Sequence record: MN871449.1
Length of the DNA: 64,000 nt
Strand: one strand, 5' to 3'
In this document: in pieces, positions 1 to 64,000 of the stretch
Numbering within the stretch: position 1 is the first letter of the stretch
Layout of the letters: each line of letters opens with the position of its first letter
Translations under genes and position numbers: made by a program
The notes under the pieces: model-generated
What the model saw: only the letters and a program-made list of their open reading frames with translations
Told to the model about the DNA's origin: nothing
The model's database searches: none

Positions 1-2
1 AA

Positions 3-647
3 ATCGCCCTGACCTGGAACCGTCCAGATATCGCTGAAATCTTTGCTGAAGTTGACGTTTATGTCTCTGCCAGCAACAAGTTTAAGAAATCCGATCTGTT
101 AGCGGAGATCAATCTTAACTTTGGTTTTCAATTAGCCGCAGAAGACATTTACGACGAAGTACTCAACCTCAGCATCGTTCCGACTGTGACCCAGATTCGT
201 ATTCGCCCAACCTGTCCGGCGTTTACGGGGATTCTGGAAGTCAACATCGGCGATCCGAAAAAGGCCATCGATACGGTTATTCGGAACAAAGACCTCGACG
301 GTTTAGCTTACCCGACAAACCAGTCGGTGAAGATTCAGGGCCCGCTCTACCTCTATGCTCAGGATTACACTTACGACGCCGATAACATGCAGCGGTTTGG
401 CTACGGTGATTTGATCGAGGGGGAACTCCTCACTATCCTCAACCGTAAGTCTCCAGAAGCCTGGATTAATACTCCAACCCCCGCCGCATGGAACATGGCT
501 GGCGCCACCGTGTACTTTAACGGACTAACAACCTCTGCTCCCGTTTACGTCAACACTAACTACGAGCGTTGCGTCGTGATCCATTTAGACAGTACCTTAT
601 GTACTAATGTTGCAGGACATTTAATTCTGCACTACAATTTAAGTTGA
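3..647 (+). CDS. Virion structural protein, 5'-truncated by the window edge
   Basis: The frame of ORF 186..647 stays open back to base 3 (IALTWNRPDIAEIF...LLAEINLNFGFQLAAEDI). It contains DLDGLAYP, like the repeats in 2251..3396. Confidence 0.7.
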   Translation: MALTWNRPDIAEIFAEVDVYVSASNKFKKSDLLAEINLNFGFQLAAEDIYDEVLNLSIVPTVTQIRIRPTCPAFTGILEVNIGDPKKAIDTVIRNKDLDGLAYPTNQSVKIQGPLYLYAQDYTYDADNMQRFGYGDLIEGELLTILNRKSPEAWINTPTPAAWNMAGATVYFNGLTTSAPVYVNTNYERCVVIHLDSTLCTNVAGHLILHYNLS

Positions 648-666
648 TCAAAGAGGAAAATAAACG

Positions 667-1203
667 ATGGCGGTCTCATTAGATTTAACGAAAACCCCCA
701 AAGCGGCCTTCTATGATTTATTGACTAAATCAACCACTGCTCTCCCTGAGGGTGAAGTATTCACTGACGCCGATTTGACCGCGTCCAATATCACCGCCGT
801 TTCTGGACGTGAAGATGGCGCGAACACATCAGTACTGTTAACCCCGGTGGCCAGTTCAACGCTGGTTTACGGTGAAGCGAAAACGGTGTATTACCTCCGT
901 AAAGATATCGCGGGTTACGCTATTGAAAAGGCGATCACTGATGACCTGGCTAATTGGGACGAAGCTGATGCCGCCGCCAGTGCGTTAGCGTACCTGGTCG
1001 ATAAATTTTCCTCTTCAATGGTAGCGAGTGACATTGTCGTCGACGCGCCGGTCACCAATGAAGATAGTACCGTTTCCGTTAAAGTGACGATGGCTGAAAA
1101 CCACCTGACCCTTTTCGGTACGATCACTCTGACCATCACCGCCGCTGAAACGCGAATGAACACCACCGACATCCCTGGTACCCAGGATGGCTTTGGTAGC
1201 TAA
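667..1203 (+). CDS. Virion structural protein (same domain family as its neighbours)
   Basis: 178-aa ORF with GAGG SD. The Y.R.DI...L..KF....DI...G.ITL pattern is shared with 3..647, 2251..3396 and 53494..54060. Confidence 0.65.
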   Translation: MAVSLDLTKTPKAAFYDLLTKSTTALPEGEVFTDADLTASNITAVSGREDGANTSVLLTPVASSTLVYGEAKTVYYLRKDIAGYAIEKAITDDLANWDEADAAASALAYLVDKFSSSMVASDIVVDAPVTNEDSTVSVKVTMAENHLTLFGTITLTITAAETRMNTTDIPGTQDGFGS

Positions 1204-1219
1204 TTAAGAAAAAGATACG

Positions 1220-1246
1220 GAAGGAGAGCGCTTAGCGCTCTCCTTC
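1220..1246. terminator. Intrinsic terminator-like hairpin
   Basis: GAAGGAGAGCG-CTTAG-CGCTCTCCTTC followed by a T-run and TATG. Confidence 0.75.
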
Positions 1247-1319
1247 GCTTTTTATGACATTCGCCGTCCTGAGTCGGCGTACCTTCTTCTCGATTGAATT
1301 TTTCGCATAGGACTTAAAC

Positions 1320-2237
1320 ATGAGTGCCAGCACAAATACGAATCTCATCGCCCGGACGGCGTTAAGCGGACTGCTCCAGACCCATCTGTTAGCGGGCCTG
1401 CCGTTGACTGCATTAAAGTACACCACGCTAAACGAAAGACTCGCGGTAAATAGCGATGCCCAAATTGCTACCACTGATCGTCCTACGTTTGCTTACTACT
1501 GTATCGGTGATAAAGGACATTATAACGTCCCGACCGCCGATAACGAAATCATTATCGAACCTGCGCAACACACCGCCGCCGACTTTGGGCCGTTCAACAT
1601 GATCCCGTTTGTCATGCGTCTGGAAACCAATGATCTCTCTGTTGCTGAACGGGCGAACTACGGTCTCCGTAAATTAGAGAATCTGAACGGCGTGAACTAT
1701 TTTTCTTACTATTTGAAAAAGGTTGATCTCTCTGCTGCGAAACCGACCTTGCGCCATACCGTTGTAGTGGACGGGGAAGCAACCACTACCGAATTTGTCC
1801 CGAACTCATCGAACCTGTTCCCGACCCGCCCAACGCTGACCTCTGCCCAGGCGACCACAACGAACTCTGAGTACCTGACTGCCAGTATGGAAGTTGACGT
1901 ACCTTTCGACGAGAACGATGTTGCGGAACTGAATAATGTCGCCAGCATTCTCTACGGTTCACAGAAGCGTGCGATTATCTCGGAGATCGGTTTGGTTTCC
2001 GCTATCCAGCGTACTGTACAAGCGGTGGGTCCGGGCGGCGCGCAAATCAACATGAATGAAGCGATCTACGCCCAGGTATTGACCTGGCTGTCGACGTATC
2101 GCCAGCTGTCCTTCGATAACCAAGGCTTTGTTATCACGCTGGAAATGGGCGCTAACGAACCGATGCTGACCTCGAATAGCGTAGCGACCCTGTCTACAAC
2201 ATCCAGCATTACGGCCACCATCCGTTCACTGGCTTAA
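1320..2237 (+). CDS. Putative virion structural (baseplate-region) protein
   Basis: 305-aa ORF within a structural gene run. It resembles conserved phiKZ-like virion proteins (YYCIGDKGH, NYFSYYLK, ISEIGLVS). Confidence 0.6.
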   Translation: MSASTNTNLIARTALSGLLQTHLLAGLPLTALKYTTLNERLAVNSDAQIATTDRPTFAYYCIGDKGHYNVPTADNEIIIEPAQHTAADFGPFNMIPFVMRLETNDLSVAERANYGLRKLENLNGVNYFSYYLKKVDLSAAKPTLRHTVVVDGEATTTEFVPNSSNLFPTRPTLTSAQATTTNSEYLTASMEVDVPFDENDVAELNNVASILYGSQKRAIISEIGLVSAIQRTVQAVGPGGAQINMNEAIYAQVLTWLSTYRQLSFDNQGFVITLEMGANEPMLTSNSVATLSTTSSITATIRSLA

Positions 2238-2250
2238 CAGGAGGTGACCA

Positions 2251-3396
2251 ATGAGTACCGTTTTTGGTTACCCTACGATTGAAGCAGAAATTGTTGGTCT
2301 CATCAACAAAGCTAACGCGGATCACGGCGCAGCGTTCACAGTTGATACGTTATCAATTGAAAGGGGCGAATACGATAGTTTCGAGGCACGTCAGAAGTTC
2401 ATCGTTAAAGACACCTCGGGCAAGTATTACGGTGTCCGTGATGATATCTCGTTGTTTAAACGTAACTTCCAAACGTTGTTCAAAGGGATTGAATTACACG
2501 TTCAGGCAGGCTCAGGATTAAATAACCGGAAAATCCTCGCGTCGCTCTGTGAAACGTATGGTCTACCACCATTTGAGGACAGCGATTTCGCCGCCGGCTT
2601 GTTGGATCTGAACACGGATGCCGGAGATGAAGAAATCTTTATCTCGTGGCCGATTGCAGAAACCAGCTGGAGTTGGACAGGCTCTGTCGAGTTTTACCTC
2701 CGTAATACGAAAACTTCTCTCAGCAGCATTATTACCGATAATCTGGATGCCTTCAAAGGCAATAGTTTCTCGGGCATTACGTGGTCAATTCGTCAGACGG
2801 CGATGGAAGGGTTATACTACCCGTCGATCTTTGATCTTGACAAGGTGATCGTTGAAACCGATCTGAACGGTCTGGAGTACCCAGGAAGTCAGGACCTCAA
2901 TACATTAATCACGGTTACAGAACTTAATGGCCTTGAGTACCCAAGTGACATCGCCCTGAATAATTTCACTTCCGAACTCAATGGCTTGGAATACCCGCCG
3001 GTGATTGACCTGAGCAGCCTGCGCACGGGTGCGTTGGTAGGATTTGATTATCCGACTGGTGTCGGTACCAATCGTTACTCGGCCTTGGTCTTGACTCGCC
3101 CTCTGGATTTCTCGGATTATCAGAATGCGATTCAGCAGTTCCGTGTAGGTAGTGAAATCACGGACGCTAGTCTGGTTAAAGCAATTGTGAACATGATTGC
3201 CGCAAACTGGGCTACAATGAATACCGAAGCGAACAAAGCGAAATTGACCACCGCGTTCACTAACGCCAGAGTCACCTCGATCACGCGTAAACGGTCTATT
3301 CATGGATGGACAGAGACAGTCAACGTGACGCCGTCTACGGTGTCGTTTGTTGTCGGTCAGGCTTCACTGCGTTACGATATCGAAACCGAAGAATAA
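2251..3396 (+). CDS. Virion structural protein with internal (T/S)ELNGLEYP repeats
   Basis: 381-aa ORF with GGAGG SD and repeated LNGLEYP units. Confidence 0.7.
   Translation: MSTVFGYPTIEAEIVGLINKANADHGAAFTVDTLSIERGEYDSFEARQKFIVKDTSGKYYGVRDDISLFKRNFQTLFKGIELHVQAGSGLNNRKILASLCETYGLPPFEDSDFAAGLLDLNTDAGDEEIFISWPIAETSWSWTGSVEFYLRNTKTSLSSIITDNLDAFKGNSFSGITWSIRQTAMEGLYYPSIFDLDKVIVETDLNGLEYPGSQDLNTLITVTELNGLEYPSDIALNNFTSELNGLEYPPVIDLSSLRTGALVGFDYPTGVGTNRYSALVLTRPLDFSDYQNAIQQFRVGSEITDASLVKAIVNMIAANWATMNTEANKAKLTTAFTNARVTSITRKRSIHGWTETVNVTPSTVSFVVGQASLRYDIETEE
2797..3054 (+). repeat. Intragenic peptide repeats (L/M)xG(L/F)xYP, five copies
   Basis: MEGLYYP, TDLNGLEYP, TELNGLEYP, SELNGLEYP and LVGFDYP, spaced about 18-20 aa apart. 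Confidence 0.85.
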
Positions 3397-3403
3397 CAGA
3401 CAA

Positions 3404-3431
3404 AAGAAAGGGGGCTTCGGTCCCCTTTCTT
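3404..3431 (+). terminator. Intrinsic terminator with cUUCGg tetraloop
   Basis: AAGAAAGGGGGC-TTCG-GTCCCCTTTCTT followed by a T-rich tail. Confidence 0.85.
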
Positions 3432-3478
3432 ATTTTATAGACCATGTATTTATTTTGAAATAGTGTTAAGGAACGACA

Positions 3479-4060
3479 ATGAATGACCAATTTTTTAGAA
3501 TCATGGGTATTGACCCAGGGAGTCGTTGTTTTGGGATTTCGATTTTAGATTACGATCTCGATACCGGGAAAGTTTACCTCCGCCACGCTGAGACTTTCCA
3601 CGCTGATCGCTTCTTAACTGACGTTAGTCCGGAATTGGTCTTAGGGGACCGAGGTGCGCGACATGCAAAGTGCAGAGAGTTCCTTATCGAACGTTTGCAT
3701 TATTTTAACCCTGTCTTAGTCTCTTGCGAATCGGCGTTCATGAAATTGAAATTTGTCTCCGCTTTCCAGTCTCTGGTAGAAGGGATTGTGATGGCCCGTG
3801 AGGCAGTCTGGGATTTTAAAAACACATTACCATTATTTTTAGTTGATCCACCCACGGCAAAAAAGGCGGTTGGTGCGCCAGGTAAAGGTGGGGACAAAGA
3901 AGCCGTTCGTAAAGCGGTGAAAAAATTGATTACAGAAAAGACGTTGTATGTTGATAGCGAATTAGATATCGATGAACTCGATGAACACAGCATCGATTCA
4001 ATCGCCATCGGGTATTGGTTGTTCCTTAAATGGAAACGGGAATTAACGGGTATAATTTAA
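3479..4060 (+). CDS. ruvC: RuvC-like Holliday junction resolvase
   Basis: IMGIDPGS at the N-terminus, SCESAF, KKAVGAPGKGGDKEAV and HSIDSIAIG reproduce the RuvC acidic catalytic motifs. Confidence 0.9.
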   Translation: MNDQFFRIMGIDPGSRCFGISILDYDLDTGKVYLRHAETFHADRFLTDVSPELVLGDRGARHAKCREFLIERLHYFNPVLVSCESAFMKLKFVSAFQSLVEGIVMAREAVWDFKNTLPLFLVDPPTAKKAVGAPGKGGDKEAVRKAVKKLITEKTLYVDSELDIDELDEHSIDSIAIGYWLFLKWKRELTGII

Positions 4061-4070
4061 GAAGGTAAAC

Positions 4071-4691
4071 ATGGCAAGAGCAAAACTATTAATCATTGAA
4101 GGACTCGATGGCGCAGGGAAAACAGAAGCGGTCTCATTACTCCGACAGGCGTTGAAAGAACGTGGTGAATCTGTCGTGGTGTTTCGTGAGCCTGGCGGCA
4201 ATGTCCCTGCAGAAAAAATCCGCGAATTAACACAGTCGTCAGATCGCCCGTCTTCCCCCGCTGCTCGTGCTCTGTTGTTCGTCTCGGCACGTAAAGAGAT
4301 CTTCGACAGTCAAGTTAACTTTGCTCTGGAGGGTGGACATACCGTTATTCTTGACCGCTCATGGCCTTCGACTTTCGCCTATAGCCCGAAAGAAGAATGG
4401 GATTGGATTTTCAATCTCCACGAAGGATTAGGACTCTTCGATCACCACCACTCAATCTTTTTCTTGGATATCGATTACGCCACCCACGTTGCTCGGTTAG
4501 GGCGCCGCAAAAAAGATGTCATCGAAGAAGAATTGGCGACCCAATTTGATTTCTACCGTGACCGTTACTTAACGGTTTTGAATGACCTTGCGCCAGAGGC
4601 TAACGGAAAGGTCGCTCTCATTGATGCCACCCGTCCGTTGTCCGAGGTCTTTCTTCAACTGATGGCAAGTTATGATGAGGTCTATCAATGA
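4071..4691 (+). CDS. tmk: Thymidylate kinase
   Basis: IIEGLDGAGKT P-loop, FREPGG and LDRSWPS motifs. Confidence 0.92.
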   Translation: MARAKLLIIEGLDGAGKTEAVSLLRQALKERGESVVVFREPGGNVPAEKIRELTQSSDRPSSPAARALLFVSARKEIFDSQVNFALEGGHTVILDRSWPSTFAYSPKEEWDWIFNLHEGLGLFDHHHSIFFLDIDYATHVARLGRRKKDVIEEELATQFDFYRDRYLTVLNDLAPEANGKVALIDATRPLSEVFLQLMASYDEVYQ

Positions 4692-5284
4692 CATTAAATG
4701 AACTCTTGTCACTCCCTGACGATACCGTCCTGGGTAATTACGTTGATAAGGATGGTATCTCGCTTGCGGATCGCGCGCATCTTTTTGCGCCCGCTATTCA
4801 CCCAGAAACCGCCACCGTGAAAGACCTGCGGGAATACCTGGACAGTCATCCCGATGACGATAACAAGACAATATGGTTAGAAATGGAAATCGCACCTTTA
4901 CCGGAACAAGGAAAAGAAGAGCCTGTTAATGACCAAACAGATAAGACGGTACCCGGTATTCATCCAGAAGTGATTGGTGCGATCGCTAAACCGGATAAAT
5001 ACGAAGTCAGGTCACGGCGTTTGGTTGGTGCTATGTTCGCAATGGTACTGGCCTTCACTATTTTGATCTTCACCTCAGTAGTGGCCGTGGTGTGTATCGA
5101 TAGAAAAGAACTCCCCTCGGCGACGTTAGCAGGGATCATTATCTTACCGACGATGATGGTGACGTGGTATTACATGGGCATCATTAACCGAGAGCGCCGA
5201 GATATCCTTTCGGCAGTGGTAGGCGATAAGATCAACAGCAGTGTAGTAGCAGACGTTATCACCGCGTTACGTAGCAGACGATAA
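4688..5284 (+). CDS. Two-TM membrane protein (holin candidate)
   Basis: Acidic N-terminus, two hydrophobic segments (LVGAMFAMVLAFTILIFTSVVAVVCI and LAGIIILPTMMVTWYYMGII) and a basic C-terminus. It lies next to the spanin genes. Confidence 0.5.
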   Translation: MTLNELLSLPDDTVLGNYVDKDGISLADRAHLFAPAIHPETATVKDLREYLDSHPDDDNKTIWLEMEIAPLPEQGKEEPVNDQTDKTVPGIHPEVIGAIAKPDKYEVRSRRLVGAMFAMVLAFTILIFTSVVAVVCIDRKELPSATLAGIIILPTMMVTWYYMGIINRERRDILSAVVGDKINSSVVADVITALRSRR

Positions 5285-5290
5285 AATATA

Positions 5291-5319
5291 AAAGGTAGAG
5301 GGTCAAACCCTCTACCTTT
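5291..5319. terminator. Bidirectional terminator hairpin
   Basis: AAAGGTAGAGGG-TCAAA-CCCTCTACCTTT between convergent genes. Confidence 0.85.
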
Positions 5320-5322
5320 ATT

Positions 5323-5922
5323 TTATTTTGTCTTACCATCAAGTTGGCCGGCGTTAAGGTAAACTTCCACGAGTTCCTGGTATTTTACAAACGCCCCTTT
5401 ATACTGAACGATGACCTGCTGCGCAGCGTTTAATCGCACGGCGCATTGATCTGCTCTAAAGGCTTCCCTTTTAAGAAATTGCACATTCTCAGCTGGAAGT
5501 TTGGCGTAATAGGTTCCATCACTTCCTCCCGAACTTCCGGGAGTTTGACTTCCGGTACCTTGAGCGTTACCGATGTGTTTTTGGTCGGTACGTACTCTTT
5601 CGACGCGCAACCACACATCACCAATACCATCAAGCTTAGACTGAGTATTTTTAATCGCTTTTTGTTGTTCATCGAATTTACCATTGATTGAAGACAAGTT
5701 ATTATCCAATTCGTTTTGTAACACGCCCATGTGCTCATCAAGCGACTGTTGCAAATTCTTTTGGATGGTTTGCGTCATTTGGTTCGTGACGTCGGCGATT
5801 GTTTCAGTGATCTTTTTCTGTGCGTATTCCCCGGCTTTAAATACACCGTAGATAAAGAGCAAAATAGAGAGAATGACCAGAAGCCACCTAACTAACTTGT
5901 TGTTGAAAAATGAAGTCCACAT
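5323..5922 (-). CDS. Rz: Inner-membrane spanin (Rz-like)
   Basis: Single N-terminal TM, long coiled coil and C-terminal EAFRADQCAVRLNAAQ, typical of Rz-like i-spanins. Confidence 0.75.
   Translation of the reverse strand: MWTSFFNNKLVRWLLVILSILLFIYGVFKAGEYAQKKITETIADVTNQMTQTIQKNLQQSLDEHMGVLQNELDNNLSSINGKFDEQQKAIKNTQSKLDGIGDVWLRVERVRTDQKHIGNAQGTGSQTPGSSGGSDGTYYAKLPAENVQFLKREAFRADQCAVRLNAAQQVIVQYKGAFVKYQELVEVYLNAGQLDGKTK
5430..5672 (-). CDS. Rz1: Outer-membrane lipoprotein spanin (Rz1-like) embedded in the i-spanin
   Basis: MNNKKRLKILSLSLMVLVMCG-C signal peptide and lipobox, then a Pro-rich mature part. It lies entirely within 5323..5922 in another frame on the same strand. Confidence 0.75.
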   Translation of the reverse strand: MNNKKRLKILSLSLMVLVMCGCASKEYVPTKNTSVTLKVPEVKLPEVREEVMEPITPNFQLRMCNFLKGKPLEQINAPCD

Positions 5923-5924
5923 AC

Positions 5925-7169
5925 TCAGGCCACCTTTTTAATCAAGAGAAACCGCGCTTCAGAAGAGAACGTCGGTCTATACCCGTAACGTTGGTTCTGA
6001 ACCAATTGACGTTCATTCATCGGAATAGTTTCGTAAAACCAACGACTGACCAACGAATGCGGGAGACGAAGTGCATAGAACCCATCTTGTTTCCACAAGG
6101 TATACTCCGCCAGATACCCGTTACCGATCTGTGCCGGAAGGTCAGGTAAAGTCTCGCCCGGTGAGAGATAAGTCCCGTCAATCAATGTCCGTTTCAAACT
6201 GAGGTATTCTTTCTCGAGGTTCACGCTGTCGATCACCACCAGGAAAGAATAAACCGAAGTCATAAACGCTTTGATCACTGCGTCAGCGATGAACTGATTT
6301 GCAACCACCTGTTCTGTTTCATTCTCATCTTTAGAAAGCGGAATGTCACTGTAGTCCAAATATTGGTGCGTTTCAAAAAAGTGGTTGATCAGGTTGATAT
6401 TCTGCATATGGACTTGGATACGGGTTTCCCCAGTAACAGAGACTTCTTTATCGAGAAGATACAGTTTCCCCGCTACTACCAGACCAACGGTTTTCCCGGT
6501 CAGCGCCACCGGAGAACGTAAGTAAAACCCTTTAGCTAATGGTAACGCTTCCCCACCGCCCTGAATCATACTCGCCGAAATAGGGTAAGTCTCTACTTTC
6601 CCAATTGAACTAAAATCCAGAATCCCTACACGTAAGTCGTTAAACTTGGACGCAAACTTACCAGCGTGGTTCAGTGTAATCCCTTCGCCATCAATCGGCC
6701 ATGCTCGGAAACAGAGTCCGTTGACTGTCCAAAGAGATTGGTCAACAATGGTACTGTAATCGGTAATCCCGTCCCGTTGCACCAGAAGGTCAATACGTTG
6801 ATCTGGTAACAGGTTTTCGTCGGTACTGAAATTAGCGTTAGTCCCTTTAAAGGTGAACTTGTACGCCATTGCATTCAGAAAGCGAACGTAACTGTCACCG
6901 CGTTGACCACGAGGGTCGTCTTCCACCAAAGTCAGACCAGATGCTAATTCAAGGTATTGATTTAACGTGGCGACAGAATCGCGCACCGACACCGGGAGAC
7001 TATAGAGATCCAGCCACCCGTTCTTCTCGTTAGTCGCGTCGAAGAGGTAAACCAGAACATTGCTGTACAAAGTGAAGATGGTAATCAGTCGTACTTCACC
7101 CAGTGCCTTTTCTTCCCAATCATTAAAACTGCCTTTCGTTCGTGTTTGTGCCTGAATAAGCTGATACAT
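5925..7169 (-). CDS. Conserved phiKZ-like virion structural protein
   Basis: Long ORF. The start was moved to ATG 7169 because of an AAGGA SD. Confidence 0.6.
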   Translation of the reverse strand: MYQLIQAQTRTKGSFNDWEEKALGEVRLITIFTLYSNVLVYLFDATNEKNGWLDLYSLPVSVRDSVATLNQYLELASGLTLVEDDPRGQRGDSYVRFLNAMAYKFTFKGTNANFSTDENLLPDQRIDLLVQRDGITDYSTIVDQSLWTVNGLCFRAWPIDGEGITLNHAGKFASKFNDLRVGILDFSSIGKVETYPISASMIQGGGEALPLAKGFYLRSPVALTGKTVGLVVAGKLYLLDKEVSVTGETRIQVHMQNINLINHFFETHQYLDYSDIPLSKDENETEQVVANQFIADAVIKAFMTSVYSFLVVIDSVNLEKEYLSLKRTLIDGTYLSPGETLPDLPAQIGNGYLAEYTLWKQDGFYALRLPHSLVSRWFYETIPMNERQLVQNQRYGYRPTFSSEARFLLIKKVA

Positions 7170-7234
7170 GTCCGGTCCTTTTTGATGAGTATTGGTATGT
7201 TGATCCATCGGCCGATGGTACATTGAGGATAATC

Positions 7235-9466
7235 ATGAGCGACGAAATTGTATTCCCATATGACTTCGATCCTTACCAAGAGAATGAAAGTAACCAGATC
7301 TCAGGTGAGGCTCATACGATAACAGCAGCTAACGGAACCGACTTTAACTTTATTGTCCCGCGTTACGCGCCGTTTTTCCGTCGCGGCTTTGTCTGCCGCA
7401 ATACGACCACCGGCGTCACCTTACGTCCTGACGTCGATTATTTCTTTGGTTTCCGTTTCGACCAAATTACGGTTTCTGGAAGTCAGTTACCGGTCTACGG
7501 TGCGATTGTCTTTAACGATAAATCACTCAGCGCCAATATCGAAATTGAATACCACACCCTAGGGGGAGAATTCTGTTTAGACGAGAATAAAATTCTCCAG
7601 CTCATGGCGAACAAAGCGCAAGACCCGCGTTCCTTGCAATGGGGTGCCGTGGTTGATCTCCCAACGGAATTCCCGACTATCGCCCACCGTCATGACGTTG
7701 ATGACATGACGGGCTTCAGCGAAGTGATTTCTGCGATCTATTCGCTTTCTGATGCACAATCTGCCGGCTTTAATAAAGCCATGCAATCTTTGCTAGAACA
7801 CATTGCCGACCACAACAACCCACACAAAATCACATTGGCCGATTTGGGTATTGACGATCTGGGTAATCTGGTTCCGGCGAATAAAGAGCAGGCAGAAGGC
7901 GGTACAGATAATACGTACTACATGACGTCTTTAAGAACGTCTCAGCAATTCCAGGCAATTTACTTGCCGTTACTGGAAGCGCACGAGAACGACGACAGTA
8001 ACCCGCACAAGGTGAATAAAGCCCAAGTTGGGTTAGATCTGGTACAAAACTACCGTGTTGCGAACACCCTCGAATCTTCGGCAGGGGTAGCGGATAACCT
8101 GTACCTGACCCCGTCGGGCGGCAGGATTCTGGCAAACGCGCTGGTTCCGGGTATCATGGAGTTCCACACCACGAACACTAATAACCCGCATGGCGTCACT
8201 AAAGCACAAGTGGGCTTGGGGAATGTCCCTAACTACACCACAGCAACGGAAGAAGAAGCGTTAGCGGGTGTGAGTAAAACGACTTTACTGACCCCGTATC
8301 TGGCCAACCTGATGTTGACAAACTCAACTGACCAACCGCTGGCAGCGCACTTACTGGATAAAAATAATCCGCACAGTGTGACCGCGGCGCAAGTCGGGTT
8401 AGGTAACGTTCAGAACTACGGAACGGCAACGAACGACCAAACCGTTTTAGGGACTGCCGCCAACCTCTATACCACTCCAGCGGGAATTGCGTATTGGTGG
8501 ACCAATGCTGCGAAAATTTATGTCGACCAAGCGATTGAACAAGGGACTAACTTAACGGCAGCGGATGTAGGCTTAGGAAACGTGGTTAATGCCGGCTTTG
8601 CCTCAAGTGCAGAGAACGCCGCCGGTACCGTCACTCAGAAATACGTCGATCCCGCAGGTGTGGTGACGGCTATTAAGAACAACGTAATCGTTCGTGATTA
8701 TTCCTGCCAGCCGAGTTATATCGCTAAACTCACGGCCGGGTTCCCGGCCGGCGGGCTACTCGATGCGGCGGTAACGCATTCAACGGGGATTAACAAAACG
8801 TGGGATGCTACCCTGCGTACGTTGACTTCTCCGTTACAGGCCGCGGATAAAGTATCGGCATTGTTGATTGCGGCGCCTTCTACTTACTCCCAGAAAGGGT
8901 ATGTCGATGTGGCGACGGGTACTTCAGTACCTGGGTTTATTTTCGGTTACTATCAAGACACTAGCGGTAATGATAATTACGCCGGTATCTTCTTTAAAAA
9001 CGGTGCGGTCTATCTCGGTACGTATATCGCCGGTACTTGGACCAAAGGAAGTGACGTTGCAATCGCGGCGTTAACGGGTTCCTCTATTCAGGTTACCTGT
9101 ACGAAATCCGGGACCAGTATGTCCGTGACCGTAGCCTCTACGACCGTCACGGTTGACGTGAGTTCGGTGACCTTCAGTTCATCCGCTTTTGCGAACATGG
9201 GTGGGTTTATCGTCAATGGTAAAGATTCGCTGATCTTTACGCCTACTACCTTCGGTGGTTTGGTTTATAGTATTGTCGATGTGATCTCTCGTCAAAGTTA
9301 TAAATATTCCGGTTCCGCTTGGGCGATCGACGAAACCGCTGACATGACTACGTTGGACACCGATCTGCGCGTAGGACGTACTATTTGTAACTTAGGGTCC
9401 AAAGAAGTTTTCATGCCTTTACCCAACAATCAATTTGCGGTCCTGAATCCACCGACTTCCCTTTAA
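7235..9466 (+). CDS. Tail fibre protein with NPHxVTxAQVGLGNV repeats
   Basis: Four NPH..AQVGL-type repeats plus one partial copy, and a beta-rich C-terminal domain. GAGGA SD before ATG 7235. Confidence 0.8.
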   Translation: MSDEIVFPYDFDPYQENESNQISGEAHTITAANGTDFNFIVPRYAPFFRRGFVCRNTTTGVTLRPDVDYFFGFRFDQITVSGSQLPVYGAIVFNDKSLSANIEIEYHTLGGEFCLDENKILQLMANKAQDPRSLQWGAVVDLPTEFPTIAHRHDVDDMTGFSEVISAIYSLSDAQSAGFNKAMQSLLEHIADHNNPHKITLADLGIDDLGNLVPANKEQAEGGTDNTYYMTSLRTSQQFQAIYLPLLEAHENDDSNPHKVNKAQVGLDLVQNYRVANTLESSAGVADNLYLTPSGGRILANALVPGIMEFHTTNTNNPHGVTKAQVGLGNVPNYTTATEEEALAGVSKTTLLTPYLANLMLTNSTDQPLAAHLLDKNNPHSVTAAQVGLGNVQNYGTATNDQTVLGTAANLYTTPAGIAYWWTNAAKIYVDQAIEQGTNLTAADVGLGNVVNAGFASSAENAAGTVTQKYVDPAGVVTAIKNNVIVRDYSCQPSYIAKLTAGFPAGGLLDAAVTHSTGINKTWDATLRTLTSPLQAADKVSALLIAAPSTYSQKGYVDVATGTSVPGFIFGYYQDTSGNDNYAGIFFKNGAVYLGTYIAGTWTKGSDVAIAALTGSSIQVTCTKSGTSMSVTVASTTVTVDVSSVTFSSSAFANMGGFIVNGKDSLIFTPTTFGGLVYSIVDVISRQSYKYSGSAWAIDETADMTTLDTDLRVGRTICNLGSKEVFMPLPNNQFAVLNPPTSL

Positions 9467-9478
9467 GCGAGGTTTAAA

Positions 9479-10834
9479 ATGACAGTAAGTACGGCAGCTT
9501 TGAAATACCCGCTTGATCGGACAGGCGCCGCAGCGAGTAATAAAATTATCAACGAGGCACGTACGGTAGGGCGCGAAGTTTATCGCGCCATTGCGCCTTA
9601 CGCTGGCGCATTCTTTACCAAGAGCATGGTTGTGGTCGATCAGGCCACGGGCGCAGTGTTGACCCTGAATACCGATTATAAAATCCTTTATCCGTACCAA
9701 GAAGCGGAATTGGAAATCGGTAAACCTATTTGTACGATCGTACAAATTCTCAACGCTAACGTGACCGCAGTCTATCTGACTTACCAATGTGTAGGGGGTC
9801 CCTACACCACTGCCCGCGATGTCCTTGTTCAGTTGATCTCTGATCTACAGCAGGACAACCGTGCGGTGACGTGGGACGCCATTCTCGGTAAACCGATTGA
9901 GTTTAACCCGTCTAAACACCTTCACTCCGCGACTGACCTTTACGGTCTTGAGTACGTGGTGTTGGCCTTAGAAGAATTGGTTCAGGCGGCCTATACCGGT
10001 GACGTTTCTTCGCATGATGTTCTTTACAACTACATCGACCGTATCAAAGCGTACCTCGACGATAATCTCGATGCCCTGCACCAGACCGATACAGATCTTT
10101 ACGCAGAAATTGAGCGTTTAGATAATCGGATTGACGGGGTGATTAACAGCATCAATGGTGTTCAAACGAATTTGACCACGCATATCGACGATGTTAGCAA
10201 TCCCCATAAAGTTACCAAGGCACAAGTGGGGCTGGGGGCAGTTGAGAACTATCGTCCCGCGACGCAGGATGAGGCGGAAGCTGGCACAGCACTGAACGTG
10301 ATTATGACCCCTTTACGCGGGATCCAGCAGATCACTAAGTACATTGCGACCAACGTCACTCCAACCATAACGAGCCACGTACAAAACACCAGTAACCCGC
10401 ATAACACCACTGCCGCCCAAGTCGGGTTAGGTAACGTGACGAATAATGCGCAGGTAATTCGTGGTGGCGGCACGAACATGTTAACCAACACAATTCGTAT
10501 TGGGTGGGACGGCACGCAAATTTTAGCGCAGGTTGACAACACCTCAATGGGTCGCGTACACACCACGAATCAACCGGATCCGAATATTGCCTCGCACGCG
10601 AATAATAAGTCTAACCCTCACAGCGTTACTAAAGCGCAAGTGGGTTTAGGAAGTGTCCCGAACTGGCGAGAAGCTACCGATCAGGAAAACTATGATGGTA
10701 ACGCCGGGAGCGTCTTCGCCACGCCGTACAGTATTCGACGTTACACAGATGGTTACCGTACGTTCTCTTACAGCACCCCGCCTGGTAGTACATCGGGATA
10801 TCGTGAAGGCCACATCTGGTATAAACTTTTCTAA
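9479..10834 (+). CDS. Tail fibre protein, paralog of the upstream gene
   Basis: Three NPHxVTKAQVGLGxV repeats and an N-terminal layout similar to 7235..9466. Confidence 0.8.
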   Translation: MTVSTAALKYPLDRTGAAASNKIINEARTVGREVYRAIAPYAGAFFTKSMVVVDQATGAVLTLNTDYKILYPYQEAELEIGKPICTIVQILNANVTAVYLTYQCVGGPYTTARDVLVQLISDLQQDNRAVTWDAILGKPIEFNPSKHLHSATDLYGLEYVVLALEELVQAAYTGDVSSHDVLYNYIDRIKAYLDDNLDALHQTDTDLYAEIERLDNRIDGVINSINGVQTNLTTHIDDVSNPHKVTKAQVGLGAVENYRPATQDEAEAGTALNVIMTPLRGIQQITKYIATNVTPTITSHVQNTSNPHNTTAAQVGLGNVTNNAQVIRGGGTNMLTNTIRIGWDGTQILAQVDNTSMGRVHTTNQPDPNIASHANNKSNPHSVTKAQVGLGSVPNWREATDQENYDGNAGSVFATPYSIRRYTDGYRTFSYSTPPGSTSGYREGHIWYKLF

Positions 10835-10847
10835 GGGGGTAGAGTAA

Positions 10848-11378
10848 ATGCGTAGTTACCCTAGATTAGTCAATGGTGGCGGCTGGCGTGGTGTTGATCT
10901 TCCGTGGATCGTTAACGGCGGAAGTTGGCATCGTGTTGATAATGCCTGGGTAGTTAATGGTGGCGTGTGGCAACCGCTGTGGGATAAGATTGATCTTCCG
11001 CAGAGTTTCTGGAACAGCACGCACGAAGGTGGACGAAGCGGTTCTATCGGCGGGGTTCTTTGGGGTAACTCGGTTTACTCCACGTATTGGGATCTCCCGA
11101 CAGCGAAACGAGTCGTGGGCGTGGTCATCGATATTACCCTCGACGGTAACCAGGGTGGTTGGCATGGTTCCGGTGGTAAGTACGGTGCGAACCAAACTCG
11201 GCCGGGTGATTGGTCCTGGGATGCCCCGTCGGGTTCCGGGGTAAAACGTTCCCCTGTTTTACCGTGTTCATTCGCGGCCGGTGAAAGAATCACAGTCTGG
11301 GCATACGGCGGTGGATCTGACAAAGGTGACGGAAAGAACTTGCGTAACATTACATTAGTGGATGTGATTTACGGTTGA
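10848..11378 (+). CDS. Small Gly/Trp-rich tail fibre tip or adhesin-like protein
   Basis: Three N-terminal VNGGxW repeats followed by a Gly/Trp-rich domain. It follows the fibre genes directly. Confidence 0.55.
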   Translation: MRSYPRLVNGGGWRGVDLPWIVNGGSWHRVDNAWVVNGGVWQPLWDKIDLPQSFWNSTHEGGRSGSIGGVLWGNSVYSTYWDLPTAKRVVGVVIDITLDGNQGGWHGSGGKYGANQTRPGDWSWDAPSGSGVKRSPVLPCSFAAGERITVWAYGGGSDKGDGKNLRNITLVDVIYG

Positions 11379-11384
11379 CATCAC

Positions 11385-11412
11385 AGACTGGAGGACTTTC
11401 GTCCTCCAGTCT
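11385..11412. terminator. Bidirectional terminator hairpin
   Basis: AGACTGGAGGAC-TTTC-GTCCTCCAGTCT between convergent genes. Confidence 0.8.
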
Positions 11413-11416
11413 CCTT

Positions 11417-12406
11417 TTATGCTGTTGGTACCGGTGCTCCCGATTCGTCGTTACCTCTTTCCACGCCTTTGTGCGGGTGTTTAACCAGACTCACGCCCGC
11501 GGCAATAACGTCCACAGTGGTGGTCACAGTACCTTTCAACGTTGCATCGTAGTTACTGTCTGTCGTTTCTTGACTGATCGGTCCGTTTAATTGGATAGCG
11601 CCGTTCAAGGCAATAATCGGCGCAGTTGTATCAAACCGCTCCCCGGCAGTCAACGCGATCCTTTTTCCTGCCTCTACTTCCAAATTCTCCGTCGCCTCAA
11701 TCAGAATATTTTCCGCTTGCATGATGATTTTTTCTTTACCAACCAGAATCAAATCCTCTAAGCAAAAGACGCCAATTTTCTTGTCACTCATCTCCACCAT
11801 TGATCCTGAGCTGTTTCGGGTACGAATAAGCTTCTCTTTAGTCTCAAGATAAAACTCATTCCCTTCATCGTCGCCAAGGCTAATCGCACCTCCTGCCCCA
11901 TTCAAAGTGATATGGTACTTACTGATCTCGCCATTGGCTTTTGAGGTGGTGATATTGATCGCGCCGGTATGACCGGAGATTTCAATCATGTAATGGGTGT
12001 CAGGACTAGGGATACCCGCTTCTCGATTCGCAGAGACCAACAGCCGTTTGGTTTCGAGTCGTCTGGCAACCGCACCGTCACCGCGTTCACGCCAGTAGTA
12101 GGTATTCATGTCTGCGTAACGAATCAGTTCTACTACCTCGCCACGCTGAACATCAGGGGCAGTACTCCAACTGCTGTCCACTGGTCGCCACTGAGCTTCG
12201 ATCGCGGTGTCGGTCACCGCAGTAGCTTCAATCTTTTTCCCCGAAGCATCGACGCTCTCAACAGTAAGTTTCTGTAACTGGCTTTGTACGTCCCCTTGCA
12301 TCCACGGTGTCTTCTGGTGAGCCCAGACTAAAATGTTGTTTTGTCCTAGGGGTTTATTCTCGGCAACGATGCCAAACGTCCTCTCGACGATATCGTGGTT
12401 GTTCAT
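11417..12406 (-). CDS. Baseplate central spike (gpV / phiKZ gp164-like)
   Basis: OB-like N-terminus (APDVQRGEVV), beta-helix repeats and a C-terminal HxH metal-binding apex (LVKHPHKGVERG). It sits next to SbcC, as in phiKZ. Confidence 0.8.
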   Translation of the reverse strand: MNNHDIVERTFGIVAENKPLGQNNILVWAHQKTPWMQGDVQSQLQKLTVESVDASGKKIEATAVTDTAIEAQWRPVDSSWSTAPDVQRGEVVELIRYADMNTYYWRERGDGAVARRLETKRLLVSANREAGIPSPDTHYMIEISGHTGAINITTSKANGEISKYHITLNGAGGAISLGDDEGNEFYLETKEKLIRTRNSSGSMVEMSDKKIGVFCLEDLILVGKEKIIMQAENILIEATENLEVEAGKRIALTAGERFDTTAPIIALNGAIQLNGPISQETTDSNYDATLKGTVTTTVDVIAAGVSLVKHPHKGVERGNDESGAPVPTA

Positions 12407-12477
12407 TAAGTCCCCTTATTATTTTTCACTTTTCCGGCTATTGTAATAGAGTCCACTTTTTGTTACGGTACGAATAA

Positions 12478-14949
12478 ATGATCAAAGTGATTGAAACCGA
12501 AATTTCTCATAACAAGCGCCTGCGATCCGGGTTGATTGAGCGTATCCTTTACAAACCAAAAAGTCCTTATCAAATTATCATCGGCCCCAACGGTTTTGGG
12601 AAATCTGCACTCTTGGACGAAATCACGGCTTTCCCTTCTGCGTCTAACATGTTCGATAAAAATGGTTTCTCTCGCCTTTTGTTAGAAACTGATCACGGGT
12701 TAATTGAAACGAAAACCATTGTCGGCAGTGATGTTAAACACGAGTTTTGGTTGAACGGGGAAAACCTGAACGATGGCGGAACTTCTACCGTTCAAAAAGA
12801 TCTGGTGCAGAAATATCTGGCGGTTGATAAACTCTCCGCGATGATCCAGGCAGGACAGTTCTCATTCTCTGGTGCCGGTGCGGCAAAACGTCAGGAAGTA
12901 TTAACTGCCTTGGCCGATTCCGATATGTCGTTCGCTAACTCATTATTCGGTAAAGCCAGAAAGAAACTGTCACACTCTATCGGTGCAGTTAATGCGCTGG
13001 AGGAGTCGTTAGCAGAAAAAGAAACCCAACGAATGTCTGACGACGAGAGAGCCACTCTTACCGCTCGTCTGACGGAATACCAAAGTATCGTTACTGAGGT
13101 ATTAAAGGATTACAATGAGGAGCAAAACCGCAGTCAAGACTCCGCCGGAATCCAGTACCAGTGGCAACAATTGCCCCAACAAATAAAAGAAACCTTAAAA
13201 CAATTACCAGATACCCCGTTAAACGCCACCAATCGCTCTCTGTGGCTTGAAAAGATCAATAAGCTAAAAGAGTATGTCTTTGGTTTAGAAACGCGTAAGA
13301 AGGCATTACAGGAAGAATATGACGAACTGGAACTGATACTAAAACGGAATGCTGACGCCAGTGAAGAAAACTTAGCACGGTTGCGTAACGAAGTGAATCA
13401 TTGGGATCGGCAGTTTCAACAGGCATCACTGGAGAAACTTTACGCCCCAGAAATGGTCATCGAAGAGACCACTCTGGAAATGGCGTTAGAGCAACTCGCC
13501 ATGATCTTCCCGGAGTGGTCAAAAACCCTGACGGAAATTCAACCTGACCCAGAAGGACGGTTTACTCGACAAGGCTACGAAATACTCTTGAATAACCGCC
13601 AACGTTTCCAGGAGCATTACAATAGCCTCTCTGCTAAGTACGCGCAAACGTTAGAGCAGATTGACCACATCAACCAAGGGAAAGAAGTTCAGTGTCCACA
13701 ATGTCGTTTTCAGTTTATCCCTGGAGTGTCTTCGGACTCTCGTCCGCGGTTAACTAAGCAGGCAGAGGAACTCAAGGAGAGCATGATACAGGGTGAAAAG
13801 GCCATTGCCGAAAACCAACGGAACATTGAAGAGGTTGAACAGTGGTTGTCCCAGTACCGTAATTTGATAGGACTGCGGAACCAAGCCCCTGCCGCCAAAG
13901 GTCTTTTTGCTCAATTGGATAAACAAGTCACGTTAAAAGACGAACCGTTACGAGCCGTCCAGGTGATGTTGTTACTCAAAGAAGACCTGGAAAAACACCT
14001 TGAGGTATATCGGGCAAAAAATAAATTACGAGAAGCGCAATTAGTGCTTTCGCAATTACAAGAGAACGTCGTCACCGGGATTGATGGAGTCAGAGTACGT
14101 TTCGTCAAAGTCAAAGAGACGCTGGAGGACATCTATAGCGAATTAGCGCGTTCTAAAGAGGAAGGAAAACTCTACGAAAGAGGGTTGAATCTGGCTGACC
14201 AATATACCAACGCTGTCGAGGCAGTCACGGGTAACTACGAAAAACTGGTCAAGGATACTGTCAGTGGTATTCAATACTTGTTCAACGAAACCCGTTTACT
14301 GCTCATTCAGGACTTACAGGGTCATATTGGCACATTGACCAAAACCCTTAATGATGCCAAGACACTGGAAGACCAGATTAACGATACCCGGAAACAACTG
14401 GAGAAACAAAAAGAGAAAGTGGATTGTTACCGTCTGTTGGTTGGGACACTGTCACCAAAGTCAGGGGCAGTGGCCGAGCAGATGAACGAATTTATCAAAG
14501 TCTTTATCGGTCAGGTCAACGAAGTCATTGCGGATATCTGGACGCATTCGATGGAACTGTTAATTGGGAAGCCAAACGACAGTGATCTGTCGTACGAGTT
14601 CCCGTTACGTCTCCATGACTCCGACGATTACATTGTACCGGATATGCGGACTGGGTCAGACGGTCAACAGAAGATCATTGATTTCGCGTTTCAGATCACA
14701 GCGATGCTCTACCTGAACCTGAACAATGTCCCACTCTGTTTAGACGAAGTCGACCGCCCTCTTTCGCCTGAGCACAAAGCGAGACTGATGCAGTTCATTA
14801 CACGCGGTGTTGAGAACGGGCGATTCTCACAGGTGTTCTTGATTTCGCATCACGCAGTATCGCATGGCGCTTTGCCTTTCTCGGACATCATTGACTTTGA
14901 TTTCCGTCACCCTAAAGACGGTGTCAACACCGTGGCTGAATTTTACTGA
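12478..14949 (+). CDS. sbcC: SbcC/Rad50-like SMC ATPase
   Basis: Walker A GPNGFGKS, coiled coil with central CPQC zinc hook, signature GSDGQ and Walker B LCLDEVD. Confidence 0.9.
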   Translation: MIKVIETEISHNKRLRSGLIERILYKPKSPYQIIIGPNGFGKSALLDEITAFPSASNMFDKNGFSRLLLETDHGLIETKTIVGSDVKHEFWLNGENLNDGGTSTVQKDLVQKYLAVDKLSAMIQAGQFSFSGAGAAKRQEVLTALADSDMSFANSLFGKARKKLSHSIGAVNALEESLAEKETQRMSDDERATLTARLTEYQSIVTEVLKDYNEEQNRSQDSAGIQYQWQQLPQQIKETLKQLPDTPLNATNRSLWLEKINKLKEYVFGLETRKKALQEEYDELELILKRNADASEENLARLRNEVNHWDRQFQQASLEKLYAPEMVIEETTLEMALEQLAMIFPEWSKTLTEIQPDPEGRFTRQGYEILLNNRQRFQEHYNSLSAKYAQTLEQIDHINQGKEVQCPQCRFQFIPGVSSDSRPRLTKQAEELKESMIQGEKAIAENQRNIEEVEQWLSQYRNLIGLRNQAPAAKGLFAQLDKQVTLKDEPLRAVQVMLLLKEDLEKHLEVYRAKNKLREAQLVLSQLQENVVTGIDGVRVRFVKVKETLEDIYSELARSKEEGKLYERGLNLADQYTNAVEAVTGNYEKLVKDTVSGIQYLFNETRLLLIQDLQGHIGTLTKTLNDAKTLEDQINDTRKQLEKQKEKVDCYRLLVGTLSPKSGAVAEQMNEFIKVFIGQVNEVIADIWTHSMELLIGKPNDSDLSYEFPLRLHDSDDYIVPDMRTGSDGQQKIIDFAFQITAMLYLNLNNVPLCLDEVDRPLSPEHKARLMQFITRGVENGRFSQVFLISHHAVSHGALPFSDIIDFDFRHPKDGVNTVAEFY

Positions 14950-14956
14950 ACATAAA

Positions 14957-14978
14957 CGGACTGGTCTTTTCCAGTCCG
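14957..14978 (+). terminator. Terminator-like hairpin
   Basis: CGGACTGG-TCTTTT-CCAGTCCG followed by CTTTATG. Confidence 0.7.
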
Positions 14979-14987
14979 CTTTATGCA

Positions 14988-15002
14988 TATATCACTCTAG
15001 TG
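14988..15002 (+). promoter_or_regulatory. Candidate early (vRNAP) promoter TATATCACTCTAGTG
   Basis: Near-identical copies occur at 26621 and 51186. It resembles the phiKZ early consensus TATATTAC. Confidence 0.55.
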
Positions 15003-15031
15003 TAATTACCCCAACTAAAGGAGTTGCAATC

Positions 15032-15673
15032 ATGCAAAACATTTCGAAAATGACAGACCGTTTAACCAGTTACGGGAAGCCGACACGTACCGGTGAAATT
15101 GCGATCCAACATCAGACCGTGTTCATTCGTACCGCAGCGTTAGGTGACGATGATCTGGTCGACAATAACTACTCGGGTTTTTCCGATGCCCGACTCACTG
15201 ACATCCTTCATTCTGCACCGTTCCAGGTAGCCGTCAACAACATCGCGCAATGTTTCGAAGACAACGTCGCCAATGTCGACGAGCAATTCTTCCCGGTCAT
15301 TGATTTCAATGCGGGTTACGAAAAGCTCCGTCAGACGGTCGTTAAAACGCTGCCTGAAATTTCAGATTTGCGCATTGAAATTCGCCAGGCGCAGGTCTTC
15401 TCTCAGAACGTCTATTATTTCGTGAAGAATAAAAAGGACGTAACCGAGTTTGAAGACCAGTTCCGTCAGATGTTGGCGGAAAACGATCTCCCGGCAGAAA
15501 CGGTCAATCTGATCTTTACCTGTCATACCTCGACCACACTCAGTCAGATGTATGAGGTCATGACGATCCTCAGCATTCTGCTGCGTGAGACCGCAAAAGA
15601 AGCCATGTTTGTACCGGGCCGGGTTATCGGTAACTTCAGTCAAATCACGCGAGATAACCGCTATGCGCTTTAA
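15032..15673 (+). CDS. Hypothetical protein
   Basis: AAGGAG SD before ATG 15032 (MQNISK...), 213 aa. Confidence 0.75.
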   Translation: MQNISKMTDRLTSYGKPTRTGEIAIQHQTVFIRTAALGDDDLVDNNYSGFSDARLTDILHSAPFQVAVNNIAQCFEDNVANVDEQFFPVIDFNAGYEKLRQTVVKTLPEISDLRIEIRQAQVFSQNVYYFVKNKKDVTEFEDQFRQMLAENDLPAETVNLIFTCHTSTTLSQMYEVMTILSILLRETAKEAMFVPGRVIGNFSQITRDNRYAL

Positions 15674-15986
15674 GGAATCTGAAGCCGGAGAAATCCTGCT
15701 GGCGTTAGAAAGAACGCGTGAAAGTCGCGCCGCTGAAAATCTACCTTATATCCAGGTCATTCGTGCGGAAGTCAGAGGTTACGACGAGACCGTTAAGACC
15801 TTAGCGGCGAAGAAAGTCGTTAAGTTCCTGGGGTATACGCCGATGATTATCCCAGAGCTCGTCAACCTCACGGAGAAGCTCGAACAGCCTAATCCCTTCC
15901 CAATCTACATTGGGAACGAAACGCTCTTTGAGAGCGATCTGAATACGGTTATAGGCGATTCCCCTGACGAGAACCAAAGAGGTTAA
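15663..15986 (+). CDS. Hypothetical protein
   Basis: MRFKESEAG..., 107 aa, with a short overlap with the upstream stop. Confidence 0.65.
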   Translation: MRFKESEAGEILLALERTRESRAAENLPYIQVIRAEVRGYDETVKTLAAKKVVKFLGYTPMIIPELVNLTEKLEQPNPFPIYIGNETLFESDLNTVIGDSPDENQRG

Positions 15987-15987
15987 C

Positions 15988-16227
15988 ATGGACTACTTTG
16001 AATTAATGAGGAAGCGCAGAGAGCTGAAACGTCAACTCGTTGAATTGAAGGCGAACCGAAAGCCGGAAGAGATCATCAAGTTGAAGAGAGAGTCTCTCGT
16101 CTTAGCGGATAACGGCTATAAGGTTGTCGTACGTGAAGTCGAGACAACCGTGAAAGAAGAACAACTCTTAGCGGAAATCACTCGTCTGAAAATGCTGATG
16201 AATCAGCCGTTACTATCGCAGGCTTAA
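15988..16227 (+). CDS. Small coiled-coil hypothetical protein
   Basis: GAGG SD, 79 aa, rich in charged helical residues. Confidence 0.7.
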   Translation: MDYFELMRKRRELKRQLVELKANRKPEEIIKLKRESLVLADNGYKVVVREVETTVKEEQLLAEITRLKMLMNQPLLSQA

Positions 16228-16326
16228 TTATCCCCTCCGTCAATTTCAAGTTTTAAACCGCTCGGTTATCTTTTGAACAAACCATAACACACATGTGACT
16301 ATTAACACGTATACAGGAAACTGAAC

Positions 16327-16581
16327 ATGAAAGTAACTCTGAACGAAACTACCGCTGAAAAGATCAATGCGCTGACCACCGATACCGTCTCTGCTGAAAC
16401 GGTCATTGACATGGCAGTCGATTCGCTGACCTGGGTTAAGTCTTCACTTGACCAGGGTAAAAGCGTCATGGCTGCAAAAGCCTCTGACGACGGTTGGGTA
16501 GAAGAAGAGTTCTACCCGGCAACCGAAGTGCTGAACGAACTCTATCGCCCGTCCACCGACGAAGCGCCTGACGCAGAGTAA
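16327..16581 (+). CDS. Small protein, possibly a ribbon-helix-helix DNA-binding protein
   Basis: Strand MKVTLN, helix ETTAEKINAL, helix AETVIDMAVDSL and tail GKSV...DDGWVEEEF. Confidence 0.5.
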   Translation: MKVTLNETTAEKINALTTDTVSAETVIDMAVDSLTWVKSSLDQGKSVMAAKASDDGWVEEEFYPATEVLNELYRPSTDEAPDAE

Positions 16582-16603
16582 TTCTGCGTATTAGGAACAT
16601 AAG

Positions 16604-16633
16604 CTCTCTCCTCCGCTTCTGCGGAGGAGAGAG
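16604..16633. terminator. Bidirectional terminator hairpin
   Basis: CTCTCTCCTCCGC-TTCT-GCGGAGGAGAGAG between convergent genes. Confidence 0.85.
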
Positions 16634-16651
16634 TCTCTATGCTTCTTTTTT

Positions 16652-17251
16652 TTATTTTGCTGCCAATAACGCCTGAATCTTGATACGTAACTCAGCGTTC
16701 TCTTTTTGTAGCGCCAAGTTCTGCGCGTAGGTCGACGTGCGATTGGTGATAGCTGACAGTCTCGCTGCTTCGATCGCGTCTGCCTCTTCCGTACTGATCG
16801 CTTCAATTGTGGCCAGTTGATCTACGTAGATCTCAGGAACAACGCCGATCGTGTCAGAGATCAAGTTGCCCATCTGTTCTTTCAAGAACGAGTAATCGAG
16901 GTCTAAACGCATCGGACCCAAAGACGCAGAGAGGATCACCTGCCCCCAGTTCGACATCCCGATCCCCGGGAAAGTTTCAATGTAGGTATCGGGAACCGTA
17001 ATGACACTACCAGAGGACGAATACAGTACACACATCGCCGCGCCAGCAGACAGGTCTGCGTTATAGTCAGACTCCGTGAGGCCCTTAGGAGAATAGTAGA
17101 CGTTAAAGATATCAATCCCTTCCGCTACCATCTCGGTAAAGAAACGAATAGCGGTACATTGATAAATTAACGACTGGCTGGCGGTCCACGGTTGTATTAA
17201 TGACCATTTCCCTTTCAACCCTAAGGCAGGGGTGTTACGTGTCTTAGCCAT
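16652..17251 (-). CDS. Conserved phiKZ-like virion structural protein
   Basis: 199-aa ORF (P.LGLKGKWSL..PW, IETFP) next to another structural gene. Confidence 0.55.
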   Translation of the reverse strand: MAKTRNTPALGLKGKWSLIQPWTASQSLIYQCTAIRFFTEMVAEGIDIFNVYYSPKGLTESDYNADLSAGAAMCVLYSSSGSVITVPDTYIETFPGIGMSNWGQVILSASLGPMRLDLDYSFLKEQMGNLISDTIGVVPEIYVDQLATIEAISTEEADAIEAARLSAITNRTSTYAQNLALQKENAELRIKIQALLAAK

Positions 17252-17256
17252 TCGTT

Positions 17257-18558
17257 TTAATCCTTACTGAAACCGTTTTTCACCGGAACCAGATACTGAA
17301 CGGTATTGACCGTCATGGTGATGTAAACCACCCCGTTACGCGTGGCACGAGTGTATCCTGTCGGCAGGATAGAAGTAGCCGTTGCCGTTTCTGCAATCTT
17401 CAGAAGCGCAATCAAGTTGATAATGAAGTTTCGGGTCGCTTCTGGAATCTTACCGAATTCAGAGCTGGTTGGTGCGATTGCTGCATAGCGCGGCCAGAGT
17501 TCGGAGAAGACGTAGGAAACGTTATAGTTCCTTACGTGACCACAAACCAAGAGCTGAAGGTTCTGATACGTGTTAAACGCAATTTCCCCAGCGTCAATGA
17601 CATGCTGTTGTTCATAGTCCGCCATGTACTTATCGGTATAAGTCAGGAAATCCTTATACGGTAACACCGGGGAATAGAGCGCGGTAGTATCCAGCTGATT
17701 AGGGAGAGAGATTCTGTCCCAAACCGGCACCACGTAATATTCAGTCGGTGTAAAGAGATCTGGTAATACAATCTCCCACGTGTCAGTACCTGCCGTGCTG
17801 TTCCCTAGGATATGTTCACGAATCGCGTTTTTGATGTAATCAAGGTTCTTACCGGCAGACCCGTAGATCACGACGTTGATCGGAATTTGCAACGTGACTT
17901 CGTCGTTATCTTTTGCCACCCACGTAAAGTAGCCGGTCCAGATATCCGTCTGCGGGTTCTGACCGATAGCGTTCGTGATGCGTGCGGTGTTACTCACCGG
18001 GGTAATAGCTTTGATCGCCGCCACCGCAGCGTCAGAATCACCAACCAACAGATCAATGTCATCAAACGGCATTACGACGCTAAGTTCATAAAGCGGATAT
18101 TCCACCAGGAAATTATCGATCGCGTACCAGACAAACAGTTCGTTCTCTTCCCCAGAGTTACTAAAGGACATTTGGAGACTAGAAGGAAAATTATATGATC
18201 CATTGTTGACAATTGCCCCAACTGATTTTACAGTGAGGTAATCCGAAAACTGCGCGTTCAGGTTCTGAAGTAGTGCGGCGGTGTCTGTGGTGATCAGACC
18301 ATTAATGCTTCGCTGATAGAGCCACTGTGAGACTTCCAGGATCTGCGTGTAGTAAGTCAACCCTAGATTACTTTTGGTACCGTCGCGGGTGACAGACAGC
18401 GTCTTTAAAATGACATCGGTGTAATCGGCAACAGAATATGTCCCTACGTCTGTGCTGTAGGTTTCACCGTGGGTGGTAAGTTCACCTACTTTTGCAGTCT
18501 GTCCCACTGCGTTATTGATAAAATTTTTAATAGTTACAAAACTATACACATTCAACAT
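17257..18558 (-). CDS. Conserved phiKZ-like virion structural protein
   Basis: 433-aa ORF with GGAG SD and the composition of a structural protein. Confidence 0.6.
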   Translation of the reverse strand: MLNVYSFVTIKNFINNAVGQTAKVGELTTHGETYSTDVGTYSVADYTDVILKTLSVTRDGTKSNLGLTYYTQILEVSQWLYQRSINGLITTDTAALLQNLNAQFSDYLTVKSVGAIVNNGSYNFPSSLQMSFSNSGEENELFVWYAIDNFLVEYPLYELSVVMPFDDIDLLVGDSDAAVAAIKAITPVSNTARITNAIGQNPQTDIWTGYFTWVAKDNDEVTLQIPINVVIYGSAGKNLDYIKNAIREHILGNSTAGTDTWEIVLPDLFTPTEYYVVPVWDRISLPNQLDTTALYSPVLPYKDFLTYTDKYMADYEQQHVIDAGEIAFNTYQNLQLLVCGHVRNYNVSYVFSELWPRYAAIAPTSSEFGKIPEATRNFIINLIALLKIAETATATSILPTGYTRATRNGVVYITMTVNTVQYLVPVKNGFSKD

Positions 18559-18617
18559 TGTTTCTACTCCATAATTATTATTAAACAGGAAAAGAACCTG
18601 TCAGCGGAGGTACCGCC

Positions 18618-19043
18618 GTGAATTACTTTTTCTTGCGTTTTTTACCGTACTTGTATTATTTCATACGGGAGCAATACCGTTTGGATAATACCAGAGAACC
18701 ACCCCCGAAAAGGAAGCGTTACTTCTATCGTACGATAATAACCATTTTAATTTTCACTCTTGGTTTGTCGTCAACGGTAGGTTATGTCAAATACCGTGAA
18801 TTATATCGTAATTATAATGCCGCGTTAAAACGTCTTTCCGATGCCAGTAATCAACCGGTATCAGGAATCAGCCGCGATCGTTATGAAGCCGATATTCATA
18901 CGTTGACCATGGAAAAATTTGGCTGGGAAAATGACGCCCGTCTGGAACTCTCTGAACTCCAGAGAATTTGTACCAAGACGCCCAGCGCGTGCGACGCCCA
19001 AAGCCATCACATCATTGAGGAATTTCAACGCCGTCACCCTTGA
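18618..19043 (+). CDS. Single-TM membrane protein
   Basis: GTG start after GGAGG. TM segment TIITILIFTLGLSSTVGY is followed by a coiled coil and a CxxxxxxC pair. Confidence 0.6.
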   Translation: MNYFFLRFLPYLYYFIREQYRLDNTREPPPKRKRYFYRTIITILIFTLGLSSTVGYVKYRELYRNYNAALKRLSDASNQPVSGISRDRYEADIHTLTMEKFGWENDARLELSELQRICTKTPSACDAQSHHIIEEFQRRHP

Positions 19044-19099
19044 TTTCTTACGCGACGCTTTATTCTTCTGAACATACTTTGAAACAGGAACTTCTGAAC

Positions 19100-20698
19100 A
19101 TGAAGATTGAGCAACCGTGGGAAGGTGAATTCCCAGAACCGGGCAGTTTTAATCTTGTTTTATTCTGCGACGGCGGAAGTAATACCCAAACGTTACTTTC
19201 TGGCTGGGGCATTCACGGATATTCGTACCCGGTTGCGGACAAGAAAGAAGCGAAGATTAAAAAGGCTAAGGGTGCGTTTACTAACATCGGTTATGTCGAC
19301 GGTAGACAACACCGGTGTAAAGATGTCGTCACTAAGGCAGATGAAGAGACGGGCTTCACTGGGCAGGTAGATAAAAACTATCTTATCTTACACGCCGATG
19401 AAAATAAAACGGTGAAGCCTGTCAACCCCATCAGCTTTATTGATGCATACGGTGGTCAGTACAAAACCAGTAATAACTTTACTGAGTTAATGGGGATGTT
19501 AAACAGTCTCACAATTGTCAAAGAAAAGAGCCCAAAAGAGTCTGTTATTTTTGCGGACTCGAAATATGTTTTAGAAGGGTTACTTTTCTATCGTGTTAAC
19601 TGGGAAAGAAACGGTTGGTTAACTGCTGACCGTCGACCTGTCCAAAACAAAGATCTTTGGCAATTGCTCTGTTCTCTCTTCGACAGTATTGTTGAGGAAG
19701 GGAAAACCAGAATGTTATTTGGGTATATCCCAGGTCACGCTGGTTATACAGGGAATGAACGTGCTGATTACAACGCCAACCGCGGAATGATTCTGGAACG
19801 CGATGAACCCGGTAAAACCGTTTATCTCATTTCAGACCGTAAAGGATACGTACAAAACACCAAAACCAGTAATCGCTTACTGGAACAACGTTGGTGGTAT
19901 GCGTTAACTGACCGGACACATTACAAAGTTGACTATGACGATCGCTACGTTTATTTCTTCGGGAACCACGGTAACGACACCGAAGTCGACATGATCGGTA
20001 AGGCCACTGCCACTGCTAAAGTAGCCATCCTCTTCGCTAAGGAAAAAGAACCTGTCCTGGAATTACTCGGAGAGTTTCTGAAGAGCCGGTACTACGACGG
20101 CACTCAGATCATGACGCTGGGTCATCTTGAAAATATCCTTAACGCAGATCGATACGTCAGTCTGATACAGGACAAACGTTCTGTCTTATGGGACGACGCC
20201 GAGAAGAGCACTATCCGGTCTCCGGATAAAGTTGCGCTTATTGAGGAGCTGAGACCGACCTTTTTAGGTTTCCGTCTGTTGACGCGGTTTGAGACACTTC
20301 TGACCATGTTAGGATACGGGTTTACAGGCAAGGGAAAAACGACGATCACGGATATCACTTCATACTGTGTGAAGACGACCCAAGAAGGGAAAAAGAAACC
20401 TGTTACAAAACCCACTGAGGCCATGGACCCGCCGAATAAGGCAATTTCTGTTACAGCTAATTACCAACTGGCTGACGGGACAACAGGGAAAGCCACAATC
20501 AAATTAAAAATAGGACAAGATATCCCGTTAAGGAATACGGTCAACGCGTTGGGTTCTGAAGACCTCAGAATACGCGTCATCACATGGCCAGATGGCACGC
20601 GTGCTTTCCGTTACGCCACGTTAATGGAAGTGGACGGTGACACGCTGTTTACTGCGTCGCTCAATTCTAACCTTTTTGAGATCACGGGTAAACTATGA
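19100..20698 (+). CDS. rnhA: Ribonuclease HI with a long C-terminal extension
   Basis: FCDGG, NNFTEL, ADSKYV, NKDLW and GHAGYTGNERAD give the full D-E-D-(H)-D catalytic set. Confidence 0.9.
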   Translation: MKIEQPWEGEFPEPGSFNLVLFCDGGSNTQTLLSGWGIHGYSYPVADKKEAKIKKAKGAFTNIGYVDGRQHRCKDVVTKADEETGFTGQVDKNYLILHADENKTVKPVNPISFIDAYGGQYKTSNNFTELMGMLNSLTIVKEKSPKESVIFADSKYVLEGLLFYRVNWERNGWLTADRRPVQNKDLWQLLCSLFDSIVEEGKTRMLFGYIPGHAGYTGNERADYNANRGMILERDEPGKTVYLISDRKGYVQNTKTSNRLLEQRWWYALTDRTHYKVDYDDRYVYFFGNHGNDTEVDMIGKATATAKVAILFAKEKEPVLELLGEFLKSRYYDGTQIMTLGHLENILNADRYVSLIQDKRSVLWDDAEKSTIRSPDKVALIEELRPTFLGFRLLTRFETLLTMLGYGFTGKGKTTITDITSYCVKTTQEGKKKPVTKPTEAMDPPNKAISVTANYQLADGTTGKATIKLKIGQDIPLRNTVNALGSEDLRIRVITWPDGTRAFRYATLMEVDGDTLFTASLNSNLFEITGKL

Positions 20699-21072
20699 TC
20701 AAAATACTTTTAGCGGTCTTCGGACCTAAACTCTTTACGACGAAAGGTCGACGTGTTTTAATATTGGGTTCTTTTTACACGCTACTTTCTGGTCGTTCGG
20801 GTGGATGTCAACGATTAGCTTCGAGTATGAATCGTCGCTTAAACTTGACAACGGATTCCAAAGGATTATTGCTAGGTACAATTCTCCCTGAAATTCTTTG
20901 GGATGAAAAACAGTGCGAAGCGATTAGAACCTTACCGCACGAAAAGGTAGCTAATTACTTCGAAGAGATGATCCCCCGCTGGTTAAAAGAAGGCGTGGAG
21001 GATGGCGAGTTCACACTTCGTCAGGAACTGAAAAATATTGTCAACATGCATTCGTTGTCGGCAGTGTCATAA
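20695..21072 (+). CDS. Conserved hypothetical protein
   Basis: 125 aa, ATGA overlap with the RNase H stop. Confidence 0.7.
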   Translation: MIKILLAVFGPKLFTTKGRRVLILGSFYTLLSGRSGGCQRLASSMNRRLNLTTDSKGLLLGTILPEILWDEKQCEAIRTLPHEKVANYFEEMIPRWLKEGVEDGEFTLRQELKNIVNMHSLSAVS

Positions 21073-21075
21073 AGT

Positions 21076-21108
21076 GAGAATGGGAGAGGGTTGACCTCTC
21101 CCATTCTC
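21076..21108. terminator. Bidirectional terminator hairpin
   Basis: GAGAATGGGAGAGG-GTTGA-CCTCTCCCATTCTC. Confidence 0.85.
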
Positions 21109-21114
21109 TTATGT

Positions 21115-21987
21115 TTATTTTGCTAAAGCAATCAGTTTCTCAGCAGTTTCATCCATTGCCGTCCGTTGGGATTCAACGTAGGTGTAAGTCGCTGCGTAAA
21201 GCTCCGCCATTTTCGCCATCTGGAAAACGACCTCGGTCAGATCGTTAATGGTCTTAGCATTAAGACGATAGGGTAAGTTACTGTCCTTGATTTGTTTAGA
21301 CAGAGTTTCCAACATCTCTGCACAGCGATCAACGGTGCCTTTCACGAGGTCCAAATTACCCTTATGGAGTGCGGTAGAAATCTCTTGGGTCTTAGCGTAA
21401 ACCTTAACCGTATCACCGTTACGTTCGGTACATTCACCGTAAGCGCGAAGGTTAGTTTTCACATTCCCTTTCAGATAAGCGGTCAACGACTGAATGTGAG
21501 AATCAATGTCAATTTGACTGATACGATTCACTGTCCCTACGGTAGTGAATTTTTCTGGGTCAGTAATGGCGACTGCCAGGAATTTTTCAAACGGATTCAG
21601 GTAATCGTCGTAAAAGTCCACGGAGAATTTCACCGGGAGTCTCCATGAATCCAGCAGTTCCAGCCAGGTACCAGATAAACCCGGAACCACTTGTACACGC
21701 TGACCGGTGATATCCGCGTACAGTATAGAATCCAGTGCTTTTTCCAGTTTGATCTGTTGACTGGTTTTAGGTTTCGCGCTGTCTTTAAAATCGCTCAGTT
21801 TATCAACTGGACTGCTAAAGCGCCCCGCAATTTTATTCAGGAACCCAGCAAAGCGATCGACGACACCCATCGCTGCCCGTTGGATAGAGAGCGCTTCGTT
21901 ACTGGGCGTGGAGTGGACAGGGATTTCTTTGGTCATTGCAATAATGGCATTTTTTTCAGCGTTCAAATATTCCATTGAGAATGGCAT
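21115..21987 (-). CDS. Putative internal head protein with N-terminal propeptide
   Basis: S-x-E sites (SME, SNE|ALS) are followed by an amphipathic basic helix, as in processed phiKZ-like head proteins. Confidence 0.55.
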   Translation of the reverse strand: MPFSMEYLNAEKNAIIAMTKEIPVHSTPSNEALSIQRAAMGVVDRFAGFLNKIAGRFSSPVDKLSDFKDSAKPKTSQQIKLEKALDSILYADITGQRVQVVPGLSGTWLELLDSWRLPVKFSVDFYDDYLNPFEKFLAVAITDPEKFTTVGTVNRISQIDIDSHIQSLTAYLKGNVKTNLRAYGECTERNGDTVKVYAKTQEISTALHKGNLDLVKGTVDRCAEMLETLSKQIKDSNLPYRLNAKTINDLTEVVFQMAKMAELYAATYTYVESQRTAMDETAEKLIALAK

Positions 21988-22093
21988 GATCTATACCTTA
22001 TGTAGTCAGTAATCTAAAGAGCGTTAACATAAAATTAAATACCTTCCTTAATTGTAATGAAGACAATTCATAAAACAGAACCAAGGATTATCA

Positions 22094-23509
22094 ATGAGCG
22101 GATTTTCACTGAGCCCGGCGGGTGTCATGAGCGAAGATAAGAAAGCCGATGCCTCTACCCCTAAACTGAACACCAACTGTTTGTTTGATCATTTCTCTGG
22201 TCGTTACGTCGAAGGCGAAGCCGGGGAAATGTATTTAAACGGTGGGGTGGCGAATATCAACGCCGTCGTAGGCGAGAACAACCAGTTTAAATCGACCCTG
22301 GCTGATTTCATGATGTTACAGCCTCAGGAACTGTACTACGATGCCGTCAACAGCTTTTTCTACGAGACCGAAGGCTCTAAAGATATTGAAGGTTTAGGGT
22401 ACCGTGCTGCCAGAATGCCGCGTATCACCGAACACGGCCTCGAAGAGAATGAAAAGTTTCTCTTCACTAACATGTTAAAAATGTCCGGGAACGACTATTG
22501 GGACGTCCGTAAAAAATACGGCGAAATGAAAGTCGATAAGAAAACGAAAGTCCCTATGTTGACCACTCCGTTCCCTAACCATGACGGACAGCTGATCAAG
22601 ATGTATCCGCCAACCATGGAAGAAATCGATTCCTGGTCAATGATGTCTTTTGACGCCATTGAAGAAAAATTTGGCGATAACGAAATCGGCTCGAAAGACA
22701 ACAACATGATCTTCATGAACGACGGGCGTTACAAAACCCAGATCATGATGCAGATGCCAGGGCTCAATGGCCGCCATTCGTTCTATTCCATGTTAACTGC
22801 CCATATCGGGGCGAAAGCGAATATGGACCCGAATGCGCCTCCGCACAAAATCATGGCCGACCTCCAGTCCGGTAAGACGATCAAGAACGCCACCGAAAAA
22901 TTCACCTTTATTCCGAATAACATGTGGTTTGTTCACGGTCGTTCTCCGCTAACTGACGGCTCGCGTCTTCCGCTTTACGGTCGCGGTGAAATGGGATCGA
23001 AGGAAGACAAAGACCTCGTTAAAGTGCGTTGTATGAACCTGCGCGGTAAATATGGTCAATCCGGTGCACCGTTTGAGCTGGTCTTCTCTCAGGCAGAAGG
23101 CTTACTCGTTCACTTAACTCAGCTACACTACCTGCGCGAAACGAATAAGTATTACGGGATGGGTAGTAATACAACTAACCTCTCTCTGGCGATCTACCCG
23201 GAAGTATCTTTCACGCGTAACGCCGTCCGTGACAAAATCGACGACGACTATAAACTGCGCCGTGCGTTAGAGCTGACCTCTGGTCTGTGTCAGATTCGTA
23301 ACTTCATGTGGAAACTGGAAGGTTATGCGATGACCCCGCCAGAGATCTTCGAAAAGATCAAAGAGCAAGGTTACGATTGGGACGAGCTGTTAGGGGAAAC
23401 TCGCGGCCATTGGCAGTTCAAGGAAATCAAAGAAGAGAAACATTTCCTGAGCAGCTATGACCTGATCAGAATTGCAATGGGTAAATACAAACCTTACTGG
23501 AAACAGTAA
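22094..23509 (+). CDS. uvsX: UvsX/RecA-like recombinase
   Basis: YLNGG...GENNQFKST Walker A variant, IDSWS Walker B region, LTAHIG and KGKYGQSG-like motif, typical of the phiKZ UvsX family. Confidence 0.8.
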   Translation: MSGFSLSPAGVMSEDKKADASTPKLNTNCLFDHFSGRYVEGEAGEMYLNGGVANINAVVGENNQFKSTLADFMMLQPQELYYDAVNSFFYETEGSKDIEGLGYRAARMPRITEHGLEENEKFLFTNMLKMSGNDYWDVRKKYGEMKVDKKTKVPMLTTPFPNHDGQLIKMYPPTMEEIDSWSMMSFDAIEEKFGDNEIGSKDNNMIFMNDGRYKTQIMMQMPGLNGRHSFYSMLTAHIGAKANMDPNAPPHKIMADLQSGKTIKNATEKFTFIPNNMWFVHGRSPLTDGSRLPLYGRGEMGSKEDKDLVKVRCMNLRGKYGQSGAPFELVFSQAEGLLVHLTQLHYLRETNKYYGMGSNTTNLSLAIYPEVSFTRNAVRDKIDDDYKLRRALELTSGLCQIRNFMWKLEGYAMTPPEIFEKIKEQGYDWDELLGETRGHWQFKEIKEEKHFLSSYDLIRIAMGKYKPYWKQ

Positions 23510-23529
23510 TGTAGCTATCGAGGTGTAAC

Positions 23530-23817
23530 ATGGTACGTCAAGAAGCACGTTTTCACATGACCATGTTACTGTCGCAGTACTCGCACGGCGTGGCGAATTT
23601 GTTTGATCGCAAATTTAATCACGAAGAGCGAGTACGCTCCAGTAATCGGGTCGAGATGCAAGAGATCAATGCGTTCTGGGAGAAGGAACTAAAAACCATC
23701 TCTCCGAGAGCGTCTCGTAATGTTCTACAGATTTCAACCGATAACGGCATCGATGCCTGGCTATCGGATTTCTCAGACCGTGTCCTCCCAGATATTATTT
23801 TCCGTTGGGGTAAATAA
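23530..23817 (+). CDS. Conserved hypothetical protein
   Basis: GAGG SD, 95 aa, TAATG coupling to the next gene. Confidence 0.7.
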   Translation: MVRQEARFHMTMLLSQYSHGVANLFDRKFNHEERVRSSNRVEMQEINAFWEKELKTISPRASRNVLQISTDNGIDAWLSDFSDRVLPDIIFRWGK

Positions 23818-24302
23818 TGGCACGGTTCAAGGTGATGGTTTCGGGTTGCCGTCATTACCGTAACTATTACCAGTTTGCAAAACATATGGATAAACTCACG
23901 TCTCGGTTCCCCCCAGAAGAAATTGTCATTCTGGAAGGCGGTGCTAACGGGACGGATTACCTGGCGTTCCTATATGCATTACGGAGAGGACTCCGTTGTT
24001 TAACCTTCCCAGCAGATTGGGACGGAAAGGGGAAAGGCGCAGGATTTATTCGTAATGCCGAAATGATGGCAGTGGCTACACACTGTGTAACGTTCTGGGA
24101 TGGGGAATCTAAGGGGACAGGTGACGTGGTTCGCCGGATATCCGAATACCGCGTTTCCCATCGCAGTATCACTATTCCTAAAGAGGTTAAAAATGAAAAA
24201 CCGCGTCGCCGCCACAGCGGTTTGCGTAAGGCTGATGGAAGAACTCTTTCCCGGATCAGGAAACGCCATGCAAATTGGCAAAGATCTGGAAGCACTGAGT
24301 GA
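23817..24302 (+). CDS. YspA-like SLOG (DUF2493-type) protein
   Basis: VMVSGCR, EGGANGTD, FPADW..GKGAGFIRNAEM and FWDGESKGT motifs. Confidence 0.8.
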   Translation: MARFKVMVSGCRHYRNYYQFAKHMDKLTSRFPPEEIVILEGGANGTDYLAFLYALRRGLRCLTFPADWDGKGKGAGFIRNAEMMAVATHCVTFWDGESKGTGDVVRRISEYRVSHRSITIPKEVKNEKPRRRHSGLRKADGRTLSRIRKRHANWQRSGSTE

Positions 24303-24864
24303 CGAAGAGTTTGACGGCATCATGGAAGGTATCCGCCAAGGAAAACCCATGATCTCCGCTACCTTACCTAACCTAACGTCACCAATCTACGACAACGCCC
24401 ATCTTAAGGCCGTGGCAAAACGCTGGGGTGTGGAATTCTTCCAGTACCTTGAAATGGAAGACCCGGAAACGAAAAAGGTCTTTACTACGCCTGTTCGCTA
24501 TATGGTCATTCGTGAGGGCGTTATTCGCTTACAGCAGATGATCGAAGATAAGCAGAGTATCCCCGACGATAATACACACGTGGATGATCTCACTGGCCAG
24601 GTGACGGGTCCGTCGAAAGGCTCACGTATTTCCTTCCCGGAACTCAACAACATTGAATCCCTGGGCGGTAATGTATTAATCCGCGAACTGATCTCGGTAC
24701 GTGGAGGCGATGAAGGCGCTAACCAGAAACTGGAAACTGATATCTCACTTACCGGTGAAGGAACTGTGGCAAACGCCAAAGAATGGGGTACAGGCGTTAC
24801 TGCCACGAAAAACTTCGCCACGCTCCTGCGTACCGCTCACCTCGACACCACGTTGGATAAATAG
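24193..24864 (+). CDS. rpoB: Virion RNA polymerase beta subunit, C-terminal part (phiKZ gp149-like)
   Basis: RLQQMIEDK...HVDDLTGQVTGPSKGSRISFPE and ELISVRGGD align with the beta C-terminus. GAGGT SD before ATG 24193. Confidence 0.8.
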   Translation: MKNRVAATAVCVRLMEELFPGSGNAMQIGKDLEALSDEEFDGIMEGIRQGKPMISATLPNLTSPIYDNAHLKAVAKRWGVEFFQYLEMEDPETKKVFTTPVRYMVIREGVIRLQQMIEDKQSIPDDNTHVDDLTGQVTGPSKGSRISFPELNNIESLGGNVLIRELISVRGGDEGANQKLETDISLTGEGTVANAKEWGTGVTATKNFATLLRTAHLDTTLDK

Positions 24865-24866
24865 CC

Positions 24867-25343
24867 ATGATCAAAGAAGAAATTGAAATTCTCTCTGGCC
24901 AGGCACATCAGTTCACACTGGCTTTTAAGAACGACCTGAAAGACCCAACTGACATTGATGTCTTTACCGGGTTTGTATCGCAATATTATTCCGTAACTGC
25001 GCAACCGTTACTGGTTACCCGTGATCAGTTAATCTCGGTTCAAAATGAGATTCATTCCCGAGATATACTGGTTAACTACGTATTTGGTTTACGGTTCTTT
25101 GCATTGAGCCCATTCACGCGTAAAGAACTCAGTCAGATCATTGACTCGTTTGCTAACGCGTCAGCGAATCGACCGACGCAGTCAGAAATACAAGACCTTT
25201 CTGTTGTCCCTAATGACGCTCAGATGTGGACTGTGAAGTTTAACGAAATCCTCTCGCTCTACGAGGCGAACACGTGGATCATTCCCTTGATGTCCCTTGG
25301 GTTTGTTTACCCGAGTTTCACTGAACTGGGTGAACAGGGATGA
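24867..25343 (+). CDS. Conserved hypothetical protein
   Basis: 158 aa, directly after betaC. Confidence 0.7.
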   Translation: MIKEEIEILSGQAHQFTLAFKNDLKDPTDIDVFTGFVSQYYSVTAQPLLVTRDQLISVQNEIHSRDILVNYVFGLRFFALSPFTRKELSQIIDSFANASANRPTQSEIQDLSVVPNDAQMWTVKFNEILSLYEANTWIIPLMSLGFVYPSFTELGEQG

Positions 25344-26041
25344 GACCACTACGTATCCATCTCAGATTAGACGATCTACTCGACACCCGGATGTCGGTGG
25401 CATTGAGTCTTAATTTTGACAAGGCCGTTAACATGATCGCCAAGGGTTATGGCCGGCGCCGTGGTGATTGGGTGATTTGGGAAGGTCTGGGTATTACCGA
25501 AGAGGCATGGAGAAAGGCTTATCGGGGACGTGATTCCGAGATCCTGAAGAAATCGGTCAGATCGAAATTGATCGGGGTCATTAAGGAAATTATTGAAGGG
25601 TCGGAGCAAGGTCCACGTATCTCGCCTACAGACCTCAACGTTTCCGTAACGGTAAACGAATACCCGTATCGACTCACCAATAACGTCAGGGAGTCATTGT
25701 CCAAGGCCATCAAAACGTTCCTTCACCCGCAGACCAAAATAGATTGGGTGAGAAAAAGCGATAAACAACTGACCCCGCAATCTGTAGCCAGTGATTTTAC
25801 GCATTTTATTCATTACGATATTATTGGCTGGCTGGAGGAGCATATCGAGACACAGGAGTCGGTCAATCTTCTTAATACAGAATTGATTGGTCCAGCGTTA
25901 TTCCAGACCAAACCGAACGTTGAAGATTTTGCGTATTTTAAAGATCTTCTTGATGACGTTCACCAATTGTCTGAACAATATGTCTCCCCTTCCTGGACGA
26001 TCAGGTTTATCAGTGTTGAATATTTCAATGCCCCCTTTTGA
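25340..26041 (+). CDS. Conserved hypothetical protein (LDDLLDTR motif)
   Basis: 233 aa, ATGA coupling to the upstream gene. Confidence 0.7.
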   Translation: MRPLRIHLRLDDLLDTRMSVALSLNFDKAVNMIAKGYGRRRGDWVIWEGLGITEEAWRKAYRGRDSEILKKSVRSKLIGVIKEIIEGSEQGPRISPTDLNVSVTVNEYPYRLTNNVRESLSKAIKTFLHPQTKIDWVRKSDKQLTPQSVASDFTHFIHYDIIGWLEEHIETQESVNLLNTELIGPALFQTKPNVEDFAYFKDLLDDVHQLSEQYVSPSWTIRFISVEYFNAPF

Positions 26042-26045
26042 TTAT

Positions 26046-26073
26046 AGACAGAGAGGGATTCCCCTCTCTGTCT
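26046..26073. terminator. Bidirectional terminator hairpin
   Basis: AGACAGAGAGGG-ATTC-CCCTCTCTGTCT. Confidence 0.85.
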
Positions 26074-26079
26074 TATGCG

Positions 26080-26607
26080 TTATTCATCTTCTTTCATCCG
26101 TTCGAAGAATTCTTCACTGCTTTCTTCCCGGCGCGTCAGTTCCAGTTCTGATTCATTGATATCAGGGAACTGAGCCCTGACGTCACGATTGAAAACGGAA
26201 GGGTCGCGTTTCGGTTTCTCTGCCAACATTTTTTCCATCGGGGCCCCGTTGGTGCTACGACTCACTTCCATACTGAAGCGTTCCAGCATTTTAGCCACGT
26301 TATTAATGTTTGCGGCGGTCTCTTCTTTCTTGGCTGAGATTTTCTTCTTGCCTAGTTCCTGACGGTCAATACCATCTAACGCATCTTTCAGGATGCTCAT
26401 CTGGTCTTTGTCATTAACTGGAACCTTCCCGCCTTTGATAATCTCATTGACAATCAACGCACGGACATTCTGGGTAAAATCCAAACGATCATCGCTGTCT
26501 TGCGGCATTCCGTCGGCAGGTCTGGCGCTCAGGACTTCACCTTCTTTTTCTTCCGGGATAGGTTCAAACTCTTCGACTTGCTCATACGCGGCCATGTTAA
26601 ACTCCAT
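26080..26607 (-). CDS. Hypothetical acidic/helical protein
   Basis: 175-aa ORF. Confidence 0.7.
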   Translation of the reverse strand: MEFNMAAYEQVEEFEPIPEEKEGEVLSARPADGMPQDSDDRLDFTQNVRALIVNEIIKGGKVPVNDKDQMSILKDALDGIDRQELGKKKISAKKEETAANINNVAKMLERFSMEVSRSTNGAPMEKMLAEKPKRDPSVFNRDVRAQFPDINESELELTRREESSEEFFERMKEDE

Positions 26608-26620
26608 TATTTTTCAAGAC

Positions 26621-26635
26621 TATATCACCTTATTG
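26621..26635 (+). promoter_or_regulatory. Candidate early promoter TATATCACCTTATTG
   Basis: Second copy of the TATATCAC motif, upstream of gene 26721. Confidence 0.5.
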
Positions 26636-26720
26636 AGAAAGGTTTAAATCTGTTTAAAAAGATGCTGACTTCACTTCTATGTAAAGTAAAATCATTTCAT
26701 AATCAATAACAGGAGGAGTT

Positions 26721-27236
26721 GTGCTTTCGTTCTTCCGCCGCCAGAAATTAGACCCTGTTAAAGCCGCCCTTAAATTAATCAACAAAGGAGAGAAATATGC
26801 CGTTACTCGTGACAACATTGAAACCCTCTATACCGCTATGGCCAAGCTCCGTGAAAGTGTCCCTAACGACGTAGCTTACCGAGAACAGTATGTAGATCTT
26901 TACCGACCATTGAAAGAGTTCACTGATACCGTTAACCGAATAAACGAAATCCTTAGTGAGCATCAGGCCGTTGTAGAGAACTACAATCTGAAACAAGCAC
27001 TCACGCGCTATAAGCTCGACGAGTGGTTAGTTGACCACGAAAAACGCCGCGCTGATTATTATGCGTTTATTGATGTGTTAATCCCTTCCGTTGTCGAACA
27101 TTTGCTTTTGCTCGACCAACTGAAAAAAGGGATGAATAAAAATCAATATCAAGGGATGCTTCTTTCTCTCTATACGGTGCACTGTGATATGTTGTCTATC
27201 GCCGAGGTACACCTACGTTATTTTAGTCAACGTTAA
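26721..27236 (+). CDS. Hypothetical helical protein
   Basis: GTG start after AGGAGGAG, 171 aa. Confidence 0.75.
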   Translation: MLSFFRRQKLDPVKAALKLINKGEKYAVTRDNIETLYTAMAKLRESVPNDVAYREQYVDLYRPLKEFTDTVNRINEILSEHQAVVENYNLKQALTRYKLDEWLVDHEKRRADYYAFIDVLIPSVVEHLLLLDQLKKGMNKNQYQGMLLSLYTVHCDMLSIAEVHLRYFSQR

Positions 27237-27249
27237 AAAGGTCTACTCC

Positions 27250-28005
27250 ATGATCAAAAGCCGAGGAATCCCAGCCCGATTTCGTTTGGCAGAAGAGTTG
27301 CGACGTAACCGTGTAAATGAACACACCGGGCCCATGAACCTGTTATCGCTAATGTTCAGAGAAGTCAGAAATGACCTGAACATTTCGTCGTTATTTTGGA
27401 ATAATCGGTTATCGCAATACGTTAAAGATCCACGGAACAATGTCGTACAGACGAGCCGTGGAAAATCGACAGAACGCAGTAATCTTAACCGTGAGCTGGC
27501 AAAGCAAGAGATGACGCTGCATAACTTCATTCGTGGGATGCGAGTAATTCGCCCCATTAATCTGAAGTTTATTCTTCTCCTCGAACATCGTGACGGAACA
27601 CGAACTTCTCATATCGACGAGATTGACGAAGAAGACCTATACACGGAATATCATAACGAGAAATTCCCAACACGGTATAATGTCCTCCATCGTTTGTTCA
27701 GTGACATTAAACGTCAAATCATCAAAGACGAGGCCGATTGGGCGGAACGTGTTAATCGTTATGTCAATGACCCGTTAAACGGTTTTGTTGAACGTAACCG
27801 GCAGAGTACGGAACGGTCTAACCTGAACCGTGGGATACGGAATGCGGATATGTCCATTAAGGTCTTTACGAAGGCGTTAAAGGTCATTGACCCGTTACGT
27901 GTTTATCTGATGTTAGAACTGACGTTCCCGGACGATGTCGTTACATTCCATGAAGTCAGAATGGACGGCCGGTTCTTGAACGTTGCTGATGACCCGGATG
28001 AGTAG
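27250..28005 (+). CDS. Hypothetical protein built from two tandem homologous domains
   Basis: STERSNLNR occurs twice, 113 aa apart, with flanking similarity. Confidence 0.75.
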   Translation: MIKSRGIPARFRLAEELRRNRVNEHTGPMNLLSLMFREVRNDLNISSLFWNNRLSQYVKDPRNNVVQTSRGKSTERSNLNRELAKQEMTLHNFIRGMRVIRPINLKFILLLEHRDGTRTSHIDEIDEEDLYTEYHNEKFPTRYNVLHRLFSDIKRQIIKDEADWAERVNRYVNDPLNGFVERNRQSTERSNLNRGIRNADMSIKVFTKALKVIDPLRVYLMLELTFPDDVVTFHEVRMDGRFLNVADDPDE

Positions 28006-28014
28006 TCGAGAATA

Positions 28015-28048
28015 AAAGAAGAGTGGGGTCTTTACCCCACTCTTCTTT
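28015..28048 (+). terminator. Terminator hairpin
   Basis: AAAGAAGAGTGGGGT-CTTT-ACCCCACTCTTCTTT followed by ATG (TATG). Confidence 0.8.
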
Positions 28049-28087
28049 ATGCACCTTCACTCTTTTATTTTTTGGAGCGCTCCCGCT

Positions 28088-28381
28088 ATGTCCGGAACAA
28101 ATTCTACCGCTGTAAAAAATTTACTTAAAACGATCGAAGAGGACATTGAAAATTTTTTCAAGGAAGACCGTCACTCGGAAGCGGATGCAGTGTATTTTCT
28201 AGAGCAGTTGAATAACCGTATTTTTAGCACCATTTTCACCAAAGAAGAAAAGATAGAATTCGTCGCCATTGCCGCCAGTCATTTCTACAGCCACGGTTTA
28301 ACCCGATACCGTAACAGGACACCAAAAACCCTTTGGGAGAAGATTCGCTTTATTTTTAGTAAGGAGGACATATGGCGTTAG
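28088..28381 (+). CDS. Hypothetical protein
   Basis: GGAG SD before ATG 28088, 97 aa. Confidence 0.6.
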   Translation: MSGTNSTAVKNLLKTIEEDIENFFKEDRHSEADAVYFLEQLNNRIFSTIFTKEEKIEFVAIAASHFYSHGLTRYRNRTPKTLWEKIRFIFSKEDIWR

Positions 28382-29439
28382 GCGTCAGTAATTACGTTAA
28401 GACCTTAAGTAACTCAGCGCAAACTGCTAAGGCTGCCGCGCAAACCCAAAGCTCATTAGTGGCAACGGGTGTTAAGGATTCGATGGTGGCCGTAGATGGT
28501 TACGGAAAGGAAACGAAAACCGTATTGAGTAACATGAAGAATATGGTTTTAGGGAAACTCGCTGAAACAAAGAATTATCTTTTAAACACCACTATCAGTG
28601 ATTTAGGGTCGTTGAATGACCTGCTCACTCAAGCCAGCGCAGTAAAGAAAGACATCAGCGAATATACCAGTCAGCTGAGTAACGAGATTGGTCAAAGTAT
28701 CAGTACCGTCAAAGGGATCTCTGATGAGGTTATCAATGGTGCTACCAGTACGCTTCAGGAAATTAACAGCACCGTCGATAGTACCTTTAGCGATGTCAAT
28801 GGCGCGGTTACCCAGTTGACCTCTGCCGGAGATATCCTGAACGCGAATAATCTGATCAGTAGTGTTAATACCTTATTGGCCAATGCGGATATGACCTTTC
28901 AGAATTTGGAAGACAAACTGTCGATGACGGCACTGAAATCTTCTATTCTCCAGCAGGCTTCATTTCTCGGACTCTCTAACGTTGTCTCCGCTGTCTACAG
29001 TAGCGATTCCTCTAATCCGACACTGACCGCGGCAATGGGCGACAGTCTACCGACGGTGTTGGCTTCTGGGAACCTGTCAATGGTCAAGGCGATGGTAGAA
29101 AGTTTAGGCGGTGTCTACATCTTACAGAAAGCCCCTGATGCCGTACAACAGATTCTCCAGAACTATCGTTTTGGTAAAGTCATTGACGCGAACCAGTACA
29201 GTACTTACGCGACAGAGTTAGTCTCGGTCTTATCCTCCATTGACCCACGTTGGAATGCTTCGCAGTTCACTCCTACAGGACATCGTCTGAGTGTCTTCCG
29301 GAATATTTCCACCAATGCGAAAACAGTACTGAATACATTACCGGAATACGCTTACCAGATTGCAGTGGTTCAGCACTTTACAGAGAACACTGTGGTTGGA
29401 TTAGCAAAACAACAATACACGTTTATCGCACTTGCATAA
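28372..29439 (+). CDS. Putative virion structural protein (S/T/N-rich helical)
   Basis: 355 aa with AAGGAGG SD. Confidence 0.6.
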   Translation: MALGVSNYVKTLSNSAQTAKAAAQTQSSLVATGVKDSMVAVDGYGKETKTVLSNMKNMVLGKLAETKNYLLNTTISDLGSLNDLLTQASAVKKDISEYTSQLSNEIGQSISTVKGISDEVINGATSTLQEINSTVDSTFSDVNGAVTQLTSAGDILNANNLISSVNTLLANADMTFQNLEDKLSMTALKSSILQQASFLGLSNVVSAVYSSDSSNPTLTAAMGDSLPTVLASGNLSMVKAMVESLGGVYILQKAPDAVQQILQNYRFGKVIDANQYSTYATELVSVLSSIDPRWNASQFTPTGHRLSVFRNISTNAKTVLNTLPEYAYQIAVVQHFTENTVVGLAKQQYTFIALA

Positions 29440-29442
29440 AAC

Positions 29443-29472
29443 AGTAGAGAGGGCTTAATTGCCCTCTCTACT
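29443..29472 (+). terminator. Terminator hairpin
   Basis: AGTAGAGAGGGC-TTAATT-GCCCTCTCTACT. Confidence 0.8.
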
Positions 29473-29530
29473 CTATTTACACAGCACCGTTTATTGATGT
29501 AGAAAATATCTTTTCGATAAGGATGATGAG

Positions 29531-30334
29531 ATGCCTGCTGTTAAAAACCAGCCTGTATATCTTTACAACGGCGTTAAACGCACTGTCCCGGAAATCGTGG
29601 GGATTACGGGTATGAAAAGAATCACGGTTTACCAGAGAATAAAGAGAGCGTTGGTAAAAACTCCCGGTATGAAGGATGTCGGACCCCTCTTCGTAAATTT
29701 AGTGGGGTACAAGAAAAGACTTTATCCTGTATTGAGTGAAGTCCTTACGTTAAGTGAGATCGTTGAACGGTACCGGTTAGATTACAGGAAAACACAATCT
29801 TCTTTATTCCGAGGAGATAGTGTTCTTACCGTATTGGAACGCCGAGCTAAAAAGAGTCGACCAGAAATTATACACCCGAAGACCCGCGCAAAATTGAGAG
29901 CAAGTTTCTCAAGGATAAAGAACCGCAGCGGGAAATCGTTGACTCTTCCAGTTCATTGGACTTCGTACAGAAAGGCGTTTGACGAAATAGGTTATCCTAG
30001 AGAAGAAACTGATTTCTTGTGGATTGAAAAAACAGATGAGCCCCTCAATGCAATGAGTTGTTACTGGGCACCCGCTGAAAGACGCGCTGACTATACGCGG
30101 TACACAACGCAACCAGGGAGAATAGCAACCATCAACGTTGAGTGGGAAGGTCAGCACGTCTCTGTTGCAGAACTCGCCAGAGAAAAGGCAATCCCTTATA
30201 CTACGTTACTTTATCGAGTGAAGAAAGGTTGGCCGAAAGAGGACTGGTTTAATCCAATAGACGAGAGTTGTCAACGACTCGCTCCGCGGGTAGCAAAACG
30301 TACCGTGAGTACGTTAAAATTAGAAACAGTATAA
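29531..30334 (+). CDS. HNH homing-endonuclease-derived basic DNA-binding protein, catalytic core degenerate
   Basis: W.SY...F.EIGYP...LWIEKTD...SCYWA resembles W..F..F..DMG.P...IDRID...NCRWA. It also has three G..xxL.E.A...I...TL..R repeats. Confidence 0.55.
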   Translation: MPAVKNQPVYLYNGVKRTVPEIVGITGMKRITVYQRIKRALVKTPGMKDVGPLFVNLVGYKKRLYPVLSEVLTLSEIVERYRLDYRKTQSSLFRGDSVLTVLERRAKKSRPEIIHPKTRAKLRASFSRIKNRSGKSLTLPVHWTSYRKAFDEIGYPREETDFLWIEKTDEPLNAMSCYWAPAERRADYTRYTTQPGRIATINVEWEGQHVSVAELAREKAIPYTTLLYRVKKGWPKEDWFNPIDESCQRLAPRVAKRTVSTLKLETV

Positions 30335-30364
30335 AAAAGAGAGGGTGAAAACCCTCTCTTTTTT
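30333..30364. terminator. Bidirectional terminator hairpin
   Basis: AAAAAAGAGAGGGT-GAAA-ACCCTCTCTTTTTT. Confidence 0.88.
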
Positions 30365-30375
30365 TTTGTTTACTT

Positions 30376-32520
30376 TTACAAGCCACGGTCAGTTTTACTG
30401 AGCGCAGAAAGTATTTGCCCGCCCATATTACCGCTGAAGATAGTGTTGGCCAGGTTAGAGTACGAGAAGAATCTATCGAAACTGTTCACTACCCTGTTCC
30501 AGTTACGCTTGAAGCGCGGTAACATGTAAATCTGGTCATGGAGACCCAGACTGGATAATACGTTAGTGTACATTTCAAACGACGAATCTTGCGGGAACAG
30601 CAGCCGGTTCCATGTCGTTGGGTCAAAGTTACGTAGACCAAATGCCTCGTTAAGGTTCATGGCCGCCACTGACGAAAGGTCAGTGATCGTTAACCTGACA
30701 TCAATCCCGAGGTATTCCCCGTTTTTCGTCCAAGGCATATTCGAGGTTGCACGAGTAATATCGATGGCCGTGATCATCCCCAAAGGAATCGAACAACGAC
30801 CCTGGCAATAAAACTCACCAATGAAAGGTGCTGTATACGAACCAGTCCCCGTTGCCCTTGGTAACGCCCCCACTAACATTGTGATCAGCGGAAGGATTTC
30901 ACATTGGAAACGGTTGAAGTTATCTCCCGCCCATGCTCGTAACGGAATCGTTAGCGACATCTGGTTAAAACTCGCAGAAGAACTGTCGTAATGTTTAGGA
31001 ATATCGACAAAGGCGTTCCCTGCAATAGCGCCAACACCCGAGATATGAAGAGAATCCATAATCCCGCCCGCTATGTCTTTCACTGTGTTAACGATCTCTT
31101 GCATCCCTGGAATACCAAGGAAATTCCCTTCTGCCATACTGAAACGCATACTGGCCGCTCTGGAAGAAGTGCTGTTGATCGTCGACTGGAGATCGGACTC
31201 GCGTACACTGTTTGAGAAAGATTCACTGGCCGACTCACGTCCATCGATTCGAAGGGTTAGCCATTGAGAACCATCGCGCTGCGCCGCTTTAAAGGTCGCA
31301 TAAGCACGACCAATGACCTCATCAGTGAAATAGTCTTTGACGCTTTCGTACGCTTGTTCAATAACACCTTTCTGCGCTTCATTAGTTCCGTTATCAGCCA
31401 CGGGACTAATCGCATTACCGTTGGCATCGGTCGTTGTCGCCGTGGATTGCTGAGCGGTGTTAACCTCGGCATTGCTGGCTTCATTCCCCGCCGTAGCAGG
31501 TGATTCAGTGAGACGTCCGTCTGGGTCTTTCAGATAAGCGTTAAGGAACTCTTCAGTGGTCGCGTAAGTTTTCTTTTTGGCCTTGTTCAGTGATGCCGTT
31601 GCACCTCCGCCAGTCATCCACGCGTAGATACTTGACATCACGCCATTACCGTTACTCTGGTTTTGTGCGGCAATTTCATTAATTGCCTCATGCCACGCGT
31701 TAGCGTATGCCTGCGCCCGTGTCGCTGTCGCGTAGATATCGATACCAGTTAAACCGTCAGCACGGAAAAGTTCCGGTACCATCTGGTCATAAACCGACTT
31801 CTCTCTGGCGCCAATCTCAAACGCTGTTTTTGTTGCTTGTTCGATAGACTCCACACCAGGGTCACCAGATTCAGACATCGGTGTGGTACCGTTTAAATTC
31901 GCACCTTCTGTAAGTTTAAGCCATGAATCCGTAGTAGGCTTTGCTGCGAGATCAAGGTTGGAGGCAATGTTGTTGGCAAAATCGTTGACATATTTCCAGT
32001 ACAGCCCCATCGTCGGTTTAAGGTAATAGAATTTCGTACTGACCGTTCCGGTAAACCATTTGATGGCGGTGAACGTCATGATAAACGGAACAAGTCGAAC
32101 AGAGAACGCCCAGCCGATCGCCCGGCCAATTAAATTCCCTACACCGGATGCCCGTCCAGTACGAACCAAACGCGCATCGTCGGAGCTGTAGAAGTTACCG
32201 AAGAAACTCGCCAGACTGTTATAGTTCGGTACACCAAATCGCATGTGGAGTAAAACTGAGTTGTCATCAATGTTTTCAGAATACCACGCACCTTGGCCCT
32301 CGCCGATTTCAACATAACGGTCTAAGACAGGGTCTGAAAAGAGACAGGGTTGGGGTGGTGCATTCAATGCCCAGTTTCCGCCCAACGTAGTATCGGTGTA
32401 TTTAAAATAGGCGCTGGAGTGGTTACGGTAATAAATGTCGTCATCATCAACCGCATCGGCAGGAAGTAAGAATGCCTGACGCGTCCAGCTATCGTCAGTT
32501 ACTGTATCTAATGTCGCCAT
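30376..32520 (-). CDS. Conserved virion (tail/baseplate hub-like) protein downstream of the tape measure
   Basis: 714 aa. Position and motifs (YTDTTLGGNWALNAPPQ, LHMRFGVP, GRCSIPLGMI) match phiKZ gp182-like proteins as recalled. Confidence 0.65.
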   Translation of the reverse strand: MATLDTVTDDSWTRQAFLLPADAVDDDDIYYRNHSSAYFKYTDTTLGGNWALNAPPQPCLFSDPVLDRYVEIGEGQGAWYSENIDDNSVLLHMRFGVPNYNSLASFFGNFYSSDDARLVRTGRASGVGNLIGRAIGWAFSVRLVPFIMTFTAIKWFTGTVSTKFYYLKPTMGLYWKYVNDFANNIASNLDLAAKPTTDSWLKLTEGANLNGTTPMSESGDPGVESIEQATKTAFEIGAREKSVYDQMVPELFRADGLTGIDIYATATRAQAYANAWHEAINEIAAQNQSNGNGVMSSIYAWMTGGGATASLNKAKKKTYATTEEFLNAYLKDPDGRLTESPATAGNEASNAEVNTAQQSTATTTDANGNAISPVADNGTNEAQKGVIEQAYESVKDYFTDEVIGRAYATFKAAQRDGSQWLTLRIDGRESASESFSNSVRESDLQSTINSTSSRAASMRFSMAEGNFLGIPGMQEIVNTVKDIAGGIMDSLHISGVGAIAGNAFVDIPKHYDSSSASFNQMSLTIPLRAWAGDNFNRFQCEILPLITMLVGALPRATGTGSYTAPFIGEFYCQGRCSIPLGMITAIDITRATSNMPWTKNGEYLGIDVRLTITDLSSVAAMNLNEAFGLRNFDPTTWNRLLFPQDSSFEMYTNVLSSLGLHDQIYMLPRFKRNWNRVVNSFDRFFSYSNLANTIFSGNMGGQILSALSKTDRGL

Positions 32521-32540
32521 TTCTGTTCCTTTAAAAATAA

Positions 32541-32558
32541 GGGGAGATTTCTCTCCCC
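32541..32558. terminator. Short hairpin after the tape-measure gene
   Basis: GGGGAGA-TTTC-TCTCCCC. Confidence 0.5.
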
Positions 32559-32565
32559 AATTTAG

Positions 32566-35500
32566 TTAACGAAAGTTCTGCGAGATACTCGTATCGAACG
32601 GTTCAAAAGGTTGTTTCCCTCGACTCCCCGTACTGATATCTTTCCCTCTTAATTCGCTGCTGTTAGGATTGGTCTTAGGGGAAGAATTATTTTCCCCACC
32701 GGTTACCGGCACCCCTTTCTCCAGAAGACCTTTGATCAACTTCAACGTACTGTCCATAGATTTCTGCGTCTCAAGCTGTTCATTCAACGTGTCGGCCCAT
32801 GTACTTGTCGTACTCGCCGTTTCAGCTGATTGTTTTCTGGATGCTGCCACAGCAATGCGATTAGCTTCCGCAGTGTTCTCGCGCTGTACTGCCTGCTGAG
32901 CCAATGCTTTAGCGTCACGGCTATCCGTGGTTCGGGTCGTTGCCGGTGTGACCGTATCGGTCCCCCTTGTCGTGACAGACGTACTTGTCGTACTACCGAC
33001 AGGCATCTCACCTTTCGCCGGATTGCTGACGATAGTGTTTGATCCCGTCGATGGTGCAACAGGCGGAGTTGTCTCTGTCTCTTTCGGGGCACTGGTACTG
33101 ACCGCATCACTTCCCCCACCCGGAACGGCTGGTCCAGCCTTCCCTGTCATCCCGTTCGCCAGCTGCGCGTATTGCCCACCGTTTCTGGAGAGATAACCAC
33201 CAAGACTCGCTACAAGGTCGCCCGTCGTCCTGACGTTCTTAAAGATCTCAGGGTTCGCTCTCGCGACTGCAGCATACCTATCACCCATCGCCGATTGAAT
33301 CGGTGTGTTGGTCGGTACACGCAGTACGTTCCTTGCACCCCCTGGCCCTAAGAAGTGCGCCATATAGATATCAGTGGTCGTCAATGGTCTACCAATGTCA
33401 CCGATGATCTTCGCGTTCTGTTTCATGTATTCCGCCGTGGCCAATAACGACGCACGTGGGTCATACTGAGACGTATTCGGGTTCACACCATATTTCTTAA
33501 CAAGAGTAGGGAGAATCTCTTTCCAGGTTCCATCAAGGAACTGACCGAGTCCTGCTGCCGAAGAGTTACCGTTCTTCGCCCGAATCTCAAAGCGAGATTC
33601 CTGCGCCACCATTGCCGCCAATGAACCGGCATCAACGCCGACCATCTTAGCCACTGCTGCAATCGAATCTTTCACGTTATCCCAACCGTCTCCTTTCGGA
33701 TCAGGGATATCATTAATCGACCCGCCGGTACCTTCACCGGAATGCAGTAAGTTGGTATCCGTGAAACTGCTACCCGCTTCCGAACGTTCAAAGGAGGTTC
33801 CCATTGAACCCACACGTTGACCGTAAACACCGACACCGTTAGCGCCAGTAGCGCGTCCTCGCGTATCGGCGGTTAACGCACGGTTATCGCTATAAAGGTC
33901 AGCAATCTTGTTACCCAGTGACGAGTTACGAAGCGCTTTACCATCAAAGGTCATCTTGGCGATTTCCGCTTCTGTCTTCACTTTCTCTTGGTAAACTTCC
34001 TTTTTCCCTTCGAGACGTAATGCATCCAGGTTAGACTGAATAACACTACTGTCCGTGTTTGAGAAGCGGTTAGGCCACGGTGACGCTTTAATGGTCCAGA
34101 CTGAGACTTTCCCGCCATTGACCTCGGTCGTCGCGCTGTTCATGAAGTTTGCAATCTTCAGGAGATCGCTCGCGTTCAGTTTCTTCCATGCGACCATCGG
34201 CGAACTATTAGGCGCGATGAAATTGCTTTCAGAACAGAAGTTCAAGAAGACAGGTAGGAAACGTTTCGTGAACCAGAATAGCCACTGTGCCTTTTCATTG
34301 GCGTTATTACTGTTAATACCGAATTGACCGTTCCAGTTAGCGAAGAACTGTTCGCTGTTCCCTGTCCAGAGGGCTACTCCTTTATCACCGTATCGAATGA
34401 ATTTCAACGCCTCAGTCTCTAATGCGAGTAAGGCGTTAACGTCCCCTTTCAACAGCTCGCGTAAACCGTAAAGTTTAACACGTATCGAGGTCAGGTCATC
34501 AATGCGGTTCCCCATCTCGATCAATTCATCCTTGCGCTTATCGCCGGTCAGGGAAGTTAGCCCTTTCCGGGTATCGCCCGGTGAATAGTAGAGATCGGTT
34601 GTTGGATTTACTGTCCGGTTAGCATTATTGGCTTGTGCTTCCTGTGCCTTTTTGTTCAGTAATTCGATTCCCTTCGGTTGCTTCACGTCTGAAGCAGTGA
34701 CCAGTTTCTTCTCGCCCGAGGCGATCGCCTTTTTCTCTGCTTCCGCAAACTCAGCAATGACCTGGTCACGGAAACCGGCAACAAACCGATCACCTGTTAC
34801 TGAAGACATATTAGGGAATGGCGAGTCAGAGACCAGATAAGGAGATTCTTTTCCGCCGGATGCAATGAAAGTGGCTTTAGCGAAGTCCCCTCGTTGACTC
34901 GGTTTCAGGAATTCACTCTCGGTGATTTTAGCTTTAGGGTCCATCCGATAAAGTGTTTCAACGTTACGGGTAAAGACTGGAACGAAACGCATCTGATACC
35001 ATCGTGTCCAACGCTGTACACTACGCTGGTCAGTGATCTCAACATCAAAGGCACTCAGTAACTCTTGGAAAGGTAACGAACCAATCTTGAGTTTCCCTTG
35101 CCCTGAGATCTGACTGTTTTTCAGAACCGCTTCTTCTAATGCAAGTACTTTACCCGCCCGGTCACTGTCTTTCGGGTTGACGCCGTACTGTGCTGCACGG
35201 TAGTTTCTCAGCGATGTCATTCTGTTCTTGTAGGCTTGGTATCCTTTATAAATCAGATAACCTACACCCGCAGCTACCGCCGCTGTGACCAGAACAGGCG
35301 CAGAGAGCAATGACCCTGCCGCTACCGCGGCGCCCCTTGCTAACATTCCGACTCCGCTAAATAACCCTCTTCCTAAGAAGCCCGCAACCCCTAGCGCCCC
35401 TTTCCCGACTTTCTTCAGTACGTTACCGGTTCTACGTAGCAGACCGCCTCTCCTACCTCCTGAGCCTGCTACATCCCCTGCCAAATCCCCAGCAGCATCT

Positions 35501-38500
35501 AACGCTTTCGCACCGCTTATCCAGCGAGGAAGTTCTTTGATCCATTTCCAGAAATTCCCGAATCCGGTTGCAATTTTCCCGACAATGGCACCAACTCCCG
35601 TGATAGCGGCCCAGATCAGTTTACCCCAACCACCCCCTTCCTTCGCCGCTTTCTCAGCGTGTTCAGGTTTGGTCTCTTCCGGTTTCTTTTTCTGAAGACG
35701 CTGCCACCAACTTCCGGTACGATTCTTGAGTTTCTCGAACCCGCCCGTTAAGCGATTCTTGATACCCGAAACACTACCTGTTTCGGTATCGAGGCCGTCA
35801 AGTGGATCTTTCCCGGTGAACTGATTAACTAAGAGTCGATAGATACGTTTTAGCCACGGTGTCGACCCGCCAGAGAATCCTATCCCTGTATTCAAGCCCC
35901 TATTTAAAACACCGCCTACTGCACTCAAACCGTTAGAAGCTAAATTAATCGCACCGTTTTTCAGTCCATTTAAAATCTTAAACGGGGTTGTAAGTAAACC
36001 GCCCACCCCGCGGAGACCGTTGCCGATCATCCCCGTAAGTTTAGCCAGTCCAGTACGAACGCTACGGCCATTCTTATCAACCAATCCTTTAGCAGCATCC
36101 TCAGCAGAAAGTACAGGTGTCATGGTTCTGGTGCGAGGGTCAATCACCCCGACGTCACCGTCAATATCGGAAAGTTTCTTGATGACTTTCCCAGTACGCA
36201 TCGAGAAATATTCCCCATTCGCCAACTTACTGGCGTAGAGACGCGGTTTCATTTCTCCGAGCACGTAAATATCTGGTAAGCGACCGAATAAGGAAAAGAG
36301 ACCTTTCCCTAATCCGCCTGCAGCACCTTTGAGTAAATGATAAGGGGTAAACCTTCCGTTTAATAGACTCCCCACCGCACCGAGTACTTTGTTAAAGGAT
36401 GTCTTAATGCGGTTTCCTGCGGCGTTAAACAAACCCCGTCTCGCTTCGTCGTCGGTCAGGACCTGAGTGTTATTTACCACGTCCCAGACTGCGCCCCGTA
36501 CGTCAGAAAGTTTCTTGATAACCTTCCCGGTGGCTTGGTCAACGTAACGACCCGCTGCCAGTCCTTCTTTTTCAATGACTTTCTTTAAACCCTGTGCCGT
36601 CGCGATATAGCCGTCTTGAACTTTCTCAAACGCCTGCATCCCGAAACCTAAGACTTTATTCAGGCCAAAGGTACCGATCGTCATCGCTGCATTGAAAGCC
36701 GGGCGACGTACTCGCTTAAAGATCTCTCCTGCTGCTTTAAGCGGTAAACCGCCAAGATCCCACATCCCTTTCACACCACGACGAATACCGCCGATACCCG
36801 CACGGAGCCCGCGTTTAGCCCAGTTCCGTGAGAAACGACGACGCCCGCCTTGATCGCCAGTATCACCGCCTTGGCCACCTTGACCACCGCCACCTCCTCC
36901 GTTGAGACAGCACCCTTCCAGCGCGGTAAGCTGTGCCTCTATTCTGGCCATTTGCTCATCCCAGAACAACTGAGAGTGTTTCATGGACTCAAGGATTCTA
37001 TCGGTTTGTTCCGCTAACGCCGTCCCGAAAGAATTTTGTTGGTTCCCGTTAAGATTAAAGTTAACCGAATTCGGGTTGGTCCAATCTTGTCCGAAGCGAC
37101 GGAGTTCAGTGATAGGCGGGGTACCCGGCGGTGGGTTACGAGGACGATGTGGACCCATGTCGTTAGGGTTAGTCGAGTCGTTGTTACCCGGTGAAGGTTT
37201 ACCAGATACGCGTGAACCGTAATAGTCTGGGTTAACTTCCCAATTACCGTTCTTAAAGACCACTGCGCCTTCTGAGATCAGTTCTTCAAGGTTACCGGTT
37301 TGCGCTAACGCATGGGCACGATTAAAGATACCCTGCGTTTGGTTAGAGGCGTAGTTATACTGACCGGCATCGATATTAAGGTTAACGTTTGAAGAAGAGA
37401 ACGGGTTAAGCGACCATTCACTTTTCTCGTTCAGTTTCAGTCCATAACGTTTCGCCATCAGTCCTTGCCAAAGGCGTTGGTCGTCACGGGATAACCCTGA
37501 GATTTTCTCATTAGCTAGGGCTGCCGGGTTAAAGGCTTTCGAGGTTCTTGCCCTTGTCATCAGGTGATCAGAAATTTTACCTTTAGCGTCGGGAGATAAC
37601 CGGTTGTTGTTATCGATGTTCTCGATAAGACGATTAATATTCTCACGCTGTGAATTGATATCGGTGTCTTTAATCAACGCCTGACGCGTCGACGCCACCG
37701 ATTCATTAAAGGAGGTAAAAATGCCCTTCTGACGGTTGAAAACCGTGCGCTGCGTGTTATTATCGCCCGTCCTGAGGACGTCGATACTATGTAAGATTCG
37801 GGACAGGTACCCGGACATCTCTTCCATATAGCTGAGTTTACGCTCGTCTACAGTCGAGATTTTTTCTCCGTTCCCCAATCCTCCGGCGCGAACTACGCCT
37901 TCGTCACGGTAACCGCCACGTAAGGTGTCTTTAACAAAGTTCTCGATGGGATTATACCATTTCCCGTAACGGTAACCGGAATTTCCCCAATCTGACGCTA
38001 AACGTTCTTTGTTGTTAAAGAGGTAGTTGACGCCCTGGAATGTACCGTCCAATCGACGTAGCGAAGGCGCACTTTTATTAATGCGTTTTCCGATACGTTT
38101 ACCGATTTGTAACGCACCCCAGTTCCCTGCTGCCCCTGCTAAAAACTCCTCCGGGGTGACACCCATTGACGCCAGTAATTCCCGTTGCGCCTCGAGCTGT
38201 TCGAGAGAATCGTTGGCCATTGAAAAACCCATAGTGAGTTTTTGCATTCTGTCGTTAATGGCTTGTTTCGCACGGTCTTTGAACTGGTTACGATAATTAC
38301 TCGTCCAGTCGTACATTGACTGTTGGATGCGACCAAAGATTTTCTCACGGCCCATCCGAAGGAATTCTTCCGAACGGTGCTGTTTTACTACGTCAGGTAA
38401 CGCGGTGTTTTCGACAACGCTTCTGAGCAGGTTGGAGGTTTCAACCGCAGACTTCTGTGCCACGTCTAAATGGGCACGCGAAACCATCAGCTGTCGAATT

Positions 38501-39159
38501 TGAAGCTCCATACTTTTCTTTTGAAATGCACGCTGTGCACCAAACTGATAAGCGGTCTGCTTCGCCAGGAGATTCTGGATACTCGCAATGGCCGTACCCA
38601 GTTTTATTTTATACTGCTGATCGGTCAGTTTCTCAGTCAGTTCCTCAGGGCTCATCTGCTTCGGTTTGTCATCGTCTTGATTGAAGACTTGAGCTAACGA
38701 CTGGAGTACCGCTGCGTCTTCAATATTGAGCGCTGCCAGTTGAGAACCTGATTTATCTGTCCCGTTGTTTCTCGTCAGAAACGCATCGATCTTTTTCTGA
38801 TACGGTGTAGGAACAAGACGGTTGACGGTACGACCCAACGCTTTCATTTCTCGCAGCATCGGGGCGGCATCTTTACGGACGTCAGCGTAAAGCGATCGAA
38901 CGTCGATTAAACCTTTATCAACGTTATCTAAGGTTGTAGTGAAAGAACGCGGCATGGCCTCTTTCAGGATGGTTTTCGCCATCTGACTGGTAAAGGTCGT
39001 TTTCCCCATCTCACGGAGAACGGTCTTTCCTGCCTTTTTTACAGCCTCGCGTTTACCGCTTCCGTCTTTCGCACTTTGAGGTTCTTTGTCCATGCCCCAA
39101 TTATCTTCGAGATCAAAATCGTCAAAACGATCCAGATCTATTTTTTCTCTTTTGGCCAT
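32566..39159 (-). CDS. Tail tape-measure protein with a C-terminal lytic transglycosylase (phiKZ gp181-like)
   Basis: 2197 aa, helical and repetitive. SLT motifs AAMVAQESRF, SSAAGLGQFLDGTW and IYMAHFLGPGGA. Confidence 0.9.
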   Translation of the reverse strand: MAKREKIDLDRFDDFDLEDNWGMDKEPQSAKDGSGKREAVKKAGKTVLREMGKTTFTSQMAKTILKEAMPRSFTTTLDNVDKGLIDVRSLYADVRKDAAPMLREMKALGRTVNRLVPTPYQKKIDAFLTRNNGTDKSGSQLAALNIEDAAVLQSLAQVFNQDDDKPKQMSPEELTEKLTDQQYKIKLGTAIASIQNLLAKQTAYQFGAQRAFQKKSMELQIRQLMVSRAHLDVAQKSAVETSNLLRSVVENTALPDVVKQHRSEEFLRMGREKIFGRIQQSMYDWTSNYRNQFKDRAKQAINDRMQKLTMGFSMANDSLEQLEAQRELLASMGVTPEEFLAGAAGNWGALQIGKRIGKRINKSAPSLRRLDGTFQGVNYLFNNKERLASDWGNSGYRYGKWYNPIENFVKDTLRGGYRDEGVVRAGGLGNGEKISTVDERKLSYMEEMSGYLSRILHSIDVLRTGDNNTQRTVFNRQKGIFTSFNESVASTRQALIKDTDINSQRENINRLIENIDNNNRLSPDAKGKISDHLMTRARTSKAFNPAALANEKISGLSRDDQRLWQGLMAKRYGLKLNEKSEWSLNPFSSSNVNLNIDAGQYNYASNQTQGIFNRAHALAQTGNLEELISEGAVVFKNGNWEVNPDYYGSRVSGKPSPGNNDSTNPNDMGPHRPRNPPPGTPPITELRRFGQDWTNPNSVNFNLNGNQQNSFGTALAEQTDRILESMKHSQLFWDEQMARIEAQLTALEGCCLNGGGGGGQGGQGGDTGDQGGRRRFSRNWAKRGLRAGIGGIRRGVKGMWDLGGLPLKAAGEIFKRVRRPAFNAAMTIGTFGLNKVLGFGMQAFEKVQDGYIATAQGLKKVIEKEGLAAGRYVDQATGKVIKKLSDVRGAVWDVVNNTQVLTDDEARRGLFNAAGNRIKTSFNKVLGAVGSLLNGRFTPYHLLKGAAGGLGKGLFSLFGRLPDIYVLGEMKPRLYASKLANGEYFSMRTGKVIKKLSDIDGDVGVIDPRTRTMTPVLSAEDAAKGLVDKNGRSVRTGLAKLTGMIGNGLRGVGGLLTTPFKILNGLKNGAINLASNGLSAVGGVLNRGLNTGIGFSGGSTPWLKRIYRLLVNQFTGKDPLDGLDTETGSVSGIKNRLTGGFEKLKNRTGSWWQRLQKKKPEETKPEHAEKAAKEGGGWGKLIWAAITGVGAIVGKIATGFGNFWKWIKELPRWISGAKALDAAGDLAGDVAGSGGRRGGLLRRTGNVLKKVGKGALGVAGFLGRGLFSGVGMLARGAAVAAGSLLSAPVLVTAAVAAGVGYLIYKGYQAYKNRMTSLRNYRAAQYGVNPKDSDRAGKVLALEEAVLKNSQISGQGKLKIGSLPFQELLSAFDVEITDQRSVQRWTRWYQMRFVPVFTRNVETLYRMDPKAKITESEFLKPSQRGDFAKATFIASGGKESPYLVSDSPFPNMSSVTGDRFVAGFRDQVIAEFAEAEKKAIASGEKKLVTASDVKQPKGIELLNKKAQEAQANNANRTVNPTTDLYYSPGDTRKGLTSLTGDKRKDELIEMGNRIDDLTSIRVKLYGLRELLKGDVNALLALETEALKFIRYGDKGVALWTGNSEQFFANWNGQFGINSNNANEKAQWLFWFTKRFLPVFLNFCSESNFIAPNSSPMVAWKKLNASDLLKIANFMNSATTEVNGGKVSVWTIKASPWPNRFSNTDSSVIQSNLDALRLEGKKEVYQEKVKTEAEIAKMTFDGKALRNSSLGNKIADLYSDNRALTADTRGRATGANGVGVYGQRVGSMGTSFERSEAGSSFTDTNLLHSGEGTGGSINDIPDPKGDGWDNVKDSIAAVAKMVGVDAGSLAAMVAQESRFEIRAKNGNSSAAGLGQFLDGTWKEILPTLVKKYGVNPNTSQYDPRASLLATAEYMKQNAKIIGDIGRPLTTTDIYMAHFLGPGGARNVLRVPTNTPIQSAMGDRYAAVARANPEIFKNVRTTGDLVASLGGYLSRNGGQYAQLANGMTGKAGPAVPGGGSDAVSTSAPKETETTPPVAPSTGSNTIVSNPAKGEMPVGSTTSTSVTTRGTDTVTPATTRTTDSRDAKALAQQAVQRENTAEANRIAVAASRKQSAETASTTSTWADTLNEQLETQKSMDSTLKLIKGLLEKGVPVTGGENNSSPKTNPNSSELRGKDISTGSRGKQPFEPFDTSISQNFR

Positions 39160-39203
39160 TTTGTTCCCTTAAAAGGTTAATCGTCTGTTAACAGGATTAG
39201 ACA

Positions 39204-40835
39204 ATGCGTACTAACGATATCCCATTCAATATCTTCCTCATGGATTTAACCCCTCAACTGATACGGAGTATGCGACCGACCAGTACGACCGAGATCTTTG
39301 AAACCGGTACCCGTAATTTCCATAAGGACGGTTTATTCTCAGTAGAAACATTCGGTCCCTTAGGTTCACCTGAACGCGATGGGCGTTTCAGTTATATCGA
39401 ACTCCATACCCGTGTTTTTCACCCGCTCGTTTATAAACGACTCGGTTCATTAAAACGTCTTTATTTGGATATTCTGGAAGGGCGACGTTATGCCGTCTTT
39501 AACACAGAAACCTTCGATTTCGAACCCAGCAACGAAATGGAGGGCGAAACCGGCTTCTCCTTTTTTGTACGTCATTTCCCCGATTTGAAATTAGAAGAAG
39601 GCGATTCCGAACTCCGTAATCTCCGCGTGAAGCTCATCAACAAAAATAAAGACAAAGCGCTGACTGATAAAGTCCTGGTCATGCCGGCAGGTCTGCGTGA
39701 TCTGATGGTAGAAACCTCAGGGCGTACGAGTGAAGACGAAATCAACAAATTCTATCGTTCTATCATCTCAATCTCCAACAGTCTGGAGATGGGTCGTGAG
39801 CCTTCTGAAGACCCTTTAATCAATAACAGTCGTTTACAATTACAACGACAGTTCAACGAGATATTCGAAAGTATCTTTAACATGATTAAAGGAAAGAAAG
39901 GTTTTGCGGCTGCGAAATGGGCGTCACGTAAAATCATTAACGGTACAGCAAACGTTATTTCGCCAATGAAGATCACAGGGACTCGGATCGGTGAAACGAA
40001 TACGCCAGGGATCAACCACGTTCAGTTAGGGCTCTACCAGACCATCAAAGCGGTCCTGCCTAAGACACGCTATTTCTTACGCTCAGGTTGGCTAGGTGAA
40101 GTTTTCTCGGGTAACAGCGAAGATGAAATCCGTTTGACGAACCCCAAAACTCTCCGTGCTGAATACGTACAGCCCTCCCCGGAGGCCGTTGAACGTTGGA
40201 CAACCCGTGACGGTTTAGATGCCCAGATCACCCGCTATAAAACCCCGGCTTTCAGAAATAAACCAATTTTAATAGACGGTTATTACTTAGGACTGCTCTA
40301 TTGGGGTGAAGAAGGGTTCCGGTTCTTCGCTGATATCAACGAACTCCCAGCGGGTTTTGATAAGCGGTTTGTTAGCCCGATTAACATGACCTCGCTTTAT
40401 TACCTGTCCGGGTATCGTGAATGGGGTAAGTTAGCAGGCGTAGTGACTCGTTACCCTGTTACAGGACAAGGGTCGACTTTCATAGCAAACATTTACTGCA
40501 AACCGACTATTGTTTCTAGCGTAAAAGCTGAACTCGGCCACGACTGGCGGAGACTGGGTGACGATTTCATTTGTTTCGAATTCCCTGATCAAAGCAAATC
40601 GGTAGAGTACGTTAACTCTATGGGGATAGGCGTCAGCTATCTCTCTCCATTGGGTGCCGACTTCGATGGCGACCGTTGTACCTTTACAGCGATCTATGCC
40701 TCGGATTCTATTGCTGAATACGAAATGCTAAAAGGTCGTAAAGAATGGTTCCTCTCTTCCCGCGGTACTCTCTCTAAGAGCGCGGATGTTGATAACGTAC
40801 AATTAGTCTTACGTAACATTACTGGTGAAGCTTAA
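39204..40835 (+). CDS. rpoC: Virion RNA polymerase beta' subunit, N-terminal/catalytic part (phiKZ gp180-like)
   Basis: GLFSVETFGP, FSYIEL, LVMPAGLRD, KGKKG and catalytic LGADFDGD. Confidence 0.92.
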   Translation: MRTNDIPFNIFLMDLTPQLIRSMRPTSTTEIFETGTRNFHKDGLFSVETFGPLGSPERDGRFSYIELHTRVFHPLVYKRLGSLKRLYLDILEGRRYAVFNTETFDFEPSNEMEGETGFSFFVRHFPDLKLEEGDSELRNLRVKLINKNKDKALTDKVLVMPAGLRDLMVETSGRTSEDEINKFYRSIISISNSLEMGREPSEDPLINNSRLQLQRQFNEIFESIFNMIKGKKGFAAAKWASRKIINGTANVISPMKITGTRIGETNTPGINHVQLGLYQTIKAVLPKTRYFLRSGWLGEVFSGNSEDEIRLTNPKTLRAEYVQPSPEAVERWTTRDGLDAQITRYKTPAFRNKPILIDGYYLGLLYWGEEGFRFFADINELPAGFDKRFVSPINMTSLYYLSGYREWGKLAGVVTRYPVTGQGSTFIANIYCKPTIVSSVKAELGHDWRRLGDDFICFEFPDQSKSVEYVNSMGIGVSYLSPLGADFDGDRCTFTAIYASDSIAEYEMLKGRKEWFLSSRGTLSKSADVDNVQLVLRNITGEA

Positions 40836-40850
40836 AGGAGTTTCTCTGCA

Positions 40851-43800
40851 ATGAGTAATATTCAATACCAGCAATTTTACATGTCCTACGGGACACGTAA
40901 TAAAACGCGACTGGCTAACCCAAGAGCGTTCAATGTCGAGAACTTTATTCTCCCTAAGAATAGCATCGTCCATTATCTTCCCAGTAATGCCACTGACTTA
41001 GGTCCTGACGAGACGTTCTTCGCAATCCAAAAAGAAAGACTACGTCCCTACGCCGATAACATTACGGAAATGACACTCTTTAACGGCAGTCCTCGTCGGA
41101 AAGGAGCGTTCAATGTTGCTAACCTAAAACGGACGTGGTTGCAAAAGCGCCGTGGTTTCCGTCGGGTTACCGATATCGCCAGAGCATTAGACGACCGTAA
41201 CGCTGCGATTGTCGCCAACTACTCGCTCATCCCCATGCAGTGGCGTTACCTGCCGTTACCGATGGCCCGATTCTGGCGTTTCCAAAACCTGCTCGCTACG
41301 TTATACGGACAGGCTAAGTTCTACGCTGAACATTCTGACCGCCATCAGTTTATTCTGGTCAATGTCCCGGATGAACTCCCAACGAAGATGCAGTTAAACA
41401 TTTCAGTTGAGGATGCGGGTATCCCTATCCTCAATGCGTATCAGAATCAGCTCCGAGCACGTCCCGTTGCCCTCTCGTACGCAGATGTCTTCGATCTCCA
41501 TATGCCAGGGTTATCGAGTGAGTTACCGGCTGACGTGGCGCGAGAGGCATTTGATGAGTCAGCGCTGGGCTTTGAAAGCGACGACAGTTTCATTGCGGCG
41601 TCCGGTGTTTCACTGGAAGAGATGAATCGTATTCGTCTCGGGTATTTCCAGAATGACGATGCGCTCTTTATTCAAGACCTCTGGCAGTGGCTTGCTGAGA
41701 AACGGGAAAACTCGCTGTTGAACATGATCCCGGTCGAACATTACAGCAAGATTAATTTCGTCTTTATGCGAATGGGGAAATTCACGGTTCTGAATCTGGG
41801 CCTGCTTCACCAATGGACCAAATCAGAAACTAACCCGAAAGGCGATGCTTACGCACAGATCTCCCGATTGATGCTACAACACATCACTGCGCTGAAATTG
41901 CTGACCGGTGTGCAGGAACAGGTCACCATCGAAGAAACTATCCCGGATGAGAATACCGGGGAAAGTGAAATCCTCGAGATCACCGGTGACGCGGAAGAAA
42001 CGGTTGTGGTGGAAACAACGGAAACAGAAACCCAAGAAAACAACCCAGAAGAACCTGTCGTTAAAACCACCACAGTCAAAGCGCTCAGGGAAAAGATTAA
42101 CCAAGGGAAACCCGGTCTTCGTACGCAGTTAGTTGATGCCTTTAAGAGCGTCACTGAGGAGATTGAGACCACTGAACCGCCTCGCGCTGTTCGTCTGGTT
42201 GCTGCCCCTGACATTGACGCAGAGGTCATTATCGACCCACCGCAAGAAGCGGTTCAGGAATCGCCTTTGGTTTCAGGGATTCGAACCCAAGCAGAATCGC
42301 TCCTGAGTAAAGGGCTGATTAGCAATGCCGAGTACAAGCGTCATCTTCGTTTGGCCGAAAGTTACAAGGTTATTCCTTCCCCGTTCAACGAAAGCGTTTC
42401 GCTGGAAGACTACCGACAGATCCCGAAAGAAGTCGTCTGGAATTTTGAACCGAAGGTCATCGAGGATATTACCCACGTCAAAGATAAAAGCATGTTAAAA
42501 AGTACCTTGATCGACTTCGATCAAAAGTACGTTAAAGAAGTCATGCAAAAGGACGTGATCAATTTAATCCTTAATTTCCAGAAAGCCGGGTTTGCCATTA
42601 CCGACTTTAAAGTGGAACGCCAAGTCGATGCGTTAAATGACCTTTACGATTACACGGTGAAAATCTCGCCGGTTAAAGGCGCGCCTTCTACGGTTCGTTT
42701 CCAGTTACCGGTCATCGATAAAAATGGGAAATATAAAATCGGTGGGATTAAATACTTCATGCGCAAATTGCGTTTTGATAAACCCATCCGTAAGATCTCT
42801 CCATCGACCGTAGCGCTGTCCACGTATTACGGCAAGCTGTTTGTCGACCGCAGCGATAAACGTCGTTACGATTACGGAGAGTGGCTTAAAGATGCCATGA
42901 ACCGCGCGGCGTTAACTAACCCGCCGATCATGACGGAAATTGTTTACGGTAACTCGTTCAAAGATTCCCAACCGGTGCCCAGAACCTATTCGGCTATCGC
43001 CAAAGAGGTCATCTCGTTTGAGGCAGTGGGCATACAGTTTATTTTCGACTACGAGAACATCAAGAAAAATTTCCCGGATTGGAATGGAACAACGGATATC
43101 CCAGTAGGAAAACGCGGGAAAACTACGGTCACGATGGATAAAGAGGGTTACCTGCGCGCCGGTGCTGACAACCTCGGGCATATCGCAAAACTCCTTGGAG
43201 CTAACCCAGATGACCGTCCGAATGAATTGGTGACAATCTCTATCTTAGGACAAGAGTTCCCGTTAGCCATTGTATTGGCTTATCTGGAAGGATTCAGTCA
43301 GATGGTAGAAGGGTTAGAGATTCAGCCGGAACGGAGAACGAAAGGGGCGCGTGTACAACCCGACCCGAATACCTTCGAGATCGTCTTTGCCGATGAGATC
43401 TGGCGTATCCCAAGAAAGACACACCCTGATGTCTTGATCTACGCTTCGTTGCTTCTGTGGAAGGCTGCCCTGAAAAACTATTCTGTTGCAGAACTGGACA
43501 ATCGGGACAACTACAACGCACTGCTTTCTGACATGCAGTTATCAGGACGCTATCTCTACGAGTTCACTAACCTTAATGCAATCTTTATCGACCCGATCGC
43601 AGAAGAGAACCTGGAGATGATGAACGAACCCACCACGTTCATCCCGCTGTTGAAGAAAGCCGCCTTTTACTTGGCGACCGATGAATACCCGAGTGACCTG
43701 AGTTCAGAGGGCTCGTTATTCAAAGGTTACGAGCGTATGGCAGGAGCGGTCTACCGTACCTTCTCAGAAGCCGTCCGGAGACAATCTTCCAGTAACCTCA

Positions 43801-45338
43801 GTTCAAGGGCGTCTTTGGATTTCCCACCGTTCGAGGTATTGTCCGCGATACAGAAAGATCCCTCTGTTTCTCTGGTAGAAGATTCTAACCCTATCCAAAA
43901 CCTGAAAGAGAAAGAGAACCTGACTTATTCCGGTACTGGCGGCCGCGGTAAGCGTTCCATGACGAGACGTACCCGTGCGTTCCATCCGAGTGATATTGGT
44001 ATTCGTTCTGAATCCTCGGTGGATAACGGCGACGTTGGGATTAACTGCTTCCTGTCAGCGAACCCTAACCTCACCAGTTTACGTGGTACAGCACGGACTG
44101 AGAAAGACCTGAGTAAAGAGAAAGGGTTTAGTAATATCCTTTCTACTAGCGCATTGGTATCACCCTTTGCGACTTATGACGACCCGAAGCGCGTTAACTT
44201 TATCGGTATTCAGAGTAGCCACAAAATAAGCAGTGTAGGAGATGACCTCGGTTATATCCGCACGGGTTACGAGTTAATGATGGCCCACCGTAATGATGAT
44301 CTTTTCGCTGCCAGCGCAAAAGGTCAGGGCGTGGTAACAGAGAAAGGAAAGAATTACGTTGTCGTGAAATACGATGATCCCGCGCTCGGTGAAGACCGTA
44401 TCGAGATCGGACGTAAGTTCGGTATCGTGACAGGTCATACCGTCCCGCATGAGATGCGTTGTGATCTGGAAGTCGGTGCGAGCGTGAAGAAGGATACCAT
44501 TATCGCTTACCATCCGGGGTTCTTTGCGAAAGACTGGCGTGAGCCAGGTCAGGTCGCGTTCAAGAACGGGATCACCACAAACATCGCGTTGATGGAAAAC
44601 AACAACACCTTCGAAGACGCCAGTCTGATTTCAGAACGGCTCTCTAAGAAGATGGCGACGTTGGTGACGCATACCCGTGTCCTGATGGTGAACTTTAATC
44701 AGGCAATCCGTAATTTGGTGAGCGAAGGACAACACGTTGACATCGACGACACCCTCGCGTTTATCGAAGACGAAATCTCAGCGAACTTTGATTACTTTGA
44801 TGCCAGTTCTATGGAAACCTTAGCGCGACTCGGTAACCCAGCCCCTCGTGCAAAACACGTAGGAACGGTTGAGAAGATTGAGGTGTTCTATTTCGGTGAG
44901 AAAGAGGACATGTCGGATTCGGTTCGTAAGGTGGCGGATAAATACGACGCGATTCGTGCGAAAAACGTCAAGGTACTCAAGCAAGAAACGAGTCCGACCG
45001 GACAGGTCTTCACGCCGAGCCGGATCGACGGTTTGCCGTTAGAGATTGATATGATGGCGATTCGTATTTATATCACGCATCAGCGTGGTATGGGGGACGG
45101 CGATAAACTGGTGGTGGGTAACCAGAAGAAGTCGGTGGTAAGTGGTGTGTATAACGGTATTTGCCGTACACGTAACCCTGTACTGCCTGGCGGAGAACCG
45201 TGGGACATCGACCTTCAGTTCTCGTATCGCGCGATCAACGCACGTATCGTAAACTCCGCATTACTCCTTGGGATGGGTAACGTTCTTATTGAAAACATTC
45301 AGCAGGAGATGCTGAAAGCCTACGATAATGAACAGTAA
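40851..45338 (+). CDS. rpoB: Virion RNA polymerase beta subunit, N-terminal part (phiKZ gp178-like)
   Basis: 1495 aa with DPKRVNFIGIQSSH, FEDASLISE and GDGDKLVVGNQKKSVV motifs. Confidence 0.9.
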   Translation: MSNIQYQQFYMSYGTRNKTRLANPRAFNVENFILPKNSIVHYLPSNATDLGPDETFFAIQKERLRPYADNITEMTLFNGSPRRKGAFNVANLKRTWLQKRRGFRRVTDIARALDDRNAAIVANYSLIPMQWRYLPLPMARFWRFQNLLATLYGQAKFYAEHSDRHQFILVNVPDELPTKMQLNISVEDAGIPILNAYQNQLRARPVALSYADVFDLHMPGLSSELPADVAREAFDESALGFESDDSFIAASGVSLEEMNRIRLGYFQNDDALFIQDLWQWLAEKRENSLLNMIPVEHYSKINFVFMRMGKFTVLNLGLLHQWTKSETNPKGDAYAQISRLMLQHITALKLLTGVQEQVTIEETIPDENTGESEILEITGDAEETVVVETTETETQENNPEEPVVKTTTVKALREKINQGKPGLRTQLVDAFKSVTEEIETTEPPRAVRLVAAPDIDAEVIIDPPQEAVQESPLVSGIRTQAESLLSKGLISNAEYKRHLRLAESYKVIPSPFNESVSLEDYRQIPKEVVWNFEPKVIEDITHVKDKSMLKSTLIDFDQKYVKEVMQKDVINLILNFQKAGFAITDFKVERQVDALNDLYDYTVKISPVKGAPSTVRFQLPVIDKNGKYKIGGIKYFMRKLRFDKPIRKISPSTVALSTYYGKLFVDRSDKRRYDYGEWLKDAMNRAALTNPPIMTEIVYGNSFKDSQPVPRTYSAIAKEVISFEAVGIQFIFDYENIKKNFPDWNGTTDIPVGKRGKTTVTMDKEGYLRAGADNLGHIAKLLGANPDDRPNELVTISILGQEFPLAIVLAYLEGFSQMVEGLEIQPERRTKGARVQPDPNTFEIVFADEIWRIPRKTHPDVLIYASLLLWKAALKNYSVAELDNRDNYNALLSDMQLSGRYLYEFTNLNAIFIDPIAEENLEMMNEPTTFIPLLKKAAFYLATDEYPSDLSSEGSLFKGYERMAGAVYRTFSEAVRRQSSSNLSSRASLDFPPFEVLSAIQKDPSVSLVEDSNPIQNLKEKENLTYSGTGGRGKRSMTRRTRAFHPSDIGIRSESSVDNGDVGINCFLSANPNLTSLRGTARTEKDLSKEKGFSNILSTSALVSPFATYDDPKRVNFIGIQSSHKISSVGDDLGYIRTGYELMMAHRNDDLFAASAKGQGVVTEKGKNYVVVKYDDPALGEDRIEIGRKFGIVTGHTVPHEMRCDLEVGASVKKDTIIAYHPGFFAKDWREPGQVAFKNGITTNIALMENNNTFEDASLISERLSKKMATLVTHTRVLMVNFNQAIRNLVSEGQHVDIDDTLAFIEDEISANFDYFDASSMETLARLGNPAPRAKHVGTVEKIEVFYFGEKEDMSDSVRKVADKYDAIRAKNVKVLKQETSPTGQVFTPSRIDGLPLEIDMMAIRIYITHQRGMGDGDKLVVGNQKKSVVSGVYNGICRTRNPVLPGGEPWDIDLQFSYRAINARIVNSALLLGMGNVLIENIQQEMLKAYDNEQ

Positions 45339-45345
45339 CTGACCA

Positions 45346-45370
45346 CAGGGCGAGAAACGTACTCGCCCTG
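45346..45370 (+). terminator. Hairpin after betaN
   Basis: CAGGGCGAG-AAACGTA-CTCGCCCTG. Confidence 0.6.
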
Positions 45371-45413
45371 ATTCCCTACTTTTCAAAGCGCTTTGTAAAA
45401 TAAGGTTAAGAAG

Positions 45414-45605
45414 ATGAATAACGAAGGTTTACAGGAAATTGCGCAGACTAGCGTCGCCAATATTCTCGAAGTAGGGCGTCGCATTATGCTTGATGCCCGT
45501 AGCGAAGACCTCAGAATCCCCGATGGCGCTAACATCGAAGAAGACCTGGCCGCCGCCATTGGTGCTGCCATCGCCGCGCGTCGTGTTCAAGAGGGGATCG
45601 TGTAA
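45414..45605 (+). CDS. Small hypothetical (head/vRNAP-associated) protein
   Basis: 63 aa, TAATG coupling to the next gene. Confidence 0.65.
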   Translation: MNNEGLQEIAQTSVANILEVGRRIMLDARSEDLRIPDGANIEEDLAAAIGAAIAARRVQEGIV

Positions 45606-47137
45606 TGTTAAATAAAAAATCTATCGCCTTGGCGAAAACGGTCGTCAGTAATGAAGGACTGTTTCTTTTCCCGCGCACCGGTAGCGTGATGTTTAGTCCG
45701 GTGGCCGAATCTTTACCGCTCTTCCAGAGCCATAAACCGTCCATGGAGAACTACGACGCGGTGTTGTTCAACAACGCCCAGCGTACCATTGGGATGGCGG
45801 AACCGCACGAAGGAGCGGTGGCCGGTGCAGCAGAGGTAGTCGGCGGAGCGTTACTGCGTCAGATCGGGTATGTCCGTAACACCGTTGTTCCGTTGATCAG
45901 CGACGTTACCGGGAAGATCCTCGATCGCATGAAGGGTGTGGAACCGAAAGAGTTCACCATCACTCAATACGACCCGTCGCCGATCATCTACAACCCGTAC
46001 GTCATCGATACGTTCGGTCAGTACAAACCGAATGCGCCGCTGTTTACCCGAATCAAAAATGCCCCGGAAAAAACTGACGTCGATCTGATTGACGGAATGA
46101 AGACCGGTGTGAGCGAACTGGACGACGGGTTAGCGGATGCTATTGCGAAATACGGCGCCGATACCGTTGTTGCAATCTACAACGTCCTCTTCCGTAACGA
46201 GACGGTTGTACCGGTTTGTCCGGTGACCCGGTTCATTGCTGGTTTAGTGCAGCAGAAAGAAGGCCAGCGTTGTGTTGGTACCTTTACCGATGCGTCAATG
46301 ACTGATCTGGGTATTATTACCTATTTCCTGATTGACAGCTTTAGTCAAGACCCGCTGCCGGGTACCGGGTTAACCTTACCGGAATTCAACGCGACGATCA
46401 ACGCGATGAAACTCCAGTACGGCTACCTGATTCAGAACGGCCTGGGTTGGCTCAGCGGTTGCAGTCGTCGTGGACAGCTGGTGATTCGCTTCACCGGTAA
46501 AAGTCAGATTGCAACGACCTCAGAAGACGCAGAGATCGTTGTATTCGGCCCGGTCTACCGTCAGGGGCTCAGCCAGGGTTTAACCCCGGAGAGCGTGATT
46601 GGCGGCGTTCTAGACCCGAAAGGCGGTCAGCGTTTACTGACCCAGTTCCTGTCCAATAATGAACTGAACCTTAAACGCTGGCAGGCACTCGAAGTGCAAC
46701 GTCAACGTTATTCGCGCGACACGTTCCTTAAACGCCTATCTAACTGTTTCGTACCGGAACTTTCAGCAGCGCTGGGTGAACTGAACGATGACCAACTCCC
46801 GGGTGGCTTCAGTAAAGAAGAAGCGATGGCACGGGTGATTGAAGATCTCAAGTCCGGTAAGTTTTACGTTAACTGGAACATTGACAACGACCCGAACCTG
46901 TTCGAGTTAGTCAAACAGAAAGTCTGCCAGCACATCTTCACCTTTATCGATGCCGAGGACATTATCGACATCGTGGAAACGGAGATGCAAGAGAATCAGG
47001 AAGACGGGACTACCGCAGCCTATACCGCCGCGGTACGTTACCTGGCGAAATGGTTAGTGGCCAACTTTGACGTCCTGAGTTTCAGTGCAGCGGAAAAGAT
47101 CGGTATCATCGAAGCGGATGATGTTACGGTAGCTTAA
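45605..47137 (+). CDS. Conserved virion head protein (phiKZ gp177 / SPN3US gp243-like)
   Basis: 510 aa, located between betaN and the protease, with N-terminal SNE and SME sites. Confidence 0.6.
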   Translation: MLNKKSIALAKTVVSNEGLFLFPRTGSVMFSPVAESLPLFQSHKPSMENYDAVLFNNAQRTIGMAEPHEGAVAGAAEVVGGALLRQIGYVRNTVVPLISDVTGKILDRMKGVEPKEFTITQYDPSPIIYNPYVIDTFGQYKPNAPLFTRIKNAPEKTDVDLIDGMKTGVSELDDGLADAIAKYGADTVVAIYNVLFRNETVVPVCPVTRFIAGLVQQKEGQRCVGTFTDASMTDLGIITYFLIDSFSQDPLPGTGLTLPEFNATINAMKLQYGYLIQNGLGWLSGCSRRGQLVIRFTGKSQIATTSEDAEIVVFGPVYRQGLSQGLTPESVIGGVLDPKGGQRLLTQFLSNNELNLKRWQALEVQRQRYSRDTFLKRLSNCFVPELSAALGELNDDQLPGGFSKEEAMARVIEDLKSGKFYVNWNIDNDPNLFELVKQKVCQHIFTFIDAEDIIDIVETEMQENQEDGTTAAYTAAVRYLAKWLVANFDVLSFSAAEKIGIIEADDVTVA

Positions 47138-47148
47138 AGGAGTCGAGT

Positions 47149-47874
47149 GTGGATATCGCTCAGTGGAAACATAAACCTGATGCGATGAAAGCGACGTTAC
47201 GTGAACTCCCAAACGGCAGTCTGGTCACTACGACCGGCTGCCGGATTGTGATCCAAGAGTCCTTTCGCGCAAAACAATTGATCAGTATGGGTAAGCGTAT
47301 TATGATCATCGGCTTCTTTGCGATCTGTAACGAAGCGGGTGAATACGCAGTTTCAACCACACCCAGTATGATGGAAATCGCCCCGGCTGAAATTCGTCAG
47401 TTAGAGTACCAAGGTCGGAGCTATTACGACTTCCATTTTACTCCCGGTAGTACCGTGATCAAAAACTTGAACCTGGTCAAAGACAACACCCTTCTTTATT
47501 ACCTGTTTGAAGAGATTCTGGCCCGAGGAAGAATCCCATTCTTCTACAACTATATCTCGCTCAGCGGGTTCTTTGAAGAAACGAAAAAATACACCGGTAC
47601 GCAATTGGTGGCGACCCCGACCATCGGCGAGATGATTATCGCACAGATTGCGCGTTTATCGCATGACCGTAAAGTCCCACTTCGTGAGAAACTCTTCAGC
47701 TACAACGAACTCAAAACAACGCCGTTCACGTGGATTCCGTTACGTAACGTAATTGATGGTTCGTCTGATACCACAGCGAAGATCTCAGGGAGCTACACTG
47801 GCGATGGCTTGGATTCGGCGATTGTGAACCCTAACGAAGTCACGCAGCCGATTGAACGACTCTTGAGGGCGTAA
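47149..47874 (+). CDS. Probable virion RNA polymerase beta' C-terminal subunit (phiKZ gp176 / SPN3US gp244-like)
   Basis: GTG start after AAGGAG. The C-terminus WIPLRNV...TTAKISGSY..DGL.SAIVNP...IERLLR fits the beta' C-terminus, and synteny agrees. Confidence 0.6.
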   Translation: MDIAQWKHKPDAMKATLRELPNGSLVTTTGCRIVIQESFRAKQLISMGKRIMIIGFFAICNEAGEYAVSTTPSMMEIAPAEIRQLEYQGRSYYDFHFTPGSTVIKNLNLVKDNTLLYYLFEEILARGRIPFFYNYISLSGFFEETKKYTGTQLVATPTIGEMIIAQIARLSHDRKVPLREKLFSYNELKTTPFTWIPLRNVIDGSSDTTAKISGSYTGDGLDSAIVNPNEVTQPIERLLRA

Positions 47875-47876
47875 GT

Positions 47877-48602
47877 ATGTCACCATTTGAACGGTTAACT
47901 GCTTTCGTCCGTAAACAGCAAGAGCACGCCATCAACGCCTTACAGGTCGATACGCACCACCGCGTCCTTTATCATATCTCGCCTAATCCAAAGATCGACG
48001 TTTTCGTTCCGCGTGAAATTCAACGGACGATGGCGGGAGAAGATGAAAGTGTGAAACGGGTTTGTACCGGAATCACTGTGGTGGATTGTCTGCGAGGATA
48101 CGGTGTCGCGTTACGGGACTTTCTCGACAGTAAAGCCCACTGCGCGGGTGATGACACATGGCTCGGTGGCTATACGATCTACGCCATTGATGTAGAGGGT
48201 TCTTTGCGACCAGGGAAATCTATCTGCCCGATGGCAGAGTGGTCAGAAGAACGTTGGTTAGTGAATGTCGATCAGGAAGACCAACCCTACCCAGCGCGGG
48301 TCGTCGGGAAGTGTTTTATCGACGAACTTCGTTTGATCAAAGATGACTACCAGAAAAGTATTGAAACCCGAATCCTCATTGAGGTGACGGGTCCGTCCTT
48401 AAAGTTCTCGCCGTTCTTTTCGTTGAAACGCGGGTATTATCAGATGGTGCTCCCTGCGCTAGAACGGTACAAAGAAGAGCCGTTCGACCAAAGCCAAGTT
48501 GAGATGTTCCCGTTATCGAAGACAGAATTCAACGCTGCCAAGGAACGCAAGGCGGGACTGCTTTCGTATGAGTCGAGTTTCTCTAATATTGTACGATGGT
48601 GA
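47877..48602 (+). CDS. Putative ADP-ribosyltransferase-fold protein
   Basis: LYHIS...FVPR...ED...RVC....DCLRGY...YTIYAI...SEERWL follows the H...(Y)...E-x-W order of ART-like folds. Confidence 0.45.
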   Translation: MSPFERLTAFVRKQQEHAINALQVDTHHRVLYHISPNPKIDVFVPREIQRTMAGEDESVKRVCTGITVVDCLRGYGVALRDFLDSKAHCAGDDTWLGGYTIYAIDVEGSLRPGKSICPMAEWSEERWLVNVDQEDQPYPARVVGKCFIDELRLIKDDYQKSIETRILIEVTGPSLKFSPFFSLKRGYYQMVLPALERYKEEPFDQSQVEMFPLSKTEFNAAKERKAGLLSYESSFSNIVRW

Positions 48603-48606
48603 AATC

Positions 48607-49353
48607 ATGGGAATGTCATTTGAAGTAACGGCGCTGAAAGGAGTGAACCGGGTCGGTAACATTAAACGCCTCGATAATAACTACCTGGAAGTTATCCTGG
48701 GTGCGTTAGAGTTTGATAACAGCATCGGGGCAGTTTATGACCAGCAGCGTGTAGAACGTATCCTCGCTGCAAACGGCTTGTTCCAGAAGCGGATTAACGA
48801 AGGGTATTTGCGTGGTGAGTGGGGTCATCCAAAAGAGTATGACTACCCTGACTACCGTAAGTTCATTCAGCGCATCCACACGATTGATGAGCGGAACTGG
48901 GCGATCCATATCCGTAAAGTTTGGGTAGTACCGAACTTCGTGTTACCGAATGGTCAGCGCATTTGCGCGATCATGGGCGAAGTCTGTTCTACTGGTGCAC
49001 GTCGTGATGACTTTGATAAAATCATGGCTAACCCGGACGAGAATCTGGCCTTCAGTATTCGCAGCATGGCGACCGACAGAGTCGTGGGCGGGAAGGTACG
49101 TAAGTACGTTGATAACATCATCACCTGGGATCTCGTTAACGAACCGGGTCTTTCTGTTGCGAACAAATACATGTCGCCGTCTTGCGAATCGGCGTTGGTG
49201 GTTCCGGTTCAACCGGCAATCATTCGTAGTATGGCGGAAGATAAAAGTCTGGTTTCGGTAGAGTCCAGTTTTAAAGGGACGATTGATGCGATTCGTAACT
49301 TAGATCGCGCTACCTTACTTTCCGGGAAAAGTGGTCTGGTTGCACGTTGGTAA
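48607..49353 (+). CDS. Prohead (head maturation) serine protease (T4 gp21 / phiKZ gp175-like)
   Basis: LRGEWGHP (His), AFSIRS (Ser), ITWDLVNEPG (Asp), and C-terminal S-x-E sites SCE and SVE. Confidence 0.9.
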   Translation: MGMSFEVTALKGVNRVGNIKRLDNNYLEVILGALEFDNSIGAVYDQQRVERILAANGLFQKRINEGYLRGEWGHPKEYDYPDYRKFIQRIHTIDERNWAIHIRKVWVVPNFVLPNGQRICAIMGEVCSTGARRDDFDKIMANPDENLAFSIRSMATDRVVGGKVRKYVDNIITWDLVNEPGLSVANKYMSPSCESALVVPVQPAIIRSMAEDKSLVSVESSFKGTIDAIRNLDRATLLSGKSGLVARW

Positions 49354-49358
49354 ATAGA

Positions 49359-49382
49359 AAAGAGAGGCGTTGGCCTCTCTTT
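49359..49382 (+). terminator. Terminator hairpin
   Basis: AAAGAGAGGC-GTTG-GCCTCTCTTT followed by a T-rich tail. Confidence 0.8.
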
Positions 49383-49462
49383 CTTTTATTTTCTTAGTTT
49401 TATGATAATACTTAAAATCTGATTTAATTTAAGAGACACTTATTACGAAGAGAGGATTTATC

Positions 49463-50140
49463 ATGCCCACTTCAGTTGGAATTTACGACGACAGTACGCT
49501 CCCTGCTATTATCCAGTCGATTGAGTTATTAACTCCTTGGACAAGAACGCCGAGTGCTTCGGATTTTGCAGGCGAGAATAAACCGTTTAAGCAAGTTCCT
49601 ATTTTATCTTGGCCAATCAATATGCGAGAAACGGAAGTACGCTCCCGTCTTATCAGTCACCTGGGAACTAAATTTCCAGGAATTGACGCCAAGATCAACG
49701 CCCTCCCGGATGGATTTGTTCTTAACACGTTGGCAAATCTGGGTTACGGCGTGACGACTTTGTACCACTATAGTCTCCTTCCCCGACTCGACAACGTTTT
49801 TAACCCGAGTATCTACGCGGTGGCATCGCTGTGGGTAGGATACTATTTATTCGAATCCTTACGTACTGACTACGAAGAGGACACAACCAACGATGGACAA
49901 TACCGCTATAAGCAGTTGTCTGATCTTATTGATATCGTGGGTTACACGCTTCGTACTATCATAAGCGAAAATGCACTTGTGAAAGGAAACCATGTCATTG
50001 TCTCCGCTACCGTCAATAGCGAAGACCGCAATGTAGTCTACACTGACAACAGTAATTTGAGTGCTTTCGTCGATAGCGGCGGATCACTCAAAACACTTGC
50101 GAGTCAGTGGATAACGAGCAAGAGTAACCCGACTGTCTAA
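49463..50140 (+). CDS. Hypothetical protein
   Basis: GAGG SD, 225 aa, AT-rich upstream region. Confidence 0.75.
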   Translation: MPTSVGIYDDSTLPAIIQSIELLTPWTRTPSASDFAGENKPFKQVPILSWPINMRETEVRSRLISHLGTKFPGIDAKINALPDGFVLNTLANLGYGVTTLYHYSLLPRLDNVFNPSIYAVASLWVGYYLFESLRTDYEEDTTNDGQYRYKQLSDLIDIVGYTLRTIISENALVKGNHVIVSATVNSEDRNVVYTDNSNLSAFVDSGGSLKTLASQWITSKSNPTV

Positions 50141-50178
50141 CGGGCCGGTAAAGCCCACAAGAACAAAAGGTGAACGCT

Positions 50179-50340
50179 ATGGTGAAACGCCCCTGCTATA
50201 TCGCCAGATTCCCTGGTGACGAACGAATCGAGAAACAACGTGAAGAAGACCGCCAACGCTTTTTACGCAATGTTTACAAAGAATGTCGGTTTAAAGGAGT
50301 AACACTCCCTACGCCGACAAATAAACCGCAGAGACATTAA
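50179..50340 (+). CDS. Small basic protein (53 aa), missing from the ORF track
   Basis: AAAAGGTG SD then MVKRPCYIARFPGDERIEKQREEDRQRFLRNVYKECRFKGVTLPTPTNKPQRH*. It ends just before a terminator hairpin. Confidence 0.6.
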   Translation: MVKRPCYIARFPGDERIEKQREEDRQRFLRNVYKECRFKGVTLPTPTNKPQRH

Positions 50341-50346
50341 CCAAAT

Positions 50347-50372
50347 GAGAGGAGGGCGTCTGCCCTCCTCTC
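50347..50372 (+). terminator. Terminator hairpin
   Basis: GAGAGGAGGGC-GTCT-GCCCTCCTCTC followed by TATG. Confidence 0.75.
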
Positions 50373-50444
50373 TATGCTGTAACATTTCAAACCTTACAGT
50401 TACCGTTCCTACTATGTAAACGTAAAACTTATTGAGGTGTAGCC

Positions 50445-51176
50445 ATGCAACCATCCAGTCTGCTCAACGGCATCAAGGGTCTCAACGCCAGTGAAACCCA
50501 ACGCCTAGTTGCTTTAGCACAGGCGGTGAAGGAAACCATCGAAGGAGTGATTGTCCCGGGTCAAGTCTTCGTGTACGGCGTCCATGCTATCGGTGAAAAG
50601 TATCAACTCGAAAACGTGGAAATCGTCATCGACCCGAGCGTTGAAACGTATCGCGTTGAAGGAAATGTCCTTTATCTGAATGCGCCGATCGATAACCCGG
50701 ATGCATTGACCTATCTTTCCCTGACCGAAGGGATCGGGTATTACCTGAAACCGGAAACGAAATTCCGCGAAGAAGCGCGTACTGCCGGTACTAATTGGGT
50801 GACCAGTTACAGTAATGAGCTGTATAAAATCTACCTCAGTAATGAAGACAAGCGGAGTGAATTACTGACGTCGCTGGCAAAAGAGTTTTACTTCCTCCTG
50901 AAGAACGCTCACCCGTTACTCGTTGATCACTATAACGAAGCAGACAGCTTTGTGAGCGACTTTGTAACAGAAGGGGTAAAAGCTACTGATCTTTACGCTG
51001 CGATTCATCAGGGGCTGTTTAAGGTGTTATTCGACGACAGTAACGCCACGACGTTTGGTAACATCTACCAAACTATTATCCGTTCCGATAACAGCACCGG
51101 TCAATACACGAAGCCTACCTCGGCAGAATTCATGACCGGGTATCTGTTTGAATGTCTCGGTGCCATTTCAAACTAA
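50445..51176 (+). CDS. Hypothetical protein
   Basis: GAGGTG SD, 243 aa. Confidence 0.75.
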   Translation: MQPSSLLNGIKGLNASETQRLVALAQAVKETIEGVIVPGQVFVYGVHAIGEKYQLENVEIVIDPSVETYRVEGNVLYLNAPIDNPDALTYLSLTEGIGYYLKPETKFREEARTAGTNWVTSYSNELYKIYLSNEDKRSELLTSLAKEFYFLLKNAHPLLVDHYNEADSFVSDFVTEGVKATDLYAAIHQGLFKVLFDDSNATTFGNIYQTIIRSDNSTGQYTKPTSAEFMTGYLFECLGAISN

Positions 51177-51185
51177 TTTAACATC

Positions 51186-51200
51186 TATATCACTCTATTG
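51186..51200 (+). promoter_or_regulatory. Candidate early promoter TATATCACTCTATTG
   Basis: Third copy of the TATATCAC motif, upstream of gene 51328. Confidence 0.55.
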
Positions 51201-51327
51201 AAATAAGGTAGAGAAATCTACCTTTCAAAGTTCTCATCGCGCCGAATTGATCATCGGTCGATAGTGAAGTAGTAGAACTGCAGTTCTTATTAATCTCATC
51301 GAAACACACTCAATTGAGGAAATACAA

Positions 51328-51789
51328 ATGTCAGATGTAAAAGAAAAGAAAGAAACCGTACTGGAAATTTCTAAAGAGGTACTGGACCTTTCCGCTAAAA
51401 TCGGCGACAGCATTTTCGTCTCAGAGCACGGAACTATCTCGCAGAAAGAAGGCGTAGACTGTTTCATGGACAACGCGCCGGCGGATATCAAAGACAAGAT
51501 CGAAGCGGTTCAGGAATATGAAAGCCTGTTCGCTACCGCGCTGCTGCATAACGCCGGCCCTAAGGCCATCGATCACCTGAAAACTCATCGCGACACCAAA
51601 CGCGTCTGGGGTGTTATCCAGACAGGTAAAACAGGCGTTGCGGTTAACTATACTCCGCCGACCGGTAAAAAGGCTGACGGCACCATGAAAGACCCGTCGG
51701 TGACCGTGGCGTATCGCCGTAAAGAACGCGATGACCATGTCGCGGTTCGCCGTATGATCGAATCCAAAACTTCCGAACTGTCCGATTAA
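51328..51789 (+). CDS. Hypothetical protein
   Basis: GAGG SD, 153 aa. Confidence 0.8.
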   Translation: MSDVKEKKETVLEISKEVLDLSAKIGDSIFVSEHGTISQKEGVDCFMDNAPADIKDKIEAVQEYESLFATALLHNAGPKAIDHLKTHRDTKRVWGVIQTGKTGVAVNYTPPTGKKADGTMKDPSVTVAYRRKERDDHVAVRRMIESKTSELSD

Positions 51790-51812
51790 TTTCGGCGGTC
51801 AGGTAGTTTAAT

Positions 51813-51835
51813 AAAGCGGGGAAATCCCCCGCTTT
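51813..51835 (+). terminator. Terminator hairpin
   Basis: AAAGCGGGG-AAATC-CCCCGCTTT followed by a T-run. Confidence 0.8.
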
Positions 51836-51865
51836 TTCTTTTCTTTCAATTAGGTTAATTATCAA

Positions 51866-52417
51866 ATGGAAAACACCGTTGTAAACGAAGCAATCTCTGC
51901 TGCCGCAACTATTGACAGCGAAATGAAACAGGAAGTCCTGAAGGATTTCAAACACGAAGACTTCGTGCTGGTTGATTCCTCTTACCCGGAAATCATCAAA
52001 GACGGCGAAATCCCGCTGAGCAAAGAAGAGATCATCGCCAAACACGAAGATTACGTTGATCGTATCTCCAAGATGTCTCTGACTCATTCGCTGTTCATCG
52101 GTTTGGGCTTCGATGTCCCTAAAGGTCACGCATTGTCAATCCATGCCGTTAACCGTTATCTGGAATCAACCAGCGGCCAGATCAAATACCGTAACGTGAC
52201 GGAAACGGAATCTGATGAAGCGGAATGCTGGGAATTCACTGTCCTGCATCCGGCGTGCGAATACAAATTCCTCGAAACCGATTTCTGGTTAGCCGGTCTG
52301 CGTGCCCTCCATTTCCTGGTGACGCGCCACGACCCAGACCTGACCGAGTACGTTAATCGTAAGACCGCGGCAGTAGCGGGTCTCGACGACGCCTGGCTGA
52401 AACAGGTCAGAGCGTAA
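51866..52417 (+). CDS. Hypothetical acidic protein
   Basis: 183-aa ORF. Confidence 0.75.
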   Translation: MENTVVNEAISAAATIDSEMKQEVLKDFKHEDFVLVDSSYPEIIKDGEIPLSKEEIIAKHEDYVDRISKMSLTHSLFIGLGFDVPKGHALSIHAVNRYLESTSGQIKYRNVTETESDEAECWEFTVLHPACEYKFLETDFWLAGLRALHFLVTRHDPDLTEYVNRKTAAVAGLDDAWLKQVRA

Positions 52418-52422
52418 ATACC

Positions 52423-52444
52423 AAGAGAGGCGCTGGCCTCTCTT
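52423..52444 (+). terminator. Terminator hairpin
   Basis: AAGAGAGGC-GCTG-GCCTCTCTT followed by a T-run. Confidence 0.75.
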
Positions 52445-52470
52445 TCTTTTATTTTTCGAAGAGAGAAACT

Positions 52471-52992
52471 ATGCGCCTCAAAGTCAGTAAATTGTCCTTT
52501 CTGAAAGCCGTAGAAGACCTGGCAAAATATCGAATTGACACCACCACCTTCGGTAGACGTGTAGGTGAAACGACGCGTGCGACCACGGATATAACGTATA
52601 AACGCATCGGGTCTAAACTGATCATTGAATATCTGGGAATGAATGCGAGGGAGTATCGTTGCCGGGGATTCCGTTTATCGCTTCAACTCGGTGTCCCGGT
52701 TCAGATCACCAGTCTCGAAGCATTAAAAATTGATATCACGGAATTTTATCGACTCTTCAAAAAACTGAGACTGGATACGTTTAAGCACGCATTTCAACGT
52801 TATGTACTCTGGACTTTCCTGGACGTTTACGGTACCCGGCACTACGTATTGCATTTAATGTACGCCACCGAGAGAGACCCAGAGTTTTATCCGCTAACCC
52901 TCAACGAAGATTACGCATCAAGATACCCAGTTGAAGGGAACATCGAAAAACGCAGTCGGCGTTTTCTGGAATGGTTAAACTTCTATGCTTAG
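52471..52992 (+). CDS. Hypothetical basic protein
   Basis: 173-aa ORF. Confidence 0.7.
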   Translation: MRLKVSKLSFLKAVEDLAKYRIDTTTFGRRVGETTRATTDITYKRIGSKLIIEYLGMNAREYRCRGFRLSLQLGVPVQITSLEALKIDITEFYRLFKKLRLDTFKHAFQRYVLWTFLDVYGTRHYVLHLMYATERDPEFYPLTLNEDYASRYPVEGNIEKRSRRFLEWLNFYA

Positions 52993-53057
52993 GTCGTTTG
53001 ACCTAAGCAGGTTAATCGTCTCATTGTTTTTTTTTGGTTTCATTGAACGGAGGAGAG

Positions 53058-53444
53058 ATGTTTCGTTCATTCAAGCAACTCGAAGTATGGACAGGCAGAA
53101 TACCTGATTGGCGAGTTTGGGAAGGATTGGATATTGTCTTTGTCGATACCACGTTAAAAAGCGGAATAAAAGACTTTGCGCCCACCCCAGAATTACTCTG
53201 GCCATTTAAGCAAGGTATTGTCAGTGAAGCGGAATACGTTGATATCTATTACCGGTTGACCCGTGAACGGTTTATCAAAAATCCGGAACCGTGGCTGTGG
53301 TTGATTAATCAGGAACGAATTTGTTTAGCTTGCTATTGTAAACACGACTGCTTCTGTCATCGTCACCTCTTAAAAGATATCCTAGAAAAACTCTGTAGAA
53401 AAGAAAGAATTCGATTTATTGATCGTGGCGAGCCGATTTGGTGA
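53058..53444 (+). CDS. DUF488-like protein
   Basis: FAPTPELL...Y...YY...L and ICLACYC...CFCHRHLL are typical of DUF488. GGAGG SD before ATG 53058. Confidence 0.7.
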   Translation: MFRSFKQLEVWTGRIPDWRVWEGLDIVFVDTTLKSGIKDFAPTPELLWPFKQGIVSEAEYVDIYYRLTRERFIKNPEPWLWLINQERICLACYCKHDCFCHRHLLKDILEKLCRKERIRFIDRGEPIW

Positions 53445-53493
53445 TAGCACGCATTACTGTGTAAGCTTACAAAATTAAGATGGAGTATACACA

Positions 53494-54060
53494 ATGTACG
53501 TCGATTTATTCGGTCGTCCCAAATACGAGATTCTCGCTGATCTGATCAGTCAGCAGAATAACCTCACTACGCCGCTCAACGCCAGCTACCTGAGCTTTGG
53601 TAACATCACTGGTTCTACGGTACCGGGCACAGAAGATCGTGTCTCCGTGCTCGTTACAGGCCGTTCTCCGGTAACCGGGAGTAAGACCTTTACTTACACC
53701 CGTATCGAACTGAACAAACTGATGGCGTCGGTTGGCCCTACGTTAGTCCTGCCGGAAACAGCATCGACAATCGCTGATCTTTTACCGCTGATCAAAGCTA
53801 AATACAGTCTCTATATTGACGTTGAAGATATTGCGAATGCGGACGATTACCTGCCGTTCATTCCGTCCGGAGAAACCGCGGTTGTGACCATCCAGACCAA
53901 AGCTGGTACGACTTATAATAGTCACGTCTGGTCAGGTAACCTTGACGTCACGTGTAGTGGCGGTAGTAAGATTCCTCGTGGTTCTCTGCTTACCGAATCT
54001 GGTAAAGCGATTAACACCGAAGACAGCAAATTCATTCTGGTTGAACAAACCGGGAATTAA
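53494..54060 (+). CDS. Virion structural protein, candidate tailspike docking adaptor
   Basis: N-terminal domain resembles the 3..3396 family. The C-terminus reads LLTESGKAINTEDSKFILVE. Confidence 0.55.
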   Translation: MYVDLFGRPKYEILADLISQQNNLTTPLNASYLSFGNITGSTVPGTEDRVSVLVTGRSPVTGSKTFTYTRIELNKLMASVGPTLVLPETASTIADLLPLIKAKYSLYIDVEDIANADDYLPFIPSGETAVVTIQTKAGTTYNSHVWSGNLDVTCSGGSKIPRGSLLTESGKAINTEDSKFILVEQTGN

Positions 54061-54066
54061 GCGAAT

Positions 54067-54098
54067 AGGAGAGAGGGAGCAAATGCTCCCTCTCTCCT
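54067..54098. terminator. Bidirectional terminator hairpin
   Basis: AGGAGAGAGGGAGC-AAAT-GCTCCCTCTCTCCT between convergent genes. Confidence 0.85.
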
Positions 54099-54108
54099 CA
54101 TTTATGTT

Positions 54109-55770
54109 TTACTGGACGATTCCGATATTATTACCAATTTTACCATCAAAATCCGGCGAAACTCCCGTTGTACCGTTACCGATACAAGGACTATTCATTT
54201 TGACTTTAATATTGAGTAAAGCTTCTTTTAATCCGCTGAAAGCGCTATTAGACAAACCATTGATGAACGCTGGGTTGCTGAATAGATTACTTTCTTCCAG
54301 AAATCCTGTGGAAGTGGGTTGTACACCATTCCATTTTTCAGAATAGAAGACATTATTTTTGAGTTTAAATTTACCTAATAACCCTGGGAAACCGGACACC
54401 GTACTACCTACCACAAGTTCCGTAGCTGTTTTATTGGTGTAATAAAAAATGTTGCTATCAAGCGTCAAACTGAGTGCCGTTGCATTGTCATCGGCCTGCG
54501 GGTTTATAGCTATCGCATTATCGTTACTTGTAGTGACCGTATCAATGAACACACAGTTCCGTACAACATTATCATAGACGTAGCGAAACGCAGAGGTTTT
54601 TTGCCAAAATTTATCTGCTGTATTGGTGGTTCTCGCTACTCCATCGTTAAATGAAATCACATATTCGATGACGTTACCGATCGACCCAAAACCAAGCGTA
54701 TAGTACAAAGTATACGCATCATTGGACAATGGCGTGTACCCTTTAGAACTGTACCAGCTGTTACTGAAAGGTCCTTGGATAATCATTGAACCGCGGGCGT
54801 TGTTTGAAGTATATCCATAACGCGCCACGCAATAGTGACAATGATAATCGAAGTCAATAGTTTGACGGTCAGGGTAAGCCGGGCCGGCGCCGTGGATTTC
54901 GAAATTCTGTAATGTCAGATAACGTGTTCCAGAGAACCAAACCGGGACATCGGCTTGAGACGCACCTGTTGCGGTATTGTACACGTTGTAACGGTAACTG
55001 GAATAGTACAGTCCGTCCACACCCGTCGCCATGTCGTCGCCAATGACATTCCGCGATTGATTTTTACTCGCTGCCCAACCAATGAACACCGCCGAGTTAA
55101 TGATGTTCGTAAACGAACAGTTGATCACCCTAAAACCATAACTTTTCTTCTGGTCACCGTGATAAGTCGTTTTGTCCGAGAGATCTGGGTTACCTCTCAA
55201 TTGTACACCGGCATTCACGTTGTCGAACGTACAGTTACTGATTAAGAGTTTATGGGCAATGTTATTAAGCCCGGCATAATCGACCAAACTGTTCAAACAG
55301 AACACCCGATTGATTCCGTTCATCCCCCCTAACGACTCAGGTGTACCAATAAAGTCAACTTTGTTTAAGGTTAAGTTACAAATATTGTTATTGGCACTAT
55401 CGCCGATTGGAATCAGGTTAAGGTAAATGGCGGTTCTTTCTGATCCAGGTTTCGGGGAAATACGAATGTCTTCAAACTTTATTTGGCACGCGTACGCATC
55501 AATGATAATCGTATCGTTATTACTGGTGAGTATTGGTTTGGCGCCCGCACCGTATCTAGTAATAACAGACTGTATACCAGTCTTATTATTAAAGAAACTG
55601 GTTGCGGTACGGTTGTAATATGCCAGTTCGTAAGTTTGCCCTGCTTTAAGGTATAGCGTTAGCGGGTGGACTAGGTTGGCGTCAATCGCTGACTGAATCG
55701 AATTAAAGGGATTGCTTTTCGTCCCGGTCCCATTAACTGTAGCGGACGAATCAATGTAATAGTAGTTCAT
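54109..55770 (-). CDS. Right-handed beta-helix (pectin-lyase-like) polysaccharide depolymerase lacking the anchor domain
   Basis: YYIDSSATVNGTGTKSNPFNSIQSAI...LYLKAGQTY start, N-rich beta-helix repeats and SNPAFIN near the C-terminus. GAGGT SD before ATG 55770. Confidence 0.75.
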   Translation of the reverse strand: MNYYYIDSSATVNGTGTKSNPFNSIQSAIDANLVHPLTLYLKAGQTYELAYYNRTATSFFNNKTGIQSVITRYGAGAKPILTSNNDTIIIDAYACQIKFEDIRISPKPGSERTAIYLNLIPIGDSANNNICNLTLNKVDFIGTPESLGGMNGINRVFCLNSLVDYAGLNNIAHKLLISNCTFDNVNAGVQLRGNPDLSDKTTYHGDQKKSYGFRVINCSFTNIINSAVFIGWAASKNQSRNVIGDDMATGVDGLYYSSYRYNVYNTATGASQADVPVWFSGTRYLTLQNFEIHGAGPAYPDRQTIDFDYHCHYCVARYGYTSNNARGSMIIQGPFSNSWYSSKGYTPLSNDAYTLYYTLGFGSIGNVIEYVISFNDGVARTTNTADKFWQKTSAFRYVYDNVVRNCVFIDTVTTSNDNAIAINPQADDNATALSLTLDSNIFYYTNKTATELVVGSTVSGFPGLLGKFKLKNNVFYSEKWNGVQPTSTGFLEESNLFSNPAFINGLSNSAFSGLKEALLNIKVKMNSPCIGNGTTGVSPDFDGKIGNNIGIVQ

Positions 55771-55781
55771 TTTTACCTCAA

Positions 55782-57776
55782 TCAACTGAGCGTAGTGTGG
55801 ATATCGATCCAGGTATCATTCGGGATATCTACATAATCTCCCAACGCTGTCGTGACCGCACCGGTGGTAGTATCAGCGGTGTAAAGAATTTTTCTCACGC
55901 CGATAGTAATGACATTGGAAACGTCCGATTCGATTACCGCTACCAGGTTTTGAATACCCGAGCCAAAGGACCCAAATGGAGGTGTGATTTTCCAGGCCAC
56001 CGAAGAAGTCCCTGTGGAGGCCCCTGTGATCGTATATTTCCCTGTCGATACTCGAGCAGCTGTCACTGTTCCTAGTCCAGCGTAGCCACGGTTGATAGCA
56101 GATAAAGTATCGTTAGCGGAGAACTCTCCCGAGGTGACGAATGACCCGCGAGTGTTGGCTGAAAGATTATTCGTTAATCGAATCACTGCTCCGCGTGTCT
56201 GAGCATACGTCCCATTGTTGAGCTGAACAGCGACGTTGGTAGTCAGCGACTCCGTAACGGGGAGGTACACGATCCCGGAGGGCTCAGTCGTAACATAGCT
56301 GTTTAATACAGTATTGATGGTTACTTTCGCGACGCCATCGGAACCAGGCGGGTCAGCACGTAAGGGAATAAGGGAAGAGTTCTCAGAACGAACCGCTAAG
56401 CGCGCATAAAGCGTTGAAGTGTTGGCCGTCGCATCTCGCACCACTCCAAAACGTACCGTTCCTGAACTGTAACGCAGATCTCCTCGAGAACGAAGTGACG
56501 TAATTCTAAGGTAGTAACGCAGTGTGTTTGCGTTGACGGTAGTCACATTCGAGGGTTTCGATTGGAATTCAATCAAGTAAGCGCATACAGCTTCCGATAA
56601 ACCCGCACCCCCAGAATAAATACCGCTGAATACCGAGCCTTGAATATTGTCATTGACCGTCACCAATTTAACCCAAGACTCCGTGCTGAGCCAATCGGTT
56701 GGGTTAGTAGAAGAATTCAATAAAGCACTTGGTAAAAGGTCGGCTGTAACAATCTCTTTAGCTACGCGTTTTACGGCATCGGGAAAAGGCGCAGCAAAGT
56801 TTGTATACAGCCCGGGACCTGCTAAATAGGCTTTCACTGAACCATCTGCTTGGGGTAGAAAAATAATAGACGAAGAGAGAGTATCGTCTTCCGCGCCGCT
56901 GACCGGAAAGCGAGTGATGCTTCCTAACCGCGACCCGGCACCATAACCGTAAGGCTCCGTTACAGGGATAGCCATTCTGGCCGCCGTCATGACACCATTT
57001 TTAATCGCATAGGTCTGGAGACGACCTCTCTGATCAATAACCAACGCGCCTTTGTTATTCTTACCGCCAAAAACAATACCTGCAATCCCTTTTGGGTCGT
57101 TTGGTCTAGCTGTCAGATCAAATTGTCCGTTGGTTTTAATTCTTTCCCAGAAATCAATAGTCTCGCTTCTTACGTCAACTGGGAGAGTACCGCCCGTTAA
57201 TAGTTGCGACCAACCGTCTGCTAGTGTAACGTTATTCCCTGAGGAATCCGTCACCACAAGGTTGTCGCCGCTCTGTGCCCAATGGTCAACAGTGAGAGCA
57301 GAATTGTTGCTGAAATAAAAACGGAGCGATGTAGTGTCGATGACTACCATGATCCCCGAGAGCACTAACCCTTTCTTTAAAACGACTATATTATCGCTTC
57401 CGAACCCCGCGTTCTGACAGAGCCCGCTAACAAACCCACGATAAACACTCCCAATAATTTTACTGTAAACAACGTTATTGATCTGCTTACCGTCCTTATC
57501 GAGAAGCGATGTATAGGTCCCACCCCCTTGATTGAGATACCCGTTAACAAATGACCGAGTATCGTCGGTGTAAACGAAGAAGGGTTCGTTCTTTTCTGTC
57601 CCAGCTAATCCTAATTCGATAGTGTCAAAGGCACTTTCGAAATTTAATACCGAGCGCAACGAAGAAAGAGTGATCTGGTTTGTTTCGGTAGGAACCGTCA
57701 CTATAGGGACCATTGAGTTCTCAGGGACGCTAGCCGCACTCCCTAATTCCGAAATTTTTTGAGTATCATTAGACAT
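55782..57776 (-). CDS. Tail fibre / RBP with the shared N-terminal anchor
   Basis: MSNDTQKISEL...FFVYTD...GYLNQGGG anchor. The C-terminus (STGKYTITG...DIPNDTWIDIH) resembles phage tail-fibre C-terminal domains. Confidence 0.75.
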   Translation of the reverse strand: MSNDTQKISELGSAASVPENSMVPIVTVPTETNQITLSSLRSVLNFESAFDTIELGLAGTEKNEPFFVYTDDTRSFVNGYLNQGGGTYTSLLDKDGKQINNVVYSKIIGSVYRGFVSGLCQNAGFGSDNIVVLKKGLVLSGIMVVIDTTSLRFYFSNNSALTVDHWAQSGDNLVVTDSSGNNVTLADGWSQLLTGGTLPVDVRSETIDFWERIKTNGQFDLTARPNDPKGIAGIVFGGKNNKGALVIDQRGRLQTYAIKNGVMTAARMAIPVTEPYGYGAGSRLGSITRFPVSGAEDDTLSSSIIFLPQADGSVKAYLAGPGLYTNFAAPFPDAVKRVAKEIVTADLLPSALLNSSTNPTDWLSTESWVKLVTVNDNIQGSVFSGIYSGGAGLSEAVCAYLIEFQSKPSNVTTVNANTLRYYLRITSLRSRGDLRYSSGTVRFGVVRDATANTSTLYARLAVRSENSSLIPLRADPPGSDGVAKVTINTVLNSYVTTEPSGIVYLPVTESLTTNVAVQLNNGTYAQTRGAVIRLTNNLSANTRGSFVTSGEFSANDTLSAINRGYAGLGTVTAARVSTGKYTITGASTGTSSVAWKITPPFGSFGSGIQNLVAVIESDVSNVITIGVRKILYTADTTTGAVTTALGDYVDIPNDTWIDIHTTLS

Positions 57777-57801
57777 ATTTGTTTTCCTGAAGAAAGCTAA
57801 C

Positions 57802-57816
57802 TGGTCATACGAAACA
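57802..57816 (-). promoter_or_regulatory. 15-bp element TGTTTCGTATGACCA (late-promoter candidate)
   Basis: Identical copies at 60250 and 62611. It contains TATG. Confidence 0.65.
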
Positions 57817-57823
57817 CAAAAGA

Positions 57824-57847
57824 GAGGAGGGATTAAAACCCCTCCTC
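57824..57847. terminator. Hairpin between RBP genes
   Basis: GAGGAGGG-ATTAAAAC-CCCTCCTC. Confidence 0.65.
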
Positions 57848-57852
57848 GTGTT

Positions 57853-60228
57853 CTACCAAGTTAAATCAATATTTCGTATAGTTAATCGCTGAAGATTGAT
57901 GGTGTCTCCCGCAGCGTTGTTACGAAGAATAACGTTCAAAGTAAAATCGGCGGACGTGATAGGGTCAATGTTCCCGATGGCGCGAAAAGGTTTGATTGTC
58001 CCATTATCGTTAAGTACCGCAGTAATAACAGCAAAGCCACCGATAATGCTAATGCTACCTTCTATGTTGAAAATCGACCCGCCAGCGGCCTGCGTCAAAG
58101 AAGGACCGACTAGTACCCGTGTAGGCGACGTGTTATCCAAAAAACCAATTCCAATTGTTTTCGCCCCTAAGTTACCCGCGGTGGAACCCTCTAGTTTGAA
58201 AGTGATTTCATCATTGAGACGAATAGACCCTACGGGGTAGTTAATGACCTTATAGACCGATCCTGGAGTCGAGTCTGTGATTGATACACTGTTTTCAATC
58301 ACGTTGTCGTTTCCGTGGAAAGTGAATCGGGAACTGTTAATCAGTTTCACTCGATTTTTTGTTGCAATCGCCGCTAAAGATGAAATGGTAATAGGGCCCG
58401 TTAAATCAATTAACCCCTCAATAGAATCGTTCGCTACGAAAGCCCCGCCATTTACTGACGAGATGGTTGCCTTAAGTCCTTTAATAGGGTTACTGATTCC
58501 TGCCGAAGTCATCGTCCTTAAAATTGCTACGTCTGGTTTAATACCAATATAATTGATGTTTTTGAACTGGCAGTTCGTTACCAATGAATCCGCAGCAGAA
58601 TGGTACGTATCACAAATTACCGCTGTTTTCGTGACGTAATTTATCGTGATATTTTCAAACAGGTTATTGCTACAAGGAACACGATCACCACCATAACTCT
58701 CGAAGGATAAAATGTTATTACTGTTTGTCACCCCGAAGATCATGCCGTTTCGAATGGAACTATTAGTGAAGGAGGAGAAACGGCAAATTACCGACGGCGC
58801 CGCGGTATTATTGAATACCAGTGTAAAACCATCAATATGACAGTTATCGCCGCTTTCTGCCCATGTTATCATGGCGTTAGCATTAAGGGTCGTATCGGCA
58901 ATCGCAGTGAGGTTGGTAATGCGAGTATCGTGAGAACCAAATGCCAGTTCACTGATTCTTCCGCGAAAAGTGATATTGATATTATCAAAACGCGTACGAC
59001 AAAAAGTATTCCCATAAACCACCGCGCGGGCTTTACCTGAGATGTTACGGAAAACGCAATTAAAAGTTGCGCTGTCGCCAGTCCAATGGTCCCAAGTGTC
59101 TACAACAAAGTCTTGAACGATGGCGTTTTCACAAACAAATAGTGGCTGATTAAAACGAGCATTGTAAGCGGGCTGATTTGCTTGCATAATGGTCAGATCA
59201 GAACCAGTATAATCGACAGGAATATCCAACGTGATATTGCTACCGGATACACCTATTACTTTACAAAGCTTCATGTAAAACGGGATAAGAAAACCACCGT
59301 TAAGAATCCCTCGCACGGATGAGATCCTCACTAAATCGCCTGTTTTGTATTTACTGACGAGAGAGGGGTCAATGCCAACCACGTTACTCCCGTAGGTGGA
59401 GGTAAGATTGTTCTTAGGGACATTACTCACATATTCCGGGTGATAATTGCCCGGTGCGAAAATAGCGCCTTGCATCCAAGTAGTATCAATAGGAGTTAAT
59501 GTTTTTAATGTTGCCCCGTTTCCATTAAGGACAGAATTACTAGGGATATAAATAGGTCCAGAAATGGAATAGGTACTTTTACAAAACGAGACGGGGTATT
59601 TTCCGGCCGCAACTTTTAGTGCTTGTTGGATGGCAGAAAGTGAGTCCGTACCTCCCGGGACTGCACCAAAAAACTCTGGATAAATTACGGGCTCAGAGAG
59701 TACCCTTTCCCAGTAGAATCCGTTTCCCGCGGCGATTGTCCCGCCGTCATCCGTTGCTGATCCGATTCCGGCGATAAATTCCCCGCCGCCTGTTTTTCCA
59801 CCCGCTACCCAACTTTTCAACTTTACGCGTTGTCCTGCGTACAGAGGCGATAGTGTCCGTAACTTAGCGAAGGAATCTACACCGTTAGTAAAATAATCTA
59901 ACCCTCGTAACGTCTGCCCGGAGATGTACCGAACAGCGACGCCATTAATATCTACGAGCGGCGTGTAAGAACCCCCACCTTGGTTGACGTAACCCTGTAC
60001 CGCGGTTTTGGTTACATCCGTGTAAACAAAGTAAGACTCTCCCTTCTCCGTTCCATCTGCACCTTCTGCGATTGAGTTGAAGGCTTTGTCGAACAACAAG
60101 ACTGAACGCAGTGTTGAGATATCTGTGTTATTGGTCTCCGTCTGTTCAGAGACCACAGGGAGTAGAGTGTTTTCAGTCAGCGTAGTAGCAGGGTTCAACT
60201 CGCTAATTTTCTGTATTTCATTAGACAT
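57853..60228 (-). CDS. Tailspike with anchor, GQRVxLKS...GGG module and beta-helix depolymerase domain
   Basis: KISEL anchor, GQRVKLKSW..GGKTGGGEF, then PEFFGAVPGGTDSLSAIQQAL at the beta-helix start. Confidence 0.85.
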   Translation of the reverse strand: MSNEIQKISELNPATTLTENTLLPVVSEQTETNNTDISTLRSVLLFDKAFNSIAEGADGTEKGESYFVYTDVTKTAVQGYVNQGGGSYTPLVDINGVAVRYISGQTLRGLDYFTNGVDSFAKLRTLSPLYAGQRVKLKSWVAGGKTGGGEFIAGIGSATDDGGTIAAGNGFYWERVLSEPVIYPEFFGAVPGGTDSLSAIQQALKVAAGKYPVSFCKSTYSISGPIYIPSNSVLNGNGATLKTLTPIDTTWMQGAIFAPGNYHPEYVSNVPKNNLTSTYGSNVVGIDPSLVSKYKTGDLVRISSVRGILNGGFLIPFYMKLCKVIGVSGSNITLDIPVDYTGSDLTIMQANQPAYNARFNQPLFVCENAIVQDFVVDTWDHWTGDSATFNCVFRNISGKARAVVYGNTFCRTRFDNINITFRGRISELAFGSHDTRITNLTAIADTTLNANAMITWAESGDNCHIDGFTLVFNNTAAPSVICRFSSFTNSSIRNGMIFGVTNSNNILSFESYGGDRVPCSNNLFENITINYVTKTAVICDTYHSAADSLVTNCQFKNINYIGIKPDVAILRTMTSAGISNPIKGLKATISSVNGGAFVANDSIEGLIDLTGPITISSLAAIATKNRVKLINSSRFTFHGNDNVIENSVSITDSTPGSVYKVINYPVGSIRLNDEITFKLEGSTAGNLGAKTIGIGFLDNTSPTRVLVGPSLTQAAGGSIFNIEGSISIIGGFAVITAVLNDNGTIKPFRAIGNIDPITSADFTLNVILRNNAAGDTINLQRLTIRNIDLTW

Positions 60229-60249
60229 GTCTTTAATCCTGAATGGGGA

Positions 60250-60264
60250 TGGTCATACGAAACA
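60250..60264 (-). promoter_or_regulatory. 15-bp element TGTTTCGTATGACCA
   Basis: Exact copy, 22 bp upstream of ATG 60228. Confidence 0.65.
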
Positions 60265-60298
60265 AGGCAATGAGGGGACCTAGGTCCCCTCATTGCCT
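60265..60298. terminator. Perfect 34-bp palindrome / terminator hairpin
   Basis: AGGCAATGAGGGGACCTAGGTCCCCTCATTGCCT is its own reverse complement. Confidence 0.75.
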
Positions 60299-60303
60299 AT
60301 AAC

Positions 60304-60525
60304 TTAAGAGCCTTCAATGTCACTGGCTACGAGTTCCAATTGAGCCGCAATAAACCGTGCATCGGTATCGATGACCACCGAAATATATTGATCCATTCCG
60401 TAGATATCTGCCCAAGCCAAATCTTTCAATTTAGCGTCCAGTGCACTGATGGTCGTTTCTTTCCCAACTAAGTCTTCTCGAGTTTGACAAGAAAGGATGC
60501 GAACGGTGTCGCCTACTTGAAACAT
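60304..60525 (-). CDS. Small SH3/KOW-like beta-barrel hypothetical protein
   Basis: AAGGA SD, MFQVGDTVRI...LVGKETTI...LELV, 73 aa. Confidence 0.6.
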   Translation of the reverse strand: MFQVGDTVRILSCQTREDLVGKETTISALDAKLKDLAWADIYGMDQYISVVIDTDARFIAAQLELVASDIEGS

Positions 60526-60538
60526 AGTGAGTTCCTTC

Positions 60539-62584
60539 TTAAGAAATCCAAACGTGTTCATTGGTGAAATATGCCGTTCCAACAAAACCGTTTAAGTACT
60601 CTTGAACTTTTGCCTTGACTGTACCGTTTGGCGCACGTAACCAGACCCACACGTTATTCCAATCGGTTGTCACCGCAGATACAGATTTGATTGACGATTG
60701 TATTACGTTCCCGGCAGAGTCGTAAAAATCCACTCGAAGTGCGACGTAACCAGCCGTCAACGAGGTAATTTTGATTTCGGCCTCCGCGTGGAAAATATCT
60801 CCGCCGCGCAGTGTCACGTCCTGCCAGTAAGAGACGTTACGTACGCTTCCTTGTGTAATTTTTCGTGAGTGCGGTGAATTAGGGTTAGAATAATTCGTAG
60901 TATCAATCGTATAAGTGAGGTCGGCGTTAGTGTAACTCGGTGTCCATGCGGCAGTTTGATACTGGTTGATCAGAATAACGTTAAGGGCACTACAAGGTCG
61001 CATGGGACGACTGGCGTTATCCATGTTTCCAGAGGTCATTTTGTTCCTCACCCTTAAGGTCCCGATCAACTGGTAGTTATCCCCCTCTACACCTACGATC
61101 TCGGTAGTTCTCCTGACTCCCGTCATGTATTTACTGGTGTCAGTTCCATCAATATCGACGTGGGCACCGCCAGTGTTGGTAATGAAGACGAGGTAAGGGC
61201 GACCCGTACTATTTTCTACCGGAATACCGCTCCATGAGTTCGCGTTCGGTCCGCCTCCCATTGTCCCCCCTTTCATGATCAAATAGGGTTGGTTTTTGGT
61301 TGAGGTGTACGAAAGTCGAATATGAGGGTTGTTGTTATTGTTTTCCAAGTGACAACCGTGGAGCTCGACGTTAGATTGATAAATATCAACTGAGATGTCG
61401 CAATAATCAAAACTGGTTCCAAAGAACCTGACATCGATACTCGAGGCACTCCCTGATAAGTAGAGCCCGGTACCGTCGAAAGTAAAATTACAACAATCTG
61501 CAATCACGCCGCCGTAAATAGTCACGTTCTCATTGGAATCAGTATTCGCATAAAAGGCCATCCCTCGGCGCCAACATTGTCCGATGATCGGACTGTATAA
61601 ACGAATGAGGTAAGCACTCTTCCCGTTAAAACAAACTCCGTCCCTAAACCCAGAGACCTTAAGATTGTAGAAGGAAATATTGTGCGCATCGACACCAAAT
61701 GACACGCCGTCTACGACACTGTTAGTGTCGGGTTGATGAGTATTAATTAAGGTACGCTGAACGCGAATATTATCAAATTTCCCTGGATTAGCCGCAGGTG
61801 ACAAATAGCCGCTGATTGTTAAGGTATAACCCGTCGTAACAGAGGGCAGCGACAAAAGTACTGCATTACGCATATCGATCACTAAATCGGTCGGGAAATT
61901 TACGGTACTGACCGCGTATACTTTCCCTAAACACGTTAGTGCAATGCCATTTTTGGCACAGTAGTTGACCGCTTTTTGAATATTACTAGTATCGTCCAGT
62001 ACGCCGTCCCCGACTGCACCAAAGTCCTCAAAAGACAACTGATCTGTAATAATCCGTTGCCAGTAGAATTCATTCCCGGCAGCAATCGTGCCGTTGTCAT
62101 CCGCATTTACCCCTAAACGCGCAACGAAAATACCCCCACCCGTAACCCCGTCTTTGTAGTAACTCTTCAGCGTGACACGCTGTCCTTGGTACCATGGTTT
62201 AAGCGTCCGTAATGCGTCGAAACTCTCTACTCCTTGTAACATGAATAAAGAGTTGACAATATGCGCATTCGTCGCGTAGCGAACTTGTGTCGTACTGTCT
62301 GACATTAATGCAGAGTAAGTCCCGTTCCCTTGGTTTACATACCCCAAGACATAGTCTCGTGTACTGTTTTCGTAAACAAAGAAAACATTCCCCTCTGTAG
62401 TTACACTGAGCCCGGCAGCAATCGTGCTGTACGCGTTCTCAAAACCTAACGTTTCTCTGAGGGTACCAATACTAACTTTTTCGGATTCGTTTCCATTCGC
62501 TTCTGAGAGCGGAAGAAACGCATTCTCTGACGGATTAGAGCTGGGCGATAGTTCAGAAATTTTCAATGCAGTGATATCGGTCAT
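60539..62584 (-). CDS. Tailspike with anchor, beta-helix depolymerase and C-terminal carbohydrate-binding-like beta-sandwich
   Basis: KISEL anchor, GQRVTLKSYY..GGG, FEDFGAVGDGVLDDT, and C-terminal VDFYDSAGNVI...DW..V...RAPNGTVKAKV. GGAG SD before ATG 62584. Confidence 0.85.
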   Translation of the reverse strand: MTDITALKISELSPSSNPSENAFLPLSEANGNESEKVSIGTLRETLGFENAYSTIAAGLSVTTEGNVFFVYENSTRDYVLGYVNQGNGTYSALMSDSTTQVRYATNAHIVNSLFMLQGVESFDALRTLKPWYQGQRVTLKSYYKDGVTGGGIFVARLGVNADDNGTIAAGNEFYWQRIITDQLSFEDFGAVGDGVLDDTSNIQKAVNYCAKNGIALTCLGKVYAVSTVNFPTDLVIDMRNAVLLSLPSVTTGYTLTISGYLSPAANPGKFDNIRVQRTLINTHQPDTNSVVDGVSFGVDAHNISFYNLKVSGFRDGVCFNGKSAYLIRLYSPIIGQCWRRGMAFYANTDSNENVTIYGGVIADCCNFTFDGTGLYLSGSASSIDVRFFGTSFDYCDISVDIYQSNVELHGCHLENNNNNPHIRLSYTSTKNQPYLIMKGGTMGGGPNANSWSGIPVENSTGRPYLVFITNTGGAHVDIDGTDTSKYMTGVRRTTEIVGVEGDNYQLIGTLRVRNKMTSGNMDNASRPMRPCSALNVILINQYQTAAWTPSYTNADLTYTIDTTNYSNPNSPHSRKITQGSVRNVSYWQDVTLRGGDIFHAEAEIKITSLTAGYVALRVDFYDSAGNVIQSSIKSVSAVTTDWNNVWVWLRAPNGTVKAKVQEYLNGFVGTAYFTNEHVWIS

Positions 62585-62610
62585 TTCACGACTCCGATGT
62601 AAACAAAAAA

Positions 62611-62625
62611 TGGTCATACGAAACA
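62611..62625 (-). promoter_or_regulatory. 15-bp element TGTTTCGTATGACCA
   Basis: Exact copy upstream of ATG 62584. Confidence 0.65.
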
Positions 62626-62744
62626 AAAAAGAGAGGAGCTTTTCCGTATCCTTCTCTAGTTAATGTGCAATAAACCAAAACGTAATCTTTCAAGCTGTTA
62701 ATCGTATGTACGATTGACTATTAGAGAGCTTAAGAGGCAAAATA

Positions 62745-64000
62745 ATGGCTGACATTTATGTTAAACTTTCTGAACTTTCTCGGCCGAGTACGCCAGTGAA
62801 TGACTCAGATGTGGTGTTCATTTCCCAGTTAAACAATACAGAAAATACTTCTTCCGCAATGAGTATTTCTGATTTACGCAATTTACTCAATTTTGAAACA
62901 GCTTTTGATAGTACTGTCGCAGGGTTAAGTAATACATCGGCGAATCAGATTTTCTTTGTTTACACCGATGACACCAAAACGAAAGTTCGTGCCTATGTAA
63001 ACCGGTCAGGTATTGCAGAAGTCATGAATGATGCTGACGGAAGTCCACTTTTATATCGCACGCGTAAAGGGTTAAATATTCTTGCCGGGAAAGATGAGTT
63101 AATCAATCCCGCGCAAGGGACCTCGCTGATAGCGATGGGTACAGGTGAGACAATAGCTGACGGTTTGGGCCATTGGCTCTCGGCGACAGTAGATATATTC
63201 AACATGACTGTTTCGCCTAATAAAATTAGCACTCGTGGATTTTATAAAGAAAAAGATGGCGGTGCTGGTGATTGGAACAAGACAGGCGTTGTCAATCTTT
63301 CATTGGCAGGAAAACACGTTATTACCGAGGGGAAGATCTATAACAAACTCGGGGTAGAATATCTCATTGATATCTCTAAAGGAGAAATTGACCCTTTAGC
63401 GAATGGCGCGATGGCTACTACCTACGACGAAGTGTGGTCAACAAAAGAAAACGTTGTATGTCTCGGCGATGCCATTAACGGGATTTTCAAGCAAATCCCA
63501 ATAGAAGTTTACACCTCCAATACCGCCGCCACTTATACTGGATATAAAAGATTACGAATAACGTTTTCTCCAAATCTTTATCGTATTTGTAAAAACGCGG
63601 TAAAAGTAAGGAACGGTGTGACTTATGACATGCGAGGGTCAACAATCTATGTTGTTCCTACCCCGTCTAATAGTTATCCCGTCACTGGTAAAAAGCTTAA
63701 TGGCTTCCAACATGGTTACGATGAAGTAAAAGAAAAATTCGATGCTATTAATGGGGCGAATTATTGGGGTAGCGTGAGTTGCCAAAATGTCACTTTCTTG
63801 GGCGGCGATATACGCGGTGATTTGAATGTCAGTAAAACTCCGGATCAATGTTCTTCGGGAGTTGGTATTTTAATCATTAACCCAGAATATGTTTTCCATG
63901 ACGGCGTAGCCATTTCGATGTTCACCTGGTGTGCGGTAGCGATGGCAGGTACAACGACGCAGAGCCTTTTCAATGACGGCACTGACTTTGATGACAACGT
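62745..64000 (+). CDS. Tailspike with the shared anchor, 3'-truncated by the window edge (absent from the ORF track)
   Basis: GAGG SD, MADIYVKLSEL...LRNLLNFETAF...FFVYTDDTK...YVN, then ISTRGFYKEKDGGAGDW. The frame stays open to the window end. Confidence 0.85.
   Translation, partial: MADIYVKLSELSRPSTPVNDSDVVFISQLNNTENTSSAMSISDLRNLLNFETAFDSTVAGLSNTSANQIFFVYTDDTKTKVRAYVNRSGIAEVMNDADGSPLLYRTRKGLNILAGKDELINPAQGTSLIAMGTGETIADGLGHWLSATVDIFNMTVSPNKISTRGFYKEKDGGAGDWNKTGVVNLSLAGKHVITEGKIYNKLGVEYLIDISKGEIDPLANGAMATTYDEVWSTKENVVCLGDAINGIFKQIPIEVYTSNTAATYTGYKRLRITFSPNLYRICKNAVKVRNGVTYDMRGSTIYVVPTPSNSYPVTGKKLNGFQHGYDEVKEKFDAINGANYWGSVSCQNVTFLGGDIRGDLNVSKTPDQCSSGVGILIINPEYVFHDGVAISMFTWCAVAMAGTTTQSLFNDGTDFDDN

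Follow-up and report, generated by a model that had tools for sequence, protein, structure and literature searches.

The window, by which we mean the whole stretch of 64,000 nucleotides analysed here (sequence record MN871449.1), originates from a Klebsiella jumbo phage of the KpLz-2_45/phiKp24 group. The gene of interest is a genuine open reading frame with an ATG start and a TGA stop; the 241-residue product (27.7 kDa) is 100% identical to its counterpart in KpLz-2_45 and 81% identical to that in phiKp24. Whole-genome checks were done on KpLz-2_45 (296.7 kb), a near-identical RefSeq record. Since the phage encodes a chimallin homologue, it is reasonable to call it nucleus-forming, as the sequence-only reading had done. 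The gene is part of the following block:

40851-45338, plus strand: RNA polymerase beta-type virion subunit, 1495 aa, first in the gene block (open reading frame; assigned by position and by annotation in relatives)
45414-47137, plus strand: genes for a 63-aa and a 510-aa protein (positional counterparts phiKZ gp177.1/gp177, SPN3US gp242/gp243 and Goslar gp208/gp209)
47149-47874, plus strand: 241-aa virion protein, fifth (beta'-C-terminal) subunit of the virion RNA polymerase (phrog_2926, E 7e-76; synteny)
47877-48602, plus strand: target gene, 241-aa, 27.7-kDa protein of the unannotated jumbo-phage family phrog_5043
48607-49353, plus strand: prohead maturation protease, 248 aa, Peptidase_S80 of the phiKZ gp175/SPN3US gp245 type (PF20034, E 4e-62; phrog_3014, E 4e-69)
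49359-49382, plus strand: terminator-like hairpin with a stem of 10 bp and a T-run behind it, 6 nt past the protease stop

In KpLz-2_45, phiKp24, Goslar, RAY, phiKZ and SPN3US, the gene at the first position carries the annotation RNA polymerase beta subunit. The 510-aa protein matches phrog_3841 (E 2e-60), in agreement with synteny, and the counterparts of the 63-aa and 510-aa proteins are head or virion proteins according to published work on SPN3US and Goslar. The gene directly upstream of the target has a conserved syntenic position (phiKZ gp176, SPN3US gp244, Goslar gp210), and SPN3US gp244 and Goslar gp210 are the published assignments of the fifth virion RNA polymerase subunit. Together with the phrog_2926 match, this bears out the earlier proposal of a beta'C candidate at this place. 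A paralogous relationship of the target to this upstream gene was rejected by BLAST comparison. The target starts 2 nt past the stop codon of the upstream gene and its TGA lies 4 nt ahead of the protease ATG at 48607; thus, the genes are indeed as tightly packed as had been described. The only terminator in the block follows the protease and, judged from the sequence, this hairpin is the end of a co-transcribed block.

A gene of the target family adjoins an S80 protease gene not only in the window but also in phiKp24, Goslar, RAY, PCH45, SPN3US, Huxley and two metagenomic contigs. The sequencing runs that contain the locus are metagenomes, available as contigs. Several members do not adjoin a protease gene; Noxifer, P0020, P0067 and P0148 have none downstream. 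The genome also carries kptA, pnuC and nadR and, therefore, invests in NAD+ metabolism.

The target matches phrog_5043 over residues 6-198 (E 9.3e-37), and a profile search (E<=1e-3) collected 481 clusters at 50% identity. The family is large, widespread and so far unannotated. The target has no Pfam match at E<=1 and 100 relatives gave nothing in Pfam at E<=0.1; searches of Pfam, NCBIfam and PADLOC returned no meaningful match to the target, and DUF7205 (E 0.069) and FolD models (E 0.05-0.19) were discarded as far below the cut-offs. Sequence and profile searches of the PDB with the target were negative as well, and no sequence or profile link connects it to the ADP-ribosyltransferase (ART) families in Pfam, NCBIfam or the PDB. 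The available parts of the papers on RAY, phiKp24 and Goslar hold no statement about the homologues. A full-length homologue is absent from phiKZ, which has just a 154-aa partial paralogue elsewhere in its genome. Stand-alone versions of 150-190 aa, comprising only the domain described below, are found in phiKZ, RAY and unrelated phages, and some family members are fused to GNAT and nucleotidyltransferase domains.

The AlphaFold model of the target has a pLDDT of 91.9, and that of a family member with 31% identity reaches 92.7. Two structural elements precede the C-terminal tail:

47952-48401, plus strand: ART-superfamily-like domain, residues about 26-175 (AlphaFold model, VIA-align matches, conservation)
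48288-48515, plus strand: long sheet of beta-hairpins, residues about 138-213 (from the model's secondary structure)

When residues 26-174 of the model were compared with known structures by VIA-align, nearly all top matches belonged to the ART superfamily (Z 4.5-6.4). Among 48,161 representative chains, ART proteins made up the majority of the top rows and all of the first six, led by TreX (Z 6.2), Tpt1 (5.4), CARDS, Scabin and pertussis S1. A second structural look gave ART proteins in 29 of the 29 top rows, with TreTu as the best (Z 6.4, rmsd 3.0 over 102 residues). The 31%-identical member reproduced the result, with Scabin (5.5), Tpt1 (5.3) and Arr (4.9). Every ART match of the target, the highest being 6.4, is below the Z of 8 that is the safe level of VIA-align. 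In the ESM-Atlas all 30 nearest named clusters are Arr-ms (score 0.94), which is the sole named neighbour; the number of language-model features in common with Arr-ms (157-166) is below the 170 typical of true members. The ART/Arr-like fold of the sequence-only reading is therefore partly upheld: it is favoured by the near-exclusive ART matches of two models and by the Arr features, but Z does not exceed 6.4, and Foldseek, which had been suggested as a check, gave nothing against the PDB at E<=0.001 with either model. Taken together, residues about 26-175 are predicted to adopt an ART-superfamily-like fold with its split beta-sheet core. In the model, the first strands of the sheet formed by residues 138-213 finish this core, and the remainder (about 176-213) is an extra subdomain; for this sheet, the structural comparison gave just generic beta-sheet or CYTH-like chains (Z about 4 across some 50-80 residues).

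All motifs listed in the sequence-only reading are present in the order given: LYHIS (31-35), FVPR (43-46), ED..RVC (55-63), YTIYAI (99-104), SEERWL (123-128) and VVGK (142-145). Their conservation was read from an alignment of 100 sequences with 19-80% identity to the window protein, in which H33 (98%), S35 (90%), P45 (100%), R50 (91%), E55 (99%), R61 (99%), E125 (100%) and W127 (100%) stand out. The "His strand" and the "late acidic residue" are thus well founded, and the two members without His at position 33 have Arg, the first-strand alternative of the R-S-E clade. In the model the first core strand (30-35) contains H33, the strand after it R61-V-C63-T-G, and a later one E125-R-W127. Judged from alignment offsets only, H33 is opposite R7 of LT/CT, R9 of pertussis S1 and H19 of Arr. 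E125 is followed by the invariant W127-L-V in strand 125-128, and its assignment to the late-core-strand Glu position comes from this placement and not from a residue-level superposition. H33 and E125 thus appear to be placed like the catalytic His/Arg and Glu of ART enzymes. In contrast, the "central aromatic" of an H-Y-E motif is not conserved. The second-motif strand (61-65) reads R-V-C-T-G and exactly matches neither the Tyr of H-Y-E nor the S-T-S of R-S-E; across the family position 63 is C (59%), S (24%) or T (10%), position 64 T or V, and position 65 A, S or G. Y99 (58%) and Y102 (89%) on the following strand could provide an aromatic residue. Based on the ART fold and the invariant His and Glu at the positions that bind and activate NAD+, the protein most likely uses NAD+, as a transferase or as an NAD+-processing enzyme.

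The ART-like core and the hairpin subdomain are followed by a C-terminal tail that has a counterpart in the protease:

48519-48599, plus strand: C-terminal helix and tail, residues 215-241 (with K222, A226-x-L228-L229-S230 and the terminal W241 conserved)
48564-48572, plus strand: S230-Y-E232, candidate S80-protease motif (S/A/G-x-E; P4 is Leu and P1' is Ser) seen in the sequence; a cut would remove 9 residues
49255-49263, plus strand: S217-V-E219 of the protease, candidate autocleavage site before its tail
49306-49350, plus strand: C-terminal tail of the protease (R-A-T-L-L-S-G-K-S-G-L-V-A-R-W), which the BLAST register pairs with the target tail

In the last 20 residues of the target model the pLDDT drops to 42-69. 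Conservation of the tail is nevertheless high in the 100-sequence alignment (K222 92%, A226 84%, L229 96%, S230 82%, W241 97%), and 84 of the 100 members end exactly with a Trp after A-x-L-L-S. An exact C-terminal Trp is also found in 36 of 45 S80 prohead proteases, and W248 is kept in at least 90% of the 45. The target ends with ...AGLLSYESSFSNIVRW and the protease with ...SLVSVESSF...RATLLSGKSGLVARW. The sequence-only reading had set the two SxESSF strings opposite each other. BLAST pairs the extreme ends instead (A-x-LLS...RW with A-x-LLS...RW), and none of 2000 shuffles reached the observed score in a position-specific score test of the protease tail. The mirroring of the two tails is real at these ends, but the SSF identity is probably due to chance, since it is already lost in the 81%-identical protein of phiKp24. 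Beyond the terminal Trp the tails are only weakly similar; LL[SD] is present in 13 of the 45 proteases, compared to about 12% of background windows. The BLAST similarity of the two proteins is confined to the tail, and the target was rejected as a protease paralogue.

Within the window and across the KpLz-2_45 genome, the target and the protease are the only proteins with the LLS...RW end, which rules out a general tag of virion proteins, and just a handful of the 777 long open reading frames of that genome end exactly in W. The tail is kept at the very C terminus of multi-domain fusions (e.g. P0093, P0117 and P0130) and also in Noxifer, P0020, P0067 and P0148, where no protease gene follows. 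Members without the tail are RAY gp169, SPN3US gp246 and Huxley gp258, and the C terminus of phiKZ gp175 is not Trp. In SPN3US, loss of the last 26 residues of the protease was reported to abolish its incorporation into proheads but not catalysis. These data and the family-wide terminal Trp fit the earlier suggestion that the tail may be a capsid-targeting signal. Since the tryptophan-terminated tail is common to both proteins, the target is probably loaded by the route of the protease.

The motif S/A/G-x-E is the definition of the cleavage site given in the SPN3US papers. In the target, SYE232 is followed by Ser and lies within the low-confidence tail of the model. As six [SAG]xE strings are present in the protein, compared to 3.6 expected from its composition, cleavage at SYE|S is a candidate by motif match only; a P1 Glu at position 232 is found in about 28% of the family, and many other members have Asp, Gln or Ser. 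The tail-less SPN3US gp246 was reported to be uncleaved, and SPN3US gp245 is cut at AQE-203 with removal of its C-terminal propeptide. By analogy S217-V-E219 is a candidate autocleavage site of the protease encoded in the window, in which E219 and E194 are both invariant.

SPN3US gp246 is homologous to the target family (hhalign probability 99.0, E 3.7e-18; HMMER E 6.5e-18). It shares about 170 homologous residues with the target, keeps the His, ED..PR-I-C and E-x-W and adjoins the S80 protease gene; unlike the target gene, it is downstream of the protease gene (gp245), and the protein has 209 aa. In the published mass spectrometry gp246 is classified as "Head", from purified virions as well as from heads of the tail-gene mutant 255(am107), with a coverage of 73-87% and 322-366 spectra. 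Its spectral counts are like those of the protease and above those of the polymerase subunit gp244. Capsid packaging, as postulated in the sequence-only reading, thus has experimental backing at the family level. The tail cannot be the sole way into the head, since gp246 lacks it and is nevertheless found there. The Goslar homologue, gp211 (YP_009820908.1), is not named as a virion protein in the available text of the study on that phage.

Probably, the target is an ART-fold enzyme that is packaged into the head and carries a targeting tail at its C terminus. The explanation that we prefer, with somewhat better than even confidence, is that of a conserved capsid-internal ART-fold protein, most likely NAD+-using, in which an ART core (about 26-175) is followed by a beta-hairpin subdomain (about 176-213) and a flexible tail (K...A-x-L-L-S-x-(E/D)...W-COOH) that would mediate loading. 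It is unlikely, although worth considering, that the protein is instead a non-catalytic head-core or assembly protein on an ART-like scaffold that takes part in building or organising the prohead core, the protease or the virion RNA polymerase, with the His, Glu and Arg residues forming a binding surface. The low structural Z-scores and the non-canonical middle motif would be in line with this, as would the neighbouring genes of the gp243/gp177 class, which encode assembly or structural head proteins, and the abundance of SPN3US gp246, near that of the protease and above that of gp244, is compatible with a structural role. However, it is exactly the His and Glu positions of ART enzymes that are invariant among sequences sharing 19-80% identity with the window protein, position 33 changes from His to Arg only, and the domain also occurs alone in paralogues of 150-190 aa in phiKZ, RAY and unrelated phages and in fusions to other enzymes. 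A second enzymatic reading, to which we give a low probability, is that of an NAD+-consuming or ADP-ribose-processing enzyme (cf. RES, MbcT, NatT, Tne2, Tpt1) rather than a transferase that modifies macromolecules; it could counter NAD+-based defences or process RNA ends early. RES, NatT, MbcT, Tne2 and Tpt1 are indeed among the structural matches, with the same Z as the toxins, and kptA, pnuC and nadR are encoded in the same genome; however, nothing separates these chemistries at such a level of similarity, the RES and KptA profiles give no match, and there is no known reason why such an enzyme should be placed in a head module.

The remaining two alternatives concern the tail. The protein might be a partner or regulator of the prohead protease, with the A-x-L-L-S-x-E tail in the substrate groove as a substrate or pseudo-substrate that delays or localises proteolysis, and with an incidental ART-like domain. 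The protease gene is often adjacent, on either side, and the tail obeys the S/A/G-x-E rule with a hydrophobic P4 and a P1' Ser like the protease's own site. Yet, just about 28% of the members have the P1 Glu, the conserved features of the tail are LLS and the terminal Trp and not the scissile position, and several members are away from a protease gene; we regard this reading as very improbable. Least probable of all, and largely refuted by the distribution data, is a coincidental resemblance of the tails or one that is due to a constraint at the DNA level. In the window the W241 codon and the stop (TGG-TGA) do overlap the Shine-Dalgarno-like ribosome-binding site GGTGA of the protease gene, and SSF is not conserved even in phiKp24. 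A terminal Trp forced by this overlap is rejected, since the Trp stays in members without a downstream protease gene; it also stays in the proteases themselves, which precede a terminator, and the frequencies of an exact C-terminal Trp in the two families (84% and 80%) compare with a handful among the 777 long open reading frames of KpLz-2_45.

According to the preferred explanation, a capsid-internal ART-fold enzyme, the protein would be synthesized late, from a transcript that also encodes the S80 prohead protease and subunits of the virion RNA polymerase. The Trp-terminated tail would probably bring it into the prohead via a receptor that also takes the protease propeptide. In this phage, the protease may then clip the tail after LLSYE232 and free the enzyme inside the head, where it would act on a packaged component, or it would be ejected along with the DNA and have its effect early in the infected cell. 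It is tempting to speculate, doubtful as the whole chain must appear, that A-x-L-L-S...W-COOH is a portable prohead-targeting propeptide and that an NAD+-dependent enzyme is loaded by the protease route, released by proteolysis and, ejected along with the virion RNA polymerase, modifies a target of host or phage origin in the earliest, vesicle-enclosed stage of infection by chimallin-type jumbo phages. These phages, which inject DNA and the virion RNA polymerase, have dozens of head proteins without known function. A family of 481 clusters, of which at least one member (SPN3US gp246) is in heads, now has a testable proposal of function at the fold level, NAD+-dependent modification, and the short Trp-terminated tail common with the prohead protease is a candidate capsid-loading signal. 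If true, such a signal would explain how protease and cargo enter the prohead core and would offer a simple tag to load foreign proteins into the capsids of jumbo phages such as Goslar and SPN3US, for which GFP-packaging and amber-mutant tools exist.

Alt of T4 is a head-packaged ADP-ribosyltransferase that is injected and modifies the host RNA polymerase. The target resembles it in concept: an ART-fold enzyme encoded among head genes that travels in the capsid and may be trimmed by the prohead protease, all of which is putative for the target. However, Alt belongs to the R-S-E clade (Alt/VIP2 family), whereas the first-strand residue of the target is His; the target gave no sequence similarity to Alt, no Pfam or PHROG link connects it to Alt/VIP2, and an Alt model was found by Foldseek in the viral library with an E value of just 0.13. 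Arr (PF12120) is a small H-type ART domain, as is predicted for the target, and structural matches to it reach Z 4.0-4.9. It differs in that the target has C/S/T for the middle Tyr and Glu as the acidic residue, an additional beta subdomain and tail, and a phage head setting, and the profile of Arr-ms (PF12120) is matched neither by the target nor by the 100 relatives. The propeptide of the S80 proteases (SPN3US gp245, phiKZ gp175 family) is like the target tail in its Trp end behind an S/A/G-x-E site; it is longer than the tail compared here (29-64 residues against about 10-16 after LLS), and the folds of the two proteins are unrelated.

In herpesviruses, protease and scaffold have a common C-terminal tail that docks both in the procapsid and is released by M-site cleavage, and the S80 proteases and the herpesvirus protease are of the same broad protease class. 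The similarity is one of analogy only: there, the shared tail stems from genes nested in frame and the protease is paired with a scaffold, whereas here it is paired with an enzyme-like protein that has a separate gene. Short capsid-targeting propeptides at the N terminus are used by T4 head proteins, as stated in the SPN3US papers; in contrast, the putative loading signal of the target is C-terminal. Head-packaged ARTs have been predicted to be common in myoviruses, and the fusions of family members to GNAT and nucleotidyltransferase domains resemble published multi-enzyme phage proteins that are packaged in the virion.

The 241-aa gene that precedes the prohead protease gene appears to encode an ADP-ribosyltransferase (ART)-like protein that is probably packaged into the head and carries a protease-type C-terminal tail. 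The sequence-only reading, in which this protein may be a packaged, C-terminally processed and injected ART effector like T4 Alt, is thus partly supported, namely for fold, packaging and tail. The protein belongs to a different ART lineage from T4 Alt, and its putative signal is C-terminal, whereas that of T4 Alt is N-terminal.

Features around the gene under study
47877-48602, + strand: ORF of the ART-like protein (ATG start, 241 aa, 27.7 kDa)
48607-49353, + strand: Peptidase_S80 prohead protease (Pfam E 4e-62)
49359-49382: strong terminator-like hairpin

The ORF lies exactly where it had been placed, all six motifs named in the sequence-only reading are present in the order given, and the tight packing is real: the gene starts 2 nt past the stop of an upstream 241-aa gene, and its own stop is followed after 4 nt by the ATG of the protease gene. 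The hairpin is found only past the protease, and therefore the region from 40851, with the 1495-aa beta subunit of the virion RNA polymerase, to the protease reads as one block. At 48595-48609, the protease gene has a Shine-Dalgarno-like GGTGA that shares bases with the last codon and the stop (TGG TGA) of the ART-like gene. Phage RAY also has the GGTGAAATCATG junction, which suggests a conserved translational coupling of both genes.

An AlphaFold model based on a 100-sequence alignment had a pLDDT of 91.9 and a pTM of 0.87, with only the last ~20 residues uncertain. In an exhaustive VIA-align search, the top rows were mostly members of the ART superfamily, among them all of the first six, and these matched model residues about 26-175. 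A second structural search gave 29 consecutive ART-superfamily rows, headed by TreTu (Z 6.4, rmsd 3.0 Å over 102 residues), and the model of a 31%-identical family member (pLDDT 92.7) revealed the same pattern.

VIA-align matches of the two models (Z-scores where given)
Window protein: TreX 6.2, Tpt1-type enzyme 5.4, CARDS toxin 5.2, Scabin 5.2, pertussis S1 5.1
Window protein, further matches: ParT, AvrPphF, NatT, RES, MbcT, LT, Arr (4.5), diphtheria toxin, DarT, Tne2
31%-identical member: Scabin 5.5, Tpt1 5.3, TreX 5.1, pertussis S1 5.0, Arr 4.9

Since these Z-scores are under the safe level of the tool, weight is put on the uniformity of the matches, their replication and the fit of conserved residues. 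H33 is located on the first core strand and is replaced only by Arg, the alternative to the first-strand His in the R-S-E clade; judged by range offsets, it would lie opposite R7, R9 and H19 of LT, pertussis S1 and Arr. E125-x-W opens a later strand in the model. In the ESM Atlas, the nearest named clusters (30/30, score 0.94) were Arr-type rifampin ADP-ribosyltransferases, which is a lead, not proof. The ART-like fold proposed from the motifs is in line with the structural matches and the fit of H33 and E125, but the atypical middle motif (C/S/T-T/V-A/S/G), the low Z-scores and the lack of a Foldseek match in the PDB at E<=0.001 speak against it. Taken together, we consider the predicted fold likely, and a working NAD+-dependent active site is slightly favored.

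A profile search retrieved 481 clusters (50% identity) at E<=1e-3 and 410 at E<=1e-10, with most members being 230-260 aa long; the only entry for the family in curated libraries is PHROG 5043 (unknown function). Among 100 members with 19-80% identity to the window protein, H33, S35, P45, R50, E55, D56, R61, G74, G98, Y102, P112, E125, W127, F147, G186, K222, L229 and W241 are near-invariant. The gene surroundings vary: the members P0132 and P0036 adjoin an S80 protease, others are found near a phiKZ-type capsid gene or elsewhere. Some are fused to a GNAT acetyltransferase, a nucleotidyltransferase or about 850 additional N-terminal residues. Fusion forms are present on two metagenomic jumbo-phage contigs (L015:5001-8180 and L016:5001-6791). 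A 1059-aa fusion in the slot upstream of the S80 protease has the ART-like domain at its C terminus and a weak SUKH-like match in its N-terminal part; a 596-aa GNAT and a 528-aa nucleotidyltransferase fusion both retain the ...LLS...W tail.

The protein ends with ...AGLLSYESSFSNIVRW and the protease with ...SLVSVESSF...RATLLSGKSGLVARW. The likeness seen in the sequence-only reading holds in that both end alike, but the SSF identity is lost in phiKp24. Trp is the last residue in 84 of 100 family members (within the last four in 95) and is preceded by K...A-x-L-L-S (L229 96%, S230 82%). In S80 proteases, Trp is last in 36 of 45 and within the last four residues in 42, W248 is conserved to at least 90%, and invariant S-x-E sites are located upstream of the tail at E194 and E219. 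Protease tails scored above 2000 of their own shuffles against a matrix of the family tails, but the absolute match is weak and LL[SD] only mildly enriched; therefore, the robust common feature is a Trp at the C terminus that follows a flexible segment. The tail remains at the extreme C terminus of long fusions and is kept in members without a protease gene downstream, which rules out an artefact of a ribosome-binding site. In the whole KpLz-2_45 genome (NC_061418.1), only these two genes have such a tail. According to published genetics, loss of the last 26 residues leaves the SPN3US protease catalytically active, yet it is not incorporated into proheads, and the authors concluded that its C terminus contains the packaging signal. 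In RAY and Agricanvirus relatives (L010:1480-2991; NC_041973.1 about 137506-139017), the homologue gp169 ends just past L-L-S-F, in frame with the protease gene and separated from it by one TAA and six codons; read-through would yield a fusion with the Trp tail of the protease.

The strongest evidence for a capsid-internal family is SPN3US gp246, encoded beside the protease gp245 and clearly homologous (hhalign probability 99.0, E 3.7e-18, 171 columns; HMMER E 6.5e-18). By published mass spectrometry, gp246 is a head protein without assigned function, with 322 and 366 spectra and 73-87% coverage in two sample sets of a comparison of wild-type and 255(am107) heads. Packaging, as proposed, is therefore backed by a homologue. 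The tail is not indispensable for it, because gp246 is in heads without a tail of this kind. gp246 was also judged uncleaved by the protease. In the window's phage, LLSYE232 followed by Ser fits the S/A/G-x-E rule (hydrophobic P4, Ser at P1'), and cleavage at this candidate site is plausible. It does not characterize the family: Glu is present there in only about 28% of the members, and in those with Asp the cognate protease retains Glu at its own site. Six S/A/G-x-E strings are observed in the protein, with 3.6 expected. As for injection, Goslar packages some high-copy head proteins of the same block without injecting them.

The window matches Klebsiella phage KpLz-2_45 and relatives at 99-100% identity, and its proteins share about 80% identity with those of phiKp24/FBKp24. 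KpLz-2_45 has a gene for a chimallin homologue (E 3e-11 to phiKZ gp54), and "nucleus-forming" is therefore a fair label. The order polymerase beta, small protein, ~510-aa protein, ~240-aa protein, ART-like protein, protease is kept in phiKp24, Goslar (gp207-212), RAY (gp164-170) and PCH45. According to published work, the ~240-aa protein (SPN3US gp244, Goslar gp210) is the fifth virion RNA polymerase subunit, and both the ~510-aa protein and its small partner belong to the head. The homologue of SPN3US-like phages directly follows the protease instead of preceding it. phiKZ has the block without the gene, and its sole relative is a 154-aa partial paralogue elsewhere in the genome. This ORF (L013:961-1968, NC_004629.1 about 256.5-257.5 kb) has the YHIS...GED...R-I-C core in common with the family (E 4e-7 to the profile) and lies beside a 175-aa ORF with a more canonical LYHGS...YLYATS pattern; judged by these motifs, each of the two may be an ART-like domain on its own. 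A similar paralogue in RAY is 187 aa long (L014:1312-1875).

Outside the window, KpLz-2_45 has genes annotated as kptA (28320-28883; RNA 2'-phosphotransferase, an ART-superfamily enzyme), a PnuC-type transporter (37228-37917), which carries nicotinamide mononucleotide, and NadR (38062-39273); the phage therefore devotes genes to NAD+ supply and to RNA chemistry that depends on NAD+. Food, fermentation, fertilizer, wastewater, gut and plant metagenomes (twenty runs, about 12 studies) contain contigs with near-identical copies of 45600-49400, and the phage group is therefore environmentally widespread.

What the first reader, a model, noticed from the sequence alone, without database searches (positions are those of the whole stretch)
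53494..64000. Modular multi-tailspike array with one conserved anchor and divergent receptor-binding ends
Seen: four genes (starts 57776-, 60228-, 62584- and 62745+) share a roughly 95-aa N-terminus (K(I/L)SEL...LR..L.F..A(F/Y)......G......FFVY....(V)..Y.N.G). Two of them also share a second module (G(V).SF..LRTL.P...GQRV.LKS....GGG.F...DD.GTIAAGN.FYW.R) before diverging abruptly at the FGA beta-helix start. The C-termini are all different: fibre tip, two distinct beta-helices (one with a CBM-like sandwich) and a third truncated enzyme. The region looks more AT-rich than the core and the array may continue beyond the window. Known: multi-depolymerase branched RBP systems occur in ackermannviruses and Klebsiella jumbo phages. 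I am not aware of this anchor family being described in a phiKZ-like chassis. Inference: a plug-and-play capsule/O-antigen targeting platform whose anchors compete for, or occupy, distinct baseplate sites.
Basis: partly seen in the sequence, partly recalled or inferred. Interest (0 to 1): 0.75.

Follow-up and report, generated by a model that had tools for sequence, protein, structure and literature searches.

The report
Multi-tailspike array of a Klebsiella jumbo phage
This is the start of a cluster of receptor-binding tail spike genes from a Klebsiella jumbo phage closely related to the published phage phiKp24; the spikes share one attachment domain and carry different capsule-degrading ends, which is real and neatly modular but already known in kind.

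Summary
The window is 100% identical to the unannotated record MN871449 (phage KpXa_1, host K. pneumoniae). The four genes named share a ~100-residue N-terminal domain. The array runs about 18 kb past the window. It holds 7 anchored genes, and the genome has 2 more elsewhere.

The anchor occurs only in phiKp24-like Klebsiella phages and in Moabite/2050HW-like Serratia and Pectobacterium jumbo phages, with 6-8 copies per array examined. It has no Pfam or NCBIfam family and no match among solved structures.

In six Klebsiella phages the anchors fall into six classes, essentially one per phage. Identity averages 76% within a class and 35% between classes. The bodies behind one class differ between phages.

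Exchange happens at two junctions, near residue 100 and near residue 180. phiKp24 gp310 is a clean recombinant: the N-part of the 791-aa spike joined to the body of the 681-aa spike.

Only the anchor-class analysis is new here. Where the anchors dock is not shown.

The parts
53494..54060 (+). 188-aa virion structural protein (DUF7941). It is the conserved left border of the variable spike array.
   Evidence: Pfam DUF7941, E 1.9e-16. phrog_2935 virion structural protein, E 1.4e-29. Present next to the array in phiKp24, KpLz-2_45, MJ359 and LPKP23. The two 686/689-aa proteins that close the array carry the same N-domain.
54067..54098 (.). Hairpin of 14 pairs between the convergent 188-aa and 553-aa genes; terminator-like.
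   Evidence: phiKp24 has a terminator annotated on both strands at the same place.
54109..55770 (-). 553-aa spike-like protein without the anchor. It lies just downstream of the 664-aa gene and has no promoter motif of its own.
   Evidence: phrog_16942, E 1.7e-219. 89.5% identical to phiKp24 NC gp100 (my mapping: gp313 of the paper). 30% identical to the 575-aa paralogue at the far end of the array, E 4e-31. No Pfam, NCBIfam or PDB sequence match.
55782..57776 (-). 664-aa anchored receptor-binding protein. The anchor (class 2) is residues 1-100 = 57477-57776. The body is all-beta and not a recognised beta-helix.
   Evidence: Anchor profile, E 2e-43. phrog_20024 tail protein on residues 204-663. 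Phage_tail_C_2 at 26.7 bits against a cutoff of 27 on residues 570-660. 95% identical to phiKp24 NC gp101. The AF2 model has mean pLDDT of only 62 and no fold match. Body homologues occur behind other N-termini elsewhere.
57803..57847 (-). Hairpin (57824-57847) followed by the 14-nt motif GTTTCGTATGACCA (57803-57816), whose TATG starts 33 nt upstream of the 664-aa start codon.
   Evidence: A TATG core is the phiKZ late-promoter signature (PMC4666361).
57853..60228 (-). 791-aa anchored tailspike. Anchor (class 2): 59929-60228. PF27114 beta module: about 59656-59886. KP34gp57-like depolymerase body with CBM: 57913-59685.
   Evidence: Anchor, E 6e-42. PF27114. Residues 115-191 match PDB 7VYV/7LZJ/6TGF. 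Residues 182-772 match PDB 8BKE at E 2.1e-125. 8BKE is the K63-specific KP34gp57.
60251..60298 (-). 15-pair hairpin (60265-60298) followed by the same 14-nt motif (60251-60264), whose TATG starts 29 nt upstream of the 791-aa start codon.
60304..60525 (-). 73-aa ORF that follows the 681-type body wherever that body occurs.
   Evidence: ORF. Called as a 73-residue gene in the public assembly. A 73-aa ORF of the same size and position follows the same body in phiKp24 (NC gp102) and KpLz-2_45 (gp100); the three were not aligned here. No PHROG, Pfam or NCBIfam match.
60539..62584 (-). 681-aa anchored tailspike. Anchor (class 4): 62285-62584. PF27114 beta module: about 61973-62236. Then a pectate-lyase-like beta-helix body.
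   Evidence: Anchor, E 1e-40. PF27114. Residues 117-204 match PDB 6TGF/7VYV. Sub-threshold Pect-lyase_RHGA_epim. 98% identical to KpLz-2_45 gp099. The body from residue ~176 is 92-100% identical per 25-residue bin to phiKp24 NC gp103.
62612..62711 (.). Divergent control region. The 14-nt motif lies on the minus strand (62612-62625) for the 681-aa gene. A TCGTATG variant lies on the plus strand (62702-62711) for the 1115-aa gene.
   Evidence: phiKp24 has promoters annotated in its equivalent divergent gap.
62745..64000 (+). First 418 codons of a 1115-aa anchored spike (anchor class 8, 62745-63044). It is cut by the window end, not broken.
   Evidence: The full ORF is L001:11746-15093. phrog_15695 tail fiber protein, E 1.9e-263. 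No Pfam or PDB sequence match.

Best explanation
The region is the left third of the receptor-binding-protein array of KpXa_1, a phiKp24-like jumbo phage of Klebsiella in the nucleus-forming phiKZ-like family Chimalliviridae.

Each large gene encodes a tail spike or fibre. The spike is presumably trimeric, but that was not tested here.

Seven array genes begin with one ~100-residue alpha/beta domain. It most likely fixes the protein into the branched fibre apparatus at the tail tip.

The domain exists as about six long-diverged paralogue classes, and each Klebsiella phage keeps one of each. I read the classes as address labels for different docking positions, not as interchangeable plugs competing for one site.

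Behind the anchor, or behind the anchor plus a PF27114 beta module, come exchangeable capsule-degrading or capsule-binding bodies. Recombination at two junctions, near residues 100 and 180, moves these bodies between phages and between slots. At least one body moves together with a small downstream ORF.

Two anchored proteins outside the window add T4 gp10-like branch domains. These probably carry the anchor-less spikes encoded just downstream of them.

Expression is in short units. Each starts at a TATG-containing motif of the phiKZ late-promoter type, which in most units lies just downstream of the preceding gene's hairpin.

Shown here: homology, copy number, classes, breakpoints, motifs. 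Inferred: attachment role, slot specificity, docking partners, promoter function.
For: - Identity: the region is 100% identical to MN871449 and 89% identical to phiKp24 over the shared parts.
- Copy number: 7 anchored genes in the KpXa_1 array and 7 in phiKp24, 6 in each of four other Klebsiella phages, and 8 in Serratia phage Moabite. The domain is always at the N-terminus. A piecewise genome scan finds 2 more copies in KpXa_1.
- Distribution: 130 representative clusters among 1.84 billion proteins, nearly all at residues 1-105 of proteins 570-1350 aa long. Only 23 phage records carry it, all of this jumbo-phage clade.
- Classes: six clusters. Within-class identity averages 0.76 (minimum 0.49). 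Between-class identity averages 0.35 (maximum 0.44). Of 97 alignment columns, 20 are class-specific and 9 universal. Protein lengths within one class range from 574 to 1304 aa.
- Breakpoints: 791 vs phiKp24 gp310 is 88-100% identical over residues 1-175 and ~20% after. 681 vs the same protein is 28-40% over the anchor and 92-100% from ~176 on. The 664 and 1115 proteins lose similarity to their class mates at ~100.
- Fold: the AF2 model of the anchor has pLDDT 85.9.
- Hubs: residues 99-280 of the 918-aa protein match solved branch-domain structures 9D80, 9D83 and 7RFO. The 892-aa protein shares phrog_12242.
- Bodies: PDB 8BKE, 7VYV and 6TGF.
- Control signals: hairpins and the motif, and the phiKZ TATG late promoter.
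- Published phiKp24 model of hyperbranched fibres with depolymerase activity.
Against: - No evidence here that any of these proteins is in the KpXa_1 virion. The phiKp24 preprint contains no mention of mass spectrometry or proteomics.
- The docking partner is unknown. The anchor has no structural relative among solved attachment domains.
- The presumed primary fibre of the phiKp24 model carries the same anchor as the presumed secondary ones. That fits poorly with a simple 'anchor docks on a gp10-like branch' scheme.
- One body sits on a class-4 anchor in KpXa_1 and on a class-2 anchor in phiKp24, so the slot does not constrain the body.
- Class structure could partly reflect conserved gene order with recombination confined downstream of the anchor.
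- Moabite's eight anchors cannot be assigned to the Klebsiella classes.
- The model is a monomer of a domain that is probably trimeric.
Confidence: 0.7

Rival explanations
1. All anchors bind equivalent copies of one docking site. The different spikes then compete, and particles carry a stochastic or expression-weighted mix.
For: All copies belong to one domain family with 9 universally conserved columns. The same body works behind two different anchor classes. KpXa_1 and phiKp24 each tolerate two class-2 genes.
Against: Six classes are each kept once per phage. Minimum within-class identity (0.49) exceeds maximum between-class identity (0.44), and 20 columns are class-specific and conserved. 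There is no sign of homogenisation between paralogues in one genome.
Confidence: 0.15
2. The anchors of different classes bind each other, stacking or bundling into a common stalk, rather than each binding a separate site on the baseplate or on a hub.
For: The proposed primary fibre carries the same domain as the others. Short anchor-only proteins exist: 207 aa in KpXa_1 and 132 aa in phage 2050HW. The number of gp10-like branch domains seen looks small for the number of spikes.
Against: There is no direct evidence. Only a monomer model is available. Published branched systems use gp10-like domains.
Confidence: 0.1
3. The shared N-terminus is not an attachment domain. It is instead a folding, trimerisation or assembly-sorting module common to late fibre proteins of this clade.
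For: It has no similarity to any known attachment domain. It is confined to nucleus-forming jumbo phages.
Against: N-terminal position ahead of exchangeable bodies is the rule for particle-binding domains of spikes. Several spikes in the same array do without it, so it is not needed for folding of such bodies.
Confidence: 0.05

Closest known systems
Hyperbranched tail fibre system of Klebsiella phage phiKp24 (vB_KpM_FBKp24, Maaswegvirus, Chimalliviridae)
   Same: Same flanks (the 188-aa DUF7941 gene on one side; two DUF7941 fibre-like genes and dUTPase on the other). Same anchor family, with 7 array copies. Orthologues of the 664-aa (95%) and 553-aa (89.5%) proteins. The same 681-type body plus the 73-aa ORF. 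The same gp10-like hubs.
   Different: KpXa_1 has a KP34gp57-like 791-aa spike that phiKp24 lacks. It has a 1115-aa class-8 body instead of a 737-aa one. The 681-type body sits on a class-4 anchor rather than class 2. The class-8 gene is in the opposite orientation. The phiKp24 papers group the fibres by N-terminal length, and my searches of them found no mention of a shared anchor.
Tail fibre arrays of Serratia phages Moabite / 2050HW / Yaphecito and Pectobacterium phage vB_ParM-25
   Same: Same anchor family (8 copies in Moabite). Same position after the virion RNA polymerase, protease and 188-aa genes.
   Different: Anchors are only 22-41% identical to the Klebsiella classes and cannot be assigned to them. 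Hosts and bodies differ.
Branched spike systems of CBA120 (TSP1-4) and G7C (gp63.1/gp66)
   Same: The 918-aa hub just outside the window has T4 gp10-like branch domains that match solved structures of this kind. The logic is the same: short N-terminal docking parts on exchangeable enzymes.
   Different: The anchor here is a different domain. No Pfam match was found, including the TSP1/Gp66 N-terminal family. The best fold match to such a protein has E 0.067 and TM 0.31. There are also many more spikes.
Multi-depolymerase jumbo phages RaK2 / PhiK64-1
   Same: Many capsule depolymerases on one particle; these phages are cited as the classical case.
   Different: The anchor was not found in them by tblastn of the phage collection. 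By my own knowledge, not tested here, they are not phiKZ-like.
KP34gp57 capsule depolymerase (PDB 8BKE)
   Same: Residues 182-772 of the 791-aa spike match residues 29-611 of the chain at E 2e-125. The match covers the beta-helix, the insertion domain and the C-terminal CBM.
   Different: KP34gp57 has a short podovirus-type N-terminus. Here the body is fused to the anchor plus PF27114. K63 specificity is not shown for this protein.

Membership tests
phiKp24-type multi-RBP array | Array lies between the 188-aa DUF7941 gene and the pair of DUF7941 fibre-like genes plus dUTPase | tested here: met
phiKp24-type multi-RBP array | Orthologues of individual phiKp24 fibres | tested here: met
   664 aa 95%, 553 aa 89.5%, 661 aa 96%, and the 681 body 92-100% per 25-residue bin.
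phiKp24-type multi-RBP array | Primary fibre with a T4 gp10-like branching fold | tested here: met
   The 918-aa protein (L001:17225-19981, outside the window) matches 9D80, 9D83 and 7RFO over residues 99-280.
phiKp24-type multi-RBP array | Hyperbranched fibres on the particle; depolymerase activity of the spikes | not testable with these tools
   Published only for phiKp24.
Chimalliviridae (phiKZ-like, nucleus-forming) | phiKZ-type virion RNA polymerase, S80 prohead protease and internal head proteins | tested here: met
   Peptidase_S80 in the window. phiKZ_IP elsewhere in the genome. RNA polymerase beta subunits are annotated beside the array in phiKp24, KpLz-2_45 and Moabite.
Chimalliviridae (phiKZ-like, nucleus-forming) | Chimallin shell and PhuZ tubulin | not tested
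   Reported for phiKp24. The genus is placed in the family by ICTV. I did not search for them in KpXa_1.
Chimalliviridae (phiKZ-like, nucleus-forming) | Late promoters with a TATG core | tested here: inconclusive
   The motif is present upstream of 9 spike or fibre transcription units and fits PMC4666361. No transcript data are available.
CBA120/G7C-type anchors (TSP1/Gp66 N-terminal domain) | N-terminal domain of that Pfam family or fold | tested here: not met
   No Pfam hit on the anchor. Fold search finds only the anchor's own clade at E < 1e-3.
Pfam PF27114 Phage_tail_beta | Profile match | tested here: met
   Precomputed hits on the 681- and 791-aa proteins only. The model is not in the local Pfam copy.
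KP34gp57-like depolymerases | Homology over the catalytic beta-helix, insertion domain and CBM | tested here: met
   E 2.1e-125 over residues 182-772.
KP34gp57-like depolymerases | K63 capsule specificity | not testable with these tools
   Known for KP34gp57 only.

The most novel reading that the evidence does not exclude
The ~100-residue anchor is a structurally undescribed attachment domain specific to one clade of nucleus-forming jumbo phages. Its six conserved paralogue classes act as positional address labels that place every spike, hub fibres included, at a defined node of the fibre tree. Host-range change would then proceed by swapping promoter-to-terminator body cassettes behind fixed addresses.
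Probability: 0.4. Interest if true: 0.55.

Novelty: new member of a known kind. Interest (0 to 1): 0.35.

Why it matters
Klebsiella capsule diversity limits which strains a phage can infect, and phiKp24-like phages have the broadest known capsule range. The array consists of fixed anchor classes with bodies exchanged at two sharp junctions. That explains how relatives differ in predicted specificity and gives a rule for annotating the unannotated KpXa_1-group genomes. It also defines a domain family that Pfam and the PDB lack. It does not change the published picture of the system.

Tried and rejected
- Pfam, NCBIfam and PDB sequence searches give no credible hit on the anchor. The two PDB hits at E 0.012 and 0.26 are chance.
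- A fold search of the confident anchor model against the PDB gave only SH2-like noise (E >= 0.19, TM < 0.35).
- The AF2 model of the 664-aa protein was poor (pLDDT 62) and its fold search gave nothing significant. 'Fibre tip' therefore stays unproven.
- Sigma-70 promoter matches are not above chance: 15 found against 18.7 expected.
- DNA repeats between anchors are too short and too weak to indicate recent gene conversion.
- A literature search for PDB codes 9D80-9D84 returned only irrelevant papers, so those entries are cited by the depositors' names only.
- Moabite anchors could not be mapped onto the Klebsiella classes.

None was put into a tool. Only the TATG motif, verified in PMC4666361, is used.


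Full report
**Origin of the window.** Region 53494-64000 is 100% identical to three unannotated GenBank records of one phage: KpXa_1, KpLz_1_41 and KpYy_2_45. They are labelled 'Serratia phage' but their host is Klebsiella pneumoniae, and they are ~304 kb long. The region is 89% identical, over 64% of its length, to Klebsiella phage vB_KpM_FBKp24 (phiKp24). Window coordinate = MN871449 coordinate minus 62000. I fetched the continuation as L001 and the equivalent loci of phiKp24, KpLz-2_45, MJ359, LPKP23, KpSz_1 and Serratia phage Moabite.

**Check of the observation.**
- The four N-termini align over ~100 residues with 29-50% identity.
- A profile built from the copies scores each at E 1e-38 to 1e-43.
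- The 791- and 681-aa proteins share a further module. It is 60-64% identical over residues ~126-175, and similarity collapses where the beta-helix begins.
- That module is Pfam PF27114 Phage_tail_beta. It is recorded only on these two proteins of the locus. It matches the domain ahead of the beta-helix in solved depolymerases 7VYV/7LZJ and in WceF 6TGF.
- GC is 0.4505 here against 0.4768 +/- 0.011 elsewhere in the window, lower than any other 10.5-kb stretch. The whole array is 0.441 against 0.480 for its right flank.

**Anatomy of the array.** In transcription order the window holds the following units.
- On the minus strand: the 681-aa spike with a 73-aa ORF, a strong hairpin, the 791-aa spike, a hairpin, the 664-aa protein, the 553-aa anchor-less protein, and a terminator-like hairpin between the convergent genes (annotated on both strands at the same place in phiKp24).
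- On the plus strand: the first 418 codons of a 1115-aa spike.

Beyond the window the plus-strand series continues with proteins of 655, 918, 721, 661, 892, 607 and 575 aa. Then come two DUF7941 fibre-like proteins of 686 and 689 aa.

Seven array proteins carry the anchor: 664, 791, 681, 1115, 655, 918 and 892 aa. A piecewise scan of the rest of the record finds two more. One is a 745-aa spike with anchor, beta module and pectate-lyase-like body. The other is a 207-aa protein that is little more than the anchor.

The 721- and 607-aa proteins share a different, weakly similar N-terminus (E 4e-7). The 553- and 575-aa proteins are paralogues that start directly with their body.

**The bodies.**
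- 791 aa: residues 182-772 match PDB 8BKE at E 2e-125. 8BKE is KP34gp57, a K63-specific depolymerase with an insertion domain and a C-terminal CBM.
- 681 aa: only sub-threshold pectate-lyase-type matches.
- 664 aa: an all-beta body with a borderline Phage_tail_C_2 end. Its phiKp24 orthologue is not among the 14 published depolymerase fibres. Homologues of this body occur behind other N-termini, including in a Pantoea genome. My model of it was too poor to classify.
- 1115 aa: a large PHROG tail-fibre family, with no Pfam or PDB sequence match.

**The anchor family.** It has no Pfam-A or NCBIfam model. It corresponds to the first ~110 positions of phrog_27731, 'unknown function'.
- Against 1.84 billion representative proteins, a profile of the four window copies finds 130 clusters (101 at E < 1e-10). 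Nearly all have the match at residues 1-105 of proteins 570-1350 aa long. Some are short proteins or fragments.
- In the phage collection it occurs in only 23 records: the phiKp24-like Klebsiella phages, the Moabite/2050HW-like Serratia phages, and one Pectobacterium phage. tblastn with a single anchor finds 3-7 places per record.
- An AF2 model built from 74 sequences is confident (pLDDT 85.9). It shows a compact alpha/beta domain followed by a helix.
- That model has no significant match among solved structures. Among predicted viral structures it matches only its own clade.

**Classes and exchange.** The 46 anchors from seven phages cluster into six groups. Each holds one protein from each of the six Klebsiella phages, with two exceptions. 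KpXa_1 and phiKp24 have two class-2 genes each. MJ359's sixth anchor is a singleton, so class 4 lacks an MJ359 member.
- Within-class identity averages 0.76 (minimum 0.49). Between-class identity averages 0.35 (maximum 0.44).
- Of 97 columns, 9 are conserved in all classes. Another 20 are conserved within classes but differ among them.
- Protein lengths within one class range widely, for example 574-760, 603-1115 and 892-1304 aa.
- Identity profiles give sharp junctions. Class mates of the 664- and 1115-aa proteins lose similarity at about residue 100. Those of the 791- and 681-aa proteins lose it at about residue 175-180.
- phiKp24 NC gp103 is a clean mosaic. By my mapping it is gp310 of the paper, using paper number = 413 minus RefSeq number, which fits gene sizes and annotations. 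It is 88-100% identical to the 791-aa spike over residues 1-175. It is 92-100% identical to the 681-aa spike from ~176 to the end.
- A 73-aa ORF follows that body in KpXa_1, phiKp24 and KpLz-2_45. Body plus small ORF therefore moves as a unit, and the body has changed slot from class 4 to class 2.

**Control signals.** The exact 14-mer GTTTCGTATGACCA occurs three times in 37 kb. Each time it lies directly after a hairpin, with its TATG starting 29-34 nt upstream of the start of the 664-, 791- or 681-aa gene.
- Variants with the same TATG core precede the 1115-, 655-, 918-, 661-, 892- and 686-aa genes.
- It is absent before the 553-, 73-, 721-, 607-, 575- and 689-aa genes.
- The core with its flank is rare in the rest of the window: 5 matches, 4 of them at these genes.
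- phiKZ late promoters are defined by TATG, with the G as the start site (PMC4666361).
- I therefore propose these late transcription units: 681+73, 791, 664+553, 1115, 655, 918+721, 661, 892+607+575, and 686+689. This is inference; no transcript data exist.

**Mechanism.** By position and by analogy with all studied spikes, the anchor is the particle-binding part (established knowledge, restated). One conserved class per phage, class-specific conserved columns and no homogenisation favour separate docking positions over competition for one site.
- Two anchored proteins are hubs. Residues 99-280 of the 918-aa protein match solved gp10-like branch domains (9D80, 9D83, 7RFO). The 892-aa protein has one such domain.
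- Each hub gene is followed, within its proposed unit, by anchor-less spikes. These are the natural candidates for docking on it.
- What the anchors themselves bind is not shown. The published phiKp24 model makes the 918-type fibre the primary one. Yet that fibre has the same anchor as the others, so the anchors may all bind a tail or baseplate component, or each other.

**Comparison with what is known.** phiKp24 has been described as a nucleus-forming jumbo phage with a complex fibre apparatus. It has 14 predicted fibres in layers around a gp10-like primary fibre. Eleven of those fibres have confirmed depolymerase activity covering 13 capsule types. Its genus is in Chimalliviridae.

KpXa_1 is a new, unannotated member with a partly different set of bodies.

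The phiKp24 papers I could read sort fibres by N-terminal length, and my searches of them found no mention of a shared anchor family, its classes or the junctions. The DepoCatalog preprint notes only that N-termini are conserved within genera. That part is a modest addition.

**Verdict.** This is a real, well-defined and biologically neat feature, but a known kind of system in a close relative of a published phage. Interest 0.35.

Noticed in passing
window 57803-57816, 60251-60264, 62612-62625 (minus strand); 62702-62711 (plus strand): An exact 14-nt motif with a TATG core sits just after a hairpin and upstream of each anchored gene (its TATG starts 29-34 nt before the start codon). Variants precede six more spike or fibre genes outside the window. 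It resembles the phiKZ late-promoter signature.
   Followed up: partly
window 60304-60525 (-): A 73-aa ORF with no family match. A 73-aa ORF of the same size and position follows the 681-type depolymerase body in KpXa_1, phiKp24 and KpLz-2_45 (not aligned here). It may be a body-specific assembly factor.
   Followed up: partly
L013:28338-28961 (+) (MN871449 226338-226961): A 207-aa protein that consists of little more than the anchor domain. Similar short anchor-only proteins exist in Serratia phage 2050HW (132 aa) and among the representative hits.
   Followed up: partly
L013:27053-28288 (+): A 411-aa protein with a Pfam Tad3 (Thoeris inhibitor) domain, E 1.5e-24. It lies next to a phiKZ-type internal head protein gene and is a likely anti-defence gene.
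   Followed up: no
L013:17973-20210 (-): An eighth full-length anchored spike (745 aa: anchor, beta module, pectate-lyase-like body) encoded about 75 kb beyond the end of the main array.
   Followed up: partly
window 53494-54060 (+); L001:32462-36608: The DUF7941 domain brackets the array. It occurs alone in the 188-aa protein and as the N-terminus of two ~690-aa fibre-like proteins. It may be a second attachment family.
   Followed up: partly
L001:11746-15093 compared with L007:29909-32122: The class-8 anchored gene lies on opposite sides of the divergent promoter gap in KpXa_1 and phiKp24. The last ~75 residues of the two otherwise unrelated bodies are 60-76% identical.
   Followed up: no
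GenBank records MN871447-MN871453: Several records named 'Serratia phage Kp...' list Klebsiella pneumoniae as host, are flagged UNVERIFIED and carry no annotation. Three of them are identical over this region.
   Followed up: no
window 53034-53444 (+): The gene next to the 188-aa gene carries Pfam DUF488-N3a in the public gene call (128 aa).
   Followed up: no
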